Sequence record: ON528734
Length of the DNA: 64,000 nucleotides
Source of the DNA: Shigella phage ESh24
Direction: 5' to 3' (one strand)
Shown here: one piece after another, positions 1-64,000 of the stretch
How the letters are laid out: every line of letters begins with the position of its first letter
How positions within the stretch are numbered: the stretch's first letter is position 1
Made by a program: the position numbers and the translations under genes
Notes under the pieces: model-generated
The model's input: the letters and a program-made list of their open reading frames with translations, nothing else
Database searches by the model: none
What the model was told of the DNA's origin: nothing

Positions 1-137
1 GTAAAAGGTATTTTCGTAAGATCGTTAAGCTAGAAAAACAGTTTGTAACATGTGATTACACAGAAGTTTTAAAATAACTATTTACTTTTGTTGGAAATTG
101 AGATACTATATAAACATAAACTACTGAGGAGATTATC

Positions 138-431
138 ATGAAAAAATTTATCTTTGCCACAATTTTTGCTTTAGCTTCTTGTGCTGCTCAGCCTGCTATG
201 GCAGGTTATGATAAAGATTTGTGCGAATGGTCTATGACTGCTGATCAGACTGAGGTTGAAACTCAAATTGAAGCAGATATTATGAATATCGTTGAGCGCG
301 ATCGCCCTGAAATGAAAGCTGAAGTGCAAAAACAGCTTAAGTCTGGTGGTGTAATGCAGTATAATTATGTTCTGTATTGCGATAAAAACTTTAATAATAA
401 AAATATCATCGCTGAAGTGGTAGGTGAGTAA
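138..431 (+). CDS. sp: Spackle-like periplasmic protein (97 aa, N-terminal signal peptide)
   Basis: 97-aa ORF with signal peptide MKKFIFATIFALASCAAQPAMA; length and position (gene 61 cluster) match T4 sp as recalled. Confidence 0.6.
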   Translation: MKKFIFATIFALASCAAQPAMAGYDKDLCEWSMTADQTEVETQIEADIMNIVERDRPEMKAEVQKQLKSGGVMQYNYVLYCDKNFNNKNIIAEVVGE

Positions 432-444
432 TTAGAGGTTAAGT

Positions 445-801
445 ATGTATAGTTCTGAATTTTCATATTTAAAAATGGAAAAAATTTCATACGATTTTAT
501 AGATGAAAAGGTTTATTATAGTTTCCATGAACCACGTTTTAATAGTGAGGTTGGGTTTATTGTAGTAAAAGACAATTTTATTTTAAAAATATATTCAGCA
601 TTAAAGGATTTTCATTACGAAAATATTAACCTAAAATTTAATAAAGAAAACGTTCGTAATTGCGCAGTAACAATTACAGGAAATAAAGGTACATGTGTTA
701 TGCTATCTGATGAAATTAATGATTTGCTAAATGATGCAGAAAATATTACTGCGCCATCTATTGATGACCAAATTTTTAATGCTTTTATGAATAGAGGTTA
801 A
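445..801 (+). CDS. hypothetical protein (61.2-position ORF)
   Basis: 118-aa ORF tightly packed between sp and primase; AT-rich phage codon usage. Confidence 0.5.
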   Translation: MYSSEFSYLKMEKISYDFIDEKVYYSFHEPRFNSEVGFIVVKDNFILKIYSALKDFHYENINLKFNKENVRNCAVTITGNKGTCVMLSDEINDLLNDAENITAPSIDDQIFNAFMNRG

Positions 802-802
802 T

Positions 803-967
803 ATGAAAACATATAAAGAATTTATCAAAGAAGATATGGTCGCTGGAGATTCAGGTGGTAATCCTGAAAATATCTCTACTGGAACAACATCAGGTGCTGT
901 AGTAAATAAAGGTCCTGAACAGATTCCTAAAAAGAAAAAAGAGGAATCTAAAGAAAAAGAAGAGTAA
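803..967 (+). CDS. hypothetical small acidic/lysine-rich protein (61.1-position)
   Basis: 54-codon ORF ATG 803 to TAA 965-967, not in the >=60 aa track; ends 2 nt before primase ATG. Confidence 0.4.
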   Translation: MKTYKEFIKEDMVAGDSGGNPENISTGTTSGAVVNKGPEQIPKKKKEESKEKEE

Positions 968-969
968 AA

Positions 970-1998
970 ATGTCATCAATACCTTGGATTGATAATGAGT
1001 TTGCATACCGTGCATTAGCTCATTTACCTAAATTCACACAAGTAAATAATAGTTCAACTTTTAAATTGCGGTTTAGATGCCCAGTGTGTGGAGATTCAAA
1101 AACCGACCAGAATAAAGCTCGTGGATGGTATTATGGTGATAATAATGAAGGAAACATTCATTGTTATAACTGTAACTATCATGCACCAATCGGAATATAT
1201 TTAAAGGAGTTTGAACCTGATTTATATCGTGAGTATATCTTTGAAATAAGAAAAGAAAAAGGTAAAAGTCGTCCAGTAGAAAAACCTAAAGAACTTCCTA
1301 AACAACCTGAGAAGAAAATAATTAAATCTCTTCCGTCATGTGTTCGATTAGATAAACTGGCGGAAGACCATCCAATTATAAAATATGTAAAAGCTCGTTG
1401 TATTCCAAAGGATAAATGGAAATATCTTTGGTTTACAACCGAATGGCCTAAATTAGTTAATAGCATAGCACCGGGAACATATAAAAAGGAAATTTCTGAG
1501 CCTCGTCTTGTTATTCCAATTTATAATGCTAATGGAAAAGCTGAGTCTTTTCAAGGACGTGCATTAAAGAAAGATGCTCCTCAAAAATATATCACCATCA
1601 AAGCTTATCCTGAGGCAACAAAAATCTATGGAGTCGAACGAGTTAAAGATGGTGATGTATATGTTCTAGAAGGACCTATAGATTCGCTTTTTATTGAAAA
1701 TGGTATAGCTATTACGGGTGGTCAATTAGACCTAGAAATTGTTCCATTTAAAGATAGACGTGTGTGGGTTTTAGATAATGAACCTCGTCATCCTGACACT
1801 ATTAAGCGAATGACTAAATTAGTTGATGCAGGAGAAAGGGTTATGTTTTGGGATAAATCTCCCTGGAAATCAAAAGATGTTAATGATATGATTAGAAAGG
1901 AAGGTGCAACCCCTGAACAAATTATGGAATATATGAAAAATAATATTGCCCAGGGGTTAATGGCTAAAATGCGGTTATCTAAATATGCTAAGATTTAA
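970..1998 (+). CDS. 61: DNA primase gp61
   Basis: 342 aa, N-terminal zinc ribbon CPVCGD...CYNC; length and sequence match T4 gp61 as recalled. Confidence 0.9.
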   Translation: MSSIPWIDNEFAYRALAHLPKFTQVNNSSTFKLRFRCPVCGDSKTDQNKARGWYYGDNNEGNIHCYNCNYHAPIGIYLKEFEPDLYREYIFEIRKEKGKSRPVEKPKELPKQPEKKIIKSLPSCVRLDKLAEDHPIIKYVKARCIPKDKWKYLWFTTEWPKLVNSIAPGTYKKEISEPRLVIPIYNANGKAESFQGRALKKDAPQKYITIKAYPEATKIYGVERVKDGDVYVLEGPIDSLFIENGIAITGGQLDLEIVPFKDRRVWVLDNEPRHPDTIKRMTKLVDAGERVMFWDKSPWKSKDVNDMIRKEGATPEQIMEYMKNNIAQGLMAKMRLSKYAKI

Positions 1999-2195
1999 AT
2001 TAACCCAACTAAAGCAAATGCTAAATCTACGAATGTATCAAGAGTAACTACTGGAATACTAACGCCATGAGCAATAGCAACTGGCGATAAAACAAAATTC
2101 CAAAGTAAAATTCCTATCATAGCAGAAATAGTAAAAGCTATACGTTTCTTATTACCTTTTATGGCATTAACAAGTGCCATTAATTTTTGTACCAT
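1995..2195 (-). CDS. hypothetical small hydrophobic protein (antisense to the gene 61 / dam-region early unit)
   Basis: 66-aa ORF, strong SD AGGAGG 7 nt upstream of ATG, near-consensus late-promoter box upstream on minus strand; two predicted TM stretches. Confidence 0.3.
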   Translation of the reverse strand: MVQKLMALVNAIKGNKKRIAFTISAMIGILLWNFVLSPVAIAHGVSIPVVTLDTFVDLAFALVGLI

Positions 2196-2285
2196 ATGTC
2201 CTCCTTTAAATTAATATTTATCATAAATTTGTTTACTTTCTCAGCTTGTTATGGTATTATAAAATAAATTGCTGAGGATGATATA

Positions 2286-3625
<1,340 letters not shown>

Positions 3626-3685
3626 TTGCTTACATATTCAAATGATATAATTATTTAACTTATTAATGAATTGAAAGGAAAAATA

Positions 3686-4204
3686 ATGGCTCACTTTAAT
3701 GAATGTTCACAACTGATCGAAGGCGCTGATAAAGCTCAAAATGAATATTGGGATATTCTCGGTGATGAAAAAGACCCGCTGCAGGTTATGCTTGACATGC
3801 AGAAATCTTTGCAGGTTCGTTTAGCTAAAGATAAACCTGAATATAACCGTCATCCTGATGATTTGGCTACTGCAGGTGAAGTTGTTGATTGGCTGCGTAA
3901 TCAGAAAGATTATATTGACGATGAATTCCGTGAACTTCTGACTTCTCTTGGTGGTATGAGTAATGGTGAAAAAGACGCATCTGCTGTATGGAAACCTTGG
4001 AAGTCGCAGCATGGTGAACGTCGTGAAACTCTGATTACTGATTTGTCTCCACAGGACCAGTTAGAAATCAAATTCGAAATGATTGATATTCTCCATTTTG
4101 TTCTGAACATGTTTCAAGGTCTTGGTCTTACAGCAGAAGAAATCTTTAAACTTTATTATCTGAAAAATGCTGAAAATTTCGCTCGTCAAGACCGAGGTTA
4201 TTAA
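3686..4204 (+). CDS. 56: dCTPase/dUTPase gp56 (MazG-like)
   Basis: ATG at 3686 with RBS AAAGGA; 171 aa; sequence recalled as T4 gp56. Confidence 0.85.
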   Translation: MAHFNECSQLIEGADKAQNEYWDILGDEKDPLQVMLDMQKSLQVRLAKDKPEYNRHPDDLATAGEVVDWLRNQKDYIDDEFRELLTSLGGMSNGEKDASAVWKPWKSQHGERRETLITDLSPQDQLEIKFEMIDILHFVLNMFQGLGLTAEEIFKLYYLKNAENFARQDRGY

Positions 4205-4234
4205 CAGCTCGTCTTAAAAGCCGCGAGAATTTAT

Positions 4235-4242
4235 TATAAATA
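4235..4242 (+). promoter_or_regulatory. late promoter TATAAATA upstream of soc
   Basis: exact TATAAATA about 30 nt upstream of soc ATG. Confidence 0.6.
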
Positions 4243-4272
4243 ATCATGTAATTTAAATAAAAGGAGAATTAC

Positions 4273-4518
4273 ATGGCTAGTACTCGCGGTTATGTTAATA
4301 TCAAAACATTTGAGCAGAAATTAGATGGAAATAAGAAAATTGAAGGAAAGGAAATTTCAGTAGCTTTCCCTCTTTATTCTGACGTTCACAAAATTTCTGG
4401 TGCTCATTACCAGACGTTCCCTTCAGAAAAAGCAGCATATACTACTGTATATGAAGAAAATCAGCGTACTGAATGGATTGCTGCAAACGAAGATTTGTGG
4501 AAAGTAACTGGTGGTTAA
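4273..4518 (+). CDS. soc: small outer capsid protein Soc
   Basis: 80-aa product MASTRGYVNIKTFEQ...; matches T4 Soc as recalled. Confidence 0.9.
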   Translation: MASTRGYVNIKTFEQKLDGNKKIEGKEISVAFPLYSDVHKISGAHYQTFPSEKAAYTTVYEENQRTEWIAANEDLWKVTGG

Positions 4519-4526
4519 TAATTCAA

Positions 4527-4549
4527 GGACTCCTTCGGGAGTCCTTTTT
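4527..4549 (+). terminator. intrinsic terminator hairpin (UUCG tetraloop) after soc
   Basis: GGACTCCTTCGGGAGTCC followed by T-run. Confidence 0.7.
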
Positions 4550-4559
4550 CATTTAAACG

Positions 4560-4589
4560 GTTTACTTTCCAAAATGAGTATGGTATAAT
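4560..4589 (+). promoter_or_regulatory. T4-type early promoter (GTTTAC -35 / TATAAT -10, 18-bp spacing)
   Basis: GTTTAC at 4560-4565, TGGTATAAT at 4581-4589. Confidence 0.6.
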
Positions 4590-4615
4590 AAAATTATCTT
4601 ATAGAGGAGAGCACT

Positions 4616-4828
4616 ATGTTAAATCGTTGGATTAAACCAAATGAAGACCTCCAGAAGGTTCTTGATAAAGCTATCTCTGATAAATGGGGTATGAAAAGCT
4701 GGGATTGCGATGTCGTTACGCATTCATTCATGATGCATGCAGATGGTTCAGTCGAGTTCAATGCTGAAATGCGATACACTGACTGGGGTGGATTTCAAAG
4801 AGTCGAATTTCAAAGAGGCTTTTTGTAA
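4616..4828 (+). CDS. hypothetical protein
   Basis: 70-aa ORF with RBS GAGGAG; first of a 7-ORF array between soc and modB. Confidence 0.5.
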   Translation: MLNRWIKPNEDLQKVLDKAISDKWGMKSWDCDVVTHSFMMHADGSVEFNAEMRYTDWGGFQRVEFQRGFL

Positions 4829-5166
4829 TGTTTATCTTTAATTGGTTTAAAAGTTTCTTTACGGATTTTTTCTCTACGACTCCTGGGGAAGGTGTAGTTC
4901 CTATTTCAAATGACTACCTTCCTTTAACTGTAGTTGAGTATGTTTATATGGGAGATGGAACAGTAGAAGAAGTTACTATGACTTATGAAGAAGCCCAAGA
5001 ATATTATAAAAATCCTTGGCGCTGGTCAGTACCTACATCATCTAACACACAGAATACACAGTCTAGTTCTGATTCATATGATACTAATGTTCCTGTTCAT
5101 GTATGGGCGGGTGATTCATGCGGAAGTTCTTGTGATTCTGGCTGTTCATCTACATCTTGTGATTGA
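4828..5166 (+). CDS. hypothetical protein with Cys/Ser-rich C-terminal tail
   Basis: 112 aa; start overlaps previous stop (TAATG); C-terminus [16 protein letters not shown]. Confidence 0.5.
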
Positions 5167-5174
5167 GGAAAATT

Positions 5175-5660
5175 ATGGAAGCGATTTTGTTTGAAATGTA
5201 TATTAGCAGTAATAGCATGTCGTTTGCTAAAGATGTTCCAATTACTGTAGCCGTAATGATTGATAAGGGTTATTGTGACCCAATGTATCTCGTAGAAAAT
5301 TTCGTTTCAATGCCAGTTCCAGAAGATGCTGAAATAAAACTTAAAAAGATCGGAATTATTGAAACTGTGCCAAATATTCCGTTTAGAGCAATTGAAGCAT
5401 TTACTAAATCCGAATACATTAATGTTAACACAGAAAAATATAATGATAAACCTTTATCTTTCTATTCATATGATTCAGTATATAGTTGGAAAATAGATAA
5501 AGGAAATAAATTTATAATTGTGAGTGAAGACGCTTTATCATACTTTATTTCTTCTGTATGGAATATTTTAAATCCAAATTTGCTAAAAATTCATGAATTT
5601 GACGGTGTCCATACTATTGTTTTAGGTAAAATAAATGAAAGCTCTCAAGAAGATTCTTGA
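5175..5660 (+). CDS. hypothetical protein
   Basis: 161 aa from ATG 5175 with RBS GAGGAAAA (track ORF begins at TTG 5163). Confidence 0.5.
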
Positions 5661-5838
5661 ATGGTTCAATAGACCAAACTCAATGTATATTGATGATGGT
5701 TGGGTTGAACAGGCAAATAAAGAAATGCAGAATGAATCGGAAGAATGGATGAAATCAATGATTAGTGCTGAGAAAGAAAAGAAATTAGAGCGCTCAGCGC
5801 TTAAATTGATGAGAGACATCTATGGGGATAAATCGTGA
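5635..5838 (+). CDS. hypothetical protein
   Basis: 67-aa ORF overlapping end of previous ORF. Confidence 0.4.
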
Positions 5839-5846
5839 ACAAAGAT

Positions 5847-5996
5847 ATGACGTTAGAAGAGGCTAAAGCAAAAGCAAATGAAGCAATGGATTTGCTTCTT
5901 AAAATCGGCAGTAAAATGATGGAAGAAAATGAGAAATATATCCAGGAAAACAAAATTCCCGATGGTCCATTAGTAGGCAAAAGGAAATCACATGAT
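5847..5996 (+). CDS. hypothetical small protein
   Basis: 49-codon ORF filling the gap between flanking ORFs; below track cutoff. Confidence 0.3.
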
Positions 5997-6462
5997 TGAA
6001 GTAGCAAAATTATATTCAATAGAATTTATGTCTAAAGAAGGTAAATCAGTAAATACACTTGATAAAAAATGCTCATTAATTATTCCTTTAGCAGAAAATC
6101 CGGATATTTTAATTAAAGATATAAAAGAAAGAAAATATCCAGAAAATGTTATTCTAATTATAAAGCATACTGAAGATATTTTGCAAAATACAGATTCACC
6201 ATTTTCTTCTTCTGAAGCTTTAACTATTAAAGGCTATAAAAGAGCTCATGAATATGGTCTTTTTGACATGTTTGAAGACGATAAAGTTAAATTAGCGAGT
6301 CAACCTTCTAAAAGTAAAACATTCATTATTGAAGATATTAAAGATATAAATGCATTTGTTAGGATGGTCTGGGCTCATTTTGATGTTGGACTACGCTGGA
6401 GAATGTCCGAAGAAGAAAGAAAGATTGTTGAAGCTAATCGTCAATTTGGTTTTTATCGCTAG
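5992..6462 (+). CDS. hypothetical protein
   Basis: 156-aa ORF. Confidence 0.5.
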
Positions 6463-6470
6463 GAATTAAT

Positions 6471-6653
6471 ATGGATTTATTTGAGATGTTAGAAGATAAT
6501 CATTCTACGAATAACCAGAATGATTCTAGTGATTATAAGAAAGAGTACCGTATAGTATTACAGAATTATGGAATTGAAGCCCCAGATGCTCTTCTAGAAG
6601 AACTAGCTTCATACCATCTTGACCCTCCGCCTTGGGCTCCCTGGGCAAAATAA
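6471..6653 (+). CDS. hypothetical small acidic protein
   Basis: 60-aa ORF. Confidence 0.4.
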   Translation: MDLFEMLEDNHSTNNQNDSSDYKKEYRIVLQNYGIEAPDALLEELASYHLDPPPWAPWAK

Positions 6654-6664
6654 TTCAAAAAGTT

Positions 6665-6694
6665 GTTTACTTTCCTTTCTAACGATGATATGAT
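6665..6694 (+). promoter_or_regulatory. T4-type early promoter upstream of modB
   Basis: GTTTAC 6665-6670, TATGAT 6689-6694. Confidence 0.55.
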
Positions 6695-6720
6695 AGCTTC
6701 TGAAGTATACGGAGGCTATC

Positions 6721-7344
6721 ATGATTATTAATCCTGCAGATGTTGAACAGTTATCTATAAAAGCTGAAAGCGTTGATTTTCAATATGATATGTATAAAAA
6801 AGTCTGTGAAAAATTTACTGACTTTGAGCAGTCTGTTCTTTGGCAATGTATGGAAGCCAAAAAGAATGAAGCTCTTCACAGACAGTTGAATAAAATCATT
6901 AAAAAGCATTTAACTAAATCGCCATATCAGTTATATCGTGGTATATCAAAATCGACAAAAGAGCTCATTAAAGATTTACAAGTTGGAGAAGTGTTTTCAA
7001 CGAACAGAGTAGATTCATTTACTACTAGTTTGCACACAGCATGCGGTTTTTCTTATGTTGAGTATTTCACTGAAATAATATTTCGCTTAAAAACTGATAA
7101 AGCTTTTAATTACTCTGACCATATCAGCGATATTATACTTTCTTCTCCTAATACTGAGTTTAAGTACACGTATGAAGATACTGATGGGTTAGATTCAGAA
7201 AGAACTGATAACTTAATGATGATTGTGCGTGAACAAGAATGGATGATTCCAATTGGAAAGTATAAAATAACTTCTATTTCAAAAGAAAAATTACACGATT
7301 CATTTGGAACATTTAAAGTGTATGATATTGAGGTAGTTGAATGA
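6721..7344 (+). CDS. modB: ADP-ribosyltransferase ModB
   Basis: 207 aa; R-S-E ART signature (YRG, STN, EQEWMIP); order and length match T4 ModB. Confidence 0.7.
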   Translation: MIINPADVEQLSIKAESVDFQYDMYKKVCEKFTDFEQSVLWQCMEAKKNEALHRQLNKIIKKHLTKSPYQLYRGISKSTKELIKDLQVGEVFSTNRVDSFTTSLHTACGFSYVEYFTEIIFRLKTDKAFNYSDHISDIILSSPNTEFKYTYEDTDGLDSERTDNLMMIVREQEWMIPIGKYKITSISKEKLHDSFGTFKVYDIEVVE

Positions 7345-7943
7345 AATACTCAGTAATGCAATTAAAAGATTTTAAAATAAAATCAATGGATGCATCGGTG
7401 CGTGCTTCTATTCGTGAAGAATTACTTTCTGAAGGGTTTAATTTATCTGAAATTGAACTTTTAATTCATTGTATTACCAACAAACCAGATGACCATACTT
7501 GGTTAAATGAAATAATTAAATCTCGTTTGGTTCCAAACGATAAACCTCTTTGGAGAGGTGTTCCAGCTGAGACTAAGCAGGTGTTAAATCAAGGAATTGA
7601 TATTATTACATTTGATAAAGTCGTATCAGCTTCATATGATAAAAATATAGCTCTACATTTTGCTTCCGGTTTAGAGTATAACACACAGGTTATTTTTGAA
7701 TTCAAAGCTCCTATGGTATTCAATTTCCAGGAGTATGCTATAAAAGCTCTACGCTGTAAAGAATACAATCCAAACTTTAAGTTTCCGGATAGCCATCGTT
7801 ATCGTAATATGGAATTAGTTTCAGATGAACAAGAAGTAATGATACCAGCTGGAAGTGTATTTAGAATTGCAGATAGATATGAGTATAAAAAGTATTCAAC
7901 ATACACTATCTATACTCTTGATTTTGAAGGATTTAATCTATAA
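7341..7943 (+). CDS. modA: ADP-ribosyltransferase ModA
   Basis: 200 aa; LWRG, SAS, EQEVMIP motifs; paralog of adjacent ModB. Confidence 0.7.
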   Translation: MKYSVMQLKDFKIKSMDASVRASIREELLSEGFNLSEIELLIHCITNKPDDHTWLNEIIKSRLVPNDKPLWRGVPAETKQVLNQGIDIITFDKVVSASYDKNIALHFASGLEYNTQVIFEFKAPMVFNFQEYAIKALRCKEYNPNFKFPDSHRYRNMELVSDEQEVMIPAGSVFRIADRYEYKKYSTYTIYTLDFEGFNL

Positions 7944-7999
7944 TGGAAGGACTTAGATTCATTATACCACGAAAGTTTTAAAGCATTTTACATAAAGTT

Positions 8000-8029
8000 G
8001 TTTACAAGTTAAAGTAAAAATGTTATAGT
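8000..8029 (+). promoter_or_regulatory. T4-type early promoter upstream of srd
   Basis: GTTTAC 8000-8005, TATAGT 8024-8029. Confidence 0.5.
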
Positions 8030-8065
8030 ATAGTAGTCAAACCGTCCGTAAGATGTGAGAAAAAT

Positions 8066-8812
8066 ATGAAACTGTCTAATAATCAAATTCGTAAAATTAA
8101 ACGTCGTTTAGAGCATACTCAGGCATCTGCTAAAAGACGTTCTAAAGATTTTAACTTAGACTTCAATTACATTAAGAACATTTTAGACCAAAAAGTTTGC
8201 GCTTACTCGGGAGAACCTTTTGATAATCGTATTGAAGGAGAGAAATTATCATTAGAACGTTTTGATAATAACATTGGATACATTAAAGGGAATGTTATTG
8301 CAGTAAAGAAAAAGTATAATACATTTCGTTCTGATTATACTTTAGAAGAGTTGATTGAAAAACGGGATTTATTTGCTTTGCGAATTGGTCGTTCATCTGC
8401 GAAAAAAGTTCATAAACTAAATTTAGATGAAAAGAAATGGGCTAAAATCAAAAAGACTTATAATCAAATTAAAGCTATACAGAAAAAACGTGAAAACCGA
8501 ATTGAACACATTTCTCAGCTTTCTAAATCAAAACAAACCGCTGATATTAAATTAACTATTGTAGCACTTAAAGCTCGTATTGATGGTTCTCGTATAGCAG
8601 AAGGCGCTGAAGTTGTTAAATTGAACGTTCTTCTTAAAGGCTCGGATTGGAAAATTGTGAAAAAGTTGTCAGAAGCAGAAATGCAATATGACATGTGTGA
8701 TAAAATTATTCAAGGTGTAGAGCGGTATCAAAACTTGTCTTTTATTGATAAACTTAAACTGAAAAGAGGATACCCGCTAAATTGTTCAATTTTTAAACTT
8801 ATCCGAGGATAA
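8066..8812 (+). CDS. srd: Srd-like protein (sigma-related, decoy of host sigma factors)
   Basis: 248-aa basic protein in the position of srd between modA and dda.1. Confidence 0.5.
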   Translation: MKLSNNQIRKIKRRLEHTQASAKRRSKDFNLDFNYIKNILDQKVCAYSGEPFDNRIEGEKLSLERFDNNIGYIKGNVIAVKKKYNTFRSDYTLEELIEKRDLFALRIGRSSAKKVHKLNLDEKKWAKIKKTYNQIKAIQKKRENRIEHISQLSKSKQTADIKLTIVALKARIDGSRIAEGAEVVKLNVLLKGSDWKIVKKLSEAEMQYDMCDKIIQGVERYQNLSFIDKLKLKRGYPLNCSIFKLIRG

Positions 8813-8813
8813 T

Positions 8814-9125
8814 ATGGTTTATGTATATGCGATAGTGTATAGAGATAAGGATGGATTTACGGCACCAGTTCCACTTGATGAACATCGTCCTGCTGTATTT
8901 TTTGAATGGAATATTGCTGATAAAGTATTTACCACTCTTAAAGAGCAGTATCAACTAGCTTTAGGTAAGGGAATTCCAAGATTAGTTGAGACTCCACGTA
9001 AATTTTGGTTTAATAAAATAGAAGTTAAACATGTTAAGCCTGATGTAGACACACAAAGATTATATCAGCGAATTTTAGATACTGGGCGTATTGTTAGTAT
9101 TCCAATTGCAGGGACTTTCCGATGA
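8814..9125 (+). CDS. hypothetical protein (dda.1 position)
   Basis: 103-aa ORF immediately upstream of dda, overlapping starts. Confidence 0.5.
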   Translation: MVYVYAIVYRDKDGFTAPVPLDEHRPAVFFEWNIADKVFTTLKEQYQLALGKGIPRLVETPRKFWFNKIEVKHVKPDVDTQRLYQRILDTGRIVSIPIAGTFR

Positions 9126-10441
9126 CATTTGATGATTTGACCGAAGGCCAGAAAAATGCCTTTAACATTGTTATGAGGGCTATTAAAGAAAAGAAACATC
9201 ATGTAACTATTAATGGACCTGCTGGTACTGGTAAGACTACTCTTACTAAGTTCATCATTGAAGCTTTAATATCTACGGGTGAAACTGGTATTATTTTAGC
9301 AGCTCCTACTCATGCAGCTAAAAAGATTCTTTCAAAACTGTCGGGGAAAGAAGCGAGTACTATTCACAGTATTCTTAAAATTAACCCAGTAACATATGAA
9401 GAAAATGTTCTTTTTGAACAGAAGGAAGTGCCAGATTTAGCTAAATGTAGGGTATTAATCTGCGACGAAGTGTCAATGTATGATAGAAAGCTATTTAAAA
9501 TTCTGCTTTCAACTATCCCGCCGTGGTGTACTATAATTGGAATAGGTGATAATAAGCAAATTAGACCTGTTGACCCAGGAGAAAACACTGCTTATATCAG
9601 TCCATTCTTTACACACAAAGATTTTTATCAGTGTGAACTTACTGAAGTTAAACGCAGTAATGCTCCTATTATTGATGTAGCTACTGATGTTCGCAACGGT
9701 AAGTGGATTTATGATAAAGTTGTTGACGGTCATGGAGTACGTGGATTTACTGGTGATACCGCTTTACGTGATTTTATGGTAAATTATTTTTCAATCGTCA
9801 AATCACTAGATGATTTGTTTGAAAATCGCGTAATGGCATTTACGAATAAATCTGTTGATAAGTTAAATAGCATTATTCGTAAAAAGATTTTTGAAACTGA
9901 TAAAGATTTTATTGTCGGTGAAATTATTGTAATGCAGGAACCATTAATTAAAACATATAAAATTGATGGAAAGCCTGTATCAGAAATTATTTTTAATAAC
10001 GGACAATTAGTTCGTATTATAGAAGCAGAGTATACATCAACATTTGTTAAAGCTCGTGGTGTTCCTGGAGAATATCTAATTCGTCATTGGGATTTAACAG
10101 TAGAAACTTACGGCGATGATGAATATTATCGTGAAAAGATTAAAATAATTTCATCTGATGAAGAGCTGTATAAGTTTAACTTATTTTTAGGTAAAACAGC
10201 AGAAACTTATAAGAACTGGAATAAAGGCGGAAAAGCTCCGTGGAGTGATTTTTGGGATGCTAAATCACAGTTCAGTAAAGTGAAAGCACTTCCTGCATCA
10301 ACATTCCATAAAGCGCAGGGCATGTCTGTAGACCGTGCTTTCATTTATACGCCTTGTATTCATTATGCAGATGCTGAATTGGCTCAACAACTTCTTTATG
10401 TTGGTGTTACCCGTGGTCGTTATGATGTGTTTTATGTATGA
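9122..10441 (+). CDS. dda: Dda SF1B DNA helicase
   Basis: 439 aa; Walker A GPAGTGKTT; length matches T4 Dda. Confidence 0.9.
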   Translation: MTFDDLTEGQKNAFNIVMRAIKEKKHHVTINGPAGTGKTTLTKFIIEALISTGETGIILAAPTHAAKKILSKLSGKEASTIHSILKINPVTYEENVLFEQKEVPDLAKCRVLICDEVSMYDRKLFKILLSTIPPWCTIIGIGDNKQIRPVDPGENTAYISPFFTHKDFYQCELTEVKRSNAPIIDVATDVRNGKWIYDKVVDGHGVRGFTGDTALRDFMVNYFSIVKSLDDLFENRVMAFTNKSVDKLNSIIRKKIFETDKDFIVGEIIVMQEPLIKTYKIDGKPVSEIIFNNGQLVRIIEAEYTSTFVKARGVPGEYLIRHWDLTVETYGDDEYYREKIKIISSDEELYKFNLFLGKTAETYKNWNKGGKAPWSDFWDAKSQFSKVKALPASTFHKAQGMSVDRAFIYTPCIHYADAELAQQLLYVGVTRGRYDVFYV

Positions 10442-10462
10442 TTAAATTTGAGGAAGCTATTC

Positions 10463-10708
10463 GTGGAAATAACTAAAGACCAGTTTTATCTACTTCAAGA
10501 TAAAGTGAGCGAAATATATGAAATAGCTTATAGTAAAAATTATAGAAATGTAAAAATTGAATCAGGCAAGTTAATGCTTCAATTGGAAGAAATTGAACGA
10601 GATTTGATTGCGTTAGAATTCTTTTGTGGTGAAGTGAAAACTGTTACAATCAGTGATTACATTTTAGGTGAAATTAGCCATCTTTATAAGGTGATTATTA
10701 ATGTTTGA
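10463..10708 (+). CDS. hypothetical protein (dexA.2 position)
   Basis: ORF with probable GTG start 10463 after RBS GAGGAAG. Confidence 0.4.
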   Translation: MEITKDQFYLLQDKVSEIYEIAYSKNYRNVKIESGKLMLQLEEIERDLIALEFFCGEVKTVTISDYILGEISHLYKVIINV

Positions 10709-11384
10709 TTTTATTATAGATTTTGAAACAATGGGAAGTGGTGAAAAAGCAGCTGTTATTGATTTGGCTGTTATTGCCTTTGACCCTAATCCAGAGGTAG
10801 TTGAAACATTTGATGAATTAGTTTCGCGCGGCATTAAAATCAAATTTGATTTAAAAAGCCAAAAAGGACATCGTCTTTTTACTAAAAGCACTATTGAATG
10901 GTGGAAAAATCAGTCTCCTGAAGCTCGAAAAAATATTGCACAATCAGATGAAGATGTAAGCACTATCGATGGTATTGTAAAATTTAATGATTACATCAAT
11001 GCACATAACATCGATCCCTGGAAATCTCAGGGTTGGTGCCGTGGAATGTCGTTTGATTTTCCAATTTTAGTCGATCTCATTCGCGATATTCAACGTCTTA
11101 ACGGCGTTTCCGAGAATGAGCTTGATACGTTTAAGTTAGAACCTTGTAAATTCTGGAATCAGCGTGATATTCGTACCAGAATTGAAGCACTTCTCCTTGT
11201 TCGTGATATGACCACGTGTCCTCTTCCAAAGGGAACTTTAGATGGATTCGTTGCGCATAATTCTATTCATGACTGTGCGAAAGACATTCTGATGATGAAG
11301 TATGCTTTGCGATATGCTATGGGTCTTGAAGATGCTCCATCAGAGGAAGAGTGCGATCCTCTGTCTCTTCCAACAAAACGATAA
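10701..11384 (+). CDS. dexA: exonuclease A (DnaQ-like 3'-5' exonuclease)
   Basis: 227 aa; N-terminal FIIDFETMG exo motif I. Confidence 0.8.
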   Translation: MFDFIIDFETMGSGEKAAVIDLAVIAFDPNPEVVETFDELVSRGIKIKFDLKSQKGHRLFTKSTIEWWKNQSPEARKNIAQSDEDVSTIDGIVKFNDYINAHNIDPWKSQGWCRGMSFDFPILVDLIRDIQRLNGVSENELDTFKLEPCKFWNQRDIRTRIEALLLVRDMTTCPLPKGTLDGFVAHNSIHDCAKDILMMKYALRYAMGLEDAPSEEECDPLSLPTKR

Positions 11385-11389
11385 AAAGT

Positions 11390-11419
11390 TGTTTACTTCC
11401 TCGGTTAGTTGTGGTATTA
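11390..11419 (+). promoter_or_regulatory. T4-type early promoter
   Basis: GTTTAC 11390-11395, TGGTATTAT 11411-11419. Confidence 0.55.
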
Positions 11420-11447
11420 TAACACCATAGCTACTGAGGATAATAAA

Positions 11448-11945
11448 ATGAAAATTTATCGTGTTGAATCATCGTTTAGTATTCTTGATTATGAAGATGC
11501 TATAACAATACGTCGAAATCTTTGTGTTCAAATAACGCCGTACAGGAGTATAATAGATTCATGGAGCGAAGAGTGGCTATTACACGTAGGTTATGACAGA
11601 CCTAATTTTATGCATCATAGCGATAATAAAAGAATTCCTTTACCACACGAAGATAAACTATTAGTTAAAAACGCTAATATAGTAATTAATACTAAGTTCA
11701 AGAAAGATTATGTTGGAGTAGAATATCATATTCCAGGATGGTTTATAGCTCTTTATCATTTTGCTTTCGCTAGTGAATATGATATGATGAGATGGTTCAC
11801 ACGAGAAGAGAGGGAAGAATTATCTTCTAAAGGATTTTATCTTGCTGTATACGAAGTTCCTGAAGATGAAGTTATCATTGGTGGGCACCAAGTAATGTTC
11901 CGCAAATCGCATGCTGAACTTGTAGATTTTATTGAAATGAGATAA
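11448..11945 (+). CDS. hypothetical protein
   Basis: 165 aa from ATG 11448 with RBS GAGGA. Confidence 0.5.
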   Translation: MKIYRVESSFSILDYEDAITIRRNLCVQITPYRSIIDSWSEEWLLHVGYDRPNFMHHSDNKRIPLPHEDKLLVKNANIVINTKFKKDYVGVEYHIPGWFIALYHFAFASEYDMMRWFTREEREELSSKGFYLAVYEVPEDEVIIGGHQVMFRKSHAELVDFIEMR

Positions 11946-11947
11946 TT

Positions 11948-12493
11948 ATGAAATTTAATTATAATCCTGAATGCATACCAAATCCGGTAGCTAAACTGAT
12001 TGATTTTGATGTTGTAAGCACTTATGTATGCCCTGTTAAACCACTGGAAATTAAGGAACCTACTATGACTACCGCTATTGAAATCGGCAAAACCTACAAA
12101 CTGGTTGAACCTAAAATTAAAACTAATGCCTTGATTTCTGGTCATAAAACTCTGACTGATGTTTTTGGCGAAGGCGAATTTATTGTTGAAGAATTTGCCA
12201 AAAGTGAGTGGTTTAACAAATCTTACGTCATCCACGGTCGCCGGTTAGATAATAACAAAATAAAGAAAAACCTGGTTTATGAAGATGAGTTCATCCTGTT
12301 CCAAGAAGTTGAAGAACAAGACCCTACAGACCTGTTGTGTGCTGCTGTGTCTATCCGTCGTCCTTTTGATAATCCTATCTGTGGTTGGGTAACAGACCAG
12401 TGGATTGAAGATGGTGTTGAGCTTCTGAACGTTGTCCATGCAGGAGATTTTAGTGTAGTACCTCGTAGTGCGGTGGTAGCTATTTTGAATTAA
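11948..12493 (+). CDS. hypothetical protein, paralog of the following MotB-like ORF
   Basis: 181 aa; C-terminal block CGWVTDQWIEDGVELLNVV resembles CGYITDQWVEDGVKLYNVV of next ORF. Confidence 0.5.
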   Translation: MKFNYNPECIPNPVAKLIDFDVVSTYVCPVKPLEIKEPTMTTAIEIGKTYKLVEPKIKTNALISGHKTLTDVFGEGEFIVEEFAKSEWFNKSYVIHGRRLDNNKIKKNLVYEDEFILFQEVEEQDPTDLLCAAVSIRRPFDNPICGWVTDQWIEDGVELLNVVHAGDFSVVPRSAVVAILN

Positions 12494-12570
12494 TAGTTTA
12501 CAAACTCTTGGGACCAGAGTATAATGGTCCTGTGGAGTATAAAAATCTTTTTAACAAGTGAGAGATAACT

Positions 12571-13059
12571 ATGATTATTAATATTGGTGAAATTGCTCGT
12601 GTATCTGATAAATCCCGTTCTAAAGCAGCAGGAAAATTGGTCGAAATTGTAAGCATTCAGCTTAAACACGGCGTTAAAGATGAAGATTCTGAAGTAAAAG
12701 TGCGTATCATTCCTAAAGATGGAAAGTCTAAACCTCAGTTTGGTTATGTTCGTGCGAAATTTCTTGAATCTGCGTTTTTGAAAGCTGTTCCCGCTAAAGG
12801 AATTGAAACGATTGATACTTCGCATGTAGGTGTAGACTTTAAGTGGAAACTCGGTCAAGCTATTAAGTTCATTGCTCCTTGTGAATTTAAATTTATCAAA
12901 GATGATGGAAAGGCTGCTTATACTCGCGCTATGTGTGGATACATTACCGATCAATGGGTAGAAGATGGCGTTAAGTTGTACAACGTGGTATTTTTAGGAA
13001 CATACAAAGTCATTCCTGAAAGTTGGATTAAACACTATAGCAATGCTCTCTATGCATAA
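12571..13059 (+). CDS. motB: MotB-like protein
   Basis: 162 aa, length and position consistent with T4 motB. Confidence 0.5.
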   Translation: MIINIGEIARVSDKSRSKAAGKLVEIVSIQLKHGVKDEDSEVKVRIIPKDGKSKPQFGYVRAKFLESAFLKAVPAKGIETIDTSHVGVDFKWKLGQAIKFIAPCEFKFIKDDGKAAYTRAMCGYITDQWVEDGVKLYNVVFLGTYKVIPESWIKHYSNALYA

Positions 13060-13231
13060 AGTTTAAAATTTTTTCATAAAACTATATACATCAGTAGTTG
13101 ATTATGGTACTATATCAATATCAACTACTGATATAGAAAACAACTTGGAGAATAAAATGGATAATTCGTTAAAGGTGCTGATACTCTTCTGAAACGCATC
13201 GCTCCAATGTTCAATTAATGAGGAAATTGTA

Positions 13232-13447
13232 ATGAAACGTAAAATTGTTCAGAACTGCACTAATGACGAATTTGAAGATGTATTATTTGATCCAGATTTG
13301 GTAGTGGTTCAAAAGGAACACACTATTAAGTTTACTCACTTGACTTCTGTTTATGTGTATGAGAAAGTCGGTGATAAACAGCCAATTTACGGTGTATTTC
13401 GTGAAATTACTGAAGACGGCACAACTTACTGGAAGGAAATTTATTAA
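13232..13447 (+). CDS. cef: Cef-like protein (modifier of suppressor tRNA processing)
   Basis: 71 aa, position between motB and goF-like ORF. Confidence 0.45.
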
Positions 13448-13866
13448 TGGCTATTAAATTTGAAGTTAATAAATGGTATCAATTTAAAAATAAACAAGCT
13501 CAAGAAAATTTTATTAAAGACCATACTGATAACGGAATCTATGCACGACGTTTAGGTATGGAGCCTTTTAAAATTTTAGATGCTGATTATCTTGGGCGTC
13601 CTACTAAAATTATGACATCTATAGGTGTACTCAAACGTTGTGCCGGCGGTGATATCCTTGACGAAAACTTTATCTGGCTCTCTACTAACGAAGCTGGGTT
13701 CTTTGATGAAGTTGAAAATCCATATCAGGCTGCTGAAGAACAAGAGCAGGAAGAGCAAGAACAAATAGAAGATTTCATAGAATTCCCGGTAATGAAAGTT
13801 ACTATTGAAAATAATGAACAAGCATGGTCCTTGTATCAGATGTTGAAAGCTCACTTTAAGGAATAA
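13447..13866 (+). CDS. hypothetical acidic protein (goF/comC-alpha position)
   Basis: 139 aa with [10 protein letters not shown] acidic tract. Confidence 0.4.
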
Positions 13867-13868
13867 TT

Positions 13869-14045
13869 ATGCCAATGTATGATTATAAATGCCAATCCGA
13901 AGATTGCGGGCATGAATATGAAAAAATTAAAAAGATTTCTGAACGAGAAAATGATGTTTGCCCTAAATGTCATCGTTTGTCTACTCGTCGGCCTTCTGCT
14001 CCTAAGCATGTGAATGGTGGTTTTTACGACTTACTTAAAGGGTGA
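13869..14045 (+). CDS. zinc-ribbon small protein
   Basis: 58 aa with CxxC...CxxC (CQSEDC ... CPKC); below track cutoff. Confidence 0.4.
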   Translation: MPMYDYKCQSEDCGHEYEKIKKISERENDVCPKCHRLSTRRPSAPKHVNGGFYDLLKG

Positions 14046-14047
14046 TT

Positions 14048-14419
14048 ATGTTTAAAATCGGTAAGAAATATCGTATTCGCGAAGGCGAAGAAAAGAAATA
14101 TCTAATGTCTGCTATTTATAGGAATGGTTCTATTAATGCTGTAATATCTACAAGCGAATTTATCGTTGAAGATATGAAAGGTAATAATGTTACAATGATT
14201 AGTACAGCATCTGGAAATGATGGAAAAATTCTTCACAGTTTTCAGAGTAATGTTCTAATTTATGATGAAGAATTTGACTTCTTCGAAGAAGTTCCTGAAG
14301 ATTTTGATTTTGAATGCACCATCACTATGAAATCTGGTGACCCTCTTTCTTTTACAGTTAAAGATGAAAGAAGCCGTTTAAGAATTATTAGTCTCCTTCA
14401 AGCCATTAAATTTGAGTGA
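14048..14419 (+). CDS. hypothetical protein
   Basis: 124 aa from ATG 14048. Confidence 0.5.
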   Translation: MFKIGKKYRIREGEEKKYLMSAIYRNGSINAVISTSEFIVEDMKGNNVTMISTASGNDGKILHSFQSNVLIYDEEFDFFEEVPEDFDFECTITMKSGDPLSFTVKDERSRLRIISLLQAIKFE

Positions 14420-14423
14420 AATT

Positions 14424-14684
14424 ATGAAATATGTTAATCGTTCTATCGCGGCATTAGTATTAGCAGTATCTTTAGTAGGATGTACTGATGCTGATAATGC
14501 AACCAAAGTTTTGTCTTCAAGTGGTTTTACTAATATTGAAATCACTGGATACAATTGGTTCGGTTGTTCTGAAAATGATTTCCAACATACTGGATTTCGT
14601 GCTATTGGACCTACTGGGCAGAAAGTAGAAGGAACAGTATGTTCTGGTCTGTTCTTTAAGGATTCAACTATTCGTTTTAAATAA
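14424..14684 (+). CDS. putative lipoprotein
   Basis: signal peptide plus lipobox LVGC. Confidence 0.5.
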   Translation: MKYVNRSIAALVLAVSLVGCTDADNATKVLSSSGFTNIEITGYNWFGCSENDFQHTGFRAIGPTGQKVEGTVCSGLFFKDSTIRFK

Positions 14685-14703
14685 AAGGCCTTCGGGCCTT
14701 TAG
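14685..14703 (+). terminator. intrinsic terminator hairpin
   Basis: AAGGCCTTCGGGCCTT + T. Confidence 0.6.
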
Positions 14704-14726
14704 CTTTATGATTACCGGAGTATAAT
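14700..14726 (+). promoter_or_regulatory. candidate MotA-dependent middle promoter for gene 39
   Basis: Mot-box-like AGCTTTA 12 bp upstream of TATAAT. Confidence 0.4.
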
Positions 14727-14753
14727 ATTCCCGAAACCAAACGAGGATAAGTG

Positions 14754-16571
14754 ATGATTAAGAATGAAATTAAAATTCTGAGCGATATTGAACATATCAA
14801 AAAGCGTAGTGGCATGTATATTGGCTCTTCTGCTAATGAAATGCATGAGCGCTTTCTGTTTGGTAAATGGGAAAGTGTTCAGTATGTACCTGGTCTTGTT
14901 AAGCTTATTGATGAAATTATCGATAACTCAGTAGATGAAGGTATTCGTACTAAGTTTAAATTCGCGAATAAAATTAATGTTACCATTAAAAATAATCAGG
15001 TAACAGTTGAAGATAACGGTCGCGGTATTCCACAAGCGATGGTTAAAACACCTACCGGTGAAGAAATTCCTGGTCCAGTTGCTGCTTGGACTATTCCAAA
15101 AGCAGGTGGTAACTTTGGCGATGATAAAGAACGTGTCACCGGTGGTATGAATGGTGTTGGTTCTAGTTTGACAAACATTTTTTCTGTGATGTTTGTCGGT
15201 GAAACTGGCGATGGTCAAAATAATATTGTAGTTCGTTGTTCAAATGGCATGGAAAATAAATCATGGGAAGATATTCCTGGAAAATGGAAAGGAACTCGTG
15301 TTACTTTCATTCCAGATTTTATGTCATTTGAAACTAATGAGCTGTCCCAAGTTTATCTTGACATTACACTGGATCGTCTCCAGACGCTTGCTGTAGTTTA
15401 TCCTGATATTCAATTTACCTTTAATGGTAAAAAGGTTCAGGGCAATTTTAAGAAATATGCACGACAGTATGATGAGCATGCTATTGTTCAAGAACAAGAA
15501 AATTGTTCTATTGCGGTTGGTCGTTCACCGGATGGATTTCGTCAATTAACTTACGTGAATAACATTCATACTAAGAATGGTGGCCATCACATTGATTGTG
15601 TTATGGATGATATTTGTGAAGACCTTATTCCACAAATCAAACGTAAGTTCAAAATTGATGTCACTAAAGCACGTGTCAAAGAATGTTTGACTATCGTTAT
15701 GTTTGTCCGTGATATGAAAAACATGCGATTTGACTCTCAAACTAAAGAACGACTTACTTCTCCATTTGGCGAAATTCGTAGTCATATTCAACTTGATGCT
15801 AAAAAGATTTCACGTGCTATTTTAAATAATGAAGCAATTTTAATGCCAATTATTGAAGCTGCTTTGGCTCGTAAATTGGCGGCAGAAAAAGCAGCAGAAA
15901 CTAAAGCAGCTAAAAAGGCTTCTAAAGCTAAAGTTCATAAACATATTAAAGCGAATCTTTGTGGTAAAGATGCTGACACTACATTGTTCTTAACCGAGGG
16001 TGATTCAGCTATCGGATATCTTATTGATGTTCGCGATAAAGAACTTCATGGCGGTTATCCATTGCGTGGTAAAGTTCTTAATAGCTGGGGTATGTCATAT
16101 GCCGATATGCTTAAAAACAAAGAACTATTTGATATTTGCGCAATCACTGGATTGGTTCTTGGTGAAAAAGCTGAAAACTTGAATTATCATAATATTGCTA
16201 TTATGACCGATGCTGACCATGATGGTCTAGGAAGCATTTATCCTTCTCTTCTTGGATTTTTTAGTAATTGGCCAGAACTGTTTGAGCAAGGAAGAATTCG
16301 CTTTGTCAAAACTCCTGTAATCATCGCTCAGGTCGGTAAAAAACAAGAATGGTTTTATACAGTCGCTGAATATGAGAGTGCCAAAGATGCTCTACCTAAA
16401 CATAGCATCCGTTATATTAAGGGACTTGGCTCTTTGGAAAAATCTGAATATCGTGAGATGATTCAGAACCCAGTATATGATGTTGTTAAACTTCCTGAGA
16501 ACTGGAAAGAGCTTTTTGAAATGCTCATGGGAGATAATGCTGACCTTCGTAAAGAATGGATGAGCCAGTAG
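14754..16571 (+). CDS. 39: DNA topoisomerase II large subunit gp39, fused form (ATPase plus Toprim region; no separate gene 60)
   Basis: 605 aa continuous ORF with GyrB-like ATPase motifs and Toprim region; T4 has split 39+60. Confidence 0.9.
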   Translation: MIKNEIKILSDIEHIKKRSGMYIGSSANEMHERFLFGKWESVQYVPGLVKLIDEIIDNSVDEGIRTKFKFANKINVTIKNNQVTVEDNGRGIPQAMVKTPTGEEIPGPVAAWTIPKAGGNFGDDKERVTGGMNGVGSSLTNIFSVMFVGETGDGQNNIVVRCSNGMENKSWEDIPGKWKGTRVTFIPDFMSFETNELSQVYLDITLDRLQTLAVVYPDIQFTFNGKKVQGNFKKYARQYDEHAIVQEQENCSIAVGRSPDGFRQLTYVNNIHTKNGGHHIDCVMDDICEDLIPQIKRKFKIDVTKARVKECLTIVMFVRDMKNMRFDSQTKERLTSPFGEIRSHIQLDAKKISRAILNNEAILMPIIEAALARKLAAEKAAETKAAKKASKAKVHKHIKANLCGKDADTTLFLTEGDSAIGYLIDVRDKELHGGYPLRGKVLNSWGMSYADMLKNKELFDICAITGLVLGEKAENLNYHNIAIMTDADHDGLGSIYPSLLGFFSNWPELFEQGRIRFVKTPVIIAQVGKKQEWFYTVAEYESAKDALPKHSIRYIKGLGSLEKSEYREMIQNPVYDVVKLPENWKELFEMLMGDNADLRKEWMSQ

Positions 16572-16600
16572 TTTACTTTACCACAAGGATGTGGTATAAT
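16571..16600 (+). promoter_or_regulatory. T4-type early promoter
   Basis: GTTTAC 16571-16576, TGGTATAAT 16592-16600. Confidence 0.55.
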
Positions 16601-16626
16601 TAATTTGGGCAAATGAGGATATTGAA

Positions 16627-16830
16627 ATGAAATCATATAAAGTAAATTTAGAACTTTTTGATAAAGCAGTTCATCGAGAATATAGAATCATTCAACGCTT
16701 TTTCGATATGGGAGAAGCCGAAGAATTTAAAAACCGCTTTAAAGATATTAGAGATAAAATTCAATCCGACACCGCAACTAAAGATGAATTACTAGAAGTT
16801 GCTGAAGTTATTAAGCGTAATATGAATTAA
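16627..16830 (+). CDS. hypothetical protein (rIIA.1 position)
   Basis: 67-aa ORF. Confidence 0.45.
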
Positions 16831-16840
16831 TGAGGAAATT

Positions 16841-19018
16841 ATGATTATCACCACTGAAAAAGAAACAATTCTTGGTAATGGTTCTAAATCAAAAGCATTT
16901 AGCATCACAGCATCTCCTAAAGTATTTAAAATTCTGTCATCTGATTTATATACAAACAAAATTCGCGCAGTAGTCCGTGAATTGATTACCAACATGATTG
17001 ATGCCCATGCTCTCAATGGAAATCCTGAAAAATTTATCATTCAAGTTCCTGGACGTTTAGATCCACGATTTGTTTGCCGAGATTTTGGTCCAGGTATGAG
17101 TGATTTTGATATTCAGGGTGATGATAATTCTCCTGGTTTGTATAATTCATACTTCAGTTCATCTAAGGCTGAATCTAACGATTTCATTGGCGGATTTGGT
17201 TTAGGTTCTAAATCTCCGTTTAGTTATACTGATACATTTAGTATTACTTCATATCATAAAGGCGAAATTCGTGGTTATGTAGCTTACATGGATGGTGATG
17301 GTCCGCAAATTAAACCTACATTCGTAAAAGAAATGGGTCCAGACGATAAAACTGGTATTGAAATCGTAGTTCCAGTTGAAGAAAAAGATTTTAGAAACTT
17401 TGCTTATGAAGTTTCTTATATCATGCGACCATTCAAAGATTTGGCTATCATTAATGGCCTTGACCGCGAAATTGATTATTTTCCGGATTTTGATGACTAT
17501 TACGGTGTAAATCCAGAAAGATACTGGCCTGATCGCGGCGGATTATATGCTATCTATGGCGGTATTGTTTATCCTATCGATGGTGTTATTAGAGACCGTA
17601 ATTGGCTAAGCATTCGCAATGAAGTGAATTACATTAAGTTTCCAATGGGTTCACTGGATATTGCTCCATCACGCGAAGCTCTTTCACTGGACGATCGCAC
17701 TCGCAAAAATATTATTGAACGAGTTAAAGAGCTTAGTGAAAAGGCATTCAATGAAGATGTAAAACGATTTAAAGAATCTACATCTCCTCGTCACACATAT
17801 CGTGAATTGATGAAGATGGGGTATTCTGCTCGAGATTATATGATTAGTAATTCGGTCAAATTCACGACTAAAAATCTGTCATATAAAAAGATGCAGAGCA
17901 TGTTTGAACCTGACAGTAAGTTATGTAATGCAGGAGTTGTGTATGAAGTAAATCTTGACCCTCGACTGAAACGCATTAAGCAAAGTCATGAAACTTCAGC
18001 CGTTGCATCAAGTTATCGTCTGTTTGGTATTAATACAACAAAAATTAATATCGTTATTGATAATATTAAAAATCGTGTTAATATTGTCCGTGGATTAGCA
18101 CATGCGCTAGATGATAGTGAATTTAATAACACTTTAAATATTCATCACAATGAGCGTCTTCTGTTTATTAATCCGGAAGTAGAATCGCAGATTGATTTAC
18201 TACCTGATATTATGGCAATGTTTGAAAGTGATGAAGTTAACATTCATTATTTGTCAGAAATTGAAGCTTTAGTTAAAAGCTATATTCCAAAGGTAGTTAA
18301 AAGTAAAGCTCCTCGTCCTAAAGCTGCTACAGCATTTAAGTTTGAAATTAAAGATGGGCGTTGGGAAAAAGAGGAATTATTTACACTTACGTCAGAAGCA
18401 GATGAAATTACTGGTTATGTAGCGTATATGCATCGTTCTGATATTTTCTCTATGGATGGTACTACATCACTTTGTCATCCATCTATGAATATTTTGATTC
18501 GTATGGCTAATCTTATTGGTATTAATGAATTTTATGTTATTCGTCCGCTTTTGCAGAAAAAGGTAAAAGAGCTTGGTCAGTGCCAATGTATTTTTGAAGC
18601 TTTACGTGATTTATATGTAGATGCTTTTGATGATGTAGATTATGATAAGTATGTAGGTTATTCAAGTTCAGCTCAACGATATATTGATAAAATTATCAAG
18701 TATCCTGAACTAGATTTTATGATGAAGTACTTCAGTACAGATGAAGTTTCTGAAGAATATACACGACTTGGTAATATGGTTAGTTCATTACGCGGTGTGT
18801 ATTTTAATGGTGGAAAAGATACCATCGGTCATGATATCTGGACAGTAACTAATCTCTTTGATGAATTATCACGTAATGCTTCAAAAAATAGTGATAAAAT
18901 GGTTGCTGAGTTTACCAAGAAATTCCGTATTGTTTCTGACTTCATCGGTTATCGCAGCTCTTTAAGTGATGATGAAGTTTCCCAAATCGCTAAAACTATG
19001 AAGGCCCTTGCGGCCTAA
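16841..19018 (+). CDS. rIIA: rIIA protein (lysis inhibition / Rex exclusion determinant)
   Basis: 725 aa, exact T4 rIIA length, followed by rIIB. Confidence 0.9.
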
Positions 19019-19029
19019 TAAGGAAAATT

Positions 19030-19968
19030 ATGTACAATATTAAATGCCTGACCAAAAACGAACAAGCTGAAATTGTTAAATTGTATTCAAGCGGTAATTA
19101 CACCCAACAGGAATTGGCTGATTGGCAAGGTGTATCGGTTGATACAATCCGTCGTGTTTTGAAAAATGCTGAAGAAGTTAAACGCTCTAAAGTTACTATT
19201 AGCGGTGATATTACAGTTAAAGTTAATAGTGATGTAGTTATTGCTCCAGTTGCTAAATCTGACATTATTTGGAATGCATCTAAAAAATTCATTTCGATTA
19301 CTGTTGACGGTGTAACTTATAACGCAACTCCTAATACTCATTCAAACTTCCAGGAAATTCTCAATCTGCTTGTAGCGGATAAGCTGGAAGAAGCGGCACA
19401 AAAAATTAATGTTCGTCGCGCTGTTGAAAAATATATTTCCGGCGATGTTCGAATTGAAGGTGGAAGCTTGTTCTATCAAAATATTGAATTGCGGTCTGGT
19501 TTGGTTGATCGTATTCTTGACTCGATGGAAAAAGGCGAAAACTTTGAATTTTATTTTCCGTTCTTGGAAAATCTGCTGGAAAACCCAAGCCAAAAAGCGG
19601 TATCTCGACTCTTTGATTTCTTGGTAGCAAACGATATTGAAATTACAGAAGATGGTTACTTCTATGCTTGGAAAGTAGTTCGCAGCAATTACTTTGACTG
19701 TCACTCAAATACCTTTGATAACAGTCCGGGTAAAGTAGTTAAAATGCCGCGTACTCGCGTGAATGACGATGATACACAAACTTGTTCTCGTGGTCTGCAT
19801 GTGTGTTCTAAATCTTATATTCGTCACTTCGGTGGTTCAACCAGCCGAGTTGTAAAAGTTAAAGTTCATCCTCGCGATGTAGTATCAATTCCGATTGATT
19901 ACAACGATGCTAAAATGCGTACCTGCCAATACGAAGTAGTTGAAGACGTTACTGAACAATTTAAATAA
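19030..19968 (+). CDS. rIIB: rIIB protein
   Basis: 312 aa, T4 rIIB length. Confidence 0.9.
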   Translation: MYNIKCLTKNEQAEIVKLYSSGNYTQQELADWQGVSVDTIRRVLKNAEEVKRSKVTISGDITVKVNSDVVIAPVAKSDIIWNASKKFISITVDGVTYNATPNTHSNFQEILNLLVADKLEEAAQKINVRRAVEKYISGDVRIEGGSLFYQNIELRSGLVDRILDSMEKGENFEFYFPFLENLLENPSQKAVSRLFDFLVANDIEITEDGYFYAWKVVRSNYFDCHSNTFDNSPGKVVKMPRTRVNDDDTQTCSRGLHVCSKSYIRHFGGSTSRVVKVKVHPRDVVSIPIDYNDAKMRTCQYEVVEDVTEQFK

Positions 19969-19981
19969 GGGCTTCGGCCCT
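19967..19981 (+). terminator. terminator-like UUCG hairpin after rIIB
   Basis: AGGGCTTCGGCCCTT. Confidence 0.55.
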
Positions 19982-19996
19982 TAACTAAGGAAAATT

Positions 19997-20191
19997 ATGT
20001 TAGGTTATCAAGCACGAGTAAAAGAAGAATACGATCAATTAATGCTCAAAATTAATGCACTGAGCAAATTTTTAGAAAGCGCAAAGTTTCTAACGGTTAG
20101 TGCAGTTGAGCAAGAACTTCTACTTTCACAGTTCATCTCAATGAAATCTTACGCAGAGTGTTTAGAAAAAAGAATTGCACAATTCAAATAA
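19997..20191 (+). CDS. hypothetical coiled-coil small protein
   Basis: 64-aa ORF bracketed by two GGGCTTCGGCCC hairpins. Confidence 0.4.
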   Translation: MLGYQARVKEEYDQLMLKINALSKFLESAKFLTVSAVEQELLLSQFISMKSYAECLEKRIAQFK

Positions 20192-20195
20192 AATA

Positions 20196-20218
20196 AGGGG
20201 CTTCGGCCCTTTTGTTTT
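20196..20218 (+). terminator. intrinsic terminator hairpin
   Basis: GGGGCTTCGGCCC + TTTTGTTTT. Confidence 0.6.
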
Positions 20219-20255
20219 AAGAGAAATTATGATTCCGACATAAAGGAAAGTTTAA

Positions 20256-20813
20256 ATGCAGAAAACAAATCCGGGTTTGCAGAGACTATTTCAGATTCCG
20301 ACATTTACCCTATCGAACAGTGACTTGACTAGTGAAATGAAGGTCAAAATTGCTGATACAGCAAGATACTCTTTAAAACAAAATCCAAATCAGGATAAGG
20401 CAGAAGTTATCGAAAGATGCCGTATCGCTGTGTACGCAGAGTTTTTTGTGGCAGATTGGCTAAGCGGATATGTCAATAAAGGCCAAGAAGATGTCGATGA
20501 TCCGTACACATATGCATGGGATGTTTTAGCACATCCAAAATACTGTGGGCTCCGTGTAGAAGTTAAGACACATCAAACTGACTCGCGTTGGATTTCGGTA
20601 ACAACGGGATGCAGCGGAGAGTATCCATATGGTTCTGGAATAAATCTAGGGCCCATTCTAAATCATCAAGTCGCTGACTGTATAATTATATTCAACACTA
20701 AAGAAATTCATCCAGGTGTCATCCAGTACACTCCGAAGTTCATCGGTGATAGAGAAGACCTTCGTAAGGTTGTAAGAAAAAGCAACTACAACGGATGGTA
20801 TCTTTCCATTTAA
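20256..20813 (+). CDS. denB: endonuclease IV DenB
   Basis: 185 aa, matches T4 denB length and position next to rIIB. Confidence 0.8.
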   Translation: MQKTNPGLQRLFQIPTFTLSNSDLTSEMKVKIADTARYSLKQNPNQDKAEVIERCRIAVYAEFFVADWLSGYVNKGQEDVDDPYTYAWDVLAHPKYCGLRVEVKTHQTDSRWISVTTGCSGEYPYGSGINLGPILNHQVADCIIIFNTKEIHPGVIQYTPKFIGDREDLRKVVRKSNYNGWYLSI

Positions 20814-20829
20814 AAAATTTCACAAAACG

Positions 20830-20859
20830 GTTTACATACCACAAGGACCGTGGTACTAT
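20830..20859 (+). promoter_or_regulatory. T4-type early promoter with conserved leader cassette
   Basis: GTTTAC 20830-20835, TGGTACTAT 20851-20859, then TATCAACTACGGAGGA RBS. Confidence 0.55.
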
Positions 20860-20887
20860 ACAATTATCAACTACGGAGGAGCGGAAA

Positions 20888-21151
20888 ATGAAATTTAAAT
20901 TTTATTACGCTAAACATAAAATAACTGATGAATTCGTGTCAGTTGAATATTCTAGCGATGATGAAGGTATGATTTATACTCGCTTAGGATTATCGCATTG
21001 GGAGTCTGATACGCCTTATTTTTCAACTCCCGAAGAAATTACACGCTTAGTTAATGGTCATATGAATGACCACTGGGATGTAATTCTTTCAGATAGTCTT
21101 AAAGCGGCTATTAATAGTAATGAAATGAAAATTGCTGAGATTGAACTATGA
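20888..21151 (+). CDS. hypothetical protein (ndd.x position)
   Basis: 87 aa from ATG 20888 after GGAGGAG. Confidence 0.4.
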   Translation: MKFKFYYAKHKITDEFVSVEYSSDDEGMIYTRLGLSHWESDTPYFSTPEEITRLVNGHMNDHWDVILSDSLKAAINSNEMKIAEIEL

Positions 21152-21393
21152 GTTCATTATGGTGGTGTTTTGTTTGGTTAATTAGTATTCCAGTAATTTG
21201 TTTAACATTTACTTTTGTGATGAGGTTATTATGAAAATTATGAATTCTGTACTTATTGCTTGCGCGTGGTGGGTTGCACAGGTTTCAGCGGTAGTAGTTG
21301 GTATTCACATTTATTACGAATATTTTTAAAAAGCTGTTTACAAGACTGTTCTTCCGTGGTACTATTACCCTATCAACTACGGAGGAACAGAAA

Positions 21394-21507
21394 ATGAAAA
21401 AGATTATTAAAGCTATATGGAATGTAGTTATAATACTAATAGTTTTGAGTATATTCCCAATCGTTTTAATGATTGATGTATTAAACGCTTACTTTGGATT
21501 TATGTGA
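21394..21507 (+). CDS. hypothetical small membrane protein
   Basis: 37-aa hydrophobic ORF after same promoter/RBS cassette. Confidence 0.3.
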   Translation: MKKIIKAIWNVVIILIVLSIFPIVLMIDVLNAYFGFM

Positions 21508-21514
21508 GGAAAAT

Positions 21515-21712
21515 ATGAAGCGTAAACGCAGTGCTTTTACATTTATTGAATGGTTTTTCGATAATATTTTTCCGGCTTTATTCATTTTCATGCTGATTTT
21601 TGCCTTAGGTTCAGTTGTAGTTGGAATCTATTTGATGGCGGTAGTCGGAATGGATATTCATCAAAATGGTTTAAAATCCGTAGTTGAAACAATTTGGAAT
21701 GGTGTAAAATGA
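21515..21712 (+). CDS. hypothetical small membrane protein
   Basis: 65 aa, one TM segment. Confidence 0.35.
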   Translation: MKRKRSAFTFIEWFFDNIFPALFIFMLIFALGSVVVGIYLMAVVGMDIHQNGLKSVVETIWNGVK

Positions 21713-21827
21713 TGAATTTGTTGAGCGGTTGGTTTTATATTCTTATGTTTTACATTGGTGCAAATTTTCCATATTGGATGGGATGGTCAACAACTGCATT
21801 TGGATTTTATACTCCTTGAGGTGAATT

Positions 21828-22043
21828 ATGAAAAGTTTTAAAGATGTAAAAGTTGGTGAAATTTTCTGTTTAGATAACGGTGATCAGTTAATTCGTATTT
21901 CACCTCTTAAGAGCACTAGCGAGAAACCGACAGTTAATGCTACTTTAGCAAATAACAGTAACGAACGTTTCTGTATTGAAAGTGATACTGAAACTTATAC
22001 TGTAGAAGAGTTTTGGGAATTGAGCGTCGCCTGCGACGATTAA
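21828..22043 (+). CDS. hypothetical protein
   Basis: 71-aa ORF. Confidence 0.4.
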   Translation: MKSFKDVKVGEIFCLDNGDQLIRISPLKSTSEKPTVNATLANNSNERFCIESDTETYTVEEFWELSVACDD

Positions 22044-22103
22044 TTTAATGGCCGTGTGTATTCATGCGGCCTTGGAGTAGAAAATAATTTAGAGGAAATT
22101 AAT

Positions 22104-22562
22104 ATGAAATACATGACTGTTACTGATCTGAATAATGCAGGCGCTACTGTTATTGGTACAATCAAGGGCGGTGAGTGGTTTTTGGGAACTCCGCATAAAG
22201 ATATTTTATCTAAACCTGGATTTTACTTTTTAGTGAGTAAATTAGATGGTCGTCCATTTAGTAATCCATGTGTGTCTGCACGATTTTATGTGGGTAATCA
22301 GCGTTCTAAGCAAGGATTCAGCGCAGTTCTAAGTCATATTCGTCAACGCCGGTCTCAACTTGCGCGTACTATTGCAAATAACAATGTTCCATACACAGTA
22401 TTTTATCTGCCTGCTTCTAAGATGAAACCTCTGACGACGGGATTTGGTAAAGGTCAGTTAGCTTTAGCGTTTACTCGTAATCATCATTCTGAGTATCAAA
22501 CACTTGAAGAAATGAACCGTATGTTGGCTGATAACTTTAAATTTGTTTTACAGGCATATTAA
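22104..22562 (+). CDS. ndd: nucleoid disruption protein Ndd
   Basis: 152 aa from ATG 22104; position and size match T4 ndd. Confidence 0.75.
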
Positions 22563-22642
22563 TGAGTAATTTCCACAACGAACACGTGATGCAGTTCTAT
22601 CGTAATAATTTTAAAACTAAAGGCGTCTTCGGACGCCAGTGA
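22562..22642 (+). CDS. stp: Stp peptide (26 aa)
   Basis: [26 protein letters not shown], 26 codons, ATG overlapping ndd stop; matches T4 Stp as recalled. Confidence 0.8.
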
Positions 22643-22949
22643 GGAAAATATGGTTATTCTGGTTTTTTATTGAACTTATTACGGCTATTGTCTGTTCGGT
22701 TTGCTTCTTTTTAGGCATGTGGACCCCAGGTTCAGTATTCTTAAGTTTTCTGTTTATTGCCTGGGTGCTTTCTACTTCTGTTGGCTTACTTAAGATGATT
22801 AAAAATGATTAAGAAAATCTTGGGCTATTCATTAGCCCTTGCTATTTTATTAATAGCGTTATATTATGGAGTAATGTTCGGATTAATTCAAGTCGTGCTT
22901 TTCATTTCTGATGTTATTATGGCACTACATTCACTAGTATGGTAAATTT

Positions 22950-24278
22950 ATGCAACTGAATAATCGCGATTTAAAAAGTATCATTGATAATGAAGCATTG
23001 GCTTATGCTATGTACACGGTTGAAAATCGTGCTATCCCAAATATGATTGACGGATTTAAGCCAGTTCAACGATTTGTTATTGCTCGAGCTCTTGATTTGG
23101 CACGAGGAAATAAAGATAAGTTTCACAAACTCGCTTCTATTGCAGGTGGTGTAGCGGACCTTGGATATCATCATGGTGAAAACTCTGCGCAAGACGCAGG
23201 TGCTTTAATGGCTAACACTTGGAATAATAACTTTCCTCTGTTAGATGGTCAAGGAAACTTTGGTTCTCGTACCGTCCAAAAAGCAGCAGCAAGTCGTTAT
23301 ATTTTTGCTCGTGTAAGTAAAAATTTCTATAACGTATATAAAGATACTGAATATGCTCCGGTACATCAAGATAAAGAACACATTCCGCCTGCTTTCTATT
23401 TGCCTATTATTCCTACTGTTCTTCTTAATGGCGTTTCCGGTATTGCAACTGGTTATGCAACTTACATTCTTCCTCATAGTGTTTCTTCTGTCAAGAAAGC
23501 TGTACTACAAGCTCTTCAAGGAAAGAAAGTAACTAAACCGAAGGTAGAATTCCCAGAATTTCGTGGTAAAGTCGTTGAAATTGATGGGCAATATGAAATT
23601 CGTGGAACATATAAGTTTACTTCACGAACTCAAATGCATATCACTGAGATTCCGTATAAGTATGATCGTGAAACTTATGTGAGTAAAATCTTAGACCCAC
23701 TTGAAGATAAAGGCTTCATTACATGGGATGATGCTTGTGGTGAGCACGGCTTCGGCTTTAAAGTTAAATTCCGTAAAGAATATTCTTTGAGCGATAATGA
23801 AGAAGAACGCCATGCAAAAATTATGAAAGACTTCGGGTTGATTGAGCGTCGTTCTCAGAATATTACGGTTATTAATGAGAAAGGAAAGCTACAAGTTTAC
23901 GATAACGTAGTCGATTTAATTAAAGACTTTGTTGAAGTTCGTAAAACTTATGTCAAAAAACGAATTGATAACAAAATCAAAGAAACTGAATCAGCTTTTC
24001 GTTTAGCCTTTGCCAAGGCACATTTCATTAAGAAAGTAATTTCAGGTGAAATTGTTGTACAAGGTAAAACTCGTAAAGAACTAACCGAAGAACTTTCTAA
24101 AATTGATATGTATTCTTCTTATGTTGATAAACTAGTCGGAATGAATATTTTTCATATGACTTCCGACGAAGCAAAGAAACTTGCTGAAGAAGCAAAAGCT
24201 AAAAAAGAAGAAAACGAATATTGGAAAACTACTGATGTAGTTACAGAATACACCAAAGATTTAGAGGAAATCAAATGA
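22950..24278 (+). CDS. 52: DNA topoisomerase II medium subunit gp52
   Basis: 442 aa, GyrA-like N-terminus; T4 gp52 length. Confidence 0.9.
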   Translation: MQLNNRDLKSIIDNEALAYAMYTVENRAIPNMIDGFKPVQRFVIARALDLARGNKDKFHKLASIAGGVADLGYHHGENSAQDAGALMANTWNNNFPLLDGQGNFGSRTVQKAAASRYIFARVSKNFYNVYKDTEYAPVHQDKEHIPPAFYLPIIPTVLLNGVSGIATGYATYILPHSVSSVKKAVLQALQGKKVTKPKVEFPEFRGKVVEIDGQYEIRGTYKFTSRTQMHITEIPYKYDRETYVSKILDPLEDKGFITWDDACGEHGFGFKVKFRKEYSLSDNEEERHAKIMKDFGLIERRSQNITVINEKGKLQVYDNVVDLIKDFVEVRKTYVKKRIDNKIKETESAFRLAFAKAHFIKKVISGEIVVQGKTRKELTEELSKIDMYSSYVDKLVGMNIFHMTSDEAKKLAEEAKAKKEENEYWKTTDVVTEYTKDLEEIK

Positions 24279-24424
24279 GTCCATTCATAGGTATTACAAG
24301 CGCTGCATTAGTATCTGGTAGCATTTTACTGGCGGGTTTAGGCGTTGTTCCAGCCGTAGCAGGAGGTCTTCTTGCGTTCGGAATTCAACGTGTTATCATG
24401 ACAGTTATCACAGTCATGCAGTAA
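24275..24424 (+). CDS. hypothetical small membrane protein (52.1 position)
   Basis: 49 codons, Gly/Ala-rich TM peptide, ATG overlapping gene 52 stop. Confidence 0.35.
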   Translation: MSPFIGITSAALVSGSILLAGLGVVPAVAGGLLAFGIQRVIMTVITVMQ

Positions 24425-24429
24425 TTTTA

Positions 24430-24456
24430 GGGAGAGCCTCGGCTCTCCCTTTTTTA
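24430..24456 (+). terminator. intrinsic terminator
   Basis: GGGAGAGCCTCGGCTCTCCC + TTTTTTATTTT. Confidence 0.7.
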
Positions 24457-24480
24457 TTTTAAAATTTTTTTCACAAAACG

Positions 24481-24510
24481 GTTTACAACCAAAGCATACT
24501 GTGGTACTAT
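24481..24510 (+). promoter_or_regulatory. T4-type early promoter upstream of motA
   Basis: GTTTAC 24481-24486, TGGTACTAT 24502-24510. Confidence 0.55.
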
Positions 24511-24551
24511 ACAACTATCAACTACTGATACAGAATTACGGAGATTAGAAA

Positions 24552-25187
24552 ATGTCTAAAGTAACTTACATCATCAAAGCTTCTAACGATGTTCTGAATG
24601 AAAAAACTGCTGCGATTTTAATTACTATTGCTAAGAAAGATTTCATTACAGCCGCAGAAGTTCGTGAGGTGCATCCAGATTTAGGTAACGCAGTAGTTAA
24701 TAGTAATATTGGGGTGTTGATTAAAAAAGGCCTGGTGGAGAAATCTGGTGATGGATTAATCATTACTGGTGAAGCTCAGGATATTATTTCAAATGCAGCA
24801 ACTTTATATGCACAAGAAAATGCTCCGGAACTGCTGAAAAAACGAGCAACTCGTAAAGCTCGCGAGATTACTTCCGATATGGAAGAAGATAAAGACTTCA
24901 TGTTAAAACTTTTAGATGAAAATGGATTTATTCTTAAAAAGGTTGAAACTTACCGCAGTAACTATCTTGCTATTTTAGAAAAACGCACTCACGGAATTCG
25001 CAATTTTGAAATTAACAATAATGGAAATATGCGAATTTTTGGATATAAAATGATGGAACATCATATTCAGAAATTTACTGATATCGGAATGTCATGTAAA
25101 ATCGCTAAAAACGGTAATGTGTATCTTGACATTAAACGCTCGGCAGAAAACATTGAAGCAGTAATCACCGTAGCATCTGAACTGTGA
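24552..25187 (+). CDS. motA: middle-transcription activator MotA
   Basis: 211 aa, T4 MotA length, next to asiA/52. Confidence 0.85.
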   Translation: MSKVTYIIKASNDVLNEKTAAILITIAKKDFITAAEVREVHPDLGNAVVNSNIGVLIKKGLVEKSGDGLIITGEAQDIISNAATLYAQENAPELLKKRATRKAREITSDMEEDKDFMLKLLDENGFILKKVETYRSNYLAILEKRTHGIRNFEINNNGNMRIFGYKMMEHHIQKFTDIGMSCKIAKNGNVYLDIKRSAENIEAVITVASEL

Positions 25188-25197
25188 GGAATAAATA

Positions 25198-25527
25198 ATG
25201 AACAAGTTAGAAATTGTTAATGAACTTCGTCGTTGTGCAGAACCCACTCAAGAGGGGTGGGACATCTGGTATCATGGAGCTTATCTTGGAACTATCGTAA
25301 AGATTAAGACTGGCAAATACATGATTATTCGTGAAAGTAAAGATGCTCCAGTAGGTATTCGCAATAATTTCATGGCAGCGATAAGTTCCTTTACGGATTC
25401 AGCTTACGAAATTTACCTTGCTGATTATAAAGAATTCCAGGAATCTCAACCAGTTATTCGTTCAATTGGTGTTAACAAAGCTCAACAGAAAACTTTGTGG
25501 CAACGTATTAAAGGATGGTTTAAATGA
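25198..25527 (+). CDS. hypothetical protein
   Basis: 109-aa ORF. Confidence 0.5.
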
Positions 25528-25985
25528 AAACTTTTAAAGAACGTTTAGCTCTGTTAGATAAAGCTTTGTTACGTGAGACTCCGGAAAGTCTGGCTGCTAA
25601 ATTAGCTTCTTACGGCGGTGAATATACAGAACAAAATGTTTTAGATGAAGTTCCTGAAATCTGTTGGCAGACTGCATATTGGGATGAAAACCAAAAGTAT
25701 CAACGACGAATTGTCTGTGCAGCCAACCGTTTTAAATTAAAAGATGGACGAACTCTTATTATTCCGGGTGCTCGTCATTATTCTAAAGATATGGCAGCAG
25801 TTTTAGATGTAGTTAAACCTCAATTAGTTACTCAACAAGTTTGTGATGATGACCAAGGGTTTATTGACCAATATAGTAATTATTGGACACGTGAAGAAGC
25901 AATGATTATTGCAACTTACGCTGGACAAGTACGTATTGAACGTGGTGGTAGTGAAAAAGAACTTTACTCTGAGGACCTTTACTAA
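25524..25985 (+). CDS. hypothetical protein
   Basis: 153-aa ORF. Confidence 0.5.
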
Positions 25986-26281
25986 TGAATATTAAAAAGT
26001 TTCAAATTGATGGAATTATGAATCAAATCCAGGCGCTGGAATATGCCAATAAAATGATGTCAACTAATTGGGGAATTTATACCAATGAACCTGCATTTCA
26101 GTTTTGTGATATGGAATTAACTAAAAAGCTCGTAGGAAAAGATTATGTATGTCCATTTAGTTCTCCAGTAAATGGAATGTTAAAACCTGCTTTACGCGAT
26201 CTTTATATTGCGATGAATGAAGAGATGATAAAAGATCTAAAACGTCAACTGAAGGTAATTCAATTTGGCCAGGGAAATTAA
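25985..26281 (+). CDS. hypothetical protein
   Basis: 98-aa ORF. Confidence 0.5.
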   Translation: MNIKKFQIDGIMNQIQALEYANKMMSTNWGIYTNEPAFQFCDMELTKKLVGKDYVCPFSSPVNGMLKPALRDLYIAMNEEMIKDLKRQLKVIQFGQGN

Positions 26282-26483
26282 TTCAAAATCCGATTATTTT
26301 AATTCTCTCAATGATAAAGATAAAAATCTAATACGGCATTTTATTGTTGAGATGGGATATACTGACACACGTGATTTAAGAGAACATATATTTGAATGTG
26401 GTGTAGCTAAAAAGTTTTCATTCACATGCAAATGTTTGAGAGAGGTAATTCAGCACTATGAACAATTTAGTCGCAAAACATAA
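26265..26483 (+). CDS. hypothetical protein (start uncertain, TTG or internal ATG)
   Basis: 72-codon ORF from TTG; ATG at 26352 would give 43 aa. Confidence 0.3.
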   Translation: MAREINSKSDYFNSLNDKDKNLIRHFIVEMGYTDTRDLREHIFECGVAKKFSFTCKCLREVIQHYEQFSRKT

Positions 26484-26566
26484 TTTTAATAAAGCTTCTG
26501 TCCATAAAGATAAGAAGAAAGCGTTTAAAGAATCTAATCGCAAACAGAAACATAAGGGGAAGGTCT

Positions 26567-26846
26567 ATGATTATTGATTCTCAATCTGTGGTTCAATATA
26601 CAATCAAAATTGATATTCTAGAAAAGCTATATAAGTTTTCTACCAAATTTATACCATTCAATTGTTAATGAATTAGTTGAAGAATTACATCTTGAGAATA
26701 ACGATTTCTTGATTGGAACTTATAAAGACCTCTCAAAAGCAGGATATTTTTACGTAATTCCAGCTCCAGGAAAAAGTATTGATGATATATTAAAAACTAT
26801 AATGATTTACGTCCATGATTACGAAATTGAAGATTATTTCGAATGA
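26567..26846 (+). pseudogene. arn: arn-like acidic ORF interrupted by a +1 frame break
   Basis: ATG 26567 with RBS AAGGGGAAGG; frame stops after 33 codons at 26666-26668 while the +1 frame continues 60 more codons to TGA 26844-26846; combined about 92 aa. Confidence 0.4.
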
Positions 26847-26995
26847 GTCATAATCTTGAAAAGGTAATCGAGCACAATGTAGCTCAGGAACGTGAGTCGT
26901 TCAAGGAATTCGTAGAAAAAATTTTTGAAGAAAATAACACAGACCAGTTTACAAATCAAGCGTCTGATGATATTATAACAAAGTCAACTAATTGA
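26843..26995 (+). CDS. hypothetical small acidic protein
   Basis: 50 codons immediately upstream of asiA. Confidence 0.35.
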   Translation: MSHNLEKVIEHNVAQERESFKEFVEKIFEENNTDQFTNQASDDIITKSTN

Positions 26996-27007
26996 GTGGT
27001 ATAGTTA

Positions 27008-27280
27008 ATGAATAAAAACATTGATACAGTTCGTGAAATTATTACTGTTGCATCTATTTTGATTAAATTTTCCAGAGAAGATATTGTTGAGAATCGTGCT
27101 AATTTTATTGCATTTCTGAATGAGATTGGAGTAACGCATGAAGGTAGAAAGTTAAATCAGAATTCATTCCGTAAAATTGTTTCTGAATTAACCCAAGAAG
27201 ATAAGAAAACCCTCATCGACGAATTCAACGAGGGTTTTGAGAGTGTATATCGATATCTAGAGATGTATACGAACAAATAA
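27008..27280 (+). CDS. asiA: anti-sigma70 factor AsiA
   Basis: 90 aa MNKNIDTVREIITVASILIKF...; matches T4 AsiA as recalled. Confidence 0.9.
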   Translation: MNKNIDTVREIITVASILIKFSREDIVENRANFIAFLNEIGVTHEGRKLNQNSFRKIVSELTQEDKKTLIDEFNEGFESVYRYLEMYTNK

Positions 27281-27937
27281 TTATTTAGCCCTTCCTAATA
27301 TTCTGGCCGCCTGAGCACATATTGATTCAAGGCGGTCATTACTTATATGATCATTTCTATACCAGTACATGGTTATCGTTCCAGCATAGATATTATCCAA
27401 ATTAAAATATGGACAACTGTACATGTAGTTTATTTCGGGAGTAGGCTTTTTAGTTGGTAAAAAAGCAAATTTTGAGTTGGAATAATAATGACGTCCATTT
27501 AAATGAACTATATATTCATCCATAGTTTTATCAACAGGATATCCTCCAAGTGATTTTTCACTTATTGTTGAAGGTAATTTTCCTTCATATGCTATAATAT
27601 CAACAAAATAGTTTAAGTTTTTAGGGCGGAAAGAATACACCGCACTAAAGTCTGCCTCAGATGATATATGAACTATCTGGAGTTGTTCCAGGGCGACAGA
27701 TTCAAAGCGTGCATTTCTTTCCTTTTCAATAATTTCACTGTATGTTTCATACTTTGATTGCTTATAGTACTCAAAGAAACTATCTCCCCTATACCAAACA
27801 ATCGCCATTATAAACAAAAGAATTACGACAGCTACCCGGGAAGCAAGAACCTTCCCGGTAGCATTATCTTTGAACAAGCGATCTAGAACACCCAACAGAA
27901 TATCAGAGGGCGAAAATGATATTCTAGGTGCTGCCAT
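27281..27937 (-). CDS. t: holin T
   Basis: 218 aa with single N-terminal TM and large periplasmic domain; T4 t length. Confidence 0.9.
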   Translation of the reverse strand: MAAPRISFSPSDILLGVLDRLFKDNATGKVLASRVAVVILLFIMAIVWYRGDSFFEYYKQSKYETYSEIIEKERNARFESVALEQLQIVHISSEADFSAVYSFRPKNLNYFVDIIAYEGKLPSTISEKSLGGYPVDKTMDEYIVHLNGRHYYSNSKFAFLPTKKPTPEINYMYSCPYFNLDNIYAGTITMYWYRNDHISNDRLESICAQAARILGRAK

Positions 27938-27955
27938 AGACCCTCCTTTTAAGGA

Positions 27956-27963
27956 TATTTATA
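27956..27963 (-). promoter_or_regulatory. late promoter TATAAATA for t
   Basis: plus-strand TATTTATA, about 20 nt upstream of t start. Confidence 0.55.
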
Positions 27964-27982
27964 TGCTGAGAGGTATTACCAT

Positions 27983-28762
27983 TTAAATCCAGGAACCATA
28001 GATCGTGCCTGTTGCACCCCATGATGGCGAAGAACCGAATACCGCTCTACCTGGAGCACCACCGCCGGATCTAGATAAGTGATTACCCCATCCATCTCCA
28101 CCCCGACCTCCAGCATCACCGCCATTGCCACCGCCAAATTGACTTGTATTACCACCGCCGCCTGGACCGTCATAACTAGCATTGCCACCAGGCCAATTAA
28201 CACCACCGCCACCGAGACCAAATGGTCTGCCACCGCCACCACCAGCTGTAGCATACGCGTCCCAGCTATTCTTTAACGACACTGCACCACCGCCACCGCC
28301 GCCTGATGCAATAACGCCATAGTTCCAAATGCGGAGTCGTCCACCAATATCATTTTGGATTACGTCGCCACCATTAGTGCCTGGGCTTCCATTTACGCTA
28401 CCATTACCACCTCGGCCCCACATATGAACACCACCATGAATATTCAAAGTAACATATTCGTTAGGAGTATCACCATACATGAAGAATAAAGGAACGTCTT
28501 TAGAATATGATACTAAGTTGCCTGTGATATTAAACACTATAGGAGCGCCACCGGCTTCAAAACAACGGTCACGGAACCATTGACCATTAAAGTTATGGTC
28601 TGCTCCAAGAGTGTGAATAATTTCTCTTGAACGTCCAGCGAATTGTGACATCCAAGATGGGTTCCCTAGACGTAATTCTCTAGAAGCTGCTGACATCCAA
28701 CGTTGACCTGTTTCAGCCACTGCTGATGTTCCAATCCAACCAGGTATTCCTACTACTGCCAT
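27983..28762 (-). CDS. 38: gp38 receptor-recognising adhesin (T2-type, glycine-rich motifs)
   Basis: 259 aa; conserved N-terminal region then poly-Gly blocks ([30 protein letters not shown]) separating variable segments. Confidence 0.8.
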
Positions 28763-28773
28763 AAAAACCTCCA

Positions 28774-28789
28774 GGGCCCGAAGGCCCTT
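28774..28789 (-). terminator. hairpin between genes 37 and 38 (attenuator-like), immediately before the gp38 RBS
   Basis: AGGGCCCGAAGGCCCT in the 30-bp gap between gp37 stop and gp38 start. Confidence 0.45.
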
Positions 28790-28792
28790 TTA

Positions 28793-31700
28793 TTATTTTA
28801 TCAATGATTTAATTAATGCTTTCAACTCAGCAATTTCAGATTTCAATTCCTTGATTTCGTCAGTATGCTCGTTGATAGTGGCAGTATTTAAACCAATAAT
28901 ACCGTTATAGTTCAAACGAAGCAGTCCGGTCTCTTTATCTTCAGAAACAAGTTCAGGAAATACTTTTTGAACTTCCTGGGCGATTAAACCGGCGGACGGT
29001 TTAACTTCATCAGTAACGGGGTTTTTAAGCAGATAAGTATAACCACCTAAGAGTTTAGATTTCTCTTGTGCGTTATCGATAAGCTTAATTTCCGATTTAC
29101 AACGAATATCAGAACGAATATAAACGTCGTTAACGTCAATGTTATCGCGAACATACATACCGGCGTTACAGTGGAAGTTAACGTTACTAAAGGTCTGGGC
29201 CAGCCCAGCTCGAATACTGAATACACCTTGACCATTAGCATACATGTTGTAGATGCCATCGCTTTCCCAGACCAATCCAGTGTCATTGTCACCAATTGCT
29301 ATGCATGGCGTAGACCAAGCGGGTTCAATACCTACACCAATACCCGCCCAACCGGAAACAATTCTTCCTGGGGAAGTAAACTGCCCGTTGGCCAAAAATT
29401 GATAAACCGCTGCAGGATGTCCTTGTTCTGGTGTATTTTCAGTTGAACGAACAATTATACAACCGGTACCCCAACCTGCGGTACCTGAACGTAAAGTACC
29501 TAGCTCTACACTTGTGTTATATCCATACCCCGTTGAAGAACTTCGTCCTTTAATAATAGGATAGTACACATTCCCGTTTAATTCGCCATGTTCTACAAAT
29601 ATAGGAGCTTCAAGGTTATATTGTAGGCTAATCATACCTGAGTTTTGAGAGACCCATCTTGTAGCATTAACGTACATACGGTTTTCACTCATTTGAACCA
29701 AGCCAAAAGCGCTTGGGCTAAATGTAATGGCGCCAGCGTCATTCAAATCAATACCGGTTGTTGTTTTATAGTTGTAAAAAGATACTGTGTCAGATTGGCC
29801 ACCTTTACCAACAAACCAACTATTAGCACCACCAACTTCTGAACGAATATGCGAACTATTAATTGCATTAGGTGCTCTAATTACTAAAGCATCATCGGCC
29901 GCAGCAATAGTTAATTTTCCGGTCATCGTATCGCCTTCTTTGGCAATACGAGTAGCTATTGCATCGCGAATATTTGTAATGTCTCCTGCTGAAGTAAACG
30001 TTTTCCAAATATCCGAGAAAATATTACCATTACGAGCAATAGCAGCTTCGCCACCGCCGACCAGAACGTTATCGGGAAAATTAACGGTACCATCGGCGTT
30101 AAATCTTGATGTATGGCCTTGTGAACCATCTTCTTTGATATGGTGTAAAACAAATGTACCCGAATTAATTTCAGTACCTAAAGACCAAACAGCTTTACTG
30201 TTTAAAAACTTCTGTTTAACAATAGGATAATATTTACTTACTGCGTCATCATCGATTTCCTGGAAAATAGGAGCTGCTTGAACATATTGAATATCATAAC
30301 CACCAGCGCCCGCGCCGTGACCAGTAAATTTAATATAACCGTTTGCTGCGAACGTATTGTAACTTGATTGTAAATCTGGAATAGTAACTTTACCAGTATC
30401 TAAAGCCATACTAAACGGGCGAAGTGGACCGATATCGCCGTGTTTACCTTCACCGTAAGCAGTTGGAATAATATGAAGACTACCTTCTGAACGTCTAAAA
30501 ATGGCTCCATAATCTGCGTTCCAAATACGAAGCGCATTCACTGCTCCAGATGAAATTTCACCTGTTGTGTGAACTCCTCTATCTCCAGCAGTAACACCAG
30601 ATGATTCAAATGAACCATTAACGTTCATTTCTACTTCGCCAGTAGTAAGTCTTTGAATATAGCTCATCCAGCTAGTTGCATCAGAAATTTCCATAATGTT
30701 TTTACGGATACCTCCGCTTGGATCAACAAACGTATTACCCCAAACTTTAATATCCATATTATCAACCGAGCTGTATCCTGTTGTGTTGCCTCTAAACATT
30801 AGTGTAGAAGAATTATTTCTACCATCTATATTAACAGAACCGCCAATAACGTCAATATTACCAGGAGTAACTAACAAACCGCCGTGAGTATTAATGTTTG
30901 TAGTACCCTTACCGCGGAAATAATGATGATAATTACCACCTTGATAATATCCTAAAAGAGTTTGACCGTCGCCGTATGCGTTATTATCGTGGTATGTTAC
31001 TACAGTAGCAAGAGCATAGTTTTCTGTCGGTGGCGTTGTCATAAGAATCCCATCCGGAGAATAACCCATAACCATTTTTCTAAGGCTTTGTGTTTCCGCA
31101 GGACCGTAAATGAAAGTTCTTGTTCCGTTGTTTACTGTATGAAAATATCCGTCCTGGTGCCATTTTAGCCCGGTATCATTATCACCAAGAGCAATCGAAG
31201 CAGTCCCTAATTCAGAATATCCTTTAGAGCCACCCGGAAGACCTATAGAAATAGAATGGCCTGCTTTCAATCCACCGGCCCAGTTAAACGACCAAAGATA
31301 AGTGTCTAAGCCATCTCCGGAATACCAGGTTATTCCGTCATTAACATTAACTTCGTGGAAAATACCTGCTCCTACAGCATTTCGCATAACACGTAGGTGG
31401 TTAATAGCCGTTTCGCCTTCTGCCATTGGAGTGTTATTTGATAATGAATAGATATCATAATCGCCTGTCTTCTTCCCGTTTGTAATAACTTTGTCGGTCA
31501 GAATTTGTGGAGACGAAATAGATTTCCATGCTGATACTTCAGGTGAAGTAAATAGGCCACTGCCTGAAAATGCATAAGTGCTTTCGCTACCAGCGGCGTA
31601 GTCTTGAACCCTGATATTAAGTACTTGTGTAGTTAAACCATCATTAGCCGGGGCATAAATGATTCCACGTTCGCGACTATTGCCATCGAAAAAACGAACA

Positions 31701-32059
31701 TGCGCTGTACCTGAACTTTTTGTAATAAGTTCTCCGCCTTCAGTCATAATCTGCCCAGCAGCAATAATATCACGAGTTACTCGAGCAATACCAGTTAAAT
31801 TAAAATTACCAGTCTGGGTGAATGTACCGTTTAAAGTATAATCACCAGTTTGGTTATAATTGCCTTTATGAATAACATTCCCGTCAATACTACCGCCTTT
31901 AGCAAAACCTAAATCAATAATATTTCCCTGGTCATCTTTAGTAAAAAGTACACGGTCTTTTAAGTTTATAGCCAATTCACCTTCGGCTAATACTGAAGCA
32001 GCTGGACGTTGACCTGCCGTTTTGCTTCTTTTAAATTGTATTTGTTTTAAAGTAGCCAT
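28793..32059 (-). CDS. 37: long tail fibre distal subunit gp37 with C-terminal intramolecular-chaperone-like domain
   Basis: 1088 aa; conserved N-terminus MATLKQIQFKRSKTAGQRPAAS; C-terminal SDIRCK...coiled-coil tail. Confidence 0.9.
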   Translation of the reverse strand: MATLKQIQFKRSKTAGQRPAASVLAEGELAINLKDRVLFTKDDQGNIIDLGFAKGGSIDGNVIHKGNYNQTGDYTLNGTFTQTGNFNLTGIARVTRDIIAAGQIMTEGGELITKSSGTAHVRFFDGNSRERGIIYAPANDGLTTQVLNIRVQDYAAGSESTYAFSGSGLFTSPEVSAWKSISSPQILTDKVITNGKKTGDYDIYSLSNNTPMAEGETAINHLRVMRNAVGAGIFHEVNVNDGITWYSGDGLDTYLWSFNWAGGLKAGHSISIGLPGGSKGYSELGTASIALGDNDTGLKWHQDGYFHTVNNGTRTFIYGPAETQSLRKMVMGYSPDGILMTTPPTENYALATVVTYHDNNAYGDGQTLLGYYQGGNYHHYFRGKGTTNINTHGGLLVTPGNIDVIGGSVNIDGRNNSSTLMFRGNTTGYSSVDNMDIKVWGNTFVDPSGGIRKNIMEISDATSWMSYIQRLTTGEVEMNVNGSFESSGVTAGDRGVHTTGEISSGAVNALRIWNADYGAIFRRSEGSLHIIPTAYGEGKHGDIGPLRPFSMALDTGKVTIPDLQSSYNTFAANGYIKFTGHGAGAGGYDIQYVQAAPIFQEIDDDAVSKYYPIVKQKFLNSKAVWSLGTEINSGTFVLHHIKEDGSQGHTSRFNADGTVNFPDNVLVGGGEAAIARNGNIFSDIWKTFTSAGDITNIRDAIATRIAKEGDTMTGKLTIAAADDALVIRAPNAINSSHIRSEVGGANSWFVGKGGQSDTVSFYNYKTTTGIDLNDAGAITFSPSAFGLVQMSENRMYVNATRWVSQNSGMISLQYNLEAPIFVEHGELNGNVYYPIIKGRSSSTGYGYNTSVELGTLRSGTAGWGTGCIIVRSTENTPEQGHPAAVYQFLANGQFTSPGRIVSGWAGIGVGIEPAWSTPCIAIGDNDTGLVWESDGIYNMYANGQGVFSIRAGLAQTFSNVNFHCNAGMYVRDNIDVNDVYIRSDIRCKSEIKLIDNAQEKSKLLGGYTYLLKNPVTDEVKPSAGLIAQEVQKVFPELVSEDKETGLLRLNYNGIIGLNTATINEHTDEIKELKSEIAELKALIKSLIK

Positions 32060-32067
32060 AAGTCCTC

Positions 32068-32724
32068 TTAATAATAGCCGAAATCTTGAACAGAATCCTT
32101 AATTACGATTTGGTCAAATCGCGGAACATGCGAGGGTTGAGATGCAGGATTCTGTGAAAAAAGGTTTGGCGCAGTTAAATTTCCTGTCATAGTGTCTCCA
32201 GAGCGTAATACTCTAGAGTTTGCATTTGTTGTAACAATATTTATTGCCCCATCAACATAATCTTTTCTCGTAAGGTCATAATTATTTACTGGTGATAACG
32301 AAGTTGCGCGTATTTGTGATGCTTCAATTACACCCTTTGAGCTAATATCTCCGTTTCGTGTGTTAATTACTACAGTTCTACCTGCTGCCCCTTGTGATGA
32401 TTTAAAGCCGATACCATACCATGAAACAATATCCATATTTGTAGTATCATATGTAGCATTATCACCAGGACCGGCAAAAATACCGTTGTCACCTGACCCA
32501 GCACCAGGAACAGTCATTCCTTTATTAAAAATTACTTTATTTAAATATGTACCACCATTAGCTTTAGAAACGAAATCGTTATCAGCAGCTTGTGGTTTAT
32601 TATATTCTGAATATATTTTAAATGATTTATAGAGTACATCGTCACCGGCTGGATTCAATGGAAAATTTCCTTGATGCCAAATGACAGAGCCTCCAGTTGT
32701 TGAACCTACTTTTAAATCAGCCAT
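32068..32724 (-). CDS. 36: long tail fibre distal connector gp36
   Basis: 218 aa, position between 35 and 37. Confidence 0.85.
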   Translation of the reverse strand: MADLKVGSTTGGSVIWHQGNFPLNPAGDDVLYKSFKIYSEYNKPQAADNDFVSKANGGTYLNKVIFNKGMTVPGAGSGDNGIFAGPGDNATYDTTNMDIVSWYGIGFKSSQGAAGRTVVINTRNGDISSKGVIEASQIRATSLSPVNNYDLTRKDYVDGAINIVTTNANSRVLRSGDTMTGNLTAPNLFSQNPASQPSHVPRFDQIVIKDSVQDFGYY

Positions 32725-32747
32725 TGTATGCCCCTTTATTTTAATAG

Positions 32748-32755
32748 TATTTATA
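32748..32755 (-). promoter_or_regulatory. late promoter TATAAATA for genes 36-37-38
   Basis: plus-strand TATTTATA about 25 nt upstream of gene 36 start. Confidence 0.6.
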
Positions 32756-32763
32756 AAGAAAAA

Positions 32764-32781
32764 GGGAGCCCGAAGGCTCCC
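32764..32781 (-). terminator. terminator hairpin after gene 35
   Basis: GGGAGCCCGAAGGCTCCC. Confidence 0.6.
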
Positions 32782-32786
32782 TCAAT

Positions 32787-33902
32787 TTAAACTTCTCTAA
32801 ATTCTTGCCCAAACACTTTACCAGTTTTAGACGATGCTTGTGTAGGAAGTACCATTATATCTGGAGGTGAAGCAGATTCGCAGATATAATTAACTCGAAT
32901 GCCATTAACGCCAAACTCTGCAGGTTTTGAAATGCCACCATTTCTTGACACTTCAGAAAAGCTTAAATTTCTCATACCGCCTTGACCCGCTTGTGCAGTT
33001 CTCTGTGCGTATATCGTAAATCCTACTGCATTTTCAGGAACAACTACATAATCTTCCTTTAACTCCCAAGACCCAGCTTGCCCAGTAAACTCAGCTTGGG
33101 TAGAGGAAATATATCCATTCGACGCATTATAAAAACGAATTGAAATATTAGTAGTTCCCAACGCTAATAAATCAGCATCAGCATATAGTTGTGCTTTAAG
33201 ATAAAGAACATCTCCAGGAATTAAATTATAGTCAGAAAGTTTACTTATTGCAGATGCTGTAGGTAGACGTGCAATTTCGTTATTAGTTCCACCAACAGCT
33301 GACATAAATTGCTCAACGCTTTCATATGTTCTTTTAGGAAATCCTGTCGCTCCAACATCTTCTAAACTATCAAATACTACGTCTAATATAGTTTGATAGT
33401 CATCTGTGCTTTTTCTGTTACTCAGTTTAACATGCTCTAATGCGATAGCTCTTTTAGAAGAAGTGTAAAAGGCAGCATATGATACGTCAAATCTTGACAA
33501 TAAAGAATCAGATGGAAAAGCAGATGTTCCTGCCGTTCTTAACCAAGATACTACTTCAGGAGGAAAATTAACCTTTCCGCTAGTTAATATGGCAACAAGT
33601 CTATTGCTTGAAAAAGAATTCATGAAACTAACAAAAGCAGCAGATGTTGTATCATTTGAAGTAGAAAAAACATATGACTTACTATCAACCAATGCTCCCG
33701 TGGAAGGGTCAAAAACTCTTAAATGAAGACCTGCACTAAATGTTTGACTTCCTACAGGATTATCTTGAAATTTAACATAAGGCCCTGCGGTAGAAAGCGG
33801 GCAAGAACCCGCTATACTTATTTTATATCTTACTGAATTACTTTCCGATAAAAATGGCGTTTGGACATATCCTTGTCCAAACTCTGCCATAAATTTTTCC
33901 AT
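32787..33902 (-). CDS. 35: long tail fibre hinge protein gp35
   Basis: 371 aa, position and length match T4 gp35. Confidence 0.85.
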   Translation of the reverse strand: MEKFMAEFGQGYVQTPFLSESNSVRYKISIAGSCPLSTAGPYVKFQDNPVGSQTFSAGLHLRVFDPSTGALVDSKSYVFSTSNDTTSAAFVSFMNSFSSNRLVAILTSGKVNFPPEVVSWLRTAGTSAFPSDSLLSRFDVSYAAFYTSSKRAIALEHVKLSNRKSTDDYQTILDVVFDSLEDVGATGFPKRTYESVEQFMSAVGGTNNEIARLPTASAISKLSDYNLIPGDVLYLKAQLYADADLLALGTTNISIRFYNASNGYISSTQAEFTGQAGSWELKEDYVVVPENAVGFTIYAQRTAQAGQGGMRNLSFSEVSRNGGISKPAEFGVNGIRVNYICESASPPDIMVLPTQASSKTGKVFGQEFREV

Positions 33903-33910
33903 AATACCTC

Positions 33911-36900
33911 TTATTCAACCCATTCAAATTTAACAGTTTTATTCACTGGGTCAGGAATAATGCGAACATTACCAATTCGTAAGAAATCACGAATAGTAAG
34001 ATTCCCCATTGTAGCATTATCAGATGGTAAAGCACCGATATCAGACGGTTGAGGAGGGTTACCTCCATCAAATACCTGAACAAAACTTGACCAAGAATTT
34101 TTGGTTTTCTGCCATGTGCGGGTCCAACGAGTGGTACGCGCTTCTGGAGTTGTTGGATAAGTAATCCAATCTTGATAAAGCGAATCAAGTGTGTTACCAA
34201 ACTGAGTCAGTGTACCAGGAGATTTAACTTCTTCGCCACGTTCTAAATATGGAAGACCAGTCACTTCATTAGTTTTTTCAACCATTTTAAAATAACCTGG
34301 GAACTGGTTATAAGTAGCTGAATCGTTAATATCAATTGACCAGAATCCTACAGTATCAGATGTTGGCGCACGTGTATATAAGTCAGATGTTTTAGTACCT
34401 TGAGAACGAATTCTCGAGTTAACAGTTAAACCACCAGAATTTATAGTAGCACCTTTGGCGATGATTAAGCTTTCACCAATCGTTACTTGACCAGATGCAT
34501 TATTAATAGCTAATGGGCGTAATCCATTGAATCCACCAGTCTGATCACCCGATGCAGTAAGCATAAAATTCGTTACTGATCCATCATTGCGAACAATGAA
34601 ACCATAATTTCCGTTAATAGCACGGAAAGCATTTGCGCTTCGAGAAATAATTTCACCAGTTGCAGTGACTGAATTACCAAATGTTGCTACGCCATTTGCA
34701 TTCAATGTTCCTGAAGCATTAACATTTATCGGTGTTACTGTACCGTTGATATTAAATGTTATATTTCCAGCTTTATTGCGCTGAGAATAAAAATGACTAG
34801 ATGTTTCATCACTAACTTCAAATACGGTAGAACGTGTTGTATCTAATTCCCCACTAAATTGATTTCCCCACACTCTAACAGTCATCGTTTGGGCTGGGTT
34901 TGTTCCAGTTTGAGGTCCTTTCTCAAAAATCAATCGAGTTGCTGTTCCAGTATTAGAAATCGTTAGTACACTATTTGCTGTAACTGAACCACCAAACGTA
35001 GCAGTACTAGATGATACAAGAGGGGCACTCAGATTCGTTTGTTGGGTTAAGGTTAGTGAACCATTAACCGTCTGCGCAATGTCCCTACGAATGAACTGAG
35101 ATGAATCTAGACCATCCAATAAATTACTATCAGCAGCTTTTGCTTTTAACGGTAAATAATTTGCTAATACACGGTTTAATTCGTATGGTGATACTGCATA
35201 GCTATTTTTCTCATACAGTTCTAAATCTTGGGTAGAACCGACTGTATCATTACCGACAAATGTAATTGAACCAGATGAAGTTTTAACAAAGCCTCTTACT
35301 GTAGTAGTAGCTGCCCAGGTAGGTTCACTCTGTACAATCCATTTTAAATTTTTTGGAGATACAGCAGTATTTGCTGACGTTCCAGTCACAGTTTCAGACT
35401 GAGTTGCAACTTTAATAACACCTTCTTGTGCTTCAGTAGATTTAGTACCTAAAAGCTTTTTAGGAGTTATTAAAACATTATCTAATTTTCCAGCAGCAGC
35501 TTCAACTTGTGTAGCCACACGAAGTGTACCACGTTGTGTCTCATTTGCTTCAAGAATATTAAGGGTATAATGGTCCCAGAGAGTTCCTGATTCAACTAAT
35601 CCAGATAGAGCAACAACAGAAGTACGATCAGTACTATTAAATCTAGTTTTAATTTTTAATGGTGTAGAGATACGAGTATCGTCGACGCCTGCGTCGAATT
35701 CAACTTGTGTAGCAATTTCAGCTATACCACTTAAACTTTCAGTTGCTCTACGGTCATTTAAAGTTTTAGGAGTGACTGCACGAGTATAATCAGTTCCTGT
35801 ATTAACTTCAGATTGTGTAGCAATTTCAATTAATCCAATTCTTCCATCAGTTGATGTCTTTTTGTGTAACGTTTCTGGCGTTACAACAGCATTTGCCCAT
35901 CCTTCTTGACTCTGTCCAGCAATTACTTCACTTTCAACTGCTAAAATTACTGCACCTTGTTGCGTTGGAGTAGCTTTATATTGATCTAAAGCTTTAGGTG
36001 AAACAACTAAATTATTAGTGTTTTTATTATAAACGTTTGTACCATTTAATTCACGGCTAGAAGCTGGAGTAGCACCTGCAGTAGATACAAAAGTTACAAT
36101 ACCAGATAATGATTCAGAACCTTGACGAGCTTGAAGCTTTTTAGGAGTAATGATGGTTGTATCATCTGTTCCTGCGTTTGTTTCTTGCTGCGTAGCAATT
36201 TCAGCAACACCTCTGCGAGTTTCTGTAGCAGTTCTTTCATTCAGCTTTTTAGGAGTGATGATAATATCATCAGCAAAAGAGAATGTAGTATCCTGGTTAA
36301 CTTGAGCAGTAGTTGCTATTCTTGCGATACCTCTGCGAGTTTCAGTAGCAGTACGATTAGCTAACGTTTCTGGAGTAATTGCTAATTCTTTTTGTGGAGA
36401 ATTTTCTAAATCGACATTAGCTTGAGCTTGTGTAGCTAAAGCAATTACGCCTAATCTTGCTCTAGTAGAATCATTTAAAGAGTCTACTCTTTCTACAGTT
36501 GGAACGTTTTGCTGTACAACCCAGTATTTTCCATCAGAATCTTCAATATATGCAAGCTCTAAAACTGGAACATAATTAGTTTCACCGTTAAAAACTAATT
36601 CTTGAACTGTAACCCACTCAGCTCCAGGCGGATATTCTGAGCGTTTTGGGAATTGCAGCAATTGAACTGAGGAAGCAATTTTATCTTCACCAGCAGCTTT
36701 GATTTTAACTGTTTGTCCTTTTCTCATGTAATTCATGGAAATTTTAACAGTATCACCAACAGAAATATCAGTCGGAAGCTGAAGCTCAATTGTTTGAGTT
36801 GCTCCGTTATTCGCACCAAACACCATGACTTCTTCATTTGGACGAATATTAGAATTAGTTGTTATAATGCGTAAACGTGCTTTACTATCCCCGTCAAACA

Positions 36901-37780
36901 ATCTCCACAATTTCTCATTATCATCAAACATCAAGAAACCGTCAATCGTTGTACGGCCTTCAATGGAATGAGTTCCAACTTCTTGTACTGAAGTCGTTTC
37001 ATCGTATGTAGTAACAATTGTATGATAAAGCGGATTTAGTTTATCTAAATCGACGAAATTAATAATATCGCCATGATTAGCAAATCTTGGAAGTTTAACA
37101 TTAATTGGTGCAGCAGAAGTAAATCTACGTACGATAAAATCGTTGGATTGCGCTTGATAAAGACTCGCTGGAGTTACAACTGCCGCTTCTCTACTATAAT
37201 CAGCAACATACATTTGCCACAGACGATTACTAAAAATTAAAACTATCTGTGACTTTGGATGAGTCATTAGTACTGAACGTACTTGTTCACCTCTAAAGTT
37301 TACAATGCTTTGTACCGGAGCTGTAATTAAAACCTGGTTAACTCCAGGTTTTCCTCCAATATCTTGGAGAACGATAGTATCACCATCAATTGGAGAAGAT
37401 GGCAAAGTAAATGTAATGTCATTACCCGCTGCGGTGTTAACTGAAATCGATTCGCCTGATTTTAATTGATAAGGTCCTGACGAAACAGTTGTCCAGTTTG
37501 CATCGGTACGTAATGCTCTCCAGCGTCCGCTATTAAAAGCTCCTGCTGGTTTTGGAATATCATTTATAGCAGCCCAAAAGCGGTTATCATAAATGATTAC
37601 AAAATCTTTTAAATATCCACGAGTTGGATCATATTGTTGAACTGTGTTTTCTTGAATTAAGTAATCAACGTTAACACCGTCAGTTCCTACGGTACGATCA
37701 GCTAAAGCTACGTTGATTATTTTATCGCCACCTGCGTCCAGACCATCTTCTGCTCTGAACTTTCTTTTAATCTCGGCCAT
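33911..37780 (-). CDS. 34: long tail fibre proximal subunit gp34
   Basis: 1289 aa, exact T4 gp34 length; repeated TATE(T/S)RRG and ITPKKL motifs. Confidence 0.9.
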   Translation of the reverse strand: MAEIKRKFRAEDGLDAGGDKIINVALADRTVGTDGVNVDYLIQENTVQQYDPTRGYLKDFVIIYDNRFWAAINDIPKPAGAFNSGRWRALRTDANWTTVSSGPYQLKSGESISVNTAAGNDITFTLPSSPIDGDTIVLQDIGGKPGVNQVLITAPVQSIVNFRGEQVRSVLMTHPKSQIVLIFSNRLWQMYVADYSREAAVVTPASLYQAQSNDFIVRRFTSAAPINVKLPRFANHGDIINFVDLDKLNPLYHTIVTTYDETTSVQEVGTHSIEGRTTIDGFLMFDDNEKLWRLFDGDSKARLRIITTNSNIRPNEEVMVFGANNGATQTIELQLPTDISVGDTVKISMNYMRKGQTVKIKAAGEDKIASSVQLLQFPKRSEYPPGAEWVTVQELVFNGETNYVPVLELAYIEDSDGKYWVVQQNVPTVERVDSLNDSTRARLGVIALATQAQANVDLENSPQKELAITPETLANRTATETRRGIARIATTAQVNQDTTFSFADDIIITPKKLNERTATETRRGVAEIATQQETNAGTDDTTIITPKKLQARQGSESLSGIVTFVSTAGATPASSRELNGTNVYNKNTNNLVVSPKALDQYKATPTQQGAVILAVESEVIAGQSQEGWANAVVTPETLHKKTSTDGRIGLIEIATQSEVNTGTDYTRAVTPKTLNDRRATESLSGIAEIATQVEFDAGVDDTRISTPLKIKTRFNSTDRTSVVALSGLVESGTLWDHYTLNILEANETQRGTLRVATQVEAAAGKLDNVLITPKKLLGTKSTEAQEGVIKVATQSETVTGTSANTAVSPKNLKWIVQSEPTWAATTTVRGFVKTSSGSITFVGNDTVGSTQDLELYEKNSYAVSPYELNRVLANYLPLKAKAADSNLLDGLDSSQFIRRDIAQTVNGSLTLTQQTNLSAPLVSSSTATFGGSVTANSVLTISNTGTATRLIFEKGPQTGTNPAQTMTVRVWGNQFSGELDTTRSTVFEVSDETSSHFYSQRNKAGNITFNINGTVTPINVNASGTLNANGVATFGNSVTATGEIISRSANAFRAINGNYGFIVRNDGSVTNFMLTASGDQTGGFNGLRPLAINNASGQVTIGESLIIAKGATINSGGLTVNSRIRSQGTKTSDLYTRAPTSDTVGFWSIDINDSATYNQFPGYFKMVEKTNEVTGLPYLERGEEVKSPGTLTQFGNTLDSLYQDWITYPTTPEARTTRWTRTWQKTKNSWSSFVQVFDGGNPPQPSDIGALPSDNATMGNLTIRDFLRIGNVRIIPDPVNKTVKFEWVE

Positions 37781-37814
37781 TCTCCCGGGCTCCTATTGTG
37801 TTTTCAATAATAAG

Positions 37815-37822
37815 TATTTATA
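37815..37822 (-). promoter_or_regulatory. late promoter TATAAATA for gene 34
   Basis: plus-strand TATTTATA 35 nt upstream of gene 34 start. Confidence 0.6.
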
Positions 37823-37825
37823 CTT

Positions 37826-37855
37826 GTTTACTTTAAGATTTGGATGGTATATAAT
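37826..37855 (+). promoter_or_regulatory. T4-type early promoter for rnh (divergent from gene 34 late promoter)
   Basis: GTTTAC 37826-37831, TGGTATATAAT to 37855. Confidence 0.55.
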
Positions 37856-37884
37856 AGAAATCTCACTAATTGAACGAGGTTCAT

Positions 37885-38802
37885 ATGGATTTAGAAATGA
37901 TGCTGGATGAAGATTATAAAGAAGGAATTTGCTTTATTGACTTTAGTCAGATTGCGCTTTCAACTGCTTTAGTAAACTTCCCAGATAAAGAAAAAATTAA
38001 TTTATCAATGGTTCGTCATTTGATATTGAACTCAATTAAGTTTAATGTCAAAAAAGCAAAAACGCTTGGATACACTAAAATTGTACTGTGTATTGATAAC
38101 GCGAAATCTGGATATTGGCGTCGTGATTTCGCTTATTATTATAAGAAAAACCGTGGAAAAGCACGAGAAGAATCGACTTGGGACTGGGAAGGTTATTTTG
38201 AATCCAGCCATAAAGTTATAGATGAATTGAAAACTTATATGCCATATATTGTTATGGATATTGATAAGTATGAAGCAGATGACCACATTGCTGTTCTTGT
38301 TAAAAAGTTCTCTTTAGAAGGACATAAGATTTTAATCATTTCATCGGATGGTGACTTTACACAGCTTCACAAATACCCAAATGTTAAGCAATGGTCGCCG
38401 ATGCATAAGAAATGGGTTAAAATTAAAAGCGGTTCTGCTGAAATTGACTGTATGACTAAAATCCTTAAAGGCGACAAAAAGGATAACGTTGCTTCAGTTA
38501 AAGTACGATCTGACTTTTGGTTTACTAGAGTTGAAGGTGAACGAACTCCTTCAATGAAAACTTCAATCGTTGAAGCTATTGCTAATGACCGTGAGCAAGC
38601 TAAGGTGCTTCTCACAGAATCTGAGTATAATCGTTATAAAGAAAATTTAGTTCTAATTGATTTTGATTATATTCCTGATAATATTGCTTCAAACATTGTG
38701 AATTACTATAATTCATATAAATTACCACCGCGTGGCAAAATTTATTCATATTTTGTAAAAGCGGGTCTTTCTAAATTAACTAATAGCATTAATGAATTTT
38801 GA
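37885..38802 (+). CDS. rnh: RNase H / 5'-3' flap exonuclease
   Basis: 305 aa from ATG 37885; FEN-family acidic clusters; T4 RNase H length. Confidence 0.85.
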   Translation: MDLEMMLDEDYKEGICFIDFSQIALSTALVNFPDKEKINLSMVRHLILNSIKFNVKKAKTLGYTKIVLCIDNAKSGYWRRDFAYYYKKNRGKAREESTWDWEGYFESSHKVIDELKTYMPYIVMDIDKYEADDHIAVLVKKFSLEGHKILIISSDGDFTQLHKYPNVKQWSPMHKKWVKIKSGSAEIDCMTKILKGDKKDNVASVKVRSDFWFTRVEGERTPSMKTSIVEAIANDREQAKVLLTESEYNRYKENLVLIDFDYIPDNIASNIVNYYNSYKLPPRGKIYSYFVKAGLSKLTNSINEF

Positions 38803-38810
38803 GGTGAATA

Positions 38811-39080
38811 ATGGCTAAAAAAGAAATGGTTGAATTTGATGAAGCTATCCATGGCGAAGACTTGGCTAAATTTATTAAAGAAGCATCTGATCATAAACTG
38901 AAAATTTCCGGTTATAATGAATTGATTAAAGATATTCGAATTCGTGCCAAAGATGAACTTGGTGTTGATGGTAAGATGTTTAATCGTTTGTTAGCTTTGT
39001 ATCATAAAGATAATCGTGATGTGTTTGAAGCTGAAACTGAAGAGGTAGTTGAACTTTATGACACAGTTTTCTCTAAATGA
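38811..39080 (+). CDS. dsbA: dsDNA-binding protein DsbA (late transcription enhancer)
   Basis: 89 aa, position between rnh and 33. Confidence 0.75.
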   Translation: MAKKEMVEFDEAIHGEDLAKFIKEASDHKLKISGYNELIKDIRIRAKDELGVDGKMFNRLLALYHKDNRDVFEAETEEVVELYDTVFSK

Positions 39081-39396
39081 TATTCGTCCGGTCGATGAGG
39101 CCGGGCTTTCAGAAAAAGAACTTTCCCTTAAAAAGGAAAAAGATGAAATCGCAAAGCTTCTTGATCGACAAGAAAATGGATTTATTATTGAAAAGATGGT
39201 AGAAGAATTTGGAATGAGTTATCTTGAAGCTACGACAGCATTCTTGGAAGAAAATTCTATTCCTGAAACTCAATTTGCTAAATTTATTCCTTCGGGTATA
39301 ATTGAAAAAATTCAGTCAGAAGCTATTGACGAAAATCTTTTGCGTCCTTCTGTTGTTCGTTGTGAAAAAACTAATACATTAGATTTTCTACTATGA
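39058..39396 (+). CDS. 33: late transcription co-activator gp33
   Basis: 112 aa from ATG 39058. Confidence 0.75.
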   Translation: MTQFSLNDIRPVDEAGLSEKELSLKKEKDEIAKLLDRQENGFIIEKMVEEFGMSYLEATTAFLEENSIPETQFAKFIPSGIIEKIQSEAIDENLLRPSVVRCEKTNTLDFLL

Positions 39397-40046
39397 TTAA
39401 ACTCCGCATGCCTGCTGGTGGTGAAAGATACATTGATGGTAAATCAGTTTATAAATTATACTTAATGATAAAACAACATATGAATGGAAAATATGATGTT
39501 ATTAAGTACAATTGGTGCATGCGGGTGTCTGATGCCGCTTATCAAAAGCGAAGGGATAAGTATTTTTTCCAGAAGTTATCAGAAAAATATAAATTAAAGG
39601 AACTTGCTTTAATCTTTATAAGCAATTTGGTTGCTAACCAAGATGCTTGGATTGGTGACATCTCTGACGCTGATGCACTTGTGTTTTATCGTGAATATAT
39701 CGGACGCTTAAAGCAAATTAAATTTAAGTTTGAAGAAGATATTCGCAACATTTATTATTTTAGTAAAAAAGTTGAAGTTTCTGCTTTTAAAGAAATCTTT
39801 GAATATAATCCAAAGGTTCAATCAAGTTATATTTTTAAACTGCTTCAGTCGAATATAATTTCGTTTGAAACGTTTATCTTGCTTGATTCGTTTTTAAATA
39901 TAATTGATAAACATGATGAACAGACTGATAATTTAGTTTGGAACAATTATTCTATAAAGTTAAAGGCTTATAGAAAAATTTTAAATATTGATTCACAGAA
40001 AGCTAAAAGTGTTTTCATTGAAACTGTGAAATCTTGCAAGTATTAA
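39393..40046 (+). CDS. 59: helicase loader gp59
   Basis: 217 aa, T4 gp59 length, upstream of gene 32. Confidence 0.85.
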   Translation: MIKLRMPAGGERYIDGKSVYKLYLMIKQHMNGKYDVIKYNWCMRVSDAAYQKRRDKYFFQKLSEKYKLKELALIFISNLVANQDAWIGDISDADALVFYREYIGRLKQIKFKFEEDIRNIYYFSKKVEVSAFKEIFEYNPKVQSSYIFKLLQSNIISFETFILLDSFLNIIDKHDEQTDNLVWNNYSIKLKAYRKILNIDSQKAKSVFIETVKSCKY

Positions 40047-40145
40047 TTGCTTATTATAAATAGATTATAATTATCTCACTGACCAGCTATGAGGTCATAC
40101 ATCGTCATAGCACCAACTGTTAATTAAATTAAAAAGGAAATAAAA
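40047..40145 (+). promoter_or_regulatory. gene 32 translational operator (pseudoknot plus unstructured A/U-rich tract)
   Basis: TGACC AGCTATGA GGTCA ... TCATAGC pseudoknot-forming repeats, then AATTAAATTAAAAAGGAAATAAAA before ATG. Confidence 0.65.
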
Positions 40146-41054
40146 ATGTTTAAACGTAAATCTACTGCTGAACTCGCTGCACAAATGGCTAAACTGGCTG
40201 GAAATAAAGGTGGTTTTTCTTCTGAAGATAAAGGCGAGTGGAAACTGAAACTCGATAATGCGGGTAATGGTCAAGCAGTAATTCGTTTTCTTCCGTCTAA
40301 AAATGATGAACAAGCACCATTCGCAATTCTTGTAAATCACGGTTTCAAGAAAAATGGTAAATGGTATATTGAAAACTGTTCATCTACCCACGGTGATTAC
40401 GATTCTTGTCCAGTATGTCAGTATATCAGTAAAAATGATCTGTACAACACTGACAATAAAGAGTACAGTCTTGTTAAACGTAAAACTTCTTACTGGGCTA
40501 ACATTCTTGTTGTAAAAGACCCAGCTGCTCCAGAAAACGAAGGTAAAGTATTTAAATATCGTTTCGGTAAGAAAATCTGGGATAAAATCAACGCAATGAT
40601 TGCAGTTGATGTTGAAATGGGTGAAACTCCGGTTGATGTAACTTGTCCGTGGGAAGGTGCTAACTTTGTACTGAAAGTTAAACAAGTTTCTGGATTTAGT
40701 AACTACGACGAATCTAAATTCCTGAATCAATCTGCGATTCCAAACATTGATGATGAATCTTTCCAGAAAGAACTGTTCGAACAAATGGTTGACCTTTCTG
40801 AAATGACTTCTAAAGATAAATTCAAATCGTTTGAAGAACTAAGCACTAAGTTCAGTCAAGTTATGGGAACTGCTGCTATGGGTGGTGCCGCAGCAACTGC
40901 CGCTAAGAAAGCTGATAAAGTTGCTGATGATTTGGATGCATTCAATGTTGATGACTTCAAAACAAAAACTGAAGATGATTTTATGAGCTCAAGCTCTGGC
41001 AGTTCATCTAGTGCTGATGACACGGACCTGGATGACCTTTTGAATGACCTTTAA
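40146..41054 (+). CDS. 32: single-stranded DNA-binding protein gp32
   Basis: [17 protein letters not shown]..., Zn-binding Cys/His, acidic C-tail; T4 gp32. Confidence 0.95.
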
Positions 41055-41076
41055 TAGATTATATTACTAATTAATT

Positions 41077-41101
41077 GGGGACCCTAGAGGTCCCCTTTTT
41101 A
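41077..41101 (+). terminator. intrinsic terminator after gene 32
   Basis: GGGGACCCTAGAGGTCCCC + TTTTT. Confidence 0.7.
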
Positions 41102-41125
41102 TTTCAAAAATTTTTTCACAAAACG

Positions 41126-41155
41126 GTTTACATCCTTGTCCTTCCATGGTACTAT
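41126..41155 (+). promoter_or_regulatory. T4-type early promoter
   Basis: GTTTAC 41126-41131, TGGTACTAT 41147-41155. Confidence 0.55.
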
Positions 41156-41198
41156 ACAACTATCGGCAATACTGCTGATGATTAAAGAGGAAAATAAT

Positions 41199-41429
41199 AT
41201 GGCTAAAGTTGATATTGACATTGTTGATTTTGAATATATTGAAGAGATTATTCGTAATCGTTATCCTGAACTTAGTATCACAAGTATTCACGATGATCCC
41301 AATTATTGCAATTTTTCTATTGTCATTGAAGGTCCTCTTGAAGACCTCACCCGCTTTATGGCTAATGAATATTGTGATGGTATGGATTCTGAAGACGCAG
41401 AATTTTACATGGGATTGATTGAACAATAA
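41199..41429 (+). CDS. hypothetical acidic protein
   Basis: 76 aa from ATG 41199 with RBS AAAGAGGAAAA. Confidence 0.4.
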
Positions 41430-41473
41430 TTATCAAGGGGCTATTACAGCCCCGTTAAAATGAGGAAAACGCA

Positions 41474-41839
41474 ATGTATATCGGTAAAAAGTATGAACTT
41501 GTTCCAAGACTTATTGATACATTTATTAATTATCGCCCACGTTCTAATTCAGCAATAGTTAAAATTATTCAAGAAAATGGCGGATGGTTTGAAGTTAAAG
41601 AAGCTTTCTTTGTTGATGGATTTAGAGTAATAAAACACATTGAATGCGCAAATGGAAAGCATTTTTACTTTAACGTTTGTGAAGACGAATTTCATTGTTT
41701 TCGTGAGTATAAAGAACTGACTTCTGAAGAAGATGAAGTCAAAGACAAGGTTTCTGGCGTAACAAAAATTCACTGCATTGTAGACGAAAACAATGTAGAT
41801 GAAATCATTGAACTTTTGCGAAAAACTTTCAAAAAGTAG
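41474..41839 (+). CDS. hypothetical protein
   Basis: 121-aa ORF. Confidence 0.5.
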   Translation: MYIGKKYELVPRLIDTFINYRPRSNSAIVKIIQENGGWFEVKEAFFVDGFRVIKHIECANGKHFYFNVCEDEFHCFREYKELTSEEDEVKDKVSGVTKIHCIVDENNVDEIIELLRKTFKK

Positions 41840-41893
41840 TTTACAACAGGGTAGTAGTGTGATACTATTACCCTATCAACTAAGGAGAATAAA

Positions 41894-42136
41894 ATGAGAT
41901 TACAACGCCAGAGCATCAAAGATTCGGAAGTTAGAGGTAAATGGTATTTTAATATCATCGGTAAAGATTCTGAACTCGTTGAAAAAGCTGAACATCTTTT
42001 ACGTGATATGGGATGGGAAGATGAATGTGATGGATGCCCTCTTTATGAGGATGGAGAAAGCGCAGGATTCTGGATTTACCATTCTGACGTCGAGCAGTTT
42101 AAAGCTGATTGGAAAATTGTGAAAAAGTCTGTTTAA
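41894..42136 (+). CDS. hypothetical protein
   Basis: 80-aa ORF. Confidence 0.5.
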   Translation: MRLQRQSIKDSEVRGKWYFNIIGKDSELVEKAEHLLRDMGWEDECDGCPLYEDGESAGFWIYHSDVEQFKADWKIVKKSV

Positions 42137-42146
42137 GGAAAATAAT

Positions 42147-42389
42147 ATGATTTTTGTATTTGAATTTATGAATGATGAATTCGATTATGCAATTTTTAAC
42201 GCATTGCATAATCCTGATTTAAATGAATTTAATGAAATGTTTTCTGACGCTTTGAGCATGTCAGAAGAATACTGTGGAGAATGTCAACGTGTTTGTGTGA
42301 CAGTTTTTGAAAACAAAGAAAAGACTTACGAAGAATTATTCTTTGATGCTAATAAAGCCACTGAATGGTTTATTGAAAGGGGGTTTTGA
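42147..42389 (+). CDS. hypothetical acidic protein
   Basis: 80-aa ORF. Confidence 0.5.
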   Translation: MIFVFEFMNDEFDYAIFNALHNPDLNEFNEMFSDALSMSEEYCGECQRVCVTVFENKEKTYEELFFDANKATEWFIERGF

Positions 42390-42977
<588 letters not shown>

Positions 42978-42996
42978 AATAACGTGTGGCGGAAAT

Positions 42997-43344
42997 ATGA
43001 ATTTTAATTATTACCCTATTCTATTAGAAAAAGATGATAAGCAGCCAAAGTGGCAGGGTCCTCAGTTTATTAAAGGCGTCTATCAATTAGTAGTTCCTAA
43101 AGACAAGATTTATAGCAGTTGTTTCACTGAATCCGCCTGCAGTATTTTCGGTAATAGTTCTCCGTATTGGAATTTTGACATAAAGCTGGATAGAAATATC
43201 GATATTTGGTTGAAAGCTATGGATATTGGTAATATCACGTTTGATGAGAATAATTATCATATTATTGGTCGCTTTTCCAAACGCGGTAAAGAATTGTATT
43301 TCACACCTGAAATTGAAAGAAAATTTGATGCTAAACCGTATTGA
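42997..43344 (+). CDS. hypothetical protein inserted between frd and td
   Basis: 115-aa ORF; in T4 frd and td overlap (recalled), so this ORF occupies an extra slot. Confidence 0.5.
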   Translation: MNFNYYPILLEKDDKQPKWQGPQFIKGVYQLVVPKDKIYSSCFTESACSIFGNSSPYWNFDIKLDRNIDIWLKAMDIGNITFDENNYHIIGRFSKRGKELYFTPEIERKFDAKPY

Positions 43345-43387
43345 TTATTTAGCTTCATAAAATGTATTATAATATATAAGGTACTAA

Positions 43388-43936
43388 ATGAAACAATACC
43401 AAGATTTAATTAAAGACATTTTTGAAAATGGCTATGAAACCGATGACCGAACAGGCACAGGAACAATTGCTTTGTTTGGTACTAAATTACGCTGGGATTT
43501 AACTAAAGGTTTTCCTGCAGTAACAACTAAGAAGCTCGCTTGGAACGCATGTATTGCTGAGCTTCTATGGTTTATTTCCGGTTCTACCAATGTTAATGAT
43601 TTACGTCTTCGTACTCATGGTAGTCTTATTCAAGGTAAAACTATCTGGGATGACAATTATGAAAACCAAGCTAAAGACCTAGGATATCATAGTGGTGAAC
43701 TTGGTCCAATTTATGGAAAACAGTGGCGTGATTTCGGTGGTGTGGATCAATTAGTTGAAACTATTGATCGTATTAAAAAATTACCAACTGATCGACGTCA
43801 AATCGTTTCAGCATGGAATCCAGCTGAAATCAATCAAATGGCATTACCGCCCTGTCATATGTTCTATCAGTTTAATGTGCGTAATGGCTATTTAGATTTG
43901 CAGTGGTATCAACGATCAGTAGATGTTTTCTTGGGT
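43388..43936 (+). CDS. td: thymidylate synthase, exon 1
   Basis: TS N-terminal domain; exon ends ...TTGGGT before intron TAATTGAGGCCTGAGTATAAGG. Confidence 0.9.
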
Positions 43937-44952
43937 TAATTGAGGCCTGAGTATAAGGTGACTTATACTTGTAATCTATCTAAACGGGGAACCTCTCTAG
44001 TAGACAATCCCGTGCTAAATTGTAGGACTGCCCTTTAATAAATACTTCTATATTTAAAGAGGTATTTATGAAAAGCGGAATTTATCAGATTAAAAATACT
44101 TTAAACAATAAAGTATATGTAGGAAGTGCTAAAGATTTTAAAAAGAGATGGAAGAGGCATTTTAAAGATTTAGAAAAAGGATGCCATTCTTCTATAAAAC
44201 TTCAGAGGTCTTTTAACAAACACGGTAATGTGTTTGAATGTTCTATTTTGGAAGAAATTCCATATGAGAAAGATTTGATTATTGAACGAGAAAATTTTTG
44301 GATTAAAGAGCTTAATTCTAAAATTAATGGATACAATATTGCTGATGCAACGTTTGGTGATACATGTTCTACACATCCATTAAAAGAAGAAATTATTAAG
44401 AAACGTTCTGAAACTGTTAAAGCTAAGATGCTTAAACTTGGACCTGATGGTCGGAAAGCTCTTTACAGTAAACCCGGAAGTAAAAACGGGCGTTGGAATC
44501 CAGAAACCCATAAGTTTTGTAAGTGCGGTGTTCGCATACAAACTTCTGCTTATACTTGTAGTAAATGCAGAAATCGTTCAGGTGAAAATAATTCATTCTT
44601 TAATCATAAGCATTCAGACATAACTAAATCTAAAATATCAGAAAAGATGAAAGGTAAAAAGCCTAGTAATATTAAAAAGATTTCATGTGATGGGGTTATT
44701 TTTGATTGTGCAGCAGATGCAGCTAGACATTTTAAAATTTCGTCTGGATTAGTTACTTATCGTGTAAAATCTGATAAATGGAATTGGTTCTACATAAATG
44801 CCTAACGACTATCCCTTTGGGGAGTAGGGTCAAGTGACTCGAAACGATAGACAACTTGCTTTAACAAGTTGGAGATATAGTCTGATCTGCATGGTGACAT
44901 GTAGCTGGATATAATTCCGGGGTAAGATTAACGACCTTATCTGAACATAATG
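43937..44952 (+). mobile_element. td group I intron (1016 nt) carrying I-TevI
   Basis: 5' intron sequence matches the T4 td intron as recalled; 1016-nt length equals T4 td intron; exon 2 resumes in frame. Confidence 0.9.
44068..44805 (+). CDS. I-TevI: GIY-YIG homing endonuclease I-TevI
   Basis: 245 aa; GIYQIKNTLNNKVYVGS GIY-YIG motif, Zn finger, C-terminal DNA-binding domain. Confidence 0.9.
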   Translation: MKSGIYQIKNTLNNKVYVGSAKDFKKRWKRHFKDLEKGCHSSIKLQRSFNKHGNVFECSILEEIPYEKDLIIERENFWIKELNSKINGYNIADATFGDTCSTHPLKEEIIKKRSETVKAKMLKLGPDGRKALYSKPGSKNGRWNPETHKFCKCGVRIQTSAYTCSKCRNRSGENNSFFNHKHSDITKSKISEKMKGKKPSNIKKISCDGVIFDCAADAARHFKISSGLVTYRVKSDKWNWFYINA

Positions 44953-45264
44953 CTACCATTTAATATTGCATCATATGCTGCGTTAGTTCATATTGTAGCT
45001 AAGATGTGTAATCTTATTCCTGGAGATTTGATATTTTCTGGCGGTAATACTCATATCTATATGAATCATGTGGAACAATGTAAAGAAATTTTACGTCGTG
45101 AACCTATGGATTTATGCGAATTGCAATTAAAATTTCCAGATGAATTTGATGAATGGGACACAGAATCGCAGGTATTTTGGTTGAGTCAATTCGCAAAGCC
45201 GCATAATTTTGTTCTTAACAACTATGAATCACACCCTTCTATTAAAGGAAAGATGGCGGTGTAA
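44953..45264 (+). CDS. td: thymidylate synthase, exon 2
   Basis: continues [15 protein letters not shown]...; joined product 286 aa. Confidence 0.9.
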
Positions 45265-45284
45265 TTTTATTATTGCGAGGATAT

Positions 45285-45548
45285 ATGATTTTACGATTTA
45301 AAGATACTTCTGGTGTCGTTCTTTTTACACTTCCTAATCCAAGCGAGTTAGAAGTTCCAGGACCAAATCAGCCTATTATCATTTATGGCAAAAAATATTA
45401 TACTCATAAAATGACTCGTGAGTATTTTGATAATAAAATTTCTACAGTTAAAACTTCTTCAGATTGTTACTATGATATTACTGTTTTAACGGAAAAACAA
45501 TATGACGAATTATCACCGCGCGGGCCGTCTATGCCAGGTAGTGAATAA
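45285..45548 (+). CDS. hypothetical protein (nrdA.2 position)
   Basis: 87 aa from ATG 45285. Confidence 0.45.
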
Positions 45549-45828
45549 ATATAAATCCGACTTTGATGTTAATATTCACCGTGGTACATTTTGGGGAAAT
45601 TACGTCGGTAAAGATGCTGGCAGCCGGGAGGCTGCCATTGAATTATTCAAAAAAGATTTTATACGTCGAATTAAATCCGGAGAAATAACTAAAGCACATT
45701 TAGAGCCTTTACGTGGAATGAGGCTAGGATGCACATGTAAACCAAAGCCGTGTCATGGTGATATAATAGCTCATATAGTTAACCGATTGTTTAAAGACGA
45801 TTTTCAAGTTGAGGACTTATGCAATTAA
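45502..45828 (+). CDS. hypothetical protein (nrdA.1 position)
   Basis: 108-aa ORF overlapping neighbours. Confidence 0.45.
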
Positions 45829-48083
45829 TTAATGTTATCAAAAGTAGTGGTGTTTCTCAGAGCTTTGACCCGCAAAAAATTATTAAAGTTTTATCTTGGG
45901 CAGCTGAAGGAACATCAGTCGATCCTTATGAATTATATGAAAATATTAAATCATATCTCCGTGATGGAATGACAACTGATGATATTCAGACTATTGTCAT
46001 TAAGGCCGCTGCGAATTCTATTTCAGTTGAAGAGCCTGATTATCAATACGTAGCCGCGCGCTGTTTAATGTTTGCTCTTCGTAAGCATGTTTATGGGCAG
46101 TATGAACCACGTTCATTTATTGACCATATTTCTTACTGTGTAAATGAAGGTAAATATGACCCTGAATTATTGTCAAAATATTCAGCAGAAGAAATTACAT
46201 TTTTAGAATCAAAAATTAAGCACGAGCGGGATATGGAATTTACTTATTCCGGGGCGATGCAATTAAAAGAAAAATATCTCGTTAAAGATAAAACTACTGG
46301 TCAAATTTATGAAACTCCACAGTTTGCATTTATGACTATTGGAATGGCACTGCATCAAGATGAACCTGTTGATAGATTAAAACATGTTATTCGTTTTTAT
46401 GAAGCAGTATCTACTCGACAGATTTCATTGCCAACTCCTATTATGGCTGGTTGTCGTACTCCGACTCGACAGTTTAGTTCATGCGTTGTTATTGAGGCAG
46501 GTGATTCATTGAAGTCTATCAATAAGGCTTCCGCTTCAATTGTTGAATATATCTCTAAACGCGCTGGAATTGGTATTAACGTTGGTATGATTCGTGCCGA
46601 AGGTTCTAAGATTGGCATGGGTGAAGTACGCCATACCGGTGTTATTCCTTTTTGGAAACATTTTCAGACTGCTGTTAAATCATGTTCACAGGGTGGAATT
46701 CGTGGCGGCGCTGCTACTGCTTATTATCCTATTTGGCATTTGGAAGTTGAAAATCTTCTCGTTTTGAAAAATAACAAAGGTGTAGAAGAAAACCGCATTC
46801 GTCATATGGATTATGGTGTTCAGCTGAATGATTTGATGATGGAACGTTTTGGAAAGAACGATTACATTACTTTGTTCAGTCCGCATGAAATGGGTGGCGA
46901 GCTTTATTATTCTTATTTTAAAGATCAAGACCGTTTCCGTGAATTATACGAAGCTGCAGAAAAAGACCCTAATATTCGTAAAAAGCGTATTAAAGCCCGT
47001 GAACTGTTTGAATTGCTTATGACTGAACGCTCAGGAACAGCAAGGATTTATGTGCAGTTCATTGATAATACGAATAACTATACTCCGTTTATTCGTGAAA
47101 AGGCACCTATTCGCCAGAGTAACTTGTGCTGTGAAATTGCTATTCCAACAAATGATGTGAATAGTCCTGATGCTGAAATTGGCTTGTGTACTCTCTCTGC
47201 ATTCGTACTAGATAATTTTGACTGGCAAGACCAAGATAAAATTAATGAATTAGCAGAAGTTCAAGTTCGTGCTCTTGATAATCTTTTGGATTACCAAGGA
47301 TATCCAGTTCCTGAAGCAGAAAAAGCTAAAAAGCGTCGTAACCTCGGTGTAGGTGTTACTAACTATGCAGCTTGGCTGGCAAGTAACTTTGCTTCTTATG
47401 AAGATGCTAACGATTTAACACATGAACTATTTGAGAGATTACAGTATGGACTCATTAAAGCATCCATTAAGCTCGCCAAAGAAAAAGGACCTTGCGAATA
47501 TTATTCAGACACTCGTTGGTCTCGAGGCGAATTACCTATCGACTGGTACAATAAAAAGATTGACCAAATCGCAGCTCCAAAATACGTTTGTGACTGGTCG
47601 TCGCTGCGGGAAGACCTTAAGCTCTTTGGCATCCGTAATAGCACATTATCAGCACTTATGCCATGTGAGTCATCTTCCCAAGTTTCTAACAGTACAAACG
47701 GTATCGAGCCTCCACGTGGACCAGTCTCTGTTAAAGAATCAAAAGAGGGCTCCTTTAATCAAGTCGTGCCCAATATTGAACATAACATAGACCTATATGA
47801 TTATACATGGAAATTAGCTAAGAAAGGTAATAAACCTTATCTTACGCAGGTAGCTATTATGCTGAAATGGGTATGTCAATCAGCTTCGGCGAATACATAT
47901 TATGACCCACAGATTTTTCCAAAAGGAAAGGTTCCAATGTCAATAATGATTGATGACCTTTTGTATTTTTGGTATTTTGGCGGAAAAAATTTCTATTATC
48001 ATAATACCCGTGATGGTTCTGGTACTGATGATTATGAAATAGAAACTCCTAAAGCTGAAGATTGTTCATCCTGTAAATTATGA
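45819..48083 (+). CDS. nrdA: aerobic ribonucleotide reductase large subunit NrdA
   Basis: 754 aa with ATP-cone N-terminus and class I RNR catalytic motifs. Confidence 0.95.
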   Translation: MQLINVIKSSGVSQSFDPQKIIKVLSWAAEGTSVDPYELYENIKSYLRDGMTTDDIQTIVIKAAANSISVEEPDYQYVAARCLMFALRKHVYGQYEPRSFIDHISYCVNEGKYDPELLSKYSAEEITFLESKIKHERDMEFTYSGAMQLKEKYLVKDKTTGQIYETPQFAFMTIGMALHQDEPVDRLKHVIRFYEAVSTRQISLPTPIMAGCRTPTRQFSSCVVIEAGDSLKSINKASASIVEYISKRAGIGINVGMIRAEGSKIGMGEVRHTGVIPFWKHFQTAVKSCSQGGIRGGAATAYYPIWHLEVENLLVLKNNKGVEENRIRHMDYGVQLNDLMMERFGKNDYITLFSPHEMGGELYYSYFKDQDRFRELYEAAEKDPNIRKKRIKARELFELLMTERSGTARIYVQFIDNTNNYTPFIREKAPIRQSNLCCEIAIPTNDVNSPDAEIGLCTLSAFVLDNFDWQDQDKINELAEVQVRALDNLLDYQGYPVPEAEKAKKRRNLGVGVTNYAAWLASNFASYEDANDLTHELFERLQYGLIKASIKLAKEKGPCEYYSDTRWSRGELPIDWYNKKIDQIAAPKYVCDWSSLREDLKLFGIRNSTLSALMPCESSSQVSNSTNGIEPPRGPVSVKESKEGSFNQVVPNIEHNIDLYDYTWKLAKKGNKPYLTQVAIMLKWVCQSASANTYYDPQIFPKGKVPMSIMIDDLLYFWYFGGKNFYYHNTRDGSGTDDYEIETPKAEDCSSCKL

Positions 48084-48134
48084 TATAATTTGACTCATGG
48101 ACGAGTCACTATCTATTAACTAAGTGGAAAATTT

Positions 48135-48810
48135 ATGAGCACAGTTTTTAATACAAATCCAGTTGATGTTTTAAAAGAACCTATGTTTTTTGGTTCAGGT
48201 CTTGGTATTGCGCGTTATGATATTCAGCGGCATCGAGTATTTGAAGAACTTACTGAGAAGTCTTTATCATTTTTCTGGCGTCCTGAAGAAGTAAACTTAA
48301 TGATGGATGCTGCGCAATTTAATAAGCTTCCTCAGTATCAGCAAAATATTTTTACTAATAACCTGAAGTATCAATCACTTTTGGATAGCATTCAGGGTCG
48401 TGCGCCATCTGCTGTACTTATGTCATTAATTTCAGACCCGAGTCTTGATACATGGGTTGCTACATGGACTTTTAGTGAAACTATTCACAGTCGTTCATAT
48501 ACACATATCATGCGAAATCTTTATACTGATCCATCGAAGGTATTTGATGAGATTGTATTAGATGAAGCTATTATGAAACGCGCTGAATCCATTGGACGTT
48601 ATTATGATGATGTTCTGATTAAAACCCGTGAATGGGAAAATGCTAAAGAATTTGTAGAACTAGCTAAAGAATCTCCTGATGCCGACTTTCGTTTAAACAG
48701 GGCTATTAAACAAGAAGCCGAAGCTAAACGCGCTTTAATGAAATCTCTTTACCTCTGTTTACACGTTATTAATGCCTTAGAAGCTATTCGTTTTTATGTA
48801 TCTTTTGCGT
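48135..48810 (+). CDS. nrdB: ribonucleotide reductase small subunit NrdB, exon 1
   Basis: RNR R2 fold; exon ends ...YVSFA plus first base of Cys codon. Confidence 0.85.
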
Positions 48811-49895
48811 AAAATGCGCCTTTAAACGGTAACGTTTATCGAAAACTCCTTTAATTGCTGGAAAGTCCTTTATAGGAAAACTAGCAGCCAAGGTTTTGCT
48901 TGCACCTTTAATTAGTATAATATGATTATACTTTTAAGAGGATGCACAATTGAACTATAGAAAAATTTGGATAGATGCTAACGGACCTATACCTAAAGAT
49001 TCTGATGGAAGAACATACGAAATCCATCATAAAGACGGTAACCGTGAAAATAATGATTTAGATAATTTGATGTGCCTTTCTATACAGGAACATTATGATA
49101 TACATTTAGCTCAAAAAGATTACCAGGCTTGTCATGCTATAAAGCTTAGAATGAAATATTCTCCTGAAGAAATTTCTGAATTAGCTTCTAAAGCCGCAAA
49201 ATCTAGAGAAATCCAGATTTTTAATATCCCTGAAGTACGAGCTAAAAATATTGCCTCTATTAAATCTAAGATAGAAAATGGTACATTTCATCTTTTAGAC
49301 GGTGAAATACAGCGTAAATCTAATTTAAATAGAGTTGCATTAGGTATACATAATTTTCAACAAGCTGAGCATATTGCAAAAGTTAAAGAACGCAATATTG
49401 CAGCTATAAAAGAAGGTACTCATGTATTTTGCGGTGGTAAAATGCAGTCAGAAACTCAATCAAAACGGGTAAATGACGGTTCACATCATTTCTTGTCAGA
49501 AGACCATAAGAAAAGAACATCAGCAAAAACATTAGAAATGGTTAAGAACGGGACCCATCCTGCACAAAAAGAAATCACATGTGATTTCTGCGGTCACATT
49601 GGTAAAGGTCCTGGATTTTATCTAAAACATAATGACAGATGTAAATTAAATCCAAATAGAATTCAATTGAATTGTCCATATTGTGATAAGAAAGATTTAT
49701 CACCATCAACATATAAACGATGGCACGGCGACAATTGCAAAGCAAGGTTCAACGACTAGTCTTCGGACGTAGGGTCAAGCGACTCGAAATGGGGAGAATC
49801 CCTCTGGGATTGTGATATAGTCTGGTCTGCATAGTAATATGTAGCAGTTCATAAGAGAACGGGTTGAGAATTAGCGAGCTCAATCGAACATAACG
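48811..49895 (+). mobile_element. nrdB group I intron (about 1085 nt) carrying I-TevIII-like ORF
   Basis: boundaries inferred from restoring NrdB frame (...SFA-C-TFNFHKNMEIMEGNAK...); 5' splice after U, intron ends in G. Confidence 0.7.
48950..49759 (+). CDS. I-TevIII: HNH homing endonuclease I-TevIII-like (full length)
   Basis: 269 codons; HNH motif EIHHKDGNRENNDLDNL, C-terminal Zn fingers; ORF begins at TTG, no in-frame ATG nearby. Confidence 0.65.
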   Translation: MNYRKIWIDANGPIPKDSDGRTYEIHHKDGNRENNDLDNLMCLSIQEHYDIHLAQKDYQACHAIKLRMKYSPEEISELASKAAKSREIQIFNIPEVRAKNIASIKSKIENGTFHLLDGEIQRKSNLNRVALGIHNFQQAEHIAKVKERNIAAIKEGTHVFCGGKMQSETQSKRVNDGSHHFLSEDHKKRTSAKTLEMVKNGTHPAQKEITCDFCGHIGKGPGFYLKHNDRCKLNPNRIQLNCPYCDKKDLSPSTYKRWHGDNCKARFND

Positions 49896-50398
49896 GTACC
49901 TTTAACTTCCATAAGAACATGGAAATCATGGAAGGTAATGCCAAGATTATGAAGTTCATTGCACGCGATGAACAGCTTCACCTTAAAGGCACCCAATATA
50001 TTATTCGTCAGCTTCAATCCGGTACTGATGGTGATGAATGGGTTAAAATTGCCAAAGAGTGTGAACAAGAAGCAGTTGATATTTTCATGGAAGTTAACCG
50101 CCAAGAAAAAGATTGGGCAGTTCATTTATTTAAAGATGGCGATGTTCCTGGATTAAATACAAATAGCATGTGGAGCTTTATTGATTACTTAACTGTATCT
50201 CGTATGAAACAGTGTGGTCTTCCATGCCCGATTACCGATGCTCCGGTTAAACATCCATATCCTTGGATTCGTGAATACCTTAATTCTGATAATGTTCAAT
50301 CCGCGCCGCAAGAAGTAGAACTGTCATCTTATCTTGTTGCACAGATTGATAATGATGTTGATGATAAAGTTATGATGAGTTTTAAAAAATACTTTTAA
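49896..50398 (+). CDS. nrdB: ribonucleotide reductase small subunit NrdB, exon 2
   Basis: in-frame continuation; joined product about 392 aa. Confidence 0.85.
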
Positions 50399-50403
50399 GG
50401 AGT

Positions 50404-50422
50404 GGGCCGCAAGGCCCATTTT
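50404..50422 (+). terminator. terminator-like hairpin after nrdB
   Basis: GGGCCGCAAGGCCC + ATTTTATT. Confidence 0.55.
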
Positions 50423-50425
50423 ATT

Positions 50426-52013
<1,588 letters not shown>

Positions 52014-52016
52014 GTT

Positions 52017-52046
52017 GTTTACAAGTCCCTCATGCTGTGTTATAGT
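52017..52046 (+). promoter_or_regulatory. T4-type early promoter
   Basis: GTTTAC 52017-52022, TATAGT 52041-52046. Confidence 0.5.
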
Positions 52047-52077
52047 AGTCTTACTGACATAACATGAGGACTTTATG

Positions 52078-52581
52078 ATGGATTTGCAGCTTATTACTAC
52101 TGAAATGGTCGTTGAAGCATACGGTGATACTACAGATGGGATTTCTGTATTTAAAGGAAATCGTCGAGTTGGATATATCACCGATCTTAAGAAAGATTTA
52201 GCTAAGCAAGTCAAGCGGAAAACGACCATTAAAGAATATCGAAATCGTCGTCTTGAGCAAGCCCGTGATATGCTTCCTGATGCGGTTGAGGAGATGAAAG
52301 TCTTTTTAGAAAATCAACTCGCTAAGTATGAGTGCGAAGTATTCATTAATCAGACTCAACCTAATGTTCATATCAATAGCTGCAAATGCTATATCATCGT
52401 TAATCCTTTGACGGGAAAACATCGTCTTGGAATTAGTAATCCAAATCGTAGCGCATCGGATATGGCAGAAGATGTTGAGGCATGCTTTAAAATTTCTAAA
52501 TCTCCGGCTGAACACCATATTTTAATTAACGGTCTTTCTCAAGACGATATTGTAGAGGTTATTAAAACTTTATGCAATTAA
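52078..52581 (+). CDS. alc: Alc-like protein (position of the host transcription terminator alc)
   Basis: 167 aa from second ATG; position between 63 and pseT. Confidence 0.45.
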   Translation: MDLQLITTEMVVEAYGDTTDGISVFKGNRRVGYITDLKKDLAKQVKRKTTIKEYRNRRLEQARDMLPDAVEEMKVFLENQLAKYECEVFINQTQPNVHINSCKCYIIVNPLTGKHRLGISNPNRSASDMAEDVEACFKISKSPAEHHILINGLSQDDIVEVIKTLCN

Positions 52582-52925
52582 GTAATACGACAGCAGGTTT
52601 GCTATTAATTGTAATAGCATTGGGCGGAACATCTATTATTTTAAAAAATAAGGTAGAAAGATTAGAAACATCAGTTACTGAAATTACAAAAACAGCCAAT
52701 GAAAACGCTTTAGCATTAAATAATTTGCGAATTCAGTATAATTATATTGATGCGATGAATAATAAAAATCGTGAGGCAATTGCTGCTATTGAGCGTGAAA
52801 ATGAAAAACTGCGCAAAGACGCAAAGAAGGCGGATGTGGTGGCTCATAAGCCAGGATTGGTTGAAAAACAAATCAACAATTCCTTCAACAAGTTCGCAGA
52901 AGACATCCAGGACCTTTCTAAATGA
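52572..52925 (+). CDS. hypothetical membrane-anchored coiled-coil protein
   Basis: 117 aa, N-terminal TM helix. Confidence 0.45.
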   Translation: MQLSNTTAGLLLIVIALGGTSIILKNKVERLETSVTEITKTANENALALNNLRIQYNYIDAMNNKNREAIAAIERENEKLRKDAKKADVVAHKPGLVEKQINNSFNKFAEDIQDLSK

Positions 52926-53221
52926 TTAAACTATCGGCAGTAATATTATCTATTGGTCTTCTAGTTGGTTGTTCTACAAAGCCTCTAGAAGTAAAGAAAG
53001 AAACAGTTCATCCTAATTGGCCTGTACAAATAAAGTCATATGATGAAGCTAAACTATCTTGGCAAGTTAAAGTTATTGATGGTAAAGCTTGGGTCGGTAT
53101 GCCATTTGAAGATTCCCAGGAATTTCGTATTTGGCTTAATGATGTAAAACGATATGTACATGACCAGAAAACTATGATATGTTATTATCGTCAAGAGCTA
53201 AAAGAGGATAAATGTAAATGA
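52922..53221 (+). CDS. putative lipoprotein
   Basis: 99 aa; signal peptide with lipobox LLVGCS. Confidence 0.45.
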   Translation: MIKLSAVILSIGLLVGCSTKPLEVKKETVHPNWPVQIKSYDEAKLSWQVKVIDGKAWVGMPFEDSQEFRIWLNDVKRYVHDQKTMICYYRQELKEDKCK

Positions 53222-53444
53222 TTTCATGGCATCAATTTGAACATCTCAAAGGATTGATTTATGAATCTGAGATGGCCGCAATGATTTATGGACGCCAGAT
53301 TCAACGATTAGAATCTTTACCTCCAACTAATGATGTTTTATTAGCTCAATCTCGGGTTAATCTTAAAAATGAATATCAAAATAAGTGGGGTAAAGCATCT
53401 AAAGACCTGCATGATTATATTCAATCATTGGTTGAGAAAAATAA

Positions 53445-53448
<4 letters not shown>
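53218..53448 (+). CDS. hypothetical protein
   Basis: 76-aa ORF. Confidence 0.4.
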
Positions 53449-54669
<1,221 letters not shown>

Positions 54670-54670
<1 letters not shown>

Positions 54671-54867
54671 TGGCTTTGCACCATGAAACTTGGGCTATTG
54701 TTATTGTAAATAGCGGTTTAGTTGGTACTAGTAATGGGCAATTTTGTGTATTTACTAGTGAAAATAGAGCATGGGAGGAATGTCTTAAATTAAGAGAAAA
54801 GAATCCTGATGTTGAACTAGTAGTAAAGAAAACTAAACTGCCTTTACCATGGAAAACTTATGAATAA
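54670..54867 (+). CDS. hypothetical protein
   Basis: 65 aa from ATG overlapping pseT stop. Confidence 0.4.
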
Positions 54868-55060
54868 CCTAGAAAAGATTTATCATCTTTGTGATAAAAT
54901 TGAAAAAGAAAAGAAATATCTATTTTGTTTATGGCCTATTGTTGATGGAAGAGTAGGCTTAGATGTTCTTGATTATGAAACAGAAGACAGAGTAGATGGT
55001 TCAACTTTTGATAACGCTTTAGATGTTATTGATTGGCTTGAAGAAAATTATGTGAGGTAA
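54860..55060 (+). CDS. hypothetical protein
   Basis: 66-aa ORF. Confidence 0.4.
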   Translation: MNNLEKIYHLCDKIEKEKKYLFCLWPIVDGRVGLDVLDYETEDRVDGSTFDNALDVIDWLEENYVR

Positions 55061-55062
55061 AT

Positions 55063-55338
55063 ATGTTTCCGACTTACTCTAAAATCGTAGAAGTAGTGTT
55101 TAGCCAAATTATCGCTAATAATATGTTTGAAAAACTTGATAATGCAGCTGAGCTTCGAATCCATGCTCAAGTGACTCATGTATTGAATACTTTGCTTCCA
55201 GACCAGGTGGATTCTGTTGCCATCACGTTGTATCCAGGTTCCGCGCATATCATTGTTGTATTCGGTCTTGATGCTGAGCTAGTCATCAAAGGCGATATTC
55301 GTTTTGAATCGCAGACAGCAGAATTCAAAGCAATTTAA
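55063..55338 (+). CDS. hypothetical protein
   Basis: 91-aa ORF. Confidence 0.45.
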   Translation: MFPTYSKIVEVVFSQIIANNMFEKLDNAAELRIHAQVTHVLNTLLPDQVDSVAITLYPGSAHIIVVFGLDAELVIKGDIRFESQTAEFKAI

Positions 55339-55340
55339 TA

Positions 55341-55370
55341 GTTTACTTTACGGTAGAGTTGTGATATTAT
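55341..55370 (+). promoter_or_regulatory. T4-type early promoter
   Basis: GTTTAC 55341-55346, TATTAT 55365-55370. Confidence 0.5.
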
Positions 55371-55399
55371 AGCTCTACCAAACAAATGAGGAAAACAAA

Positions 55400-55639
55400 A
55401 TGCTGCTAAGTGAAAAACCGATTACTGTTAAAGAATTCCAAGAAAAAGTTAAGTTATTTGCACAGGAATTGGTAAATAAGGTTTCTGAACGATTTCCTGA
55501 AACATCGGTTCGTGTTATTACCGAAACTCCTCGTTCAGTATTAGTAATTGTGAATCCAGGTGATGGCGATCAAATATCGCATCTTAAACTGGATTTTGAT
55601 GGATTAGTTGAAGCACAAAGGGTGTATGGCGTACTATGA
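55400..55639 (+). CDS. hypothetical protein
   Basis: 79-aa ORF. Confidence 0.45.
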   Translation: MLLSEKPITVKEFQEKVKLFAQELVNKVSERFPETSVRVITETPRSVLVIVNPGDGDQISHLKLDFDGLVEAQRVYGVL

Positions 55640-55974
55640 TGAATTTAACTGATATAATTGATAATTGTCTTGAAAATGATACTGGCGATCATAGAGCGCT
55701 TGATTCTGAAACAGCACAGTTCATTAGAATAACTTTAATGAATGATACTCTGGTGAATAGTATTCATCCTTCTGTGTATGATGCTATTATTGTGACGAAG
55801 TATCCAGTTGAGCTTCACAAAAAGATGGTTGGCGCAATTTTTATTGATAAGAAAAACCGCTTTAAAGACGGGCAGAATATAATTAGTTCTATTATTAAAA
55901 GTATAACTAAACTTCGTCACGAAATTTATCGTGTTGAAACTGCTAAATCTGCTTATCTGGTGATTATGAAATGA
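55636..55974 (+). CDS. hypothetical protein
   Basis: 112-aa ORF. Confidence 0.45.
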   Translation: MMNLTDIIDNCLENDTGDHRALDSETAQFIRITLMNDTLVNSIHPSVYDAIIVTKYPVELHKKMVGAIFIDKKNRFKDGQNIISSIIKSITKLRHEIYRVETAKSAYLVIMK

Positions 55975-56552
55975 AAGCGAGTACAGTACTTCAAATTGCA
56001 TATTTAGTATCACAAGAATCAAAATGTTGCTCCTGGAAGGTAGGAGCAGTAATTGAAAAGAATGGACGTATTATTTCTACTGGGTATAATGGTTCGCCTG
56101 CCGGTGGTGTGAACTGCTGTGATTATGCTGCCGAGCAAGGTTGGTTGTTGAATAAACCTAAACATACTATCATTCAAGGTCATAAGCCTGAATGCGTATC
56201 ATTTGGTTCAACTGATCGCTTTGTCTTGGCGAAAGAACACCGTAGCGCTCACTCTGAATGGTCGTCTAAAAATGAAATTCATGCTGAACTAAATGCAATT
56301 TTGTTTGCTGCACGAAATGGTTCTTCTATTGAAGGTGCTACTATGTATGTAACACTTTCTCCTTGTCCAGATTGTGCAAAAGCGATAGCTCAATCTGGTA
56401 TTAAAAAGCTGGTTTATTGCGAAACATACGATAAAAATAAACCTGGCTGGGATGATATTCTGCGAAATGCAGGTATTGAAGTGTTTAATGTTCCTAAGAA
56501 AAACTTGAATAAGTTAAACTGGGAAAATATCAACGAATTCTGTGGTGAATAA
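55971..56552 (+). CDS. cd: dCMP deaminase
   Basis: 193 aa; cytidine/dCMP deaminase Zn motifs HAELNA and SPCPDC. Confidence 0.9.
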   Translation: MKASTVLQIAYLVSQESKCCSWKVGAVIEKNGRIISTGYNGSPAGGVNCCDYAAEQGWLLNKPKHTIIQGHKPECVSFGSTDRFVLAKEHRSAHSEWSSKNEIHAELNAILFAARNGSSIEGATMYVTLSPCPDCAKAIAQSGIKKLVYCETYDKNKPGWDDILRNAGIEVFNVPKKNLNKLNWENINEFCGE

Positions 56553-56789
56553 TGAAATTTCGTTTGGTAAAGCTCACAGCAATTAGTTCTTATTCTAATG
56601 AGAACATCTCGTTTGCTGTAGAGTATAAGAAATATTTTTTTCTCTAAATGGAAACAGTATTATAAAACTGATTGGACTAGTATTGATAGACCATATAGTT
56701 GGAAATCTGATTTAGAAAAATGCCAAAAATTACTTTCCACTCTTAAAGAACGTGGAACAACTCATATTAAAACTGTAATAGGTAAATAA
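56552..56789 (+). pseudogene. small ORF broken by a frame change in a T7 homopolymer (31.2 position)
   Basis: frame stops after 31 codons at 56645-56647 right after TTTTTTT (56635-56641); +1 frame continues 47 codons to TAA 56787-56789 abutting next ATG. Confidence 0.35.
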
Positions 56790-57098
56790 ATGAAACTGAC
56801 AACTGAGCAGAAAGTAGCAATTCGCGAAATTTTGAAAACTAAATTGTCCATGGGTGTTTCAAACGTAGTTTTTGAAAAGTCTGATGGTACTATTCGTACT
56901 ATGAAAGGTACTCGTGATGCAGACTTTATGCCAACCATGCAAACCGGTAAGTTGACTGAATCTACTCGGAAAGAATCTACGGATATGATTCCAGTATTTG
57001 ATGTTGAACTTGGTGCATGGCGAGGTTTTTCTATTGACAAATTGATTTCCGTTAATGGTATGAAAGTTGAGCATTTACTCCAATTTATTGGTAAATAA
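56790..57098 (+). CDS. hypothetical protein (31.1 position)
   Basis: 102-aa ORF. Confidence 0.5.
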   Translation: MKLTTEQKVAIREILKTKLSMGVSNVVFEKSDGTIRTMKGTRDADFMPTMQTGKLTESTRKESTDMIPVFDVELGAWRGFSIDKLISVNGMKVEHLLQFIGK

Positions 57099-57154
57099 AT
57101 GCTTTAAGAATTATTTGTTATTATTAACTCATCTGTTAACAAAAAGGAAAAACG

Positions 57155-57490
57155 ATGTCTGAAGTACAACAGCTACCAATTCGTGCTGTCGGTGAATATG
57201 TTATTTTAGTTTCTGAACCTGCACAGGCTGGTGATGAAGAAGTTACAGAATCAGGACTTATTATCGGTAAACGTGTTCAAGGTGAAGTTCCTGAACTGTG
57301 TGTAGTTCACTCTGTTGGTCCTGATGTTCCTGAAGGTTTCTGCGAAGTTGGTGATTTGACTTCTCTTCCAGTTGGTCAAATTCGAAATGTTCCGCATCCT
57401 TTTGTAGCTCTGGGTCTTAAGCAGCCAAAAGAAATTAAACAAAAATTTGTTACCTGTCATTATAAAGCTATTCCGTGTCTTTATAAGTGA
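57155..57490 (+). CDS. 31: co-chaperonin gp31 (GroES analogue)
   Basis: 111 aa; T4 gp31 length and position next to rIII. Confidence 0.85.
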
Positions 57491-57637
57491 TATAAATAAT
57501 AATATGAATTGGGTGTCGGAATAATAAGTTAACCGAACAATTCTATGTGGTAGTCTACAACTGAGAGATCTGTCGAAAGAAGATGAAATTCAGAAGAACG
57601 TGACTACCGAGTTTTAATCTCTAACGAGAATTTTTAA

Positions 57638-57886
57638 ATGATTAAACAATTACAACACGCTCTTGAACTGCAACGAAACGCATGGAATAATGGTCACGAA
57701 AACTATGGCGCATCTATTGATGTTGAAGCCGAAGCTCTTGAAATCCTGCGTTATTTCAAACATCTAAATCCTGCTCAAACTGCATTAGCTGCTGAGCTTC
57801 AGGAAAAAGATGAACTTAAGTATGCTAAGCCTCTGGCTTCTGCTGCACGAAAAGCAGTTCGTCACTTTGTGGTAACATTGAAGTAA
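57638..57886 (+). CDS. rIII: lysis inhibition accessory protein RIII
   Basis: 82 aa MIKQLQHALELQRNAWNNGHENYG...; T4 rIII length. Confidence 0.8.
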   Translation: MIKQLQHALELQRNAWNNGHENYGASIDVEAEALEILRYFKHLNPAQTALAAELQEKDELKYAKPLASAARKAVRHFVVTLK

Positions 57887-58283
57887 TTTATTGGAGATTC
57901 ACTGCCTTAGTGTGAGCTAAAATCGAGGAGCCATCGAACTGTCTGATTAATGATTTGCGAATCATTATAGTTTTAAGACCCTGGCAGTTTTATGGTGTAC
58001 CTCTTGAATGTTATTTTATAGCGGCAAGTGCATGCTACCCCGAGGTGATGGCCAATCGGGAGTACGCCTTAAGGCCTATATATCCATCAGTATATATCTT
58101 ATCCTCGAGTAATCGGACCCGGAACCTTTAAGCTAACGGTGTGCAACAGATAAGAGCTATAAGGTATGATGACGGGTTTATGGTTATCCTGGTCGTTAAA
58201 TATCCAAAAACCTATGTTCCCCTTGAGGGCTTGCGCAGGCAATGCCAATAAGTCCTGCATTTTCATTTAAAAGAGAATTTATA
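57887..58283. other. 397-bp ORF-free, GC-elevated intergenic segment (candidate structured RNA or decayed insert)
   Basis: no ORF over about 35 codons in any frame; visibly higher G+C than flanks; perfect hairpin TAATGATT-TGCG-AATCATTA at 57947-57966. Confidence 0.4.
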
Positions 58284-58460
58284 ATGGCAAAACAAGCTAA
58301 AGCAAAGAAAGCAGTTGAAAAGAAAGTTGGTGATTCTAAACGCGCTGGTTACAAGCGTGGGTCGAACTCTCGTATCAATCAAACTGTTGAGAAGATCATG
58401 CGCCGAGCACGTGCGGTTCTTCGAGATGATGCTTCTCGTTTTGGTAAGCAGAAAGCATAA
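58284..58460 (+). CDS. hypothetical small basic protein
   Basis: 58 aa MAKQAKAKKAVEKKVGDSKRAGYKRG..., Lys/Arg-rich. Confidence 0.4.
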   Translation: MAKQAKAKKAVEKKVGDSKRAGYKRGSNSRINQTVEKIMRRARAVLRDDASRFGKQKA

Positions 58461-58475
58461 GTTGAGGACTCCTTC

Positions 58476-58499
58476 GGGAGTCCTTTTTTATTTTCCAAA
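58476..58499 (+). terminator. intrinsic terminator (same hairpin as after soc)
   Basis: GGACTCCTTCGGGAGTCC + TTTTTTATTTT. Confidence 0.7.
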
Positions 58500-58513
58500 G
58501 ATTGCATAAAGTT

Positions 58514-58546
58514 GTTTACAGTATGGTTCCTTTGTGATAGTATTAT
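58514..58546 (+). promoter_or_regulatory. T4-type early promoter
   Basis: GTTTAC 58514-58519, TAGTATTAT -10 region. Confidence 0.45.
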
Positions 58547-58596
58547 CTTACACAAACAAAAGAAAAGGGCTTCGGCCCCTTACTGAGGAAAATATT

Positions 58597-58884
58597 ATGT
58601 TTATGACTACTTATTTTGATACCCGTAAAAATTTCTGTGAAGTGGTTTTCTCAAAGGCGCCTAAAGACCTTCCTGCTCATTTGCAACCTACCAGTGAATC
58701 GATTAAAAATTACGTTGATGTGGTTTGTCCTTTAGAATTCCGTACAGTAAATGGGCGTGATACTTTAGCTATCACTAAACTCAATCGTGAAATTGACATT
58801 GACCCTTCAATTGCGAGTGAAATTAACATTTCTGATATTGGCGGTGGTAATGTTAAATCACACGGCTTTCAGATGAGGTTCTAA
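58597..58884 (+). CDS. hypothetical protein
   Basis: 95 aa from ATG 58597, RBS TGAGGAAAA, preceded by GGGCTTCGGCCC hairpin. Confidence 0.45.
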   Translation: MFMTTYFDTRKNFCEVVFSKAPKDLPAHLQPTSESIKNYVDVVCPLEFRTVNGRDTLAITKLNREIDIDPSIASEINISDIGGGNVKSHGFQMRF

Positions 58885-59081
58885 TGAAATTCTTTTTAGG
58901 TCAAACTGTTGAATTAAAGGGAGTTGGTATACCTGGATTAATTTCTAAGGTTCTACCTCCATTTAAATGGAGTGGTATTCAAATAAAAGAGGCTTATATT
59001 GTTTCCTGGGTAGATGGAAATGAAGACCTTCGCATGGGTGATGAATTATCTCCTATTTACGGATTAAAGGAATTAGTATGA
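58884..59081 (+). CDS. hypothetical protein
   Basis: 65-aa ORF. Confidence 0.4.
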   Translation: MKFFLGQTVELKGVGIPGLISKVLPPFKWSGIQIKEAYIVSWVDGNEDLRMGDELSPIYGLKELV

Positions 59082-59284
59082 ATATAATTAATAAGATTTT
59101 TGGAATTCAGTACATTAAGGTCACATATAAAGTAACAGATAAAAATCCATATACTGATGAACATGAAGAACCACGAGTTGAGTCTGTTATATTAGAAAAG
59201 GACCCTAACTGGCCAGTTGAATTTCGTCTTCCTTGCTATGGTCATTGGGCTGATGTTGAAATTATAAGTATTGAAAATGCCTGA
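59078..59284 (+). CDS. hypothetical protein
   Basis: 68-aa ORF. Confidence 0.4.
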   Translation: MNIINKIFGIQYIKVTYKVTDKNPYTDEHEEPRVESVILEKDPNWPVEFRLPCYGHWADVEIISIENA

Positions 59285-59735
59285 GTTAGAGATTAGAAGC
59301 AATTTTAGGTGGCCATCATGTGCATTAAGTAATTTCGCCCAATGGCCTTTCGTTATGGATGGTATTCAATTTGGAGGTCTTGAAGGATTCCTCCAAGGAT
59401 GCAAGGTGAAAAATGTTGAACAACAACGTCGTATATTTGGGTTATCTGGGCTTGCCGCCCAACAAGCTGGAAGGTCTTATGCTAGAGCTCAGGACCGTGG
59501 GACCCTCTTCTGGCTTGGAGTTCCGTTTTCAAGATACTCACCAGCGTGGAAAGAGTTGTACACAAATGCATATTTTGAAGCAGCGATTCAAAACAAGGGT
59601 TTTCGTGATGCATTACAAGCCTCTAAAGGAAAAATTTTGAAGCATAGCATGGCTAGTGGTCTAACAAAAGATGATACAATACTAACCGAAGCTGAATTTA
59701 TTGATGTGTTAAACCTATTAAGAGACTCTCTATGA
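59271..59735 (+). CDS. hypothetical protein (30.3 position)
   Basis: 154-aa ORF. Confidence 0.5.
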   Translation: MKMPELEIRSNFRWPSCALSNFAQWPFVMDGIQFGGLEGFLQGCKVKNVEQQRRIFGLSGLAAQQAGRSYARAQDRGTLFWLGVPFSRYSPAWKELYTNAYFEAAIQNKGFRDALQASKGKILKHSMASGLTKDDTILTEAEFIDVLNLLRDSL

Positions 59736-60571
59736 AGCCTACTATTTTAACTGATATTGATGGAGTATGTTTAAGCTGGCAATCAGGCCTTCCTTATTTT
59801 GCTCAGAAATATAATCTTCCGTTGGAACATATTTTAAAAATGATCCAAGATGAGAAATTTATTTCTCCTGGTAAGCTCTTTAATTGCGATGAAGAACTTG
59901 GTGTTAAATTAATCGAAAAGTATAATCGTTCAGATTTTATTCGTTACTTGTCTCCATATAAAGATGCCCTGTGTGTAATTAATAAATTAAAAGAAGATTA
60001 TAATTTTGTAGCTGTTACAGCATTGGGTGATTCTATTGACGCTCTGTTGAATCGTCAATTTAATTTGAATGCTCTTTTTCCTGGTGCCTTCTCAGAAGTA
60101 ATGATGTGTGGTCATGATTCTTCAAAAGAAGAGTTATTCAAAAAGGCAAAAGAGAAATATAACGTAATTTGTTATATTGACGATCTCGCTCACCACTGCG
60201 ACCACGCGAGTGAAATATTAAATGTTCCTGTTTATTGGATGGCTCGAGGGGAGCGTGACAGTATTCCAAAAACTGCGCAGCGAGTTTATACATGGAATGA
60301 TGTAGAGAATAAGCTTTTTCCATCGAAGGAAAATAAAGAAAGTTTTGATAGTGAAAAAGCTATAAAAGATTTAATTGAGAAGATGGTTAAAAACGATTCT
60401 TTTCCTTGGAACACTACCTGGAGAACGCCTGGATTTAATCCTTATAATCATCCATATCATCCATATCAGACACATCCATTTCAGACATGGAACTATATTA
60501 AACCTGGTGGCATAGAGTATTTGTATAATAGACCTACTGGTGGTGATAATATTTTCCAAGGAGCATTCTAA
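59732..60571 (+). CDS. HAD-superfamily hydrolase-like protein with His/Pro/aromatic-rich C-terminal tail (30.2 position)
   Basis: 279 aa; N-terminal ILTDIDGV (HAD motif I DxDG); tail PYNHPYHPYQTHPFQTWNY. Confidence 0.55.
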   Translation: MKPTILTDIDGVCLSWQSGLPYFAQKYNLPLEHILKMIQDEKFISPGKLFNCDEELGVKLIEKYNRSDFIRYLSPYKDALCVINKLKEDYNFVAVTALGDSIDALLNRQFNLNALFPGAFSEVMMCGHDSSKEELFKKAKEKYNVICYIDDLAHHCDHASEILNVPVYWMARGERDSIPKTAQRVYTWNDVENKLFPSKENKESFDSEKAIKDLIEKMVKNDSFPWNTTWRTPGFNPYNHPYHPYQTHPFQTWNYIKPGGIEYLYNRPTGGDNIFQGAF

Positions 60572-60840
60572 TGTTTGTTGTTCACACTATTTATGAAAAT
60601 GAAGGTAATACTACACGTGATTACGGTCACGTAAATCAATTTTTTAGATGCAATCCAGAATTCCGAGCTCAAAAAGACGAACGAATTTTTAAAAAATGTG
60701 TAGAGCAAGGTTTCATTTACGTTAAGCACTGGATGCAAGGAAATAAAGTTAGAACTACATATCATAAGTCTTTGCCTGAGCTTAATGATGAATTGATTTA
60801 TAATAGAGCTGTAAACCAAACTCTAAAGGATGAACAATGA
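60571..60840 (+). CDS. hypothetical protein (30.1 position)
   Basis: 89-aa ORF. Confidence 0.45.
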   Translation: MFVVHTIYENEGNTTRDYGHVNQFFRCNPEFRAQKDERIFKKCVEQGFIYVKHWMQGNKVRTTYHKSLPELNDELIYNRAVNQTLKDEQ

Positions 60841-62300
60841 TTCTTAAAATTCTGAACGAAATAGCATCTATTGGTTCAACTAAGCAGAAGCAAGCAATTC
60901 TTGAAAAGAATAAAGATAATGAATTGCTTAAACGAGTATATCGTCTGACTTATTCTCGTGGGTTACAGTATTATATCAAGAAATGGCCTAAACCGGGTAT
61001 TGCTACCCAGAGTTTTGGAATGTTGACTCTTACCGATATGCTTGACTTCATTGAATTCACGTTAGCTACTCGGAAATTGACTGGAAATGCGGCAATTGAG
61101 GAATTAACTGGATATATTACTGACGGTAAAAAAGATGATGTTGAAGTTTTGCGTCGGGTGATGATGCGAGACCTTGAATGCGGTGCTTCAGTATCTATTG
61201 CGAACAAAGTTTGGCCAGGTTTAATTCCTGAACAACCTCAAATGCTTGCAAGTTCTTATGATGAAAAAGGCATTAATAAGAATATCAAATTTCCAGCCTT
61301 TGCCCAGTTAAAAGCTGATGGAGCTCGGTGCTTTGCTGAAGTCAGAGGTGATGAATTAGATGATGTTCGTCTTTTATCACGAGCTGGTAATGAATATCTA
61401 GGATTAGATCTTCTCAAGGAAGAGTTAATCAAAATGACTGCAGAAGCTCGTCAGATTCATCCAGAAGGTGTGTTAATTGATGGCGAATTGGTATACCATG
61501 AGCAAGTTGAAAAGGAACCAGAAGGCCTAGATTTTCTTTTTGATGCTTATCCTGAAATTAGTAAAGCTAAAGAATTCGCCGAAGTAGCTGAATCACGTAC
61601 TGCATCTAATGGCATCGCCAATAAATCTTTAAAGGGAACTATTTCAGAAAAAGAAGCTCAATGCATGAAGTTTCAGGTCTGGGACTATGTTCCATTAGTA
61701 GAAATATATGGTCTTCCTGCATTTCGTTTAAAGTATGATGCACGTTTTTCTAAACTAGAACAAATGACATCAGGCTATGATAAAGTAATTTTAATTGAAA
61801 ACCAGCTAGTAAATAACCTAGATGAAGCTAAGGTAATTTACAAAAAGTATATTGACCAAGGTCTTGAAGGTATTATTCTCAAAAATATCGATGGATTATG
61901 GGAAAATGCTCGTTCAAAAAATCTTTATAAATTTAAAGAAGTAATTGATGTTGATTTAAAAATTGTAGGAATTTATCCGCACCGTAAAGACCCTACTAAA
62001 GCAGGTGGATTTATTCTTGAGTCAGAGTGTGGAAAAATTAAAGTAAATGCTGGTTCAGGCTTAAAAGATAAAGCCGGTGTAAAATCGCATGAACTTGACC
62101 GTACTCGCATTATGGAAAACCAAAATTATTATATTGGAAAAATTCTAGAGTGCGAATGCAACGGTTGGTTAAAATCTGATGGCCGCACTGATTACGTTAA
62201 ATTATTTCTTCCGATTGCGATTCGTTTACGTGAAGATAAAACTAAAGCTAATACATTCGAGGATGTATTTGGTGATTTTCATGAGGTAACTGGTCTATGA
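60837..62300 (+). CDS. 30: ATP-dependent DNA ligase gp30
   Basis: 487 aa; adenylation motif KADGAR (motif I); T4 ligase length. Confidence 0.95.
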   Translation: MILKILNEIASIGSTKQKQAILEKNKDNELLKRVYRLTYSRGLQYYIKKWPKPGIATQSFGMLTLTDMLDFIEFTLATRKLTGNAAIEELTGYITDGKKDDVEVLRRVMMRDLECGASVSIANKVWPGLIPEQPQMLASSYDEKGINKNIKFPAFAQLKADGARCFAEVRGDELDDVRLLSRAGNEYLGLDLLKEELIKMTAEARQIHPEGVLIDGELVYHEQVEKEPEGLDFLFDAYPEISKAKEFAEVAESRTASNGIANKSLKGTISEKEAQCMKFQVWDYVPLVEIYGLPAFRLKYDARFSKLEQMTSGYDKVILIENQLVNNLDEAKVIYKKYIDQGLEGIILKNIDGLWENARSKNLYKFKEVIDVDLKIVGIYPHRKDPTKAGGFILESECGKIKVNAGSGLKDKAGVKSHELDRTRIMENQNYYIGKILECECNGWLKSDGRTDYVKLFLPIAIRLREDKTKANTFEDVFGDFHEVTGL

Positions 62301-62485
62301 AAGCTTACTTAGAAACAATTGTCATTGCTCAAAAAGAAGGTGGAGATGTTTCTACTTCTGTATCACAAGTCATTCTCGAATTTGTAGATGCATATGCTTA
62401 TAATAAATTCACAGAAACATTTGATGCCTATGAAAAAGGTCCAAAGTTTGAAATATACCGTACTCTCTTACCACTAGATTACTAA
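62297..62485 (+). CDS. hypothetical protein
   Basis: 62-aa ORF followed by AAGGCCTTCGGGCCTT hairpin. Confidence 0.4.
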   Translation: MKAYLETIVIAQKEGGDVSTSVSQVILEFVDAYAYNKFTETFDAYEKGPKFEIYRTLLPLDY

Positions 62486-62501
62486 AGGCCTTCGGGCCTT
62501 T
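62485..62501 (+). terminator. intrinsic terminator hairpin (same sequence as at 14685)
   Basis: AAGGCCTTCGGGCCTT + T. Confidence 0.6.
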
Positions 62502-62534
62502 AATTTTATAAATAGAATAAACACTAGAGAGGAT

Positions 62535-64000
62535 ATGATGGAACTCATTACAGAATTATTTGACGAAGATACTACTCTTCCGATTACAAACTTAAATCCA
62601 AAGAAGAAAATACCACAAATTTTTTCAGTTCATGTTGATGACGCAATTGAACAACCAGGCTTTCGTTTATGTACCTATACATCTGGAGGTGATACTAATC
62701 GCGATTTAAAGATGGGCGATAAAATGATGCATATTGTTCCTTTTACATTAACTGCTAAAGGTTCAATTGCTAAATTAAAAGGTCTTGGTCCAAGCCCAAT
62801 TAATTATATCAATTCAGTTTTTACTGTTGCAATGCAAACAATGCGCCAGTATAAAATTGATGCTTGTATGCTTCGTATTCTTAAGTCTAAAACTGCTGGC
62901 CAAGCTCGACAAATTCAAGTTATTGCTGATAGACTTATCCGTAGTCGTTCAGGTGGCAGATACGTCCTTCTTAAGGAACTCTGGGATTATGATAAAAAGT
63001 ATGCATATATTCTTATACATCGCAAAAATGTATCACTAGAAGACATTCCAGGAGTTCCGGAAATTAGTACCGAGCTCTTTACTAAAGTTGAATCGAAGGT
63101 CGGTGATGTTTATATCAATAAAGATACTGGGGCTCAAGTAACTAAAAATGAGGCAATTGCAGCATCTATTGCACAAGAAAATGATAAACGTTCTGACCAA
63201 GCTGTAATCGTTAAAGTTAAAATTTCACGTAGAGCAATTGCGCAAAGTCAATCATTGGAATCTTCTAGATTTGAAAGTGAATTATTCCAGAAGTATGAAT
63301 CTACCGCAGCTAATTTCAATAAACCTGCTACAGCTCCTTTAATTCCTGAAGCAGAAGAAATGAAGCTTGGAATTAATTCATTAGCTTCTAAAACTAAGGC
63401 AGCAAAAATTATTGCTGAAGGAACTGCAGATGAACTTCATTATGACTATAAATTCTTTTCAAAAAGTGAGGTTAATGAAGTTTCTGAAAAAATTAAAGAT
63501 GTAATTCTTAATGCGATTAAAAATGAACCAACTACTTCAATAAAATGTTTAGAGAAATACGCAGCAGCTGTTAATCAATTATTTGAAGAATATAAAGATA
63601 ACTGGCTTGATAAACATAATAAAACTCGTAAAGGACAGACAGATGAAGTCTGGGAAGAAATAACTAAAAATTCCTGGAACGCAGCAAAAACTAAATTCCT
63701 CAAACGAATGATTTATAGCTTTTCTGGAATTGGTGCAGGTCCAATGATTGATATTACTATTGCCCGTGATGGTTCTAAATATACTCCATCACAAAAGCGC
63801 GGCATTAGAGAGTATTGTGGTTCAGGATATACTGACATCAATAATCTTCTTTTAGGACGCTACAATCCAGAACGATATGATGTAATGAGTGAAAAAGAAA
63901 TTGAATCTGCTATAAATAACTTAGATTCAGCTTTTGAAAATGGTGACCGTATACCAGAAGGCATTACAGTTTATCGTGCTCAAAGTATGACTGCTCCTAT
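62535..64000 (+). CDS. alt: Alt-like ADP-ribosyltransferase (packaged head protein), 5' partial, runs off window end
   Basis: open frame from ATG 62535 to window end (488+ codons), not in track because no stop; position next to gene 30. Confidence 0.6.
   Translation, partial: MMELITELFDEDTTLPITNLNPKKKIPQIFSVHVDDAIEQPGFRLCTYTSGGDTNRDLKMGDKMMHIVPFTLTAKGSIAKLKGLGPSPINYINSVFTVAMQTMRQYKIDACMLRILKSKTAGQARQIQVIADRLIRSRSGGRYVLLKELWDYDKKYAYILIHRKNVSLEDIPGVPEISTELFTKVESKVGDVYINKDTGAQVTKNEAIAASIAQENDKRSDQAVIVKVKISRRAIAQSQSLESSRFESELFQKYESTAANFNKPATAPLIPEAEEMKLGINSLASKTKAAKIIAEGTADELHYDYKFFSKSEVNEVSEKIKDVILNAIKNEPTTSIKCLEKYAAAVNQLFEEYKDNWLDKHNKTRKGQTDEVWEEITKNSWNAAKTKFLKRMIYSFSGIGAGPMIDITIARDGSKYTPSQKRGIREYCGSGYTDINNLLLGRYNPERYDVMSEKEIESAINNLDSAFENGDRIPEGITVYRAQSMTAP

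Follow-up and report, generated by a model that had tools for sequence, protein, structure and literature searches.

A predicted Dhakavirus-type membrane-protein gene with a private one-base insertion in the ac slot of Shigella phage ESh24

Introduction

Which small genes lie between ndd and gene 52 in Shigella phage ESh24, and is the middle one of them, which stands where T4 carries ac, an ac gene at all? The question arises from an initial annotation of the window (the whole 64,000-nt stretch of sequence record ON528734 that was analysed), which had placed the Stp peptide and two tiny membrane ORFs after ndd and called all three unannotated. That description holds for the track of ORFs of at least 60 aa from which it was made, but not for T4, PP01 and the RB phages, whose annotations include stp, ac and 52.1 at the corresponding positions. 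Three ORFs of less than 60 aa are indeed there, of 26, 57 and 46 aa, and the two that follow stp are hydrophobic; the coordinates proposed for stp were exact, while those of the other two ORFs were off by 2–5 nt. Much of what is found at this locus is of low novelty: T4 descriptions of stp, 52.1 and CUUCGG hairpins go back decades, and the family of the middle ORF is already catalogued.

Results and Discussion

The ndd–52 region and its relatives

A 10-kb query from the ESh24 window is ~96–97% identical to many sequenced Tequatrovirus relatives and 100% identical to none of them. When positions 22040–22960 were searched by megablast, 557 phage records were matched, nearly all of them Tequatrovirus; most of the matches span only 84% of the query, and full coverage was seen only in KIT03, AugustSocin and REP4. 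The corresponding stretch of T4, PP01 and the RB phages carries the annotation ndd – stp – ac – 52.1 – 52, and we are confident that the ESh24 region is the conserved run of T4-like early genes, with ndd and stp followed by a small membrane-protein cassette, 52.1 and 52 (Table 1). In ESh24, as in T4, PP01 and JS10, the TAA stop of ndd and the ATG of stp have one base in common (TAATG). From orthology we infer that stp, the middle ORF and 52.1 are probably translated in the ESh24 phage.

Table 1. Features of the ndd–52 region of ESh24 (positions are those of the window)
Feature	Position	Strand	Evidence or description
ndd (nucleoid disruption protein)	22104–22562	+	tblastn of T4 Ndd residues 1–151, 98% identity; annotated likewise in PP01, KIT03 and T4
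stp (26-aa Stp peptide, L17F variant of T4 Stp)	22562–22642	+	ATG ORF; PF08133; phrog_6763
Hairpin GGCGTC-TTCG-GACGCC	22622–22637	+	stp codons 21–26; 6-bp perfect stem, UUCG loop, C-G closing pair
57-codon GTG-frame ORF	22639–22812	+	stop TAA 22810–22812; phrog_9347 match; hydropathy
Shine-Dalgarno GAGGAAAA and ATG (22650–22652) of the middle gene	22641–22652	+	alignment with KIT03, AugustSocin and Dhakavirus phages
Truncated canonical frame, ATG GTT ATT CTG GTT TTT TAT TGA (MVILVFY, stop)	22650–22673	+	read from the sequence
T6 run with private +1 T (T5 in relatives)	22663–22668	+	alignment; comparison of related records
Gene 52.1 (46-aa hydrophobic protein)	22805–22945	+	PF24129 DUF7396; phrog_3595
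Gene 52 (topoisomerase II medium subunit)	22950–24278	+	99.3% identical to T4 gp52 over 442 aa

stp and the Stp peptide

T4 Stp binds and inhibits the type IC enzymes EcoprrI and EcoR124I, which unmasks the PrrC tRNA-Lys anticodon nuclease in prr+ hosts, and the phage responds to PrrC with polynucleotide kinase and RNA ligase 1. When T4 proteins were mapped onto the window, these counter-defence genes were found intact (pseT at 53765–54667 and rnlA at 50889–52010). The product of stp itself matched PF08133 (‘Anticodon nuclease activator’) over 26/26 positions with 71.2 bits (cut-off 25; E 4.2e-20), and phrog_6763 with E 3.8e-20. Its identification as Stp in the initial annotation stands, as 25 of the 26 residues are those of T4 Stp (NP_049878) and the gene occupies the same place after ndd, with the same TAATG overlap and a C(UUCG)G hairpin in its last codons. 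L17F is the sole difference between the two peptides, residues 1–16 and 18 being the same as in T4.

Published work on Stp reports that its inhibition of type IC restriction (EcoprrI, EcoR124I) is what activates PrrC, that suppressor mutations cluster at residues 4–14, that the N-proximal 18 residues are almost invariant, and that deletion of the last 8 codons lowers activity only moderately (PMC3014915). Divergence at the residues needed for PrrC activation, which had been named at the outset as the observation that would speak against this reading, was looked for, and none was seen at residues 4–14, the site of the cluster of loss-of-activation mutations. Residue 17 falls outside that cluster and inside the near-invariant N-proximal 18 residues. 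At the same time, the identical 26-aa peptide is present in 29 other phage records, and F17 also occurs in IMG/VR contig L022 and, with a different tail, in NIC06P2; F17 is therefore a natural polymorphism. By these comparisons, the stp product is an orthologue of T4 Stp and a candidate inhibitor of type IC restriction. With no Shine-Dalgarno sequence of its own, the gene probably depends on coupling to ndd for its translation.

A C(UUCG)G hairpin within stp

The last six codons of stp are written so that the mRNA would form a C(UUCG)G hairpin just before the next ribosome-binding site, with G21 V22 F23 G24 R25 and the first base of Q26 making up the element. A UUCG hairpin inside the 3’ end of stp had been noticed before, and we could confirm it with its 6-bp stem: the 16-mer folds at −10.0 kcal/mol, is present in both the MFE and the centroid folds of the wider region, and ends 3 nt upstream of the GAGG in the Shine-Dalgarno sequence of the next gene. 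The wider fold around it is not significant (z = −1.6), the notable part being the 16-nt hairpin alone, and an Rfam search over 21500–23500 gave no known RNA family at E <= 1.

CUUCGG hairpins are a classical T4 phenomenon (Tuerk et al. 1988, as summarised in PMC4371310), and the window is rich in the motif, with 31 copies of CTTCGG against 13.0 ± 3.6 expected and 0/100 shuffles reaching 31. Twelve of the copies, the one in stp included, are carried by stems of 5 bp or longer, and no other tetraloop comes close to TTCG in frequency on stems of that kind. Two other CTTCGG hairpins (at 19972 and 58570) stand directly before a Shine-Dalgarno sequence, as the stp hairpin does, and some others precede T-runs. 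The stp hairpin has the C-G closing pair, the UUCG loop, the GC-rich stem and the position at a gene junction beside a Shine-Dalgarno sequence in common with the C(UUCG)G hairpins of T4, but it lies within coding sequence (stp codons 21–26) and not in an untranslated spacer.

The stem is kept in 18/18 distinct T-even stp sequences with a GVFGR tail, among which a single stem codon has changed (GGC>GGT, compatible with a G•U pair) and a single loop codon (TTC>TTT), and most of the degenerate codons at positions 2–15 vary synonymously in the same sequences. This pattern suggests selection on the hairpin at the RNA level, which is nevertheless unproven because the sample is small and its 18 sequences, in which the GVFG peptide is itself conserved, are closely related. 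T1-like stp genes arrive at nearly the same peptide (…KTKGVFGK) through other codons, GGA/GGG GTG TTT GGA AAA, and have no hairpin, and neither does a T-even stp variant with the tail GILGSKNS. In short, the GVFG peptide seems to be conserved in its own right, with the hairpin as an added, T-even-specific feature.

Most likely, in our view, the hairpin serves the stability or folding of the RNA and does not act as a terminator on the sense strand. A terminator is annotated under stp in two related records, H33 and H38, and on the minus strand, where the stem is followed by TTTAGTTTTA, our terminator scan flagged it, but this antisense tail is interrupted and weak, the sense strand continues with AGUGAGGAAAAUAUG, which holds no U-tract, and genes 52.1 and 52 downstream must be transcribed through the hairpin, all of which makes a role in transcription termination rather improbable. 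An intrinsic terminator on the sense strand was rejected because no U-tract follows the stem there (tail AGUGAGGAAAAUAU), the T-rich tail being antisense only.

The middle ORF belongs with phrog_9347 rather than with ac

The second of the three ORFs had been taken for an ac-like gene of about 50 codons ending at 22807. A hydrophobic ORF is present, but its true end is at 22812 and it has 57 codons when counted from a GTG. Codons 11–57 of this ORF correspond to the conserved body of the phrog_9347 membrane micro-proteins, with two hydrophobic helices around a WTPG turn, while codons 1–10 are an out-of-frame leader. The match to phrog_9347 has an E value of 2.9e-21 and places residues 9–57 on profile positions 5–53 of 53.

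The likeness to ac, on the other hand, was not borne out. BLASTP of the middle ORF against T4 Ac gave no alignment at E <= 100, comparison of the alignments of the two families by hhalign returned a probability of 0.4%, and the two proteins are assigned to different PHROGs (phrog_9347 for the middle ORF and phrog_2501 for T4 Ac, NP_049877); moreover, both genes occur side by side in REP4, JS98 and TH40. That the middle ORF is a remote Ac homologue is ruled out by BLASTP, the PHROG assignment and hhalign. Neither the middle ORF nor Ac has a family in Pfam or NCBIfam, and a tblastn search of the window with T4 Ac gave no match, so that there is no T4-type ac in the window. Among phage records, a phrog_9347-type ORF was found in 76, mostly Dhakavirus and its relatives, and a T4-type Ac in 460; the hosts of phrog_9347 are Dhakavirus, Gaprivervirus, Kanagawavirus, and Enterobacter and Kosakonia T4-likes. 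As judged by sequence and profile comparison, the middle ORF is a member of phrog_9347, a Dhakavirus-typical family of predicted two-helix membrane proteins, and is unrelated to ac.

What the middle ORF and Ac share is only the slot and a two-helix shape of about 50 aa. Both lie between stp and 52.1, behind the same kind of Shine-Dalgarno/ATG junction and with an 8-nt overlap with 52.1, and both have two hydrophobic helices and a C-terminal …ND; at the same time, no sequence or profile similarity between them can be detected. A two-helix protein in the stp–52.1 slot is what one finds in ESh24, but this does not discriminate between the two families, since the slot hosts other cassettes as well, and sometimes two. 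The Dhakavirus-type 53-aa ORFs of phrog_9347 (EpBp7_0144 of Bp7, KIT03_258 and bas38_0100 of AugustSocin), by comparison, have the same flanks, Shine-Dalgarno sequence and ATG as the middle gene of ESh24. The ESh24 ORF is 94% identical to KIT03_258 over the 47 or more residues that they share, and the repaired middle-ORF sequence is likewise 94% identical to KIT03 by tblastn. The ESh24 copy differs from these ORFs in a private +1 T, which parts the ATG and first 6 codons from the remainder of the gene (see below).

Ac sensitises infection to acriflavine and has been proposed to block AcrAB-TolC (bioRxiv 10.1101/2025.06.30.662393; PMC13250531). As the window is without ac, tolerance or resistance to acriflavine is predicted for ESh24, and such a phenotype would be relevant where acridine selection or typing is used.

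The label ‘acridine resistance protein’ should not pass to the phrog_9347 cassette for its position in the ac slot alone. At least one record, that of AugustSocin, already has bas38_0100 mislabelled in this way.

Cassette exchange between stp and 52.1

In a four-way alignment, the window and KIT03 are near-identical throughout, while T4 and PP01 diverge from them completely, and do so only from the Shine-Dalgarno/ATG after stp to the start of 52.1. KIT03 and AugustSocin have the same allele of the slot as the window. Both types of cassette are found together in REP4 (phrog_9347-type first, then ac-type), in JS98 (ac-type first) and in TH40. JS98 and TH40 have two copies of the entire stp–cassette–52.1 module, with 52.1'–'stp fusion scars left behind, and in REP4 repeated 17-nt junctions bound each cassette. 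Such traces illustrate the way in which cassettes are exchanged.

Read from the alignment, the divergence of the slot is that of a cassette replacement, and the stp–52.1 slot is a site of cassette exchange between the short conserved junctions …TGAGGAAAATATG and AAAAATGATTAAGAAA. Most Tequatroviruses have ac in the slot, with ESh24, KIT03 and AugustSocin carrying an unrelated, predicted Dhakavirus-type 53-aa two-helix gene instead. The slot thereby illustrates well how T-even genera exchange cassettes via short conserved junctions.

Gene 52.1

The third ORF had been described as a small membrane gene of 46 codons at 22807–22947, overlapping the start of gene 52. The small membrane gene is there and is 52.1, although it occupies 22805–22945, and in place of an overlap there is a 4-nt spacer between its stop and the gene 52 ATG at 22950. 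Its product matches PF24129 (DUF7396) with 80.1 bits (cut-off 27; E 1e-22) over 46/46 positions, is 95.7% identical to T4 gp52.1 (NP_049876) and identical to KIT03 gp52.1, and resembles the T4 protein also in its 46-aa length, its position and the overlaps of its gene, with nothing notable being different. The first 8 nt of 52.1 are also the last 8 nt of the middle ORF (ATGATTAA). Starting within the tail of the upstream ORF and having no Shine-Dalgarno sequence of its own, 52.1 is probably translated by coupling to that ORF, and its translation would suffer if the frameshift described below were real.

An extra T splits the middle gene from its start codon

In every record examined, relatives begin the middle gene at an ATG located 8 nt after the stp stop, behind GAGGAAAA. 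ESh24 retains this Shine-Dalgarno sequence and ATG but has no intact phrog_9347 ORF starting there: the canonical frame ends after 7 codons at a stop in 22671–22673, while the same ATG opens a 53-aa ORF in KIT03. The early stop is caused by the extra T, which makes a run of six from the five of the relatives. Ribosomes loading at the normal Shine-Dalgarno/ATG would make MVILVFY only, and the remaining 47 codons sit in a frame that is open back to the GTG at 22639.

The extra T was present in 0/59 related phage records with a phrog_9347-type cassette. The 56 full-length matches span 185 nt against the 186-nt query, the exception being vB_EcoM_FB, whose extra base is within stp. In IMG/VR, neither the T6 nor the T5 pattern, as typed, was matched, a metagenome scan with the T5/T6 pattern found neither form and so favours neither, and a protein-guided scan of IMG/VR returned three known Dhakavirus isolates only; public assemblies contain no record of the exact 57-aa product of the GTG ORF. 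The suggestion that the middle gene is GTG-initiated thus loses its footing, as the GTG frame exists only through a one-base insertion seen in none of the 59 related records. Judging from this comparison, the 57-codon ORF is a by-product of the frameshift and not an evolved start, whichever the origin of the extra T.

Sequencing error or recent mutation

When ~100 T4 proteins were mapped onto the window, only arn and 31.2 were found to be frame-split, each by a +1 T. The one in arn (at ~26636, T3>T4) is absent from T4, from KIT03 and from 412/412 matching records, and the one in 31.2 (at ~56635, T6>T7) is absent from T4, from KIT03 and from 68/68 matching records. Either sequencing or assembly error or recent mutation is likely to be behind all three frameshifts. 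Three private T insertions in T-runs suggest homopolymer miscalls; at the same time, that they are confined to small dispensable genes is just as well explained by real, recent mutations that have passed through selection.

We tentatively lean, at somewhat less than even confidence, towards the extra T at 22663–22668 being a homopolymer error of sequencing or assembly, in which case the true phage would have an intact 53-aa, ATG-started gene as KIT03 does. The insertion lies in a homopolymer and is unique with respect to 59 related records, the window holds two more unique +1-T homopolymer insertions, in arn and 31.2, and there is a G5-vs-G4 difference near the end of another ORF; all of these are over-calls in the same direction. 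However, no large or essential gene is frameshifted in ~64 kb, although random errors would occasionally do so, and one of the runs goes only from T3 to T4, which is short for a homopolymer miscall. The three private frameshifts mean that homopolymers in the ESh24 genome need to be checked again before its small genes are interpreted.

A real and recent insertion is quite possible too, if on the whole somewhat improbable. The middle gene, arn and 31.2 would then be fresh pseudogenes of dispensable accessory genes, and expression of 52.1 would be reduced as well, because the coupled upstream ribosomes would be lost. All three insertions are in small non-essential genes, A/T runs are classic frameshift hot spots in T4, and similar frameshifts confined to single records are seen elsewhere, for example in stp of vB_EcoM_FB and in the split ndd of AugustSocin. 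Apart from the insertion, each gene has stayed almost the same as in relatives, which indicates that the events, if real, are young; three independent losses in one isolate would, however, be unusual yet possible.

Could the middle ORF function from its GTG? Ribosomes that end at the stp UGA would have to restart at the overlapping GUG (GUGA) and so make a 57-aa membrane protein with a new N-terminus, which we regard as unlikely. The geometry of GTG 22639 and the stp stop (GTGA) permits termination-reinitiation, and the product would retain both hydrophobic helices and 47/53 canonical residues while gaining positive charges at its N-terminus. Yet this GTG is found in KIT03 and AugustSocin too, and there it begins an out-of-frame ORF of just 24 codons, which argues that the GTG is not an adaptation. 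Moreover, there is no Shine-Dalgarno sequence before GTG 22639, since the bases ahead of it are tied up in the −10 kcal/mol hairpin, the strong Shine-Dalgarno sequence is that of ATG 22650, and the GTG arrangement was found in no other genome (59 records, IMG/VR and public assemblies).

Programmed recoding, with the ribosome slipping by +1 on the U-run (GUU UUU U|AU) or RNA polymerase slipping on T6, would restore MVILVFIELI… from ATG 22650, and if a +1 shift followed the UUU codon at 22665–22667, the exact KIT03 protein sequence would result, but such recoding is barely credible: the T6 run is in none of the relatives, so there is no conserved recoding signal, the A-site codon UAU is neither slow nor a stop, no stimulatory element is apparent, and six U’s are too few for efficient transcriptional slippage. 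That the extra T is real and a working membrane protein is made all the same, whether by GUGA reinitiation, with its expression then tied to the translation of Stp, or by +1 slippage along the U-run, strikes us as very improbable. If it were true, T-runs in T-even accessory genes (the middle ORF, arn and 31.2) would be reversible on/off switches, like contingency loci.

Private frameshifts and an internal ATG

Two genes of the window, arn, which encodes an inhibitor of McrBC restriction, and 31.2, are each split by one additional T. Neither T4 nor KIT03, a phage with the intact cassette allele of the window, carries either extra T, and it is likewise found in 0 of 412 phage records matching arn and 0 of 68 records matching 31.2. 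Comparable frameshifts in the stp region, again private to one record, are seen in other deposited phages, namely vB_EcoM_FB and AugustSocin.

In the middle ORF, the phrog_9347 membrane micro-protein frame downstream of stp, codon 22717-22719 is an ATG where KIT03 and the other relatives examined have GTG (Val). This internal, in-frame ATG has no evident Shine-Dalgarno sequence; a product begun there would be 31 aa long with one helix.

Hairpins, module duplication and gene content

CTTCGG occurs 31 times in the whole window against 13 expected (a 2.4-fold excess), and 12 of these copies fold into C(UUCG)G hairpins whose stems are 5 bp or longer. The window's C(UUCG)G hairpins sit at gene junctions, ahead of T-runs or immediately 5' of Shine-Dalgarno sequences. 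In the minus-strand reading, TTTAGTTTTA comes after the stp hairpin, which then has a terminator-like score; in two related records a "terminator" is annotated at this site.

Positions of the features discussed; coordinates outside the window are local to each locus
Feature	Source	Coordinates	Strand	Detail
arn	window	26567-26846		+1 T at ~26633–26636 (run of four vs three)
31.2	window	56552-56789		+1 T at ~56629–56635 (run of seven vs six)
stp frameshift	vB_EcoM_FB (L006)	633-734		additional C; stp fused into 33-aa ORF
ndd	AugustSocin (L004)	176-633		annotation in two pieces
CTTCGG, examples	window	4533, 14690, 19972, 20201, 58472, 58570, 62490	+	
CTTCGG, examples	window	32775, 28783	-	
stp hairpin, reverse reading	window	22612-22637	-	
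Duplicated module	JS98 (L014)	418-1000		
Duplicated module	TH40 (L010)	632-1270		
Duplicated module	REP4 (L008)	633-1200		
T1-like stp	Rtp (L016)	1183-1275		
T1-like stp	Shfl1 (L017)	1201-1281		
T1-like stp	L030, L032, L033, L035			IMG/VR contigs of 44–50 kb

At the JS98, TH40 and REP4 loci the stp–cassette–52.1 module is present as a tandem duplicate, with different cargo in the two copies, and duplication has left 52.1'–'stp fusion scars. The second stp-like copy of JS98 carries F4S, and the two cassettes of REP4 are bordered by 17-nt repeated junctions.

When T4 proteins were compared with the whole window by tblastn, there was no match for ac, segF, mobA, 60.1, mobE and segG, nor for nrdB.1, 30.7, 30.8, dexA.1 and T4-type gp38. 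The window gp37 is only ~34% identical to that of T4, so its tail-fibre tip belongs to another type.

T1-like siphoviruses (Drexlerviridae) also encode Stp peptides, which share up to 24 of 25 residues with T4 Stp. Although the peptide is nearly the same, the codons differ from those of T4 stp and the hairpin is absent from the T1-like genes. In phage Rtp a polynucleotide kinase/phosphatase gene lies ~700 nt upstream of stp, and the Shfl1 copy, encoding a 26-aa peptide, is unannotated in its record.

Follow-up and report, generated by a model that had tools for sequence, protein, structure and literature searches.

McrBC (Rgl) is a host nuclease that attacks non-glucosylated hydroxymethylcytosine DNA. 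The Arn protein of bacteriophage T4 is described as mimicking DNA, by which it protects non-glucosylated T4 against McrBC, and as a ligand of H-NS (PMC12707154; PMC2993671). T4 Arn is furthermore reported to inhibit the PUA-Cal-HAD defence system, an activity that the substitution N70S is reported to abolish (2026 preprint 10.64898/2026.01.15.699771, PMC12871103), and the Arn protein of phage T2, which has a serine at position 70, is reported not to inhibit this system (PMC12871103). Even near-identical stocks of T4 can differ in this gene, as laboratory sublines have been distinguished by the frameshifts arn 258dupA and rI.-1 179dupG (Subedi and Barr 2021, PMC8573959). T4 Arn itself is encoded by one intact frame, whereas in phage ESh24, as we describe here, the arn frame is broken after codon 24.

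The stretch of the ESh24 genome that was analysed, 64,000 nucleotides long and hereafter called the window, belongs to a T4/T6-like phage of the genus Tequatrovirus, with the plus strand as the direction of the early genes. When a 651-bp query around positions 26567-26846 was compared at the nucleotide level, 492 phage records matched, nearly all with 95-99% identity, and the annotation of the region in these records reads arn, asiA.1 and asiA; altogether, the locus is annotated as arn in hundreds of relatives. By descent, 26567-26846 is the already known T4-type anti-restriction gene arn, but it is not intact. An initial annotation, which had named T4 Arn as the likely relative, was correct in its identification.

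The surroundings of the gene are those expected for arn. Its map position is the same as in T4 (arn.1 region, arn, asiA.1, asiA, t, 38), and the order of genes around it is also that of T6, RB3 and ECP52, where asiA.1 and asiA come after arn, and then t, the gene for the holin, and gene 38. Directly upstream lies a 39-aa ORF of the DUF7230 family (26458-26577, plus strand; PF23876, E=1.2e-11), which is annotated in RB3 and ECP52, whose stop codon overlaps the arn start, and which is the normal context of arn. Downstream, on the same strand, are asiA.1, encoding 50 aa (26843-26995; PHROG 3762, E=7e-38) and annotated under this name in T6 and RB3, and asiA (27008-27280), followed on the minus strand by the holin gene t (27281-27937) and the gene for the glycine-rich gp38 (27983-28762), these last three positions being taken from the ORF list.

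Other parts of the window diverge more strongly from T6. The receptor-recognition module on the minus strand (27983-32270) is divergent: gp38 is a glycine-rich adhesin of the T2/T6 type with only ~73% identity to T6 at the DNA level, and most of gene 37 (about 28764-31905) gave no blastn match to T6, which suggests, as far as sequence can tell, a host-range cassette unlike that of the nearest relatives. The region of gene 56 (dCTPase, 3625-4218) is only ~75% identical to T6, with flanks at 95-97%, and is by this pattern of identity a local mosaic replacement.

The reading frame of arn begins at an ATG at 26567, upstream of which stands a Shine-Dalgarno-like sequence (AAGGGGAAGG, 26554-26563, plus strand) that is the same in T6 and PhiZZ30. 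From this ATG runs a plus-strand ORF of only 33 aa (MIIDSQSVVQYTIKIDILEKLYKFSTKFIPFNC, 26567-26668) that terminates at a TAA at 26666-26668, so that the uninterrupted frame of ~92 codons is absent. The first 24 codons (M1-F24, 26567-26638) are in the native frame; they are identical to T6 Arn at 24/24 positions by tblastn and equal to T4 Arn apart from F13I. Translation beyond this point gives an out-of-frame tail, STKFIPFNC, which together with the premature TAA occupies 26639-26668. The rest of the gene, codons 25-92 with the stop codon TGA (26640-26846), continues on the same strand in the +1 frame, and its translation is 95.7% identical to residues 23-92 of T6 Arn. This second frame is open from 26622, after a TAG at 26619-26621, to the TGA at 26844-26846, and reads LPNLYHSIVNELVEEL...YEIEDYFE. 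It holds 68 arn codons, of which about 59 lie past the first stop, and it ends by overlapping the start of asiA.1 as ATGA (26843-26846). Both the ORF list and the ribosome-binding sequence are thus in agreement with the initial annotation, which had described a 33-codon ORF from 26567 with a good ribosome-binding site and a +1 frame continuing for some 60 codons onto the next ATG.

The frame change to which the split had been attributed comes down to a single base. In alignments with two T6 records and PhiZZ30 there is one gapped column: AAG TTT CTA CCA in the relatives corresponds to AAG TTTT CTA CCA in the window. The same single gap was seen against RB3, ECP52, a48, Sf24, PinkRuby and three IMG/VR contigs. 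Since one gapped column recurs in all alignments, the split of arn after codon 24 is due to one extra T in the plus-strand run at 26636-26639, which is TTT in the relatives.

When one T of this TTTT run was deleted and the two parts were translated jointly, the repaired Arn was exactly 92 aa long, where about 92 had been estimated. Alignment with T4 Arn (PDB 3WX4), a comparison that the initial annotation had suggested, gave 89/92 identical residues (E=1.6e-55), the three substitutions being F13I, N70S and V74I. The repaired protein also matched the Pfam family PF22134 (DM_Arn, 'DNA mimic protein Arn') with E=1.2e-53 over positions 1-79 of 79, and PHROG 3151 ('inhibitor of MrcBC restriction') with E=3e-42; with the repaired protein as a tblastn query, it proved 100% identical to the Arn of phage a48. 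Because the joined protein matches both PF22134 and PDB 3WX4, the split frame is not a chance pattern. The acidity claimed for the locus holds for the joined protein, which by composition contains 16 D/E versus 7 K/R (pI 4.55) and is in this respect like T4 Arn. It does not hold for the 33-aa ORF, which was the one described as acidic: this product has 3 D/E versus 4 K/R (pI 7.9), and with its 24 native residues it keeps only 18 of the 79 PF22134 profile positions, while the part in the +1 frame matches positions 40-79.

The extra T has no counterpart in the relatives. A 91-bp query centred on the site matched 447 phage records, none of them gap-free, and the best 26 of these 447 matches differ from the window only by the one-base gap. 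Using the repaired protein as query, tblastn found arn in 484 records, and in every one of them (484/484) a single location accounts for at least 80% of the protein; in 60 of 60 rows sampled across the ranking, the match is a single in-frame piece spanning residues 1-92. An exact 22-nt pattern containing TTTT gave no matches in IMG/VR viral contigs, JGI metagenome contigs or GTDB genome contigs, a search with a small denominator given that the wild-type pattern itself matched only three IMG/VR contigs; the phage collection, with its 447-484 records, is the meaningful one. The 33-aa peptide likewise had no exact match in the assembly index, and neither did the gp38 of the window. Among the genomes compared, the insertion is therefore private to ESh24. 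The initial annotation had considered that its reading would have to be given up if relatives carried the same two-ORF arrangement and the N-terminal peptide alone were functional; the arrangement was found in 0/447 site matches and 0/484 gene matches. The arn gene of T2 (MH751506) is intact as well, with 97.8% identity at the protein level, and by these two differences the window is not phage T2 itself.

Comparison of the flanking DNA bears on the age of the event. Over the segment 26500-26636, the window shows 100% identity with several relatives, RB3 and RB5 among them, and the 210 bp downstream of the site gave no match of at least 99%. We considered whether this lower identity might reflect relaxed selection downstream of the shift, and rejected the idea: each substitution in the window's arn, including the V74I change (present in a48 and RB3), occurs in some relative, as expected of mosaic polymorphism rather than decay, and only the inserted T is private. 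In a column-by-column comparison with relatives, no secondary decay was seen downstream of the shift. Considering that every substitution is common with relatives and that such decay is absent, the event is either very recent or artefactual.

Of the three explanations offered in the initial annotation, namely an inactivated gene, a sequencing indel and separate expression of the two parts, the first two are both plausible. In our judgement the most likely origin, to which we would give about an even chance, is a genuine and very recent duplication of a single base that became fixed in the isolate or in the stock. An artefact of sequencing or assembly, in which the 92 codons of arn are unbroken in the phage itself and the deposited consensus contains one T too many through homopolymer over-calling, is a serious contender to which we assign somewhat less than an even chance. 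Several observations are as expected of an over-call. None of the 447-484 relatives has the insertion, nor does any of the contig collections contain it, and deleting the T restores a protein fully identical to that of a48 with no other damage. Deposits of the same phage also disagree by small indels nearby: the T6 records AP018814 and MH550421 differ by 2 bp in the ORF upstream of arn, and in gene 52, which is unannotated in MH550421, that record departs from the window by 1 bp. On the other side, a consensus homopolymer error would be less expected in a run of only three to four T.

Frame splits elsewhere in the window are informative in this regard. A scan in which every ATG-initiated ORF of at least 50 aa, on both strands, from the corresponding region of T6 MH550421 was compared by tblastn found three genuine frame splits: in arn, in an ORF of the arn.1 region and in gene 31.2. 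The one in the arn.1 region (26459) was rejected as a window-specific frameshift, as the underlying 2-bp difference is common (most matches are 650 bp long), and so was a candidate in gene 61.1 (935-940), where the window has the common state of its relatives and T6 MH550421 is the odd one out. Private ORF-breaking insertions of 1 nt are therefore only two in the 64-kb window, those in arn and gene 31.2. Gene 31.2 (56552-56789, plus strand) encodes 78 aa in T6 and RB3 and has a run of seven T at 56635-56641 in place of the six in relatives, so that it is split into a 31-aa ORF (56552-56647) and a remainder in the +1 frame that ends at a TAA at 56787-56789; the additional T was seen in 0/212 matching phage records. 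Both private insertions thus lengthen a plus-strand run of T by one base (T3 to T4 in arn, T6 to T7 in 31.2), and such same-strand extra Ts are a signature of homopolymer over-calling.

The distribution of the two insertions, in contrast, speaks against an error-prone assembly. Both are in ORFs of at most 100 aa, and no frameshift was found in ORFs >100 aa across the 64-kb window, although, of 3109 A/T runs of at least three bases in coding sequence, 2623 are in such ORFs (486 are in small ORFs), which an error-prone assembly would be expected to break. Under uniform error, the expectation that both insertions land in small ORFs is about 0.024, and their placement looks filtered by selection. 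The small-ORF argument nevertheless carries little weight, since it is often only the large, well-known genes whose frameshifts are corrected by authors, and the pattern could equally come from a curated assembly. The other single-base indels that separate the window from T6, RB3 and ECP52 are mostly intergenic or represent the common state in relatives, which also fits poorly with frequent base-calling errors in this record.

The T6 record MH550421 differs from the window both in the arn.1 region and in gene 52. In the arn.1 region (26265-26577, plus strand), with its indel near 26459, the window and most relatives have two overlapping ORFs, a 72-aa ORF with a TTG start (PHROG 4452) and the 39-aa DUF7230 ORF. 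T6 MH550421 has instead a single ORF of 104 aa (RB32ORF249c), which is due to two extra bases there; T6 AP018814 disagrees with it at the same point. In the window, gene 52 (22950-24278, plus strand) has an unbroken frame for the 442 aa of the medium subunit of topoisomerase II, whereas the corresponding stretch of T6 MH550421 (43207-44538) is unannotated and reads GGG against the GG of the window at 24085-24086; the GGG is probably a frameshift or an error in the T6 record.

For a genuine duplication, the T4 sublines provide a parallel, as arn 258dupA is likewise a single-nucleotide duplication in arn that distinguishes near-identical stocks (PMC8573959), a precedent for such changes arising or persisting in this auxiliary gene. 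The two events differ in their effect. The T4 duplication is at codon 87 and alters only the length of the C-terminus (94 versus 92 aa), whereas that of ESh24 is at codon 24-25 and costs the protein three quarters of its length. Against a genuine duplication, natural loss of arn is rare, the gene having been found in one frame in 484/484 of the other genomes matched. Whichever of the two origins applies, the event is of an ordinary kind: either a gene that the phage can do without was recently inactivated, or a base was miscalled.

Besides these, we considered whether the TTTT run might be both genuine and useful. Full-length Arn could then be made by +1 slippage of tRNA-Phe on UUU_U, AAG UUU UCU being read as AAG UUU_U CUA, and arn would be hypomorphic or regulated rather than null. 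That ribosomes slip at a low level on U-runs is well established. Here a slippery P-site is present, tRNA-Phe would re-pair perfectly after the +1 shift (UUU to UUU), and translation would yield precisely the wild-type protein. Neither conservation nor a stimulatory signal speaks for programmed recoding at the site, however. The two-frame arrangement is not conserved, being absent from all 447 site matches and all 484 gene matches. The upstream sequence GCUAUAUAAG, read by eye, is without a Shine-Dalgarno-like stimulator. With respect to recoding of the prfB type, the sequence upstream is GCTATATAAG, and the codon in the A-site, UCU, is an ordinary sense codon and neither a stop nor a rare one. 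Slippage at the level of transcription would also be hard to invoke, a run of four U being too short for it. A useful slippage site of this kind is therefore very improbable, and the more specific proposal that an anti-restriction gene has become recoded or hypomorphic in nature, producing a low and possibly condition-dependent amount of full-length Arn, strikes us as similarly improbable.

Alternatively, the two pieces might be expressed separately and retain some function, for instance if the C-terminal acidic fragment were to mimic DNA on a smaller scale or the N-terminal peptide were active by itself. It is true that the 45 C-terminal residues counted from a TTG at 26709 are acidic (pI 4.57) and that the C-terminal part matches the second half of the Arn profile (positions 40-79). 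The C-terminal frame, however, has no ATG or GTG, and this TTG, the first in the frame, lacks a Shine-Dalgarno sequence. At the premature stop there is an overlapping ATG (TAATG, 26668), but it opens the third frame, which closes again after two codons. As for the N-terminal peptide, only 24 of its residues are native and it is not acidic. Considering also that no relative has this arrangement, whether among the 447 site matches or the 484 arn records, separate expression, the third of the explanations named in the initial annotation, is disfavoured, and we regard it as the least credible of those considered.

If the duplication is genuine, as we think most likely, its consequences for the protein would be severe. 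Ribosomes starting at the ATG at 26567 would translate 24 native and 9 out-of-frame codons and terminate at the TAA at 26666-26668, leaving codons 25-92 untranslated. The resulting 33-aa product would be unable to fold as Arn does or to present the acidic surface of Arn, and the allele would accordingly be expected to be null or nearly so. At most, trace amounts of full-length Arn might arise if tRNA-Phe slips spontaneously into the +1 frame on UUU_U. McrBC does not act on T-even DNA that is fully glucosylated, and for this reason loss of arn would be tolerated and the gene would be dispensable in ordinary propagation.

The mutation may also have an effect on the next gene. The ATGA overlap between the two reading frames suggests that asiA.1 is probably translationally coupled to arn, and the early stop, 175 nt before the asiA.1 start, may reduce asiA.1 translation. 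A promoter-like site (26948-26976, plus strand) falls within the last part of asiA.1, some 30 nt upstream of the asiA start, with TTTACA, a 17-nt spacer, TATTAT and an upstream TG (10/12 matches), from which asiA could be expressed independently of the arn frameshift; a scan of 25000-27400 for promoters and terminators found no enrichment over shuffled sequences.

Even with its frame restored, the ESh24 protein may not have the full range of activities described for T4 Arn. In the alignment to 3WX4, position 70 of the repaired Arn is a serine and not an asparagine, as in the T2-type protein, which differs from that of the window in being encoded by an intact copy. The repaired Arn would thus be expected, from this residue, to be of the type that does not inhibit PUA-Cal-HAD.

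In summary, arn, which is otherwise strictly maintained across the genus, with a single frame in 484/484 related genomes with a match, is interrupted in ESh24 by one extra T. Beyond annotation the finding is of little importance, and the locus should be labelled as arn (frameshifted, possible sequencing error) rather than as a pair of hypothetical ORFs. Should the mutation be genuine, ESh24 would be a natural arn-null T-even phage, whose non-glucosylated progeny should be more sensitive to McrBC. It could then be a ready control for the roles of Arn against McrBC and in H-NS binding, and could be used to examine what Arn does in nature, also with regard to PUA-Cal-HAD.

Follow-up and report, generated by a model that had tools for sequence, protein, structure and literature searches.

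The receptor-binding module at the long-tail-fibre tip of Shigella phage ESh24: a chaperone-ended gp37, a T2-type gp38 adhesin of probable OmpF specificity and a conserved hairpin between their genes

Introduction

What forms the receptor-binding end of the long tail fibre of Shigella phage ESh24, how might it be assembled, and which outer-membrane protein would it recognize? We analysed these questions in a 64,000-nt stretch of DNA (the window), for which a first-pass annotation had listed a glycine-rich gp38 of the T2 type, a gp37 that ends in a chaperone, and a hairpin between the two genes. The sequence features listed there are all present, at coordinates that are exact or off by 1-2 nt, and both Pfam and solved homologues support its description of the protein pair. 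Very probably these genes specify the tip by which the long tail fibre of a T2-type T-even phage binds its receptor; this applies to the identity of the parts and to the assembly mechanism alike. How such modules work (self-cleaving chaperone, glycine-core adhesin, modular exchange) was known before and is textbook material for T2-type phages.

Results

Gene order and late transcription

By comparison with GenBank, the two proteins are identical to URY13098.1 (gp38) and URY13099.1 (gp37) of Shigella phage ESh24, a Tequatrovirus. The genes and late promoters of the module are as follows.

32748..32755, minus strand: T4-type late promoter TATAAATA upstream of gene 36, an exact consensus match
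28793..32059, minus strand: gene 37, precursor of the long-tail-fibre distal subunit gp37, 1088 aa, 117.0 kDa (open reading frame with double stop TAATAA)
27983..28762, minus strand: gene 38, T2-type long-tail-fibre tip adhesin gp38, 259 aa, 26.2 kDa (open reading frame; stop codon at 27983-27985)
27956..27963, minus strand: late promoter TATAAATA between gene 38 and holin gene t, a consensus match

Gene 38 sits directly downstream of the gene for the chaperone-bearing gp37 and upstream of holin gene t, and the order 37-38-t is common to 10 annotated relatives. The intergenic gap between genes 37 and 38 measures exactly 30 nt (28763-28792), the length first reported for it. Against INPHARED, from which ESh24 itself is absent, the best DNA match to the module is only ~90% identical, and the best protein match 97%. 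Overlapping open reading frames within gene 38 (e.g. 27976-28254 on the minus strand and a proline-rich one at 28182-28322 on the plus strand) were set aside as by-products of the GGN/CCN codon repeats.

The promoter upstream of gene 36 is the likely start of a 36-37-38 transcript, judging from its consensus match and its context. No exact late-promoter consensus was found between this promoter and gene 38. A late promoter of gene 38's own was considered and rejected; the nearest site, TTTAAATA at 28885-28892, lies 130 nt upstream and carries one mismatch. The annotation of phage fPS-2 has a predicted late promoter at the same position between genes 38 and t.

The C-terminus of gp37 is a predicted self-cleaving chaperone

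Three Pfam domains are found in gp37 (Peptidase_S74, Gp34_trimer and gp37_trimer), and its best full-length relative is the PhAPEC2 protein (89.6% identical). Two features mark its C-terminal end.

28796..29113, minus strand: gp37 intramolecular chaperone, residues 983-1088, 11.8 kDa (Peptidase_S74 match, S16 alignment)
28796..28888, minus strand: C-terminal heptad-repeat (coiled-coil-type) helix of the chaperone, residues ~1058-1088 (a/d register, ~4 heptads)

The last 106 residues had been described as beginning with SDIRCK, ending in a coiled coil and resembling the self-cleaving intramolecular chaperones of other phage fibres, and each part of this description was borne out. SDIRCK starts at residue 983 and leaves exactly 106 residues, the last ~28 of which show a clean a/d heptad pattern that is also conserved in S16 gp37. 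Peptidase_S74 (PF13884) matches residues 983-1038 at 5e-12 (46.4 bits, cut-off 22), and the match begins exactly at the Ser of SDIRCK. The S16 structure (PDB 6f45_A) matches residues 914-1088 at 3e-30 and the 106 chaperone residues alone at 7e-22; there is also a weak match of the chaperone to the homologous MYRF autoprocessing domain 7dc3.

The ESh24 sequence DVYIR^SDIRCK aligns with the cleavage site of S16, DLNVS^SDRRIKK (S16 site from PMC7917993). In nearly every related locus with a readable gene, the protein of the upstream fibre gene carries an S-D-x-R-x-K motif 92-117 residues before its C-terminal end, and S983 and K988 are invariant in nearly all fetched T2-type gp37s and in S16, the sole exception (L002) being out of register. 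Autocleavage of gp37 is predicted between R982 and S983, with S983 and K988 as the dyad within SDIRCK. Endosialidases have the catalytic Ser at the cleavage site and a Lys five residues downstream, and S983 and K988 show this spacing. Cleavage of gp37 has been demonstrated for S16 (Dunne 2018, as cited in PMC7917993), as it has for the gp37 proteins of T2 and T6 (Drexler 1986, cited in PMC3157838).

gp38 has the sequence and fold of a T2-type tip adhesin

Two parts of gp38 can be told apart.

28637..28762, minus strand: gp38 N-terminal attachment domain, residues 1-42 (Pfam Gp38_N)
28031..28417, minus strand: gp38 glycine-rich specificity region, residues 116-244 (poly-Gly runs, GC peak, homology to 9v85 and 6f45)

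The T2-type gp38 family was defined by two Pfam models (PF05268 and PF21721) at their curated thresholds, and gp38 matches both: GP38 at 8.8e-82 (274.6 bits) and Gp38_N at 8.1e-21 (74.2 bits), each with a cut-off of 25. PHROG 2056 ("tail fiber protein; host specificity") matches at 9.5e-109. Because the solved homologues, PP01 gp38 (PDB 9v85, 5.7e-74) and S16 gp38 (6f45_D, 5.8e-50), match at E values of 1e-50 to 1e-74, the fold can be regarded as fixed.

Runs of at least four glycines occupy residues 154-159, 174-178, 184-187 and 201-204, in agreement with the four poly-Gly blocks and the 259-aa length noted at first, and there are two further GGG runs. Glycine makes up 39% of residues 116-244. 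The DNA of this region contains direct repeats of the GGCGGTGG type and reaches a GC content of 0.57, as against roughly 0.3-0.4 in flanking windows. In an alignment of gp38 homologues (A1), columns of invariant Gly alternate with variable stretches, a pattern that fits the polyglycine-II sandwich with hypervariable loops seen in gp38 homologues (PMC12892980). Pfam, the PP01 and S16 structures and the alignment thus agree with the first-pass view of a T2-type adhesin whose Gly blocks bound variable loops. For T2 itself, the gp38 adhesin and gp37 processing were established experimentally (Drexler 1986, as cited in PMC3157838), and the same holds for S16 (PMC7917993).

W9, W22 and W37 of the N-terminal domain are invariant in the same alignment, and the N-terminal segment of gp38 co-varies with the type of gp37 tip and chaperone. 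The Trp "prongs" of S16 gp38 dock on the tip of gp37 (PMC7917993).

From these observations we infer an assembly route of five steps. Genes 36, 37 and 38 would share a late transcript begun at the TATAAATA promoter that precedes gene 36. The 1088-residue gp37 would be aided in trimerisation by its own 106 C-terminal residues, and the chaperone would then excise itself between R982 and S983, with S983 as the nucleophile and K988 as the base. The exposed DVYIR tip would be capped by gp38, which may dock via its N-terminal tryptophan domain (W9, W22, W37). Presented on the polyglycine-II core, five gp38 loops would then face a protein of the outer membrane, for which the porin OmpF is the likeliest candidate.

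The gp38 of ESh24 probably recognizes OmpF

Receptor loops A-E have been defined on the PP01 crystal structure, and we transferred them to ESh24 by pairwise alignment. The global alignment with PP01 diverges at loops D and E, where the mapping is unreliable, and placement is firm for loops A-C only. Two of the loops figure most in the comparison.

28382..28399, minus strand: receptor loop A, residues 122-127, SVNGSP (mapped from PP01 loop A, W119-I124; PMC12892980)
28247..28276, minus strand: receptor loop B, residues 163-172 (mapped from PP01 loop B, Q161-V170)

The C-domain of gp38 groups with OmpF-dependent adhesins, which places it in the OmpF-specific clade. Over residues 101-259 it differs at 9-12 positions (~94% identity) from the adhesins of AlbertHofmann/Bas47, FL33, FL31, fPS-2, fPS-90 and RB51, all of which need OmpF (PMC8594841, PMC12032242, PMC7917993, PMC3157838), a requirement backed by complementation in PMC8594841. 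Overall identity to gp38 of T6 (Tsx) is 65% and to that of T2 (FadL) 52%. Published trees place receptors by clade, and the receptor is predicted by gp38 phylogeny (PMC12032242). The view that the receptor cannot be predicted from sequence was therefore too cautious: it is largely predictable, since six OmpF-requiring phages share essentially one near-matching allele. On this comparison, ESh24 gp38 most likely binds OmpF; the assignment is probable, not certain, because mutations in the gp38 hypervariable region shifted the specificity of Ox2 and the loops A, B and D of ESh24 differ from those of the OmpF-proven allele.

Nine differences from that allele are constant (ESh24 residue first): S122T, S126N, K164Q, D168A, A169P, Y170N, G199A, G203A and N205Y. 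Seven of the nine fall in loops A, B and D, of which the mapping of D is unreliable. Loop A departs by S122T and S126N. Loop B, with K164, D168, A169 and Y170, is unique: this combination is absent from the 13 other full-length members of the cluster and from all fetched phages. Loop C does not differ from that of the OmpF allele, and most OmpF-proven phages have an identical loop E segment. In A, B and D, with seven changed positions, the loops are not identical to those of a characterised OmpF adhesin.

We think that the nine substitutions are probably fine-tuning to variants of the host porin. It is possible, though clearly the less probable reading, that the loop changes, chiefly those in loop B, have retargeted gp38 to another porin or to a divergent OmpF or OmpC allele of the host. 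The concentration of differences in the PP01-defined loops and the singular loop B speak for such a change, as does the report that gp38 hypervariable-region mutations altered the receptor specificity of phage Ox2 (Henning's group, as cited in PMC12892980). ESh24 was moreover isolated on Shigella (PMC9686686, which carries no receptor data), and the papers searched gave no receptor data for ESh24 or for its sub-allele mates VR5, UGJNEcP3 and UPEC01, of which VR5 and UGJNEcP3 have the closest gp38s (96.9%). Against retargeting, however, the ~94% identical allele uses OmpF in E. coli and Yersinia hosts and in three phage genera, loop C and the loop E segment are preserved, and receptors sort by clade in the published trees. 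OmpF recognition with adjusted loops is the reading that we retain.

A conserved hairpin precedes the gene 38 initiation site

The gap between genes 37 and 38 contains two elements.

28773..28788, minus strand: C(UUCG)G hairpin, 5'-A GGGCC UUCG GGCCC U-3' on the mRNA strand (pattern scan, folding)
28768..28772, minus strand: Shine-Dalgarno (SD) sequence of gene 38, GGAGG, 5 nt before the ATG and abutting the hairpin

The hairpin, at -12.3 kcal/mol, consists of a UUCG loop on a stem of six base pairs, five of them G-C, and reads A-GGGCC-CGAA-GGCCC-T on the plus strand. The order on the coding strand is gene 37 stop, hairpin, GGAGG, 5 nt, AUG. The first-pass annotation had placed the hairpin one position away, at 28774-28789, and called it terminator-like and attenuating for gene 38; its location directly before the gp38 ribosome-binding site stands, and the regulatory role does not.

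Pairing is preserved in 100% of 17 distinct T-even junctions, including T4, and three of the six pairs show compensatory changes. None of 500 shuffles reached the observed covariation score. Some distant phages with gp38 have no hairpin, and their genes 37 and 38 overlap as TAATG. A search of 26500-33500 against Rfam (E<=1) gave no family at the hairpin and one sub-threshold SraG match elsewhere. Folded over 91 nt, the junction region shows no unusual stability (z = -1.16) and so gives no support for a larger structure or for sequestration of the SD. Three further UUCG hairpins in the window directly precede an SD and have A-rich 5' flanks; the "hairpin-then-SD" arrangement has four examples in the window.

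The hairpin is a conserved T-even RNA element of the 37/38 junction, with, at about an even chance, a role at the level of the message and not as a transcription terminator. Its most likely action would be to organise or insulate the gene 38 initiation region, to stabilise the mRNA, or both. In T4, the hairpin that occupies this position is documented to enhance translation of gene 38 (PMC3014915), by a mechanism that is not directly transferable because the T4 layout differs (SD, hairpin, AUG).

It is doubtful that the hairpin serves chiefly as an intrinsic terminator on the plus strand, antisense to genes 37 and 38, where it would stop early or antisense transcription that extends from asiA across t and 38 into the late fibre genes. 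On that strand TTTTATTATTTT comes after the stem; its T-tail score, 3.9-4.4, exceeds those of the other homologous junctions, and there is no other plus-strand terminator-like site between the asiA stop (27280) and the hairpin; A-rich 5' flanks are shared by the three other SD-adjacent UUCG hairpins. The terminator look of the element is confined to this strand. The tail is only moderately conserved, however (median 2.84, and about 0.9-1.0 in the three relatives L063, L064 and L069), and its A-richness may simply reflect stop codons and an A-rich spacer.

A leaky intrinsic terminator on the coding strand, lowering transcription of gene 38 relative to gene 37, for example for a 3:1 gp37:gp38 stoichiometry, is quite improbable. 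The stem-loop is G+C-rich and stable (about -12 kcal/mol), as in an intrinsic terminator, a U5 run starts 6 nt past the stem, the pattern scan lists the site on the minus strand, and a lower output would fit the description of gp38 as a monomer on the gp37 trimer (PMC12032242). The stem is followed directly by GGAGG, however, within the tail GGAGGUUUUU, and since the hairpin abuts the SD without an adjacent U-tract it makes a poor terminator on this strand. The T-tail score is 0.31-1.18, whereas the genuine UUCG terminator of this operon, between genes 35 and 36, scores 3.71, and other sites in the window with a hairpin and a U-tract score 3.1-4.3. Relatives have 0-3 U after the stem and then the SD (median sense-strand score 1.7), terminator-like matches in the stretch occur at chance level (5 found, 4.0 expected), the gene 38 initiation site is optimal (GGAGG, 5 nt, ATG), and the T4 hairpin at the same position raises expression (PMC3014915).

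We also consider it unlikely, if worth stating, that either or both of two wider ideas hold: that the hairpin belongs to a bidirectional "hairpin-then-SD" class of T-even elements, and that loop B has been retargeted from K-12-type OmpF to a porin variant. The bidirectional hairpin would halt early antisense transcription in one direction and set the gp38:gp37 output in the other.

Significance

The gp38 of ESh24, a "hypothetical protein" in GenBank, can with confidence be renamed the long-tail-fibre tip adhesin, with a probable OmpF specificity. The OmpF assignment helps in combining phages with different receptors in cocktails against Shigella or E. coli, and the differences in loops A, B and D make up a compact natural set of mutants for the tuning of gp38 to porin variants. 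The value is mainly in annotation and practical phage work; the module biology was known before, and no open question is advanced.

Comparison with known systems

The closest characterised system is AlbertHofmann (Bas47), whose gp38 has the same length and architecture (95.4% overall identity) and whose gp37 chaperone type and hairpin sequence match those of ESh24. All glycine motifs are identical in Bas47, FL33, FL31, fPS-2, fPS-90 and RB51; the adhesins of this group are set apart from ESh24 by the nine constant substitutions and by its unique loop B.

PP01 gp38 (PDB 9V85) is the best solved homologue, at 5.7e-74 over residues 40-258. PP01 binds OmpC of O157 (PMC12892980), and in loops A, B, D and E its sequence bears no relation to that of ESh24. 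S16 (PDB 6F45) resembles ESh24 in its gp37 tip and chaperone with the S-D-x-R-x-K cleavage motif and in a gp38 that combines an N-terminal Trp attachment domain with a beta-helix and a polyglycine-II sandwich (PMC7917993). Its gp38 is far more distant than that of PP01 (5.8e-50 versus 5.7e-74), with different loops, and S16 uses OmpC (PMC12892980). The S16 chaperone has 113 aa as compared to 106 aa in ESh24, and the residue before the cut is Ser in S16 and Arg in ESh24.

T4 has a C(UUCG)G hairpin at the same 37/38 position with a near-identical stem (GGGGC UUCG GCCC). There the SD lies 5' of the hairpin, in the order GGAG-hairpin-AAAU-AUG, and folding cuts the SD-AUG spacing from 22 to 5 nt (PMC3014915); in ESh24 the SD follows the hairpin and is normally spaced, and the junction is not a "split" initiation region of the T4 gene 38/25 type. 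The downstream gene 38 products of the two phages are unrelated. The idea that ESh24 gp38 is merely an assembly chaperone or "catalyst" absent from the virion, as T4 gp38 is, can be dismissed in spite of the GenBank label "long tail fiber assembly chaperone/catalyst" on several close homologues: T4 gp38 has no detectable similarity to it (BLASTP E 0.14), the ESh24 protein has strong homology to adhesins that sit on the fibre tip and have been crystallised, and the T4 RefSeq note states that T2-type gp38 is unrelated to T4 gp38 and is the adhesin.

Among phage fibres and endosialidases, the Peptidase S74 family (PF13884) has its domain at the extreme C-terminus of a trimeric fibre, as in ESh24 gp37, whose predicted self-cleaving domain showed no departure from the family.

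Organization of the 37/38 locus

The two proteins are identical to entries of Shigella phage ESh24 (gp38, URY13098.1; gp37, URY13099.1), a Tequatrovirus of 167,086 bp from a sewage-derived Shigella phage panel whose describing paper holds no receptor data for it (PMC9686686). URY13098.1 is labelled 'hypothetical protein' in the GenBank record. Genes 36, 35 and 34 lie upstream of gene 37, and the features of the region are:

27281-27937, minus strand: holin gene t (Pfam Phage_holin_T, 4.6e-117)
27956-27963, minus strand: late promoter TATAAATA, between gene 38 and t
27983-28762, minus strand: gene 38, 259 aa
30 nt, minus strand: spacer between genes 37 and 38
28793-32059, minus strand: gene 37, 1088 aa
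32755-32748, minus strand: late promoter TATAAATA, immediately after the 35/36 terminator
32783-32762, minus strand: intrinsic terminator of the 35/36 gap, UUCG tetraloop, GAGGGAGCC-UUCG-GGCUCCCUU followed by UUUCUU

Because a late promoter follows the 35/36 terminator, the fibre genes form two late units, 34-35 and 36-37-38. Gene 52 and several ORFs, the last a 90-aa ORF at the T4 asiA position, converge on t from the plus strand; they are named by synteny with T4 and T2 and by reading of the sequences. A hairpin with a 14-bp stem (AAAACCCTCG...GAGGGTTTT; 27206-27238, minus strand) lies just past the t stop codon and within the 3' end of the ORF at the asiA position; the late t transcript may stop there, within the gene that converges on t.

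The gp38 adhesin

Matches to Pfam GP38 (8.8e-82) and Gp38_N (8.1e-21), to PHROG 2056 ('tail fiber protein; host specificity') and to the solved adhesins of PP01 (9v85, 5.7e-74) and S16 (6f45_D, 5.8e-50) confirm the first-pass annotation of gp38 as a T2-type glycine-rich adhesin. The four glycine runs of at least four residues that it listed are at residues 154-159, 174-178, 184-187 and 201-204; there are two further GGG runs, and glycine makes up 39% of residues 116-244. The DNA of this part reaches 57% G+C, as compared to roughly 30-40% in flanking windows, and is rich in GGCGGTGG-type direct repeats. Inside gene 38, several ORFs of 46-92 aa overlap on both strands of 27976-28322; these Val/Ala-rich or Pro-rich frames are by-products of GGN codon repeats, not genes. 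The gp38 encoded here has no similarity to the T4 gp38 chaperone (E 0.14); the label 'long tail fiber assembly chaperone/catalyst' that many close homologues carry is therefore a legacy mis-annotation, taken over from that unrelated T4 protein.

An alignment of gp38 with T2, T6, RB51, JS98 and others shows no change at W9, W22, W37 or in the glycine motifs, and variable sequence in between. Henning's group and Trojet et al. (PMC3157838) described this alternation of glycine-rich motifs with hypervariable segments, which crystal structures account for by a polyglycine-II sandwich presenting loops (PMC12892980).

The C-terminal domain of gp37

From the start of SDIRCK at residue 983, gp37 runs for exactly 106 residues, and its end is coiled-coil-like, with hydrophobic residues at a and d positions over the last four heptads, both as first read. 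Pfam Peptidase_S74 covers residues 983-1038, its first residue falling exactly on S983 (5e-12). Searched by itself, the 106-residue tail hits the S16 gp37 construct (7e-22) and, weakly, the autoprocessing domain of MYRF, a eukaryotic domain known to be homologous to it. Almost all PHROG matches to the tail reach the end of tail-fibre profiles or stop no more than about 15 positions short of it. In the window, DVYIR^SDIRCK aligns with the S16 cut site DLNVS^SDRRIKK (PMC7917993). Nearly all T2-type gp37s fetched keep the S and K of the motif. At nearly every gp38-encoding locus with a readable upstream fibre gene, some with only about 40% gp38 identity, the product of that gene carries an SDxRxK-type motif 92-117 residues before its C-terminus.

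The Peptidase_S74 match and the S16 alignment argue for the intramolecular chaperone proposed earlier, and self-cleavage is predicted to yield a mature gp37 of 105.3 kDa and a released fragment of 11.8 kDa. Knowledge of C-terminal processing of T2 and T6 gp37 goes back to Drexler et al. 1986 (cited in PMC3157838), and the same prediction has been published for fPS phages (PMC7917993).

Probable exchange of fibre modules

Comparison of window positions 28637-29130 with 23 related loci (L001-L023) revealed three co-varying elements: the gp37 tip and chaperone type, the sequence of the 37/38 hairpin, and gp38 residues 1 to about 46. They fall into three groups (window/VR5/JS98/Bas47, RB51/FL31 and T6/fPS/FL33), while an OmpF-type gp38 C-domain is common to all three and to Tequatrovirus, Mosigvirus and Dhakavirus. 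This distribution implies that a recombination joint lies where the Gp38_N domain ends, which fits the finding that PP01 gp38 works on T2 gp37 only with a T2 N-terminus (PMC12892980).

The nearest relative of the window gp37 is that of Mosigvirus PhAPEC2 (89.6%), and a collection of 15 billion proteins holds only one other sequence within 90% of it; around gene 37 the genome shares about 95% identity with Tequatroviruses, ECP52 and EO1 among them. These identities point to exchange of the distal fibre gene between genera, a mosaic pattern already described in general terms (PMC3157838).

Receptor prediction

The closest gp38s are those of UGJNEcP3 and VR5 (96.9% identity).

Identity of other gp38s to the window gp38, with reported receptors
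AlbertHofmann/Bas47: 95.4%; Bas47 OmpF-dependent, with complementation (PMC8594841)
AugustSocin: 95.0%
fPS-2: 91.9%; OmpF and LPS core (PMC7917993)
FL33: 91.1%; OmpF (PMC12032242)
fPS-90: 90.0%; OmpF and LPS core (PMC7917993)
FL31: 87.6%; OmpF, effect weak (PMC12032242)
RB51: 86.9%; OmpF, with FhuA and LPS core (PMC3157838)
T6: 65%; Tsx
T2: 52%; FadL

One receptor-domain allele (TVNGNP / SLQNSWAPNATA / YDAPGGAGYTSQF) is common to Bas47, FL33, FL31, fPS-2, fPS-90 and RB51. Nine constant differences set the window apart from that allele (S122T, S126N, K164Q, D168A, A169P, Y170N, G199A, G203A and N205Y), 7 of which are in loops A, B and D as defined on the PP01 crystal structure, so its loops are not literally identical to those of a characterised adhesin. 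Loops A and D recur in a minor sub-allele (VR5, UGJNEcP3 and UPEC01) for which the literature searched gave no receptor; the 10-residue loop B is absent from every other sequence examined.

The view that the receptor cannot be inferred from sequence was too pessimistic, since six near-allelic phages need OmpF and gp38 phylogeny predicts the receptor (PMC12032242). OmpF is the best prediction, and probably the correct one; doubt is left because hypervariable-region mutations in Ox2 gp38 changed receptor specificity (cited in PMC12892980).

A conserved hairpin between genes 37 and 38

The junction sequence, as mRNA, is UAA UAA AA-GGGCC-UUCG-GGCCC-U-GGAGG-UUUUU-AUG. The hairpin A-GGGCC-NNNN-GGCCC-T noted earlier is present and adjoins the GGAGG of gene 38, at 28773-28788 and not 28774-28789. 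We sampled 23 loci, 45 more distant ones and T4. At this junction almost all T-even-type phages have a G+C-rich stem-loop of 5-8 bp, in which the loop is usually UUCG (−10.6 to −16.4 kcal/mol), with a Shine-Dalgarno (SD) sequence 0-8 nt after it. Among 17 distinct junction sequences pairing was 100% of 96 cells, and 3 of 6 stem pairs changed on both sides (A-U/U-A/G-C, G-C/A-U and G-C/C-G). None of 500 shuffles reached the observed covariation score, and shifting partners destroyed pairing; the hairpin structure is thus under selection.

In several distant gp38 phages (L040, L046, L051, L055, L061 and L065-L067) the intergenic hairpin is absent and gene 37 runs into, or right up to, gene 38 (TAATG, TAAATG). 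In L048-L052 a GGGGC/GCCCC hairpin has the gene 37 stop codon within its loop or next to it.

CTTCGG occurs 31 times in the whole window, against 13.0 ± 3.6 expected (reached in 0/100 shuffles), and about ten copies lie in G+C-rich hairpins (4525, 14684, 19966, 20195, 22622, 28773, 32762, 58464, 58567 and 62483). These UUCG hairpins form two classes, one followed by a U-tract and one placed immediately ahead of an SD/ATG, with an A-rich 5' flank and a terminator-like opposite strand. The 37/38 hairpin is a conserved intercistronic C(UUCG)G element; on the best-placed reading, which has about an even chance of being right, it would act on the message by insulating the initiation region, stabilising the mRNA, or both. 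A less likely alternative is an antisense terminator: the terminator look of the hairpin is on the plus strand (GGGCCCGAAGGCCC-TTTTATTATTTT, T-tail score 3.9-4.4), antisense to genes 37 and 38. Attenuation of gene 38, as first suggested, is not supported: GGAGG follows the stem and the sense-strand T-tail score is 0.31-1.18, against 3.71 for the canonical 35/36 UUCG hairpin with its U-tract and 3.1-4.3 at other hairpin-plus-U-tract sites in the window (scores modelled on the d'Aubenton-Carafa scheme), so that a poor terminator of the 36-37-38 transcript is predicted. Terminator-like matches in the region are no commoner than chance (5 found, 4.0 expected).

Comparison with known systems

The corresponding T4 hairpin separates the SD from the AUG and is reported to raise gene 38 translation by cutting their spacing from 22 to 5 nt (PMC3014915). 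The T4 SD is 5' of the hairpin, whereas that of the window is 3' of it at optimal spacing, so the T4 mechanism does not apply as such. What interest is left is modest: a loop allele that is distinct in the OmpF clade, and the role of the conserved 37/38 hairpin; the module itself is an ordinary host-range module of known kind, in an already deposited phage.

Follow-up and report, generated by a model that had tools for sequence, protein, structure and literature searches.

In phage T4, the gene encoding dihydrofolate reductase (frd) runs directly into the gene encoding thymidylate synthase (td). The T4 genome (NC_000866) places frd at 145109-145690 and the start of td at 145112, with a 4-nt ATGA overlap and no td.1 gene in between, so that the overlap stated in the original prediction is correct. 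The middle promoter Ptd of T4 has its mapped start site at 145142 (PMC2988021 Table 1), i.e., inside the 3′ end of frd and 30 nt upstream of td. T4 middle promoters carry a MotA box, for which the consensus is (a/t)(a/t)(a/t)TGCTTtA, at 12 ± 1 bp from a sigma70 -10 element that has to be excellent (PMC2988021). The described T-even systems with which the locus studied here can be compared are the free-standing seg and mob homing endonuclease genes and the PeSL promoter-stem-loop cassettes (PMC2839356, PMC4122927). In reviews of T4, frd and td appear solely as metabolic genes.

We analyzed a stretch of 64,000 nucleotides from Shigella phage ESh24 (ON528734), which we refer to in full as the window. 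This is a T4-like (Tequatrovirus) segment in which a 115-aa ORF, td.1, lies between frd and td, and the features of the locus are as follows.

42393..42977, + strand: frd (dihydrofolate reductase), 194 aa, from the ORF list; stop codon TGA at 42975-42977
42910..42944, + strand: Ptd homolog in the 3′ end of frd, by identity to the T4 sequence around 145142
42971..42979, + strand: left copy of the 9-bp direct repeat TAAATGAAA, from the alignment of T4 with the window
42978..42996, + strand: frd-td.1 spacer of 19 nt, AATAACGTGTGGCGGAAAT, from the alignment
42997..43344, + strand: td.1, 115 aa, ATG start, PHROG 1928, from the ORF list, tblastn, dN/dS and the structure model
43345..43387, + strand: td.1-td spacer of 43 nt, from the alignment, promoter scan and pattern search
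43385..43393, + strand: right copy of the 9-bp direct repeat TAAATGAAA, from the alignment of T4 with the window
43388..43939, + strand: td exon 1 (thymidylate synthase), from the ORF list; start codon at 43388-43390
44068-44805: I-TevI, in the td group I intron
44950-45264: td exon 2

The gene order in the window is 32, frd.3, frd.2, two 80-aa ORFs, frd, td.1 and td exon 1, followed by the intron with I-TevI, td exon 2, nrdA.2, nrdA.1 and nrdA, and we found no paralog of td.1 elsewhere in the 64 kb. The Frd protein of the window shares 86% aa identity with T4 Frd and 97-98% with the allele present in F2, FL33 and L011 (one of the loci that we collected), and td exon 1 shares 91-99% aa identity with its relatives. 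The left copy of TAAATGAAA spans the frd stop codon, where it forms a mini-frame of two codons (ATG AAA TAA), and the right copy spans the start codon of td; a weak Shine-Dalgarno-like GGCGG is present in the spacer at 42978-42996. The 80-aa ORF directly upstream of frd (42147-42389, + strand) also has no counterpart in T4, where tblastn found no match at this locus; T2 (KMC23_gp176), KarlGJung, F2 and FL33 carry it as well, and other relatives contain a different small ORF at this place.

Our searches demonstrated that the 115-aa ORF is td.1, which is a genuine protein-coding gene found in the Tevenvirinae and is already annotated as a widespread hypothetical protein in hundreds of genomes, and that its presence here is ordinary and not new. 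The protein matches the PHROG 1928 profile with E=8.2e-36 (residues 4-111 against positions 2-125 of 126), and this profile is also matched by all 67 of the 67 td.1 relatives that we collected. In the T2H record (AY262132.2) the gene product is named “hypothetical protein Td.1” (ABI48932.1), and the RB14 and RB51 records carry the same gene as RB32ORF229c. A tblastn search with td.1 identified 559 phage records, 362 of them at ≥90% identity and 197 at <60%, with the former being Tequatrovirus and Mosigvirus records that include T2, T6, RB3, RB14, RB27 and RB51. The coordinates given in the original prediction are all correct, and it was right that a real ORF is present at 42997-43344, as the PHROG 1928 match, the 559 records and the dN/dS values described below all show, but its view of the ORF as extra to the frd-td junction is overturned by synteny comparison, which finds the same ORF at the same position in most relatives (~360 Tequatrovirus and Mosigvirus records, and other genera in addition). 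Our literature search with td.1, RB32ORF229c and phrog_1928 found no text on the gene; td.1 has never been studied, since the model phage T4 does not contain it.

Homologs with 30-45% identity to td.1 occupy the same slot between frd and td in at least six other Tevenvirinae genera, with slot orthologs present in Kanagawa-, Mosuguk-, Jiaoda-, Moon- and Gelderlandvirus-type phages and in Erwinia phage FBB1. Detailed examination of four of these loci (Kanagawavirus IME523, Mosugukvirus PM2, Jiaodavirus JD18 and Moonvirus Merlin) located the homolog between frd and td in 4 of 4, and usually overlapping its neighbours. The divergence of td.1 across genera (30-45% identity) runs parallel to that of frd (40-48%). 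The frd-td.1-td layout was also found in T2, SF, F2 and two metagenomic loci (L031 and L032). In one streamlined T4-like locus from metagenomic data, the order is 59-32-DHFR-X-TS-nrdA-nrdB, where X overlaps both neighbours and no other small ORFs are present, and a second metagenomic locus shows the order DHFR-X. Thus placed, td.1 is usually translationally coupled with its frd and td neighbours, and it is the commonest occupant of the slot and most likely the ancestral one. A tandem paralog of td.1, placed between td.1 and td, was observed in IME523, PM2 and Merlin, and not in JD18; these paralogs (L002:2817-3173, L003:2808-3152 and L005:2787-3131) show 22-27% identity, share the same GRFxKRG motif and contain an insert of ~20 residues.

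An exhaustive profile search returned 48 clusters (at 50% identity), all of ~100-150 aa, and both profile and structural searches confined the family to phages. One candidate member, the 2903-aa repeat protein P0028, proved spurious, matching through its own repeats only. All structural matches in BFVD are uncharacterised proteins, and those that are named belong to T4-like phages. The td.1 of the window has no Pfam or NCBIfam domain even at E<=10, a sequence search of the PDB was empty, and profile searches of Pfam, NCBIfam and the PDB with the td.1 family gave no matches.

In Tequatrovirus, the slot between frd and td occurs in three states. In the first, the slot is empty and the two genes overlap at ATGA, as seen in T4 isolates, T4T, RB55, RB59, vB_EcoM_112, HY03 and G28, the only phages with a T4-type junction among the records listed; this state accounts for a few percent of records, as obtained by subtraction (514 records less ~362 and ~135) and from a spread listing. 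In the second, td.1 is present together with its spacers (~360 records). In the third, an unrelated 68-aa ORF that overlaps both neighbours takes the place of td.1 (~135 Tequatrovirus records). An example of this ORF (MSNKLKVKDVPNAMALFICRQMHQGPMTPKQYLKG...) is found at L026:1648-1854 in Yersinia phage fPS-65, and 40-44%-identical homologs are present in unrelated phages of the Phapecoctavirus type, e.g., phAPEC8. Whether td.1 is present does not depend on the td intron: T4 contains the intron and no td.1, SF contains td.1 and no intron, and the window, unlike T2, which has td.1 and no intron, contains both. Thus, of the suggestion that the junction is a mobile-element hot spot next to the intron-containing td, the polymorphism of the slot holds, and the tie to the intron does not. 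In vB_EcoM-G28, one of the phages with an empty junction, the intron ORF is annotated as a 168-nt I-TevI-like remnant (L027:2327-2494), i.e., a degenerate homing endonuclease gene.

Removal of 414 bp from the window, consisting of one copy of TAAATGAAA and the intervening DNA, gives the T4 junction base for base. We favour the reading that td.1 is ancestral and was lost in T4, where a precise 414-bp deletion between the two copies of TAAATGAAA would have emptied the slot and created the famous frd/td overlap, making the empty T4-type junction a rare and derived state. The 9-bp direct repeats fit insertion with target duplication equally well, so the repeats alone cannot separate deletion from insertion, and ancestry followed by loss is favoured by three comparisons: the cross-genus synteny, the coupled form in SF and the intermediate form in F2. 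In SF, a Mosigvirus, the ATG of td.1 overlaps the TGA of frd, the 19-nt spacer is absent, and just 15 nt precede td. In F2, the left spacer is the only one present. The F2 frd gene (L024:1894-2511) also shows a 2-nt insertion in the A-run before ATGA (TATATAAATGA to TATAAAAATGA) that removes the TGA stop and adds 11 codons, which run into the start of td.1.

Comparison of eight td.1 alleles gave pairwise dN/dS values of 0.02-0.07, with dS up to 0.9, demonstrating that the gene is under strong purifying selection. Residue 14 (codon 43036-43038) is the sole variable residue among the Tequatrovirus alleles examined (D/E/T/A), and aspartate occurs there only in the td.1 of the window, in contrast to A, T or E in database records; there is no 100% database match, and 211 records share the highest tblastn identity, 99.1%. 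We also compared window positions 42393-43341 with loci L006-L011 and L022-L025. Two frd alleles are present among relatives, with ~86% and 97-98% aa identity to that of the window, and nearly all Tequatrovirus loci have a td.1 with 98-99% identity whatever the frd allele (92% in F2). Between Mosigvirus SF and the window, identity is 58% for frd, 93% for td.1 and 95% for td exon 1. This split of frd into two alleles next to a uniform td.1 suggests mosaicism, with a recombination boundary between frd and td.1.

We next consider how td.1 may be transcribed. The T4 Ptd sequence, aaaTGGTTgA-N12-TAAAAT-N6-A, is identical to positions 42910-42944 of the window, where the MotA box aaaTGGTTgA lies at 42910-42919 and is followed by a 12-nt spacer and the -10 element TAAAAT at 42932-42937. 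The predicted +1 is A42944, 53 nt before the ATG of td.1. With its identity to a mapped T4 promoter and its correct box to -10 spacing, this region has the properties of a MotA-dependent middle promoter, and 15 Tequatrovirus loci, among which all three junction types are represented, retain the motif with 0-1 substitution. By homology, and given its location 53 nt upstream, the Ptd homolog appears to be the promoter best placed to serve td.1. We propose that td.1 would be co-transcribed with frd from upstream early promoters and, in addition, transcribed from the MotA-dependent Ptd homolog with a predicted start at 42944. In contrast to T4, where Ptd reads directly into td because the 414 bp are missing, the Ptd homolog of the window would reach td.1 first, and the T4 promoter named Ptd probably served td.1 originally.

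The spacer downstream of td.1 contains a promoter-like block that has to be weighed separately. TGTATTATAAT is present at 43363-43373, with TATAAT at 43368-43373, and the spacer further contains tttAGCTTcA at 43348-43357, TAATAT at 43370-43375 and a td Shine-Dalgarno sequence, AAGGT, at 43378-43382. A block of ~30 nt (~43349-43378) is found in all examined td.1-bearing Tequatrovirus loci except F2 and is absent from Mosigvirus SF, and 9 loci with td.1 and its spacers show no change in it or a change of 1 nt; the spacer of the window is 2 nt (TT) shorter after TATAAT than in the other loci. If this block (43348-43375) were a functional internal promoter, either a MotA middle promoter or a weak sigma70 promoter, td and its intron would be transcribed independently of frd and td.1. 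The perfect TATAAT, the near-invariance of the block in 9 loci together with its absence from SF and F2, and the annotation of a promoter here by one depositor (phage Lutter; a computational annotation) all argue for this. The MotA-like box tttAGCTTcA matches 8 of 10 consensus positions, but it is 10 bp from the perfect TATAAT, against the consensus distance of 12 ± 1, and at 12 nt the -10 element is just TAATAT (which matches TATAAT at 4 of 6 positions) or TAATTT, whereas middle promoters need an excellent -10, so that the block falls short of the MotA-dependent promoter consensus. As a sigma70 promoter, it reads TTGATT-18-TATTAT with 9 of 12 positions matched and no GTTTAC-type T4 early -35, and such consensus matches occur near chance frequency in the AT-rich DNA of the window; across 5 kb, our promoter scan counted 31 promoter-like sites, compared with 22.8 ± 4.3 in shuffles. 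Moreover, transcription would be predicted to start ~8-13 nt before the td ATG, trimming or removing the Shine-Dalgarno sequence, and since the whole region is 99% conserved, conservation of the block is not diagnostic of a promoter. We therefore regard an internal promoter at this place as somewhat doubtful.

The -10-like element that the original prediction noted before td is thus present, in a conserved spacer, but its hexamers do not exceed chance and its fit to the consensus is partial; the proposal that it is the ORF's own promoter fails, since the element lies downstream of the ORF and the Ptd homolog in the 3′ end of frd is better placed. Certainly, td obtains a Shine-Dalgarno sequence of its own (AAGGT) from the td.1-td spacer; providing this ribosome-binding site would be the main role of the spacer, which may or may not act as an additional weak internal promoter. 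Folding of the RNA of both spacers gave no significant structure (z -1.7 and -0.3). An imperfect inverted repeat, GTATTGATTATTTAG / CTAAATGAAACAATAC (window 43338-43352 with 43384-43399), could form a stem between the region of the td.1 stop and the start codon of td, leaving TATAAT in the loop, at a non-significant -9.5 kcal/mol (z=-1.7); this arrangement recalls the hairpin and internal promoter of I-TevI. A further candidate element, with a perfect match to the MotA-box pattern (TGCTTTA-N12-TATAGT), is located at 44857-44881 (+ strand), downstream of the I-TevI ORF and within the td intron.

An AlphaFold2 model of Td.1, based on the 67-sequence alignment, reached a pLDDT of 90.8 and a pTM of 0.84. 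This confident model predicts a small beta-barrel with an OB-like topology, in the order beta1 (6-12), beta2 (27-34), short strands (38-64), a helix (68-76) and a beta4-beta5 hairpin (86-104). The model has no significant relative among solved structures; its element order is that of the OB fold, and the nearest known domains for comparison are OB-fold nucleic-acid-binding domains, e.g., HIN, Teb1/RPA-like, S1 and the RecO N-terminal domain. Residues W19, G91, K95 and G97 are invariant in the family, G27, Y29, F93 and F102 are near-invariant, and R92 is found in most members; the window protein contains all the conserved residues of the core motif GRFxKxG as well as W19, G27, Y29 and F102. In OB folds, the L12 loop, strand beta2 and the beta4-beta5 hairpin form the usual ligand-binding face, and these are the elements of the model that are predicted to contain W19, Y29, F93, K95, G97 and R92. 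Td.1 is ~13 kDa, and the family is mildly basic (median pI 8.6). The position of conserved aromatic and basic residues on the usual OB binding face favours a binding role, and we tentatively propose, with low confidence, that Td.1 binds nucleic acid or a protein partner as a non-catalytic subunit alongside the phage DHFR/TS nucleotide-precursor machinery.

Taken as a whole, the explanation that we prefer, covering the identity and ancestry of td.1, its deletion in T4, its transcription and a function as a binding protein, has in our estimate a probability of about 0.65. Against it stand the distant family member P0031, for which DHFR is not adjacent on its contig, the absence of td.1 from T4 and its replacement by an unrelated ORF in many phages, which speak against a tight requirement for DHFR/TS function, and the consideration that conserved synteny in a stable operon is, alone, no proof of a functional link.

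The main rival view of function is that td.1 is an accessory gene for host interaction or anti-defence that lies in this operon merely for early or middle expression and has no role in nucleotide metabolism. T4 does without td.1, from which we infer that the gene is dispensable under laboratory conditions, and RB55, RB59, HY03 and G28 also do not contain it; furthermore, the slot is exchangeable, with the 68-aa ORF present in ~135 records and having homologs in Phapecoctavirus-type phages, and Td.1 is a small protein of a phage-only family, with no known domain and with position 14 as its one site of variation among the Tequatrovirus alleles examined. Counter-defence genes are, however, usually patchier and faster-evolving, whereas td.1 is under very strong purifying selection, with 99% aa identity where frd differs by 14%, and has syntenic orthologs in many genera that diverge as frd does. 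We consider an accessory role of this kind unlikely.

Within the preferred reading, a more specific version is that Td.1 is a hitherto unrecognised non-catalytic partner of DHFR-TS, built on a beta-barrel that has no close solved relative, and serves, e.g., as a scaffold for the dNTP-synthesis complex or as its tether to nucleic acid or gp32. We hold this version to be distinctly improbable. If it were true, co-function would be the reason that td.1 has been kept between frd and td throughout Straboviridae, and T4 would be an atypical model for the pathway.

The least probable reading, which we rate as very unlikely, is that td.1 and its spacers form a recent mobile cassette, homing-endonuclease-like or promoter-bearing, in a T4-like overlapping frd/td junction. 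Several features recall such an element, i.e., 414 bp bounded by 9-bp direct repeats, a left repeat that keeps the first two codons of td (ATG AAA) and then a stop, spacers and Shine-Dalgarno sequences of its own that are not seen in other genera, and 99% aa identity of td.1 across divergent frd alleles, but this reading appears largely refuted by the cross-genus synteny of orthologs in the same slot of at least six other genera. In addition, the two spacers would have arisen separately, as the coupled form of SF and the left-spacer-only form of F2 indicate, the presence of td.1 does not follow the td intron, 0 of 67 members contain a nuclease motif or a Pfam match, and the 115-aa protein is modelled as a beta-barrel. 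Records of the BASEL collection label the gene “putative homing endonuclease”, a label that we reject since td.1 shows no nuclease feature: neither a GIY-YIG nor an HNH domain is present, as the original prediction had stated, there is no Pfam or NCBIfam match at E<=10, and the 67 relatives gave no consistent nuclease-domain match. The sporadic distribution expected of a homing endonuclease gene was also not found, with orthologs sharing the slot across genera and diverging in parallel to frd. A PeSL cassette was likewise rejected, since no terminator-like stem-loop was found near 42978-42996 or 43345-43387.

These findings correct the perspective on a textbook arrangement, in that the frd/td overlap of T4 would be a derived deletion state shared by a few percent of sequenced relatives, with T4 the unusual member at this junction and most relatives carrying td.1. 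The residual interest lies in a highly constrained small protein, wedged between DHFR and TS in many phage genera, that has a confident model and no significant solved relative.

Among the known systems, the closest to the window are T2H, RB14 and RB51, where td.1 encodes a 99% identical protein at the same position and is followed by a downstream spacer of 43-45 nt. T4 is like the window in its flanks, which are identical and include the complete Ptd and TAAATGAAA, and differs in being without the 414 bp of td.1 and spacers. With seg and mob genes and PeSL cassettes, td.1 shares a variable intergenic slot among close relatives, short flanking repeats and a promoter-like element after the gene; unlike these, it contains no GIY-YIG or HNH motif and no stem-loop terminator, and in place of their sporadic distribution it shows deep synteny across genera.

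Follow-up and report, generated by a model that had tools for sequence, protein, structure and literature searches.

The split nrdB gene and its group I intron

The nrdB gene of Shigella phage ESh24 (ON528734) is divided into two exons by a group I intron, and the P6a loop of the intron carries the gene for I-TevIII (Table 1). The window, that is the whole stretch of DNA analysed here, has a length of 64,000 nucleotides. The intervening element is the already known self-splicing nrdB intron of T4-like phages (Tequatrovirus), with a full-length I-TevIII. The nrdB frame, which starts at position 48135, is interrupted by a UAA stop at 48810-48812, formed by the last base of exon 1 (U48810) and the first two bases of the intron, and reopens at 49896. 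In silico excision of the intron produces a 392-residue NrdB containing the sequence ...FYVSFACTFNFHKNMEIMEGNAK..., with a single stop codon at its end. A 134-nucleotide query spanning the spliced junction has an unbroken match in RB32 and RB33, two phages without the intron, and is identical there at 133 of the 134 nucleotides (99.3%). Both exon motifs flank an insert of 1091 nucleotides in RB3 and of 598 nucleotides in T4, the latter being the published length of the T4 intron. An earlier note on this DNA, made from the sequence alone, had placed an interruption of about 1085 nucleotides in nrdB with the junction at 48810/49896, which is confirmed by the read-through alleles of RB32 and RB33 and by the T4 intron boundaries. 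An intein or a genuinely split nrdB gene was rejected, given the presence of a group I core and of intron-less alleles that run through the junction unbroken. In a sequence search, 84 records contained at least 80% of the ESh24 intron.

Table 1. Features of the nrdB intron region in the window (nucleotide positions, or residues of I-TevIII where marked aa)
Feature	Position	Strand	Description
nrdB exon 1	48135-48810	+	225 codons plus 1 nt; end identical to T4 and RB3
Group I intron, subgroup IA2 type	48811-49895	+	1085 nt; 99.4% identity to the RB3 nrdB intron across 100% of the intron length
P1	48807-48819	+	exon GCGU (48807-48810) with guide GCGC (48816-48819); manual model, 4/4 pairs in 6/6 sequences
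P2 hairpin, GUAA loop	48823-48838	+	compensatory changes at two pairs in S16 and HY03
5' core half	48846-48889	+	Rfam alignment of the ORF-less derivative L027 concordant
P3 5' strand	48846-48851	+	manual model
P4	48856-48861 with 48881-48886	+	manual model
P5	48866-48868 with 48875-48877	+	manual model
P6 5' strand	48887-48889	+	manual model
Operator-like site TTTTGCTTGCACCTTTAATT (putative)	48894-48913	+	17/20 positions as in the intron-less junction TTTTGCGT/GTACCTTTAACT
Middle-promoter-like element (predicted)	48895-48921	+	TTTGCTTGC, 12-bp spacer, TATAAT (48916-48921); intact despite the deletion
P6a 5'	48896-48903	+	overlapped by the operator-like site
Hairpin hiding the ribosome-binding site (predicted)	48901-48946	+	46 nt; loop AUG (48922-48924)
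Site of 6-nt deletion relative to RB3 and T4	48919-48924	+	RB3 AGTATAATATAAATATG, window AGTATAATATG
Shine-Dalgarno AAGAGG	48936-48941	+	8 nt 5' of TTG; context invariant in 7 phages
I-TevIII gene	48950-49759	+	TTG start, 269 codons, 30.9 kDa; TAG stop 49757-49759
HNH motif	aa 4-48		Pfam HNH_3, E = 6e-13
Four G-x-H-x-F repeats of about 22 aa	starts at aa 111-177
Zinc finger 1, CX2CX12-13HX3C	aa 211-231		CDFCGHIGKGPGFYLKHNDRC from residue 211 (C211, C214)
Zinc finger 2, CX2CX12-13HX3C	aa 242-263		CPYCDKKDLSPSTYKRWHGDNC from residue 242 (C242, C245)
P6a 3' / P6 3' / J6/7 / P7 5'	49737-49745 / 49746-49748 / between / 49754-49758	+	within the end of the ORF
3' core half	49759-49895	+	manual model and Rfam alignment of L027
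P7.1	49759-49768	+	GUC-UUCG-GAC, UUCG loop; pairs invariant
P7.2	49772-49785	+	GGGUC-AAGC-GACUC; pairs invariant
P3 3' / P8 / P7 3'	49791-49796 / 49798-49810 / 49818-49822	+	manual model
P9	49827-49844	+	compensatory A-U to G-C in T4, HY03, Pu-Krd-SF4
P9.1 / P9.2 / terminal G	49847-49860 / 49862-49885 / 49895	+	manual model
nrdB exon 2	49896-50398	+	2 nt, then 166 codons and stop

Group I modelling, proposed in the earlier note as a check of the splice sites, yielded a core from P1 to P9.2 that agrees with them: U48810 forms a wobble pair with G48816 in P1, and the intron ends with G49895, as is the rule for group I introns. All core helices, including the P3/P7 pseudoknot, can be drawn with 100% pairing in the six sequences compared, in which most pairs never vary. 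The 72-pair model is paired in 99.3% of cells, as against 34-42% in slid controls, a comparison that favours the model as it was built from those same sequences. Changes on both sides of a pair occur at three pairs, located in P2 and P9 only, and P3 to P8 are invariant among these six closely related sequences. The presence of P7.1 and P7.2 between P7 and P3 is a hallmark of subgroup IA.

The Rfam search of the whole window at the gathering threshold gave no match. The group I family RF00028 scored just 34 bits against the window, which is below threshold, with the 5' half misaligned inside the ORF, because the 810-nucleotide ORF splits the core. The natural ORF-less derivative of 300 nucleotides, which corresponds base for base to the ESh24 intron without 48946-49730, reached 69.1 bits (E = 1.9e-17, cut-off 50). 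Natural nrdB introns without the ORF are found in SP21535 (300 nucleotides; exactly the ESh24 intron minus 48946-49730) and in PD112, CE1, and BYEP01 (about 304 nucleotides), and their ribozyme cores are identical to that of ESh24. In the ORF-less introns, the ORF is deleted between 7-bp direct repeats, ACAATTG, located at 48946-48952 and 49731-49737.

The I-TevIII reading frame

As in RB3, the ORF is situated in the P6a loop of the nrdB intron, and its last eight codons (49737-49758) also form parts of P6a, P6, and P7 of the intron core. The encoded protein can be divided into an N-terminal HNH motif, a series of four short repeats, and two zinc fingers. It shares 268 of its 269 residues with the characterised RB3 enzyme, and its computed mass of 30.86 kDa is close to the published 30.8 kDa. 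Residues His26, His27, Asn39, and His48, the catalytic role of which was established with alanine mutants of the RB3 enzyme (PMC1865063), are all present. From its sequence, the gene is identified as that of I-TevIII, the HNH homing endonuclease of the nrdB intron. The full-length HNH and zinc-finger ORF described in the earlier note is thus borne out by the HNH_3 match, the two zinc fingers, and the near-identity to RB3. The note was also right that the T4 copy is truncated, which is due to a 491-nucleotide internal deletion, although the intact form is not rare: the ORF is full-length in 87 of 128 ORF-carrying phage records. The exact 269-residue protein is present in 294 blocks of a public assembly collection, and phages phiD1, JK45, AV121, and others encode the identical protein.

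The only residue that differs from the RB3 enzyme is Tyr23, which is Asp in RB3. An inactivating effect of this exchange next to the HNH histidines was considered and rejected, as Tyr23 is also present in S16, HY03, Bp7, fPS-2, and Pu-Krd-SF4, and Asp23 is peculiar to RB3. A Pfam match of residues 74-114 to FlgM (26.2 bits, cut-off 25) was likewise not taken to indicate an anti-sigma function, and is attributed to a helical I-x-x-I-K-x-x-I-x-N-G-T motif that resembles FlgM by chance. The search of PDB sequences with the ORF protein returned no match, and hence no solved structure of I-TevIII or of a detectable relative.

The ribosome-binding-site hairpin and the loss of the late promoter

The segment preceding the ORF is predicted to fold into a hairpin with a free energy of -14.9 kcal/mol (z = -4.8), and none of 200 shuffled sequences was equally stable. 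The lower stem is formed by UGCACCUUU and AGAGG/AUGCA, and the upper stem by AGUAUAAU and AUUAUACU. The Shine-Dalgarno sequence AAGAGG is paired with CCUUU. RB3, S16, and HY03 have the same fold, but their loops are longer, with 9, 12, and 15 nucleotides, respectively, as against three in ESh24; the predicted stability of the ESh24 hairpin is on par with that of RB3. The masking of the ribosome-binding site by a hairpin in read-through transcripts is part of a published model (PMC2988022; the regulatory model is also given in PMC3014915). The corresponding regulatory module of T4 intron endonucleases is credited to Gott 1988 and Edgell, Gibb & Belfort 2010. The suggestion of the earlier note that expression of the ORF depends on intron RNA structure agrees with that model, and the hairpin is present in ESh24.

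Two further elements overlap the 5' hairpin arm. The 17 of 20 positions that the operator-like site shares with the homing site were matched in none of 300 shuffles, and the site overlaps both the 5' strand of P6a and the MotA-box-like TTTGCTTGC (48895-48903). The MotA box consensus ends in tA, and the box in ESh24 ends in GC. The stretch corresponding to the middle-promoter-like element is annotated in Yersinia phage fPS-2 as 'predicted middle promoter'. A sigma-70 promoter 5' of the ORF was rejected on inspection, with the -35-like hexamers positioned just 10-14 bp from TATAAT. The T4 records NC_000866, MT984581, and HM137666 contain no annotated promoter in the intron. The late promoter is reportedly the functional promoter of I-TevIII, in part according to Gott et al. 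in 1988. A review draws the late promoter in the I-TevIII hairpin, yet its wording is 'middle or late' promoters. A putative operator in the I-TevIII region has been indicated previously (PMC2988022, Fig. 4B legend).

The ESh24 hairpin loop lacks one unit of an AATATA/AATATG tandem repeat, and the exact position of the 6-nucleotide deletion is ambiguous within the repeat. The loss of this unit removes the late-promoter box TATAAATA, which does not occur on the plus strand between 40055 and 57491. The box is kept in 17 other loci from three genera; it occurs in RB3, T4, S16, Bp7, fPS-2, and 10 further loci, as well as in HY03, whose loop is longer. The deletion, which the earlier note did not mention, is the sole real difference of the ESh24 intron from RB3 and T4.

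The same deletion is present in 11 other distinct phages of the collection, and the ORF is defective in all of them. In U5, it is accompanied by a 2-nucleotide frameshift in the ORF. Phages F26, LH2, 215Ecol030PP, FL12, FL18, FL23, FL44, G8, and Lv5cm combine it with the 491-nucleotide deletion, some with further frameshifts, and SG1 has an ORF that is more truncated. The ORF-less intron of SP21535 carries the 6-nucleotide deletion too. Unlike all other carriers in the collection, ESh24 has an intact ORF alongside the deletion. Exact patterns of the deletion junction were found neither in IMG/VR nor in JGI metagenomes, and neither was the RB3-type control, so that the intron region is absent from these data and they are uninformative on allele frequency.

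The RB3 intron (Eddy & Gold 1991, X59078; Robbins et al. 2007, PMC1865063) shares with that of ESh24 the interrupted gene, the insertion site, the 269 codons, the TTG, the Shine-Dalgarno sequence, the HNH residues, the zinc fingers, the hairpin, and the operator-like site. It differs in having AATATA in the hairpin loop, and hence TATAAATA, and in residue 23, where ESh24 has the common state. In addition, mobE is located between nrdA and nrdB in RB3, whereas there is none in the window. The closest sequence is the nrdB intron of U5 (AY262133; 99.6%), which has the 6-nucleotide deletion and the Tyr23 codon in common with ESh24, but contains the frameshifting deletion and two substitutions, lacks an annotated ORF, and has hef upstream of nrdB. 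The variant I-TevIII hairpin of U5 has been mentioned previously (PMC2988022, Fig. 5 legend). The T4 intron agrees with that of ESh24 in insertion site, core, hairpin, Shine-Dalgarno sequence, and TTG, and has kept TATAAATA, but its internal deletion removed the HNH motif. The defective T4 copy of I-TevIII is well documented (PMC1865063, PMC2790892), and the mobility of the T4 nrdB intron relies on mobE in trans (PMC2790892).

We conclude, with a probability of about 93%, that the element is a mobile group I intron of T-even nrdB with I-TevIII in its P6a loop, and that it represents an RB3-type, full-length allele that has lost the late promoter. None of the observations speaks against this identification. 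By homology to RB3 and T4, the RNA would fold into the P1-P9.2 core and self-splice, enabling synthesis of the 392-residue small subunit of ribonucleotide reductase. Translation of I-TevIII would begin at the native UUG, and the product, like the near-identical RB3 enzyme, is probably an HNH endonuclease that forms dimers and has two zinc fingers; its cut would cause the intron to be copied into the cleaved allele. In the nrdB read-through pre-mRNA, the hairpin would pair the Shine-Dalgarno sequence and keep ribosomes off the ORF. In RB3 and T4, late transcripts from TATAAATA in the loop would not contain the 5' arm of the hairpin, which would leave the ribosome-binding site free. Since ESh24 has lost the late promoter and kept the hairpin, one would expect its I-TevIII expression to be lower, or to rely on the predicted middle promoter.

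The td intron of T4 with I-TevI is built in the same way: its ORF lies in a P6 loop and runs at the 3' end into P6, P6a, and P7, the ribosome-binding site is masked by a hairpin, and the promoter is covered by an operator similar to the homing site. I-TevI differs from I-TevIII in being a monomeric GIY-YIG enzyme, and the td design includes the late promoter that the ESh24 allele lacks. Experimental proof that the endonuclease represses its own gene and that its translation must be delayed exists for I-TevI only, for which stronger translation was also shown to impair splicing.

An alternative reading of the ESh24 allele, less probable than not, is that the I-TevIII sequence is undamaged but the gene is hardly expressed, if at all, and that the intron is no longer self-mobile; decay of the homing endonuclease would then be at its initial stage. 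The allele may then be a natural snapshot, in which the coding sequence is intact, the late promoter was lost by a 6-bp slip in the AATAT(A/G) repeat, and the translation-blocking hairpin was kept. The retention of TATAAATA at the other loci in three genera, the defective ORFs of all 11 other carriers together with the deletion in the ORF-less SP21535, and a hairpin as stable as that of RB3 point in this direction. However, the ORF has no disabling change and encodes the commonest I-TevIII protein. The middle-promoter-like element is intact, and a transcript starting there would also be without the 5' hairpin arm. Moreover, the association between deletion and decay is phylogenetically non-independent and may represent one or two lineages, and a unit of a tandem repeat may be lost recurrently.

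It is somewhat less probable that the MotA-type middle promoter maintains expression, in which case the late promoter would be redundant and the deletion a neutral polymorphism of loop length. The box, the spacer, and the -10 element are all in place, the annotation of fPS-2 designates the same stretch a middle promoter, and loops of four different lengths occur naturally. Nevertheless, every longer loop variant has kept TATAAATA, which suggests selection on that box, the middle promoter is a prediction, and its MotA-like box deviates from the consensus at its end. The literature, too, confines expression of intron endonucleases to late times (PMC2790892).

If I-TevIII of ESh24 is silent, a homing endonuclease gene would lose its regulation before its coding sequence decays. 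The combination of promoter loss with an intact ORF constitutes a natural test of the need for the late promoter in I-TevIII expression and homing, and of whether regulatory loss comes first. The discovery value is otherwise small, with the intron and the endonuclease being already known.

The TTG start codon and its annotation

The TTG at 48950 is the sole start codon that retains the HNH motif. No start is possible upstream, because an in-frame TAA at 48935-48937 is separated from the TTG by just GAG GAT GCA CAA. No in-frame ATG occurs before codon 41 (49070), and a protein starting there would be without His26, His27, and Asn39. The TTG and the preceding 20 nucleotides do not vary among seven phages of three genera (ESh24 and six relatives, including another genus at 89% protein identity). 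The TTG is annotated as the start in the RB3 record X59078 from 1991 and in the RB3 genome, and the way residues are numbered in the in vitro work on the RB3 enzyme is consistent with Met1 being encoded by the TTG. The earlier note correctly described an ORF that lacks an ATG start and opens with TTG; judged by the sequences of the relatives, all six of which have the same start, as does the RB3 record, TTG is the normal start of I-TevIII and no anomaly. It is highly improbable that translation begins instead at the ATG of codon 41 or after a mini-ORF AUG CAC AAU UGA (48942-48953), giving a product that differs from the 269-residue protein. In favour of this, TTG initiates weakly, and the Shine-Dalgarno sequence is directly followed by an AUG, with the mini-ORF UGA overlapping the UUG. 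Against it, that AUG is out of frame and has zero spacing from the Shine-Dalgarno sequence, a Met41 start loses three residues each needed for cleavage, the TTG is well spaced from AAGAGG (8 nt) in an invariant context, and the 30.8-kDa full-length protein numbered from the TTG is active.

These assignments are of use for annotation, as in many deposited genomes the ORF is entered as a 'hypothetical protein' and nrdB as two separate genes. In the T4 reference record, the remnant is given an out-of-frame ATG start, equivalent to position 48975 of the window, and the resulting 97-residue ORF enters the zinc-finger frame only past the deletion.

Structure and setting of the nrdB intron

The nrdB reading frame of ESh24 runs into a TAA straddling 48810/48811 and continues from 49896, and excision of the intervening 1085 nt yields an NrdB of 392 aa that reads ...YVSFA-C-TFNFHK... 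across the splice. An interruption of about 1085 nt spliced at 48810/49896 had been proposed from the sequence, and it is borne out by the restored frame and by phages RB32 and RB33, whose natural nrdB alleles are intron-less: a 134-nt spliced-junction query gives a single uninterrupted match in both (133/134 nt). Among the comparisons available, this contiguity gives the strongest proof of the predicted splice sites. In T4 and RB3, identical exon motifs flank inserts of 598 nt (the length published for T4) and 1091 nt, respectively.

ESh24 is a T4-like phage (Tequatrovirus), and the 20 kb around the intron are ~96% identical to AV121, SHFML-11, RB3, and relatives. The intron matches 128 phage records, 84 of which hold at least 80% of its length, and is 99.6% identical to that of phage U5 and 99.4% identical to that of RB3, including the 1991 RB3 record X59078. 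Judged by sequence, the element has a probability of about 0.93 of being the RB3 nrdB intron with I-TevIII in both identity and mechanism.

The Rfam group I model (cut-off 50 bits) scores only 34 bits on the window because the 810-nt ORF parts the two halves of the core; the properly aligned part is the 3' half (P7, P3', P8, and P9). An ORF-less nrdB intron of 300–304 nt is present in SP21535, PD112, CE1, and BYEP01. That of SP21535 equals the window intron minus 48946–49730, base for base, and reaches 69.1 bits (E = 1.9e-17). Helices P1, P2, P3, P4, P5, P6, P6a, P7, P7.1, P7.2, P8, P9, P9.1, and P9.2 could all be drawn by hand, and the pairing was checked on six distinct sequences (the window, T4, S16, HY03, F26, and Pu-Krd-SF4). 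The model pairs in 99.3% of 432 cells, versus 34–42% with partners slid by 1–3 columns. Compensatory changes affect two P2 pairs and one P9 pair, and G-U is replaced once by A-U in P4 and once by G-C in P9. The catalytic core is invariant in all six sequences, which makes covariation uninformative there, so that the group I argument for the core rests on the Rfam score. The last eight codons of the ORF double as P6a 3', P6 3', J6/7, and P7 5'.

Features of the nrdA–rnlA region (window coordinates)
Feature	Position	Remark
nrdA	45819-48083	
nrdB exon 1	48135-48810	
nrdB intron	48811-49895	1085 nt
Direct repeat ACAATTG, first copy	48946-48952	start codon
Direct repeat ACAATTG, second copy	49731-49737	near ORF 3' end
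nrdB exon 2	49896-50398	
denA	50426-50836	
rnlA	from 50853	

The gene order from nrdA to rnlA is that of RB3, except that the 51-nt gap between nrdA and nrdB (48084–48134) contains neither mobE, found there in T4 and RB3, nor hef, found in U5, F26, and others. The helper reported to promote homing of the T4 intron in trans is therefore missing from the window. Between nrdB and denA, a GC-rich hairpin GGGCCGCAAGGCCC followed by a T-run (50402–50421) looks like an intrinsic terminator; an Rfam L20_leader match at this position is weak and sub-threshold (24 versus 58.7 bits). The denA start is most likely the ATG at 50426 (136 aa, as in RB3) rather than the GTG at 50402 from the ORF list. Many deposited phage genomes carry nrdB as two separate genes and I-TevIII as a 'hypothetical protein', and spurious antisense ORFs are placed within the intron in some records (FL12, FL44).

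I-TevIII and its start codon

The 269-codon HNH/zinc-finger ORF (48950–49759) opens with TTG, as read previously, and the earlier identification of a group I intron with full-length I-TevIII was correct: the protein differs from RB3 I-TevIII solely at residue 23, which is Y in the window and D in RB3. Y23 also occurs in S16, HY03, Bp7, fPS-2, and Pu-Krd-SF4, which makes the D23 of RB3 the exception. The exact window protein is encoded by phiD1, JK45, AV121, and many other phages and is present in 294 blocks of the public assembly collection (ENA, NCBI, Logan). RB3 I-TevIII confers mobility on its intron, is active as a dimer, and requires H26, H27, N39, and H48 for cleavage and C211/C214 and C242/C245 for binding zinc and DNA (Robbins et al. 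2007, PMC1865063). All these residues are retained in the window protein when it is numbered from the TTG, and its predicted mass of 30.86 kDa agrees with the published 30.8 kDa. Pfam HNH_3 matches residues 4–48 (E = 6e-13). A FlgM (anti-sigma-28) match to residues 74–114 (window 49169–49291; 26.2 bits, cut-off 25) is probably due to chance. The linker (residues 111–199, window 49280–49546) contains four ~22-aa repeats with the motif G-[TSI]-[HF]-x-[FL], starting at residues 111, 132, 156, and 177, with a weaker fifth near 199, which probably form a beads-on-a-string DNA-binding array. No solved structure of I-TevIII or a relative is detectable by sequence.

The non-canonical start raised in the earlier note is nothing exceptional: the intron and its endonuclease have been known for decades, and TTG is the normal, conserved start, annotated in both X59078 and the RB3 genome. 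The TTG and the preceding 20 nt (ACTTTTAAGAGGATGCACAA) are unchanged in RB3, fPS-2, Pu-Krd-SF4, HY03, Bp7 (a Dhakavirus), and S16 (a Gelderlandvirus with 89% protein identity), and the TTG lies 8 nt from the end of AAGAGG. Initiation further upstream is barred by an in-frame TAA four codons before the TTG, and the first ATG in frame, codon 41, would leave out three catalytic residues, so an active enzyme can be made only from the TTG. A 2010 review (PMC2988022) assigns all three intron endonucleases an 'AUG initiation codon', contrary to the UUG of the I-TevIII sequence. Immediately after the Shine-Dalgarno sequence comes a three-codon mini-ORF, AUG CAC AAU UGA (48942–48953), whose UGA overlaps the UUG. 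None of the relatives compared departs from it, and its AUGCA is also the hairpin base. In the T4 reference (NC_000866, locus L008, 1392–1685), the 97-aa 'defective I-TevIII' is annotated from an ATG that corresponds to position 48975 of the window and is not in frame with the true N-terminus. T4 keeps the conserved TTG and Shine-Dalgarno sequence upstream. Only the length of the T4 deletion, 491 nt (2 mod 3), brings the remnant into the zinc-finger frame.

A hairpin without the late-promoter box

In the published model, intron endonuclease ORFs lie within early and middle host-gene transcripts, in which a hairpin conceals the ribosome-binding site; a promoter in the hairpin region gives shorter late transcripts with the site free, and an operator similar to the homing site overlaps the promoter (PMC2988022, PMC3014915, PMC2790892). 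For I-TevI, premature translation upsets P6, P6a, and P7 and reduces splicing (same sources). The proposed dependence of expression on intron RNA structure agrees with this model, and a hairpin of this kind is predicted in the window (48901–48946; AAGAGG paired with CCUUU; MFE -14.9 kcal/mol, z-score -4.8). The operator-like segment 48894–48913 shares 17 of its 20 positions with the intron-less junction, with 0 of 300 shuffles as good.

The hairpin loop of RB3, T4, Bp7, fPS-2, Pu-Krd-SF4, S16, and HY03, and of ten further loci that encode the same I-TevIII protein as the window, contains TATAAATA, the T4 late-promoter consensus. The window is one 6-nt unit shorter than RB3 and T4 in the AATATA/AATATG tandem at 48919–48924 (compare L001, 1311–1327). 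AGTATAATATG remains, the promoter box is gone, and a 9-nt loop has become one of 3 nt; the predicted hairpin stability is the same. No TATAAATA occurs from 40055 to 57491 on the + strand. That the deletion is a genuine allele and no artefact of the window is shown by 11 other phages that share it: U5, Lv5cm, F26, LH2, 215Ecol030PP, FL12, FL18, FL23, FL44, G8, and SG1. The variant U5 hairpin was noted in a figure legend (Fig. 5, PMC2988022). The ORF is defective in all 11, by a 2-nt frameshift in U5 and in the other ten by the T4-type 491-nt deletion, some with extra frameshifts, or a larger truncation. The ORF-less SP21535 intron has the 6-nt deletion too, and the best full-length intron matches besides U5 all retain the 6 nt. 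In the collection searched, the window alone combines the deletion with an intact ORF. IMG/VR and JGI metagenomes contain no exact match to either the window-type or the RB3-type 35–45-nt hairpin region.

Without this promoter, the I-TevIII gene may be mostly silent and represent an early stage in the decay cycle of homing endonucleases. That the deletion goes together with decayed ORFs is suggestive, but the cases are phylogenetically non-independent, and the deleted unit lies within a slippage-prone repeat. Alternatively, a putative middle-type promoter may be enough for expression, which would make the deletion neutral: a MotA-box-like TTTGCTTGC, a 12-bp spacer, and TATAAT are intact at 48895–48921, the counterpart of which is annotated in fPS-2 as a 'predicted middle promoter'. 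The intact but promoter-less allele merits a note as a minor natural variant.

Loss of the ORF

The putative decay cycle is otherwise fully displayed by the three intron size classes in the database: full-length (1085–1091 nt), internally deleted (590–598 nt), and ORF-less (300–304 nt). Because the SP21535 intron is the window intron minus the ORF, the ORF can vanish cleanly with the ribozyme kept. Its removal occurred exactly between the two copies of the 7-bp direct repeat ACAATTG.
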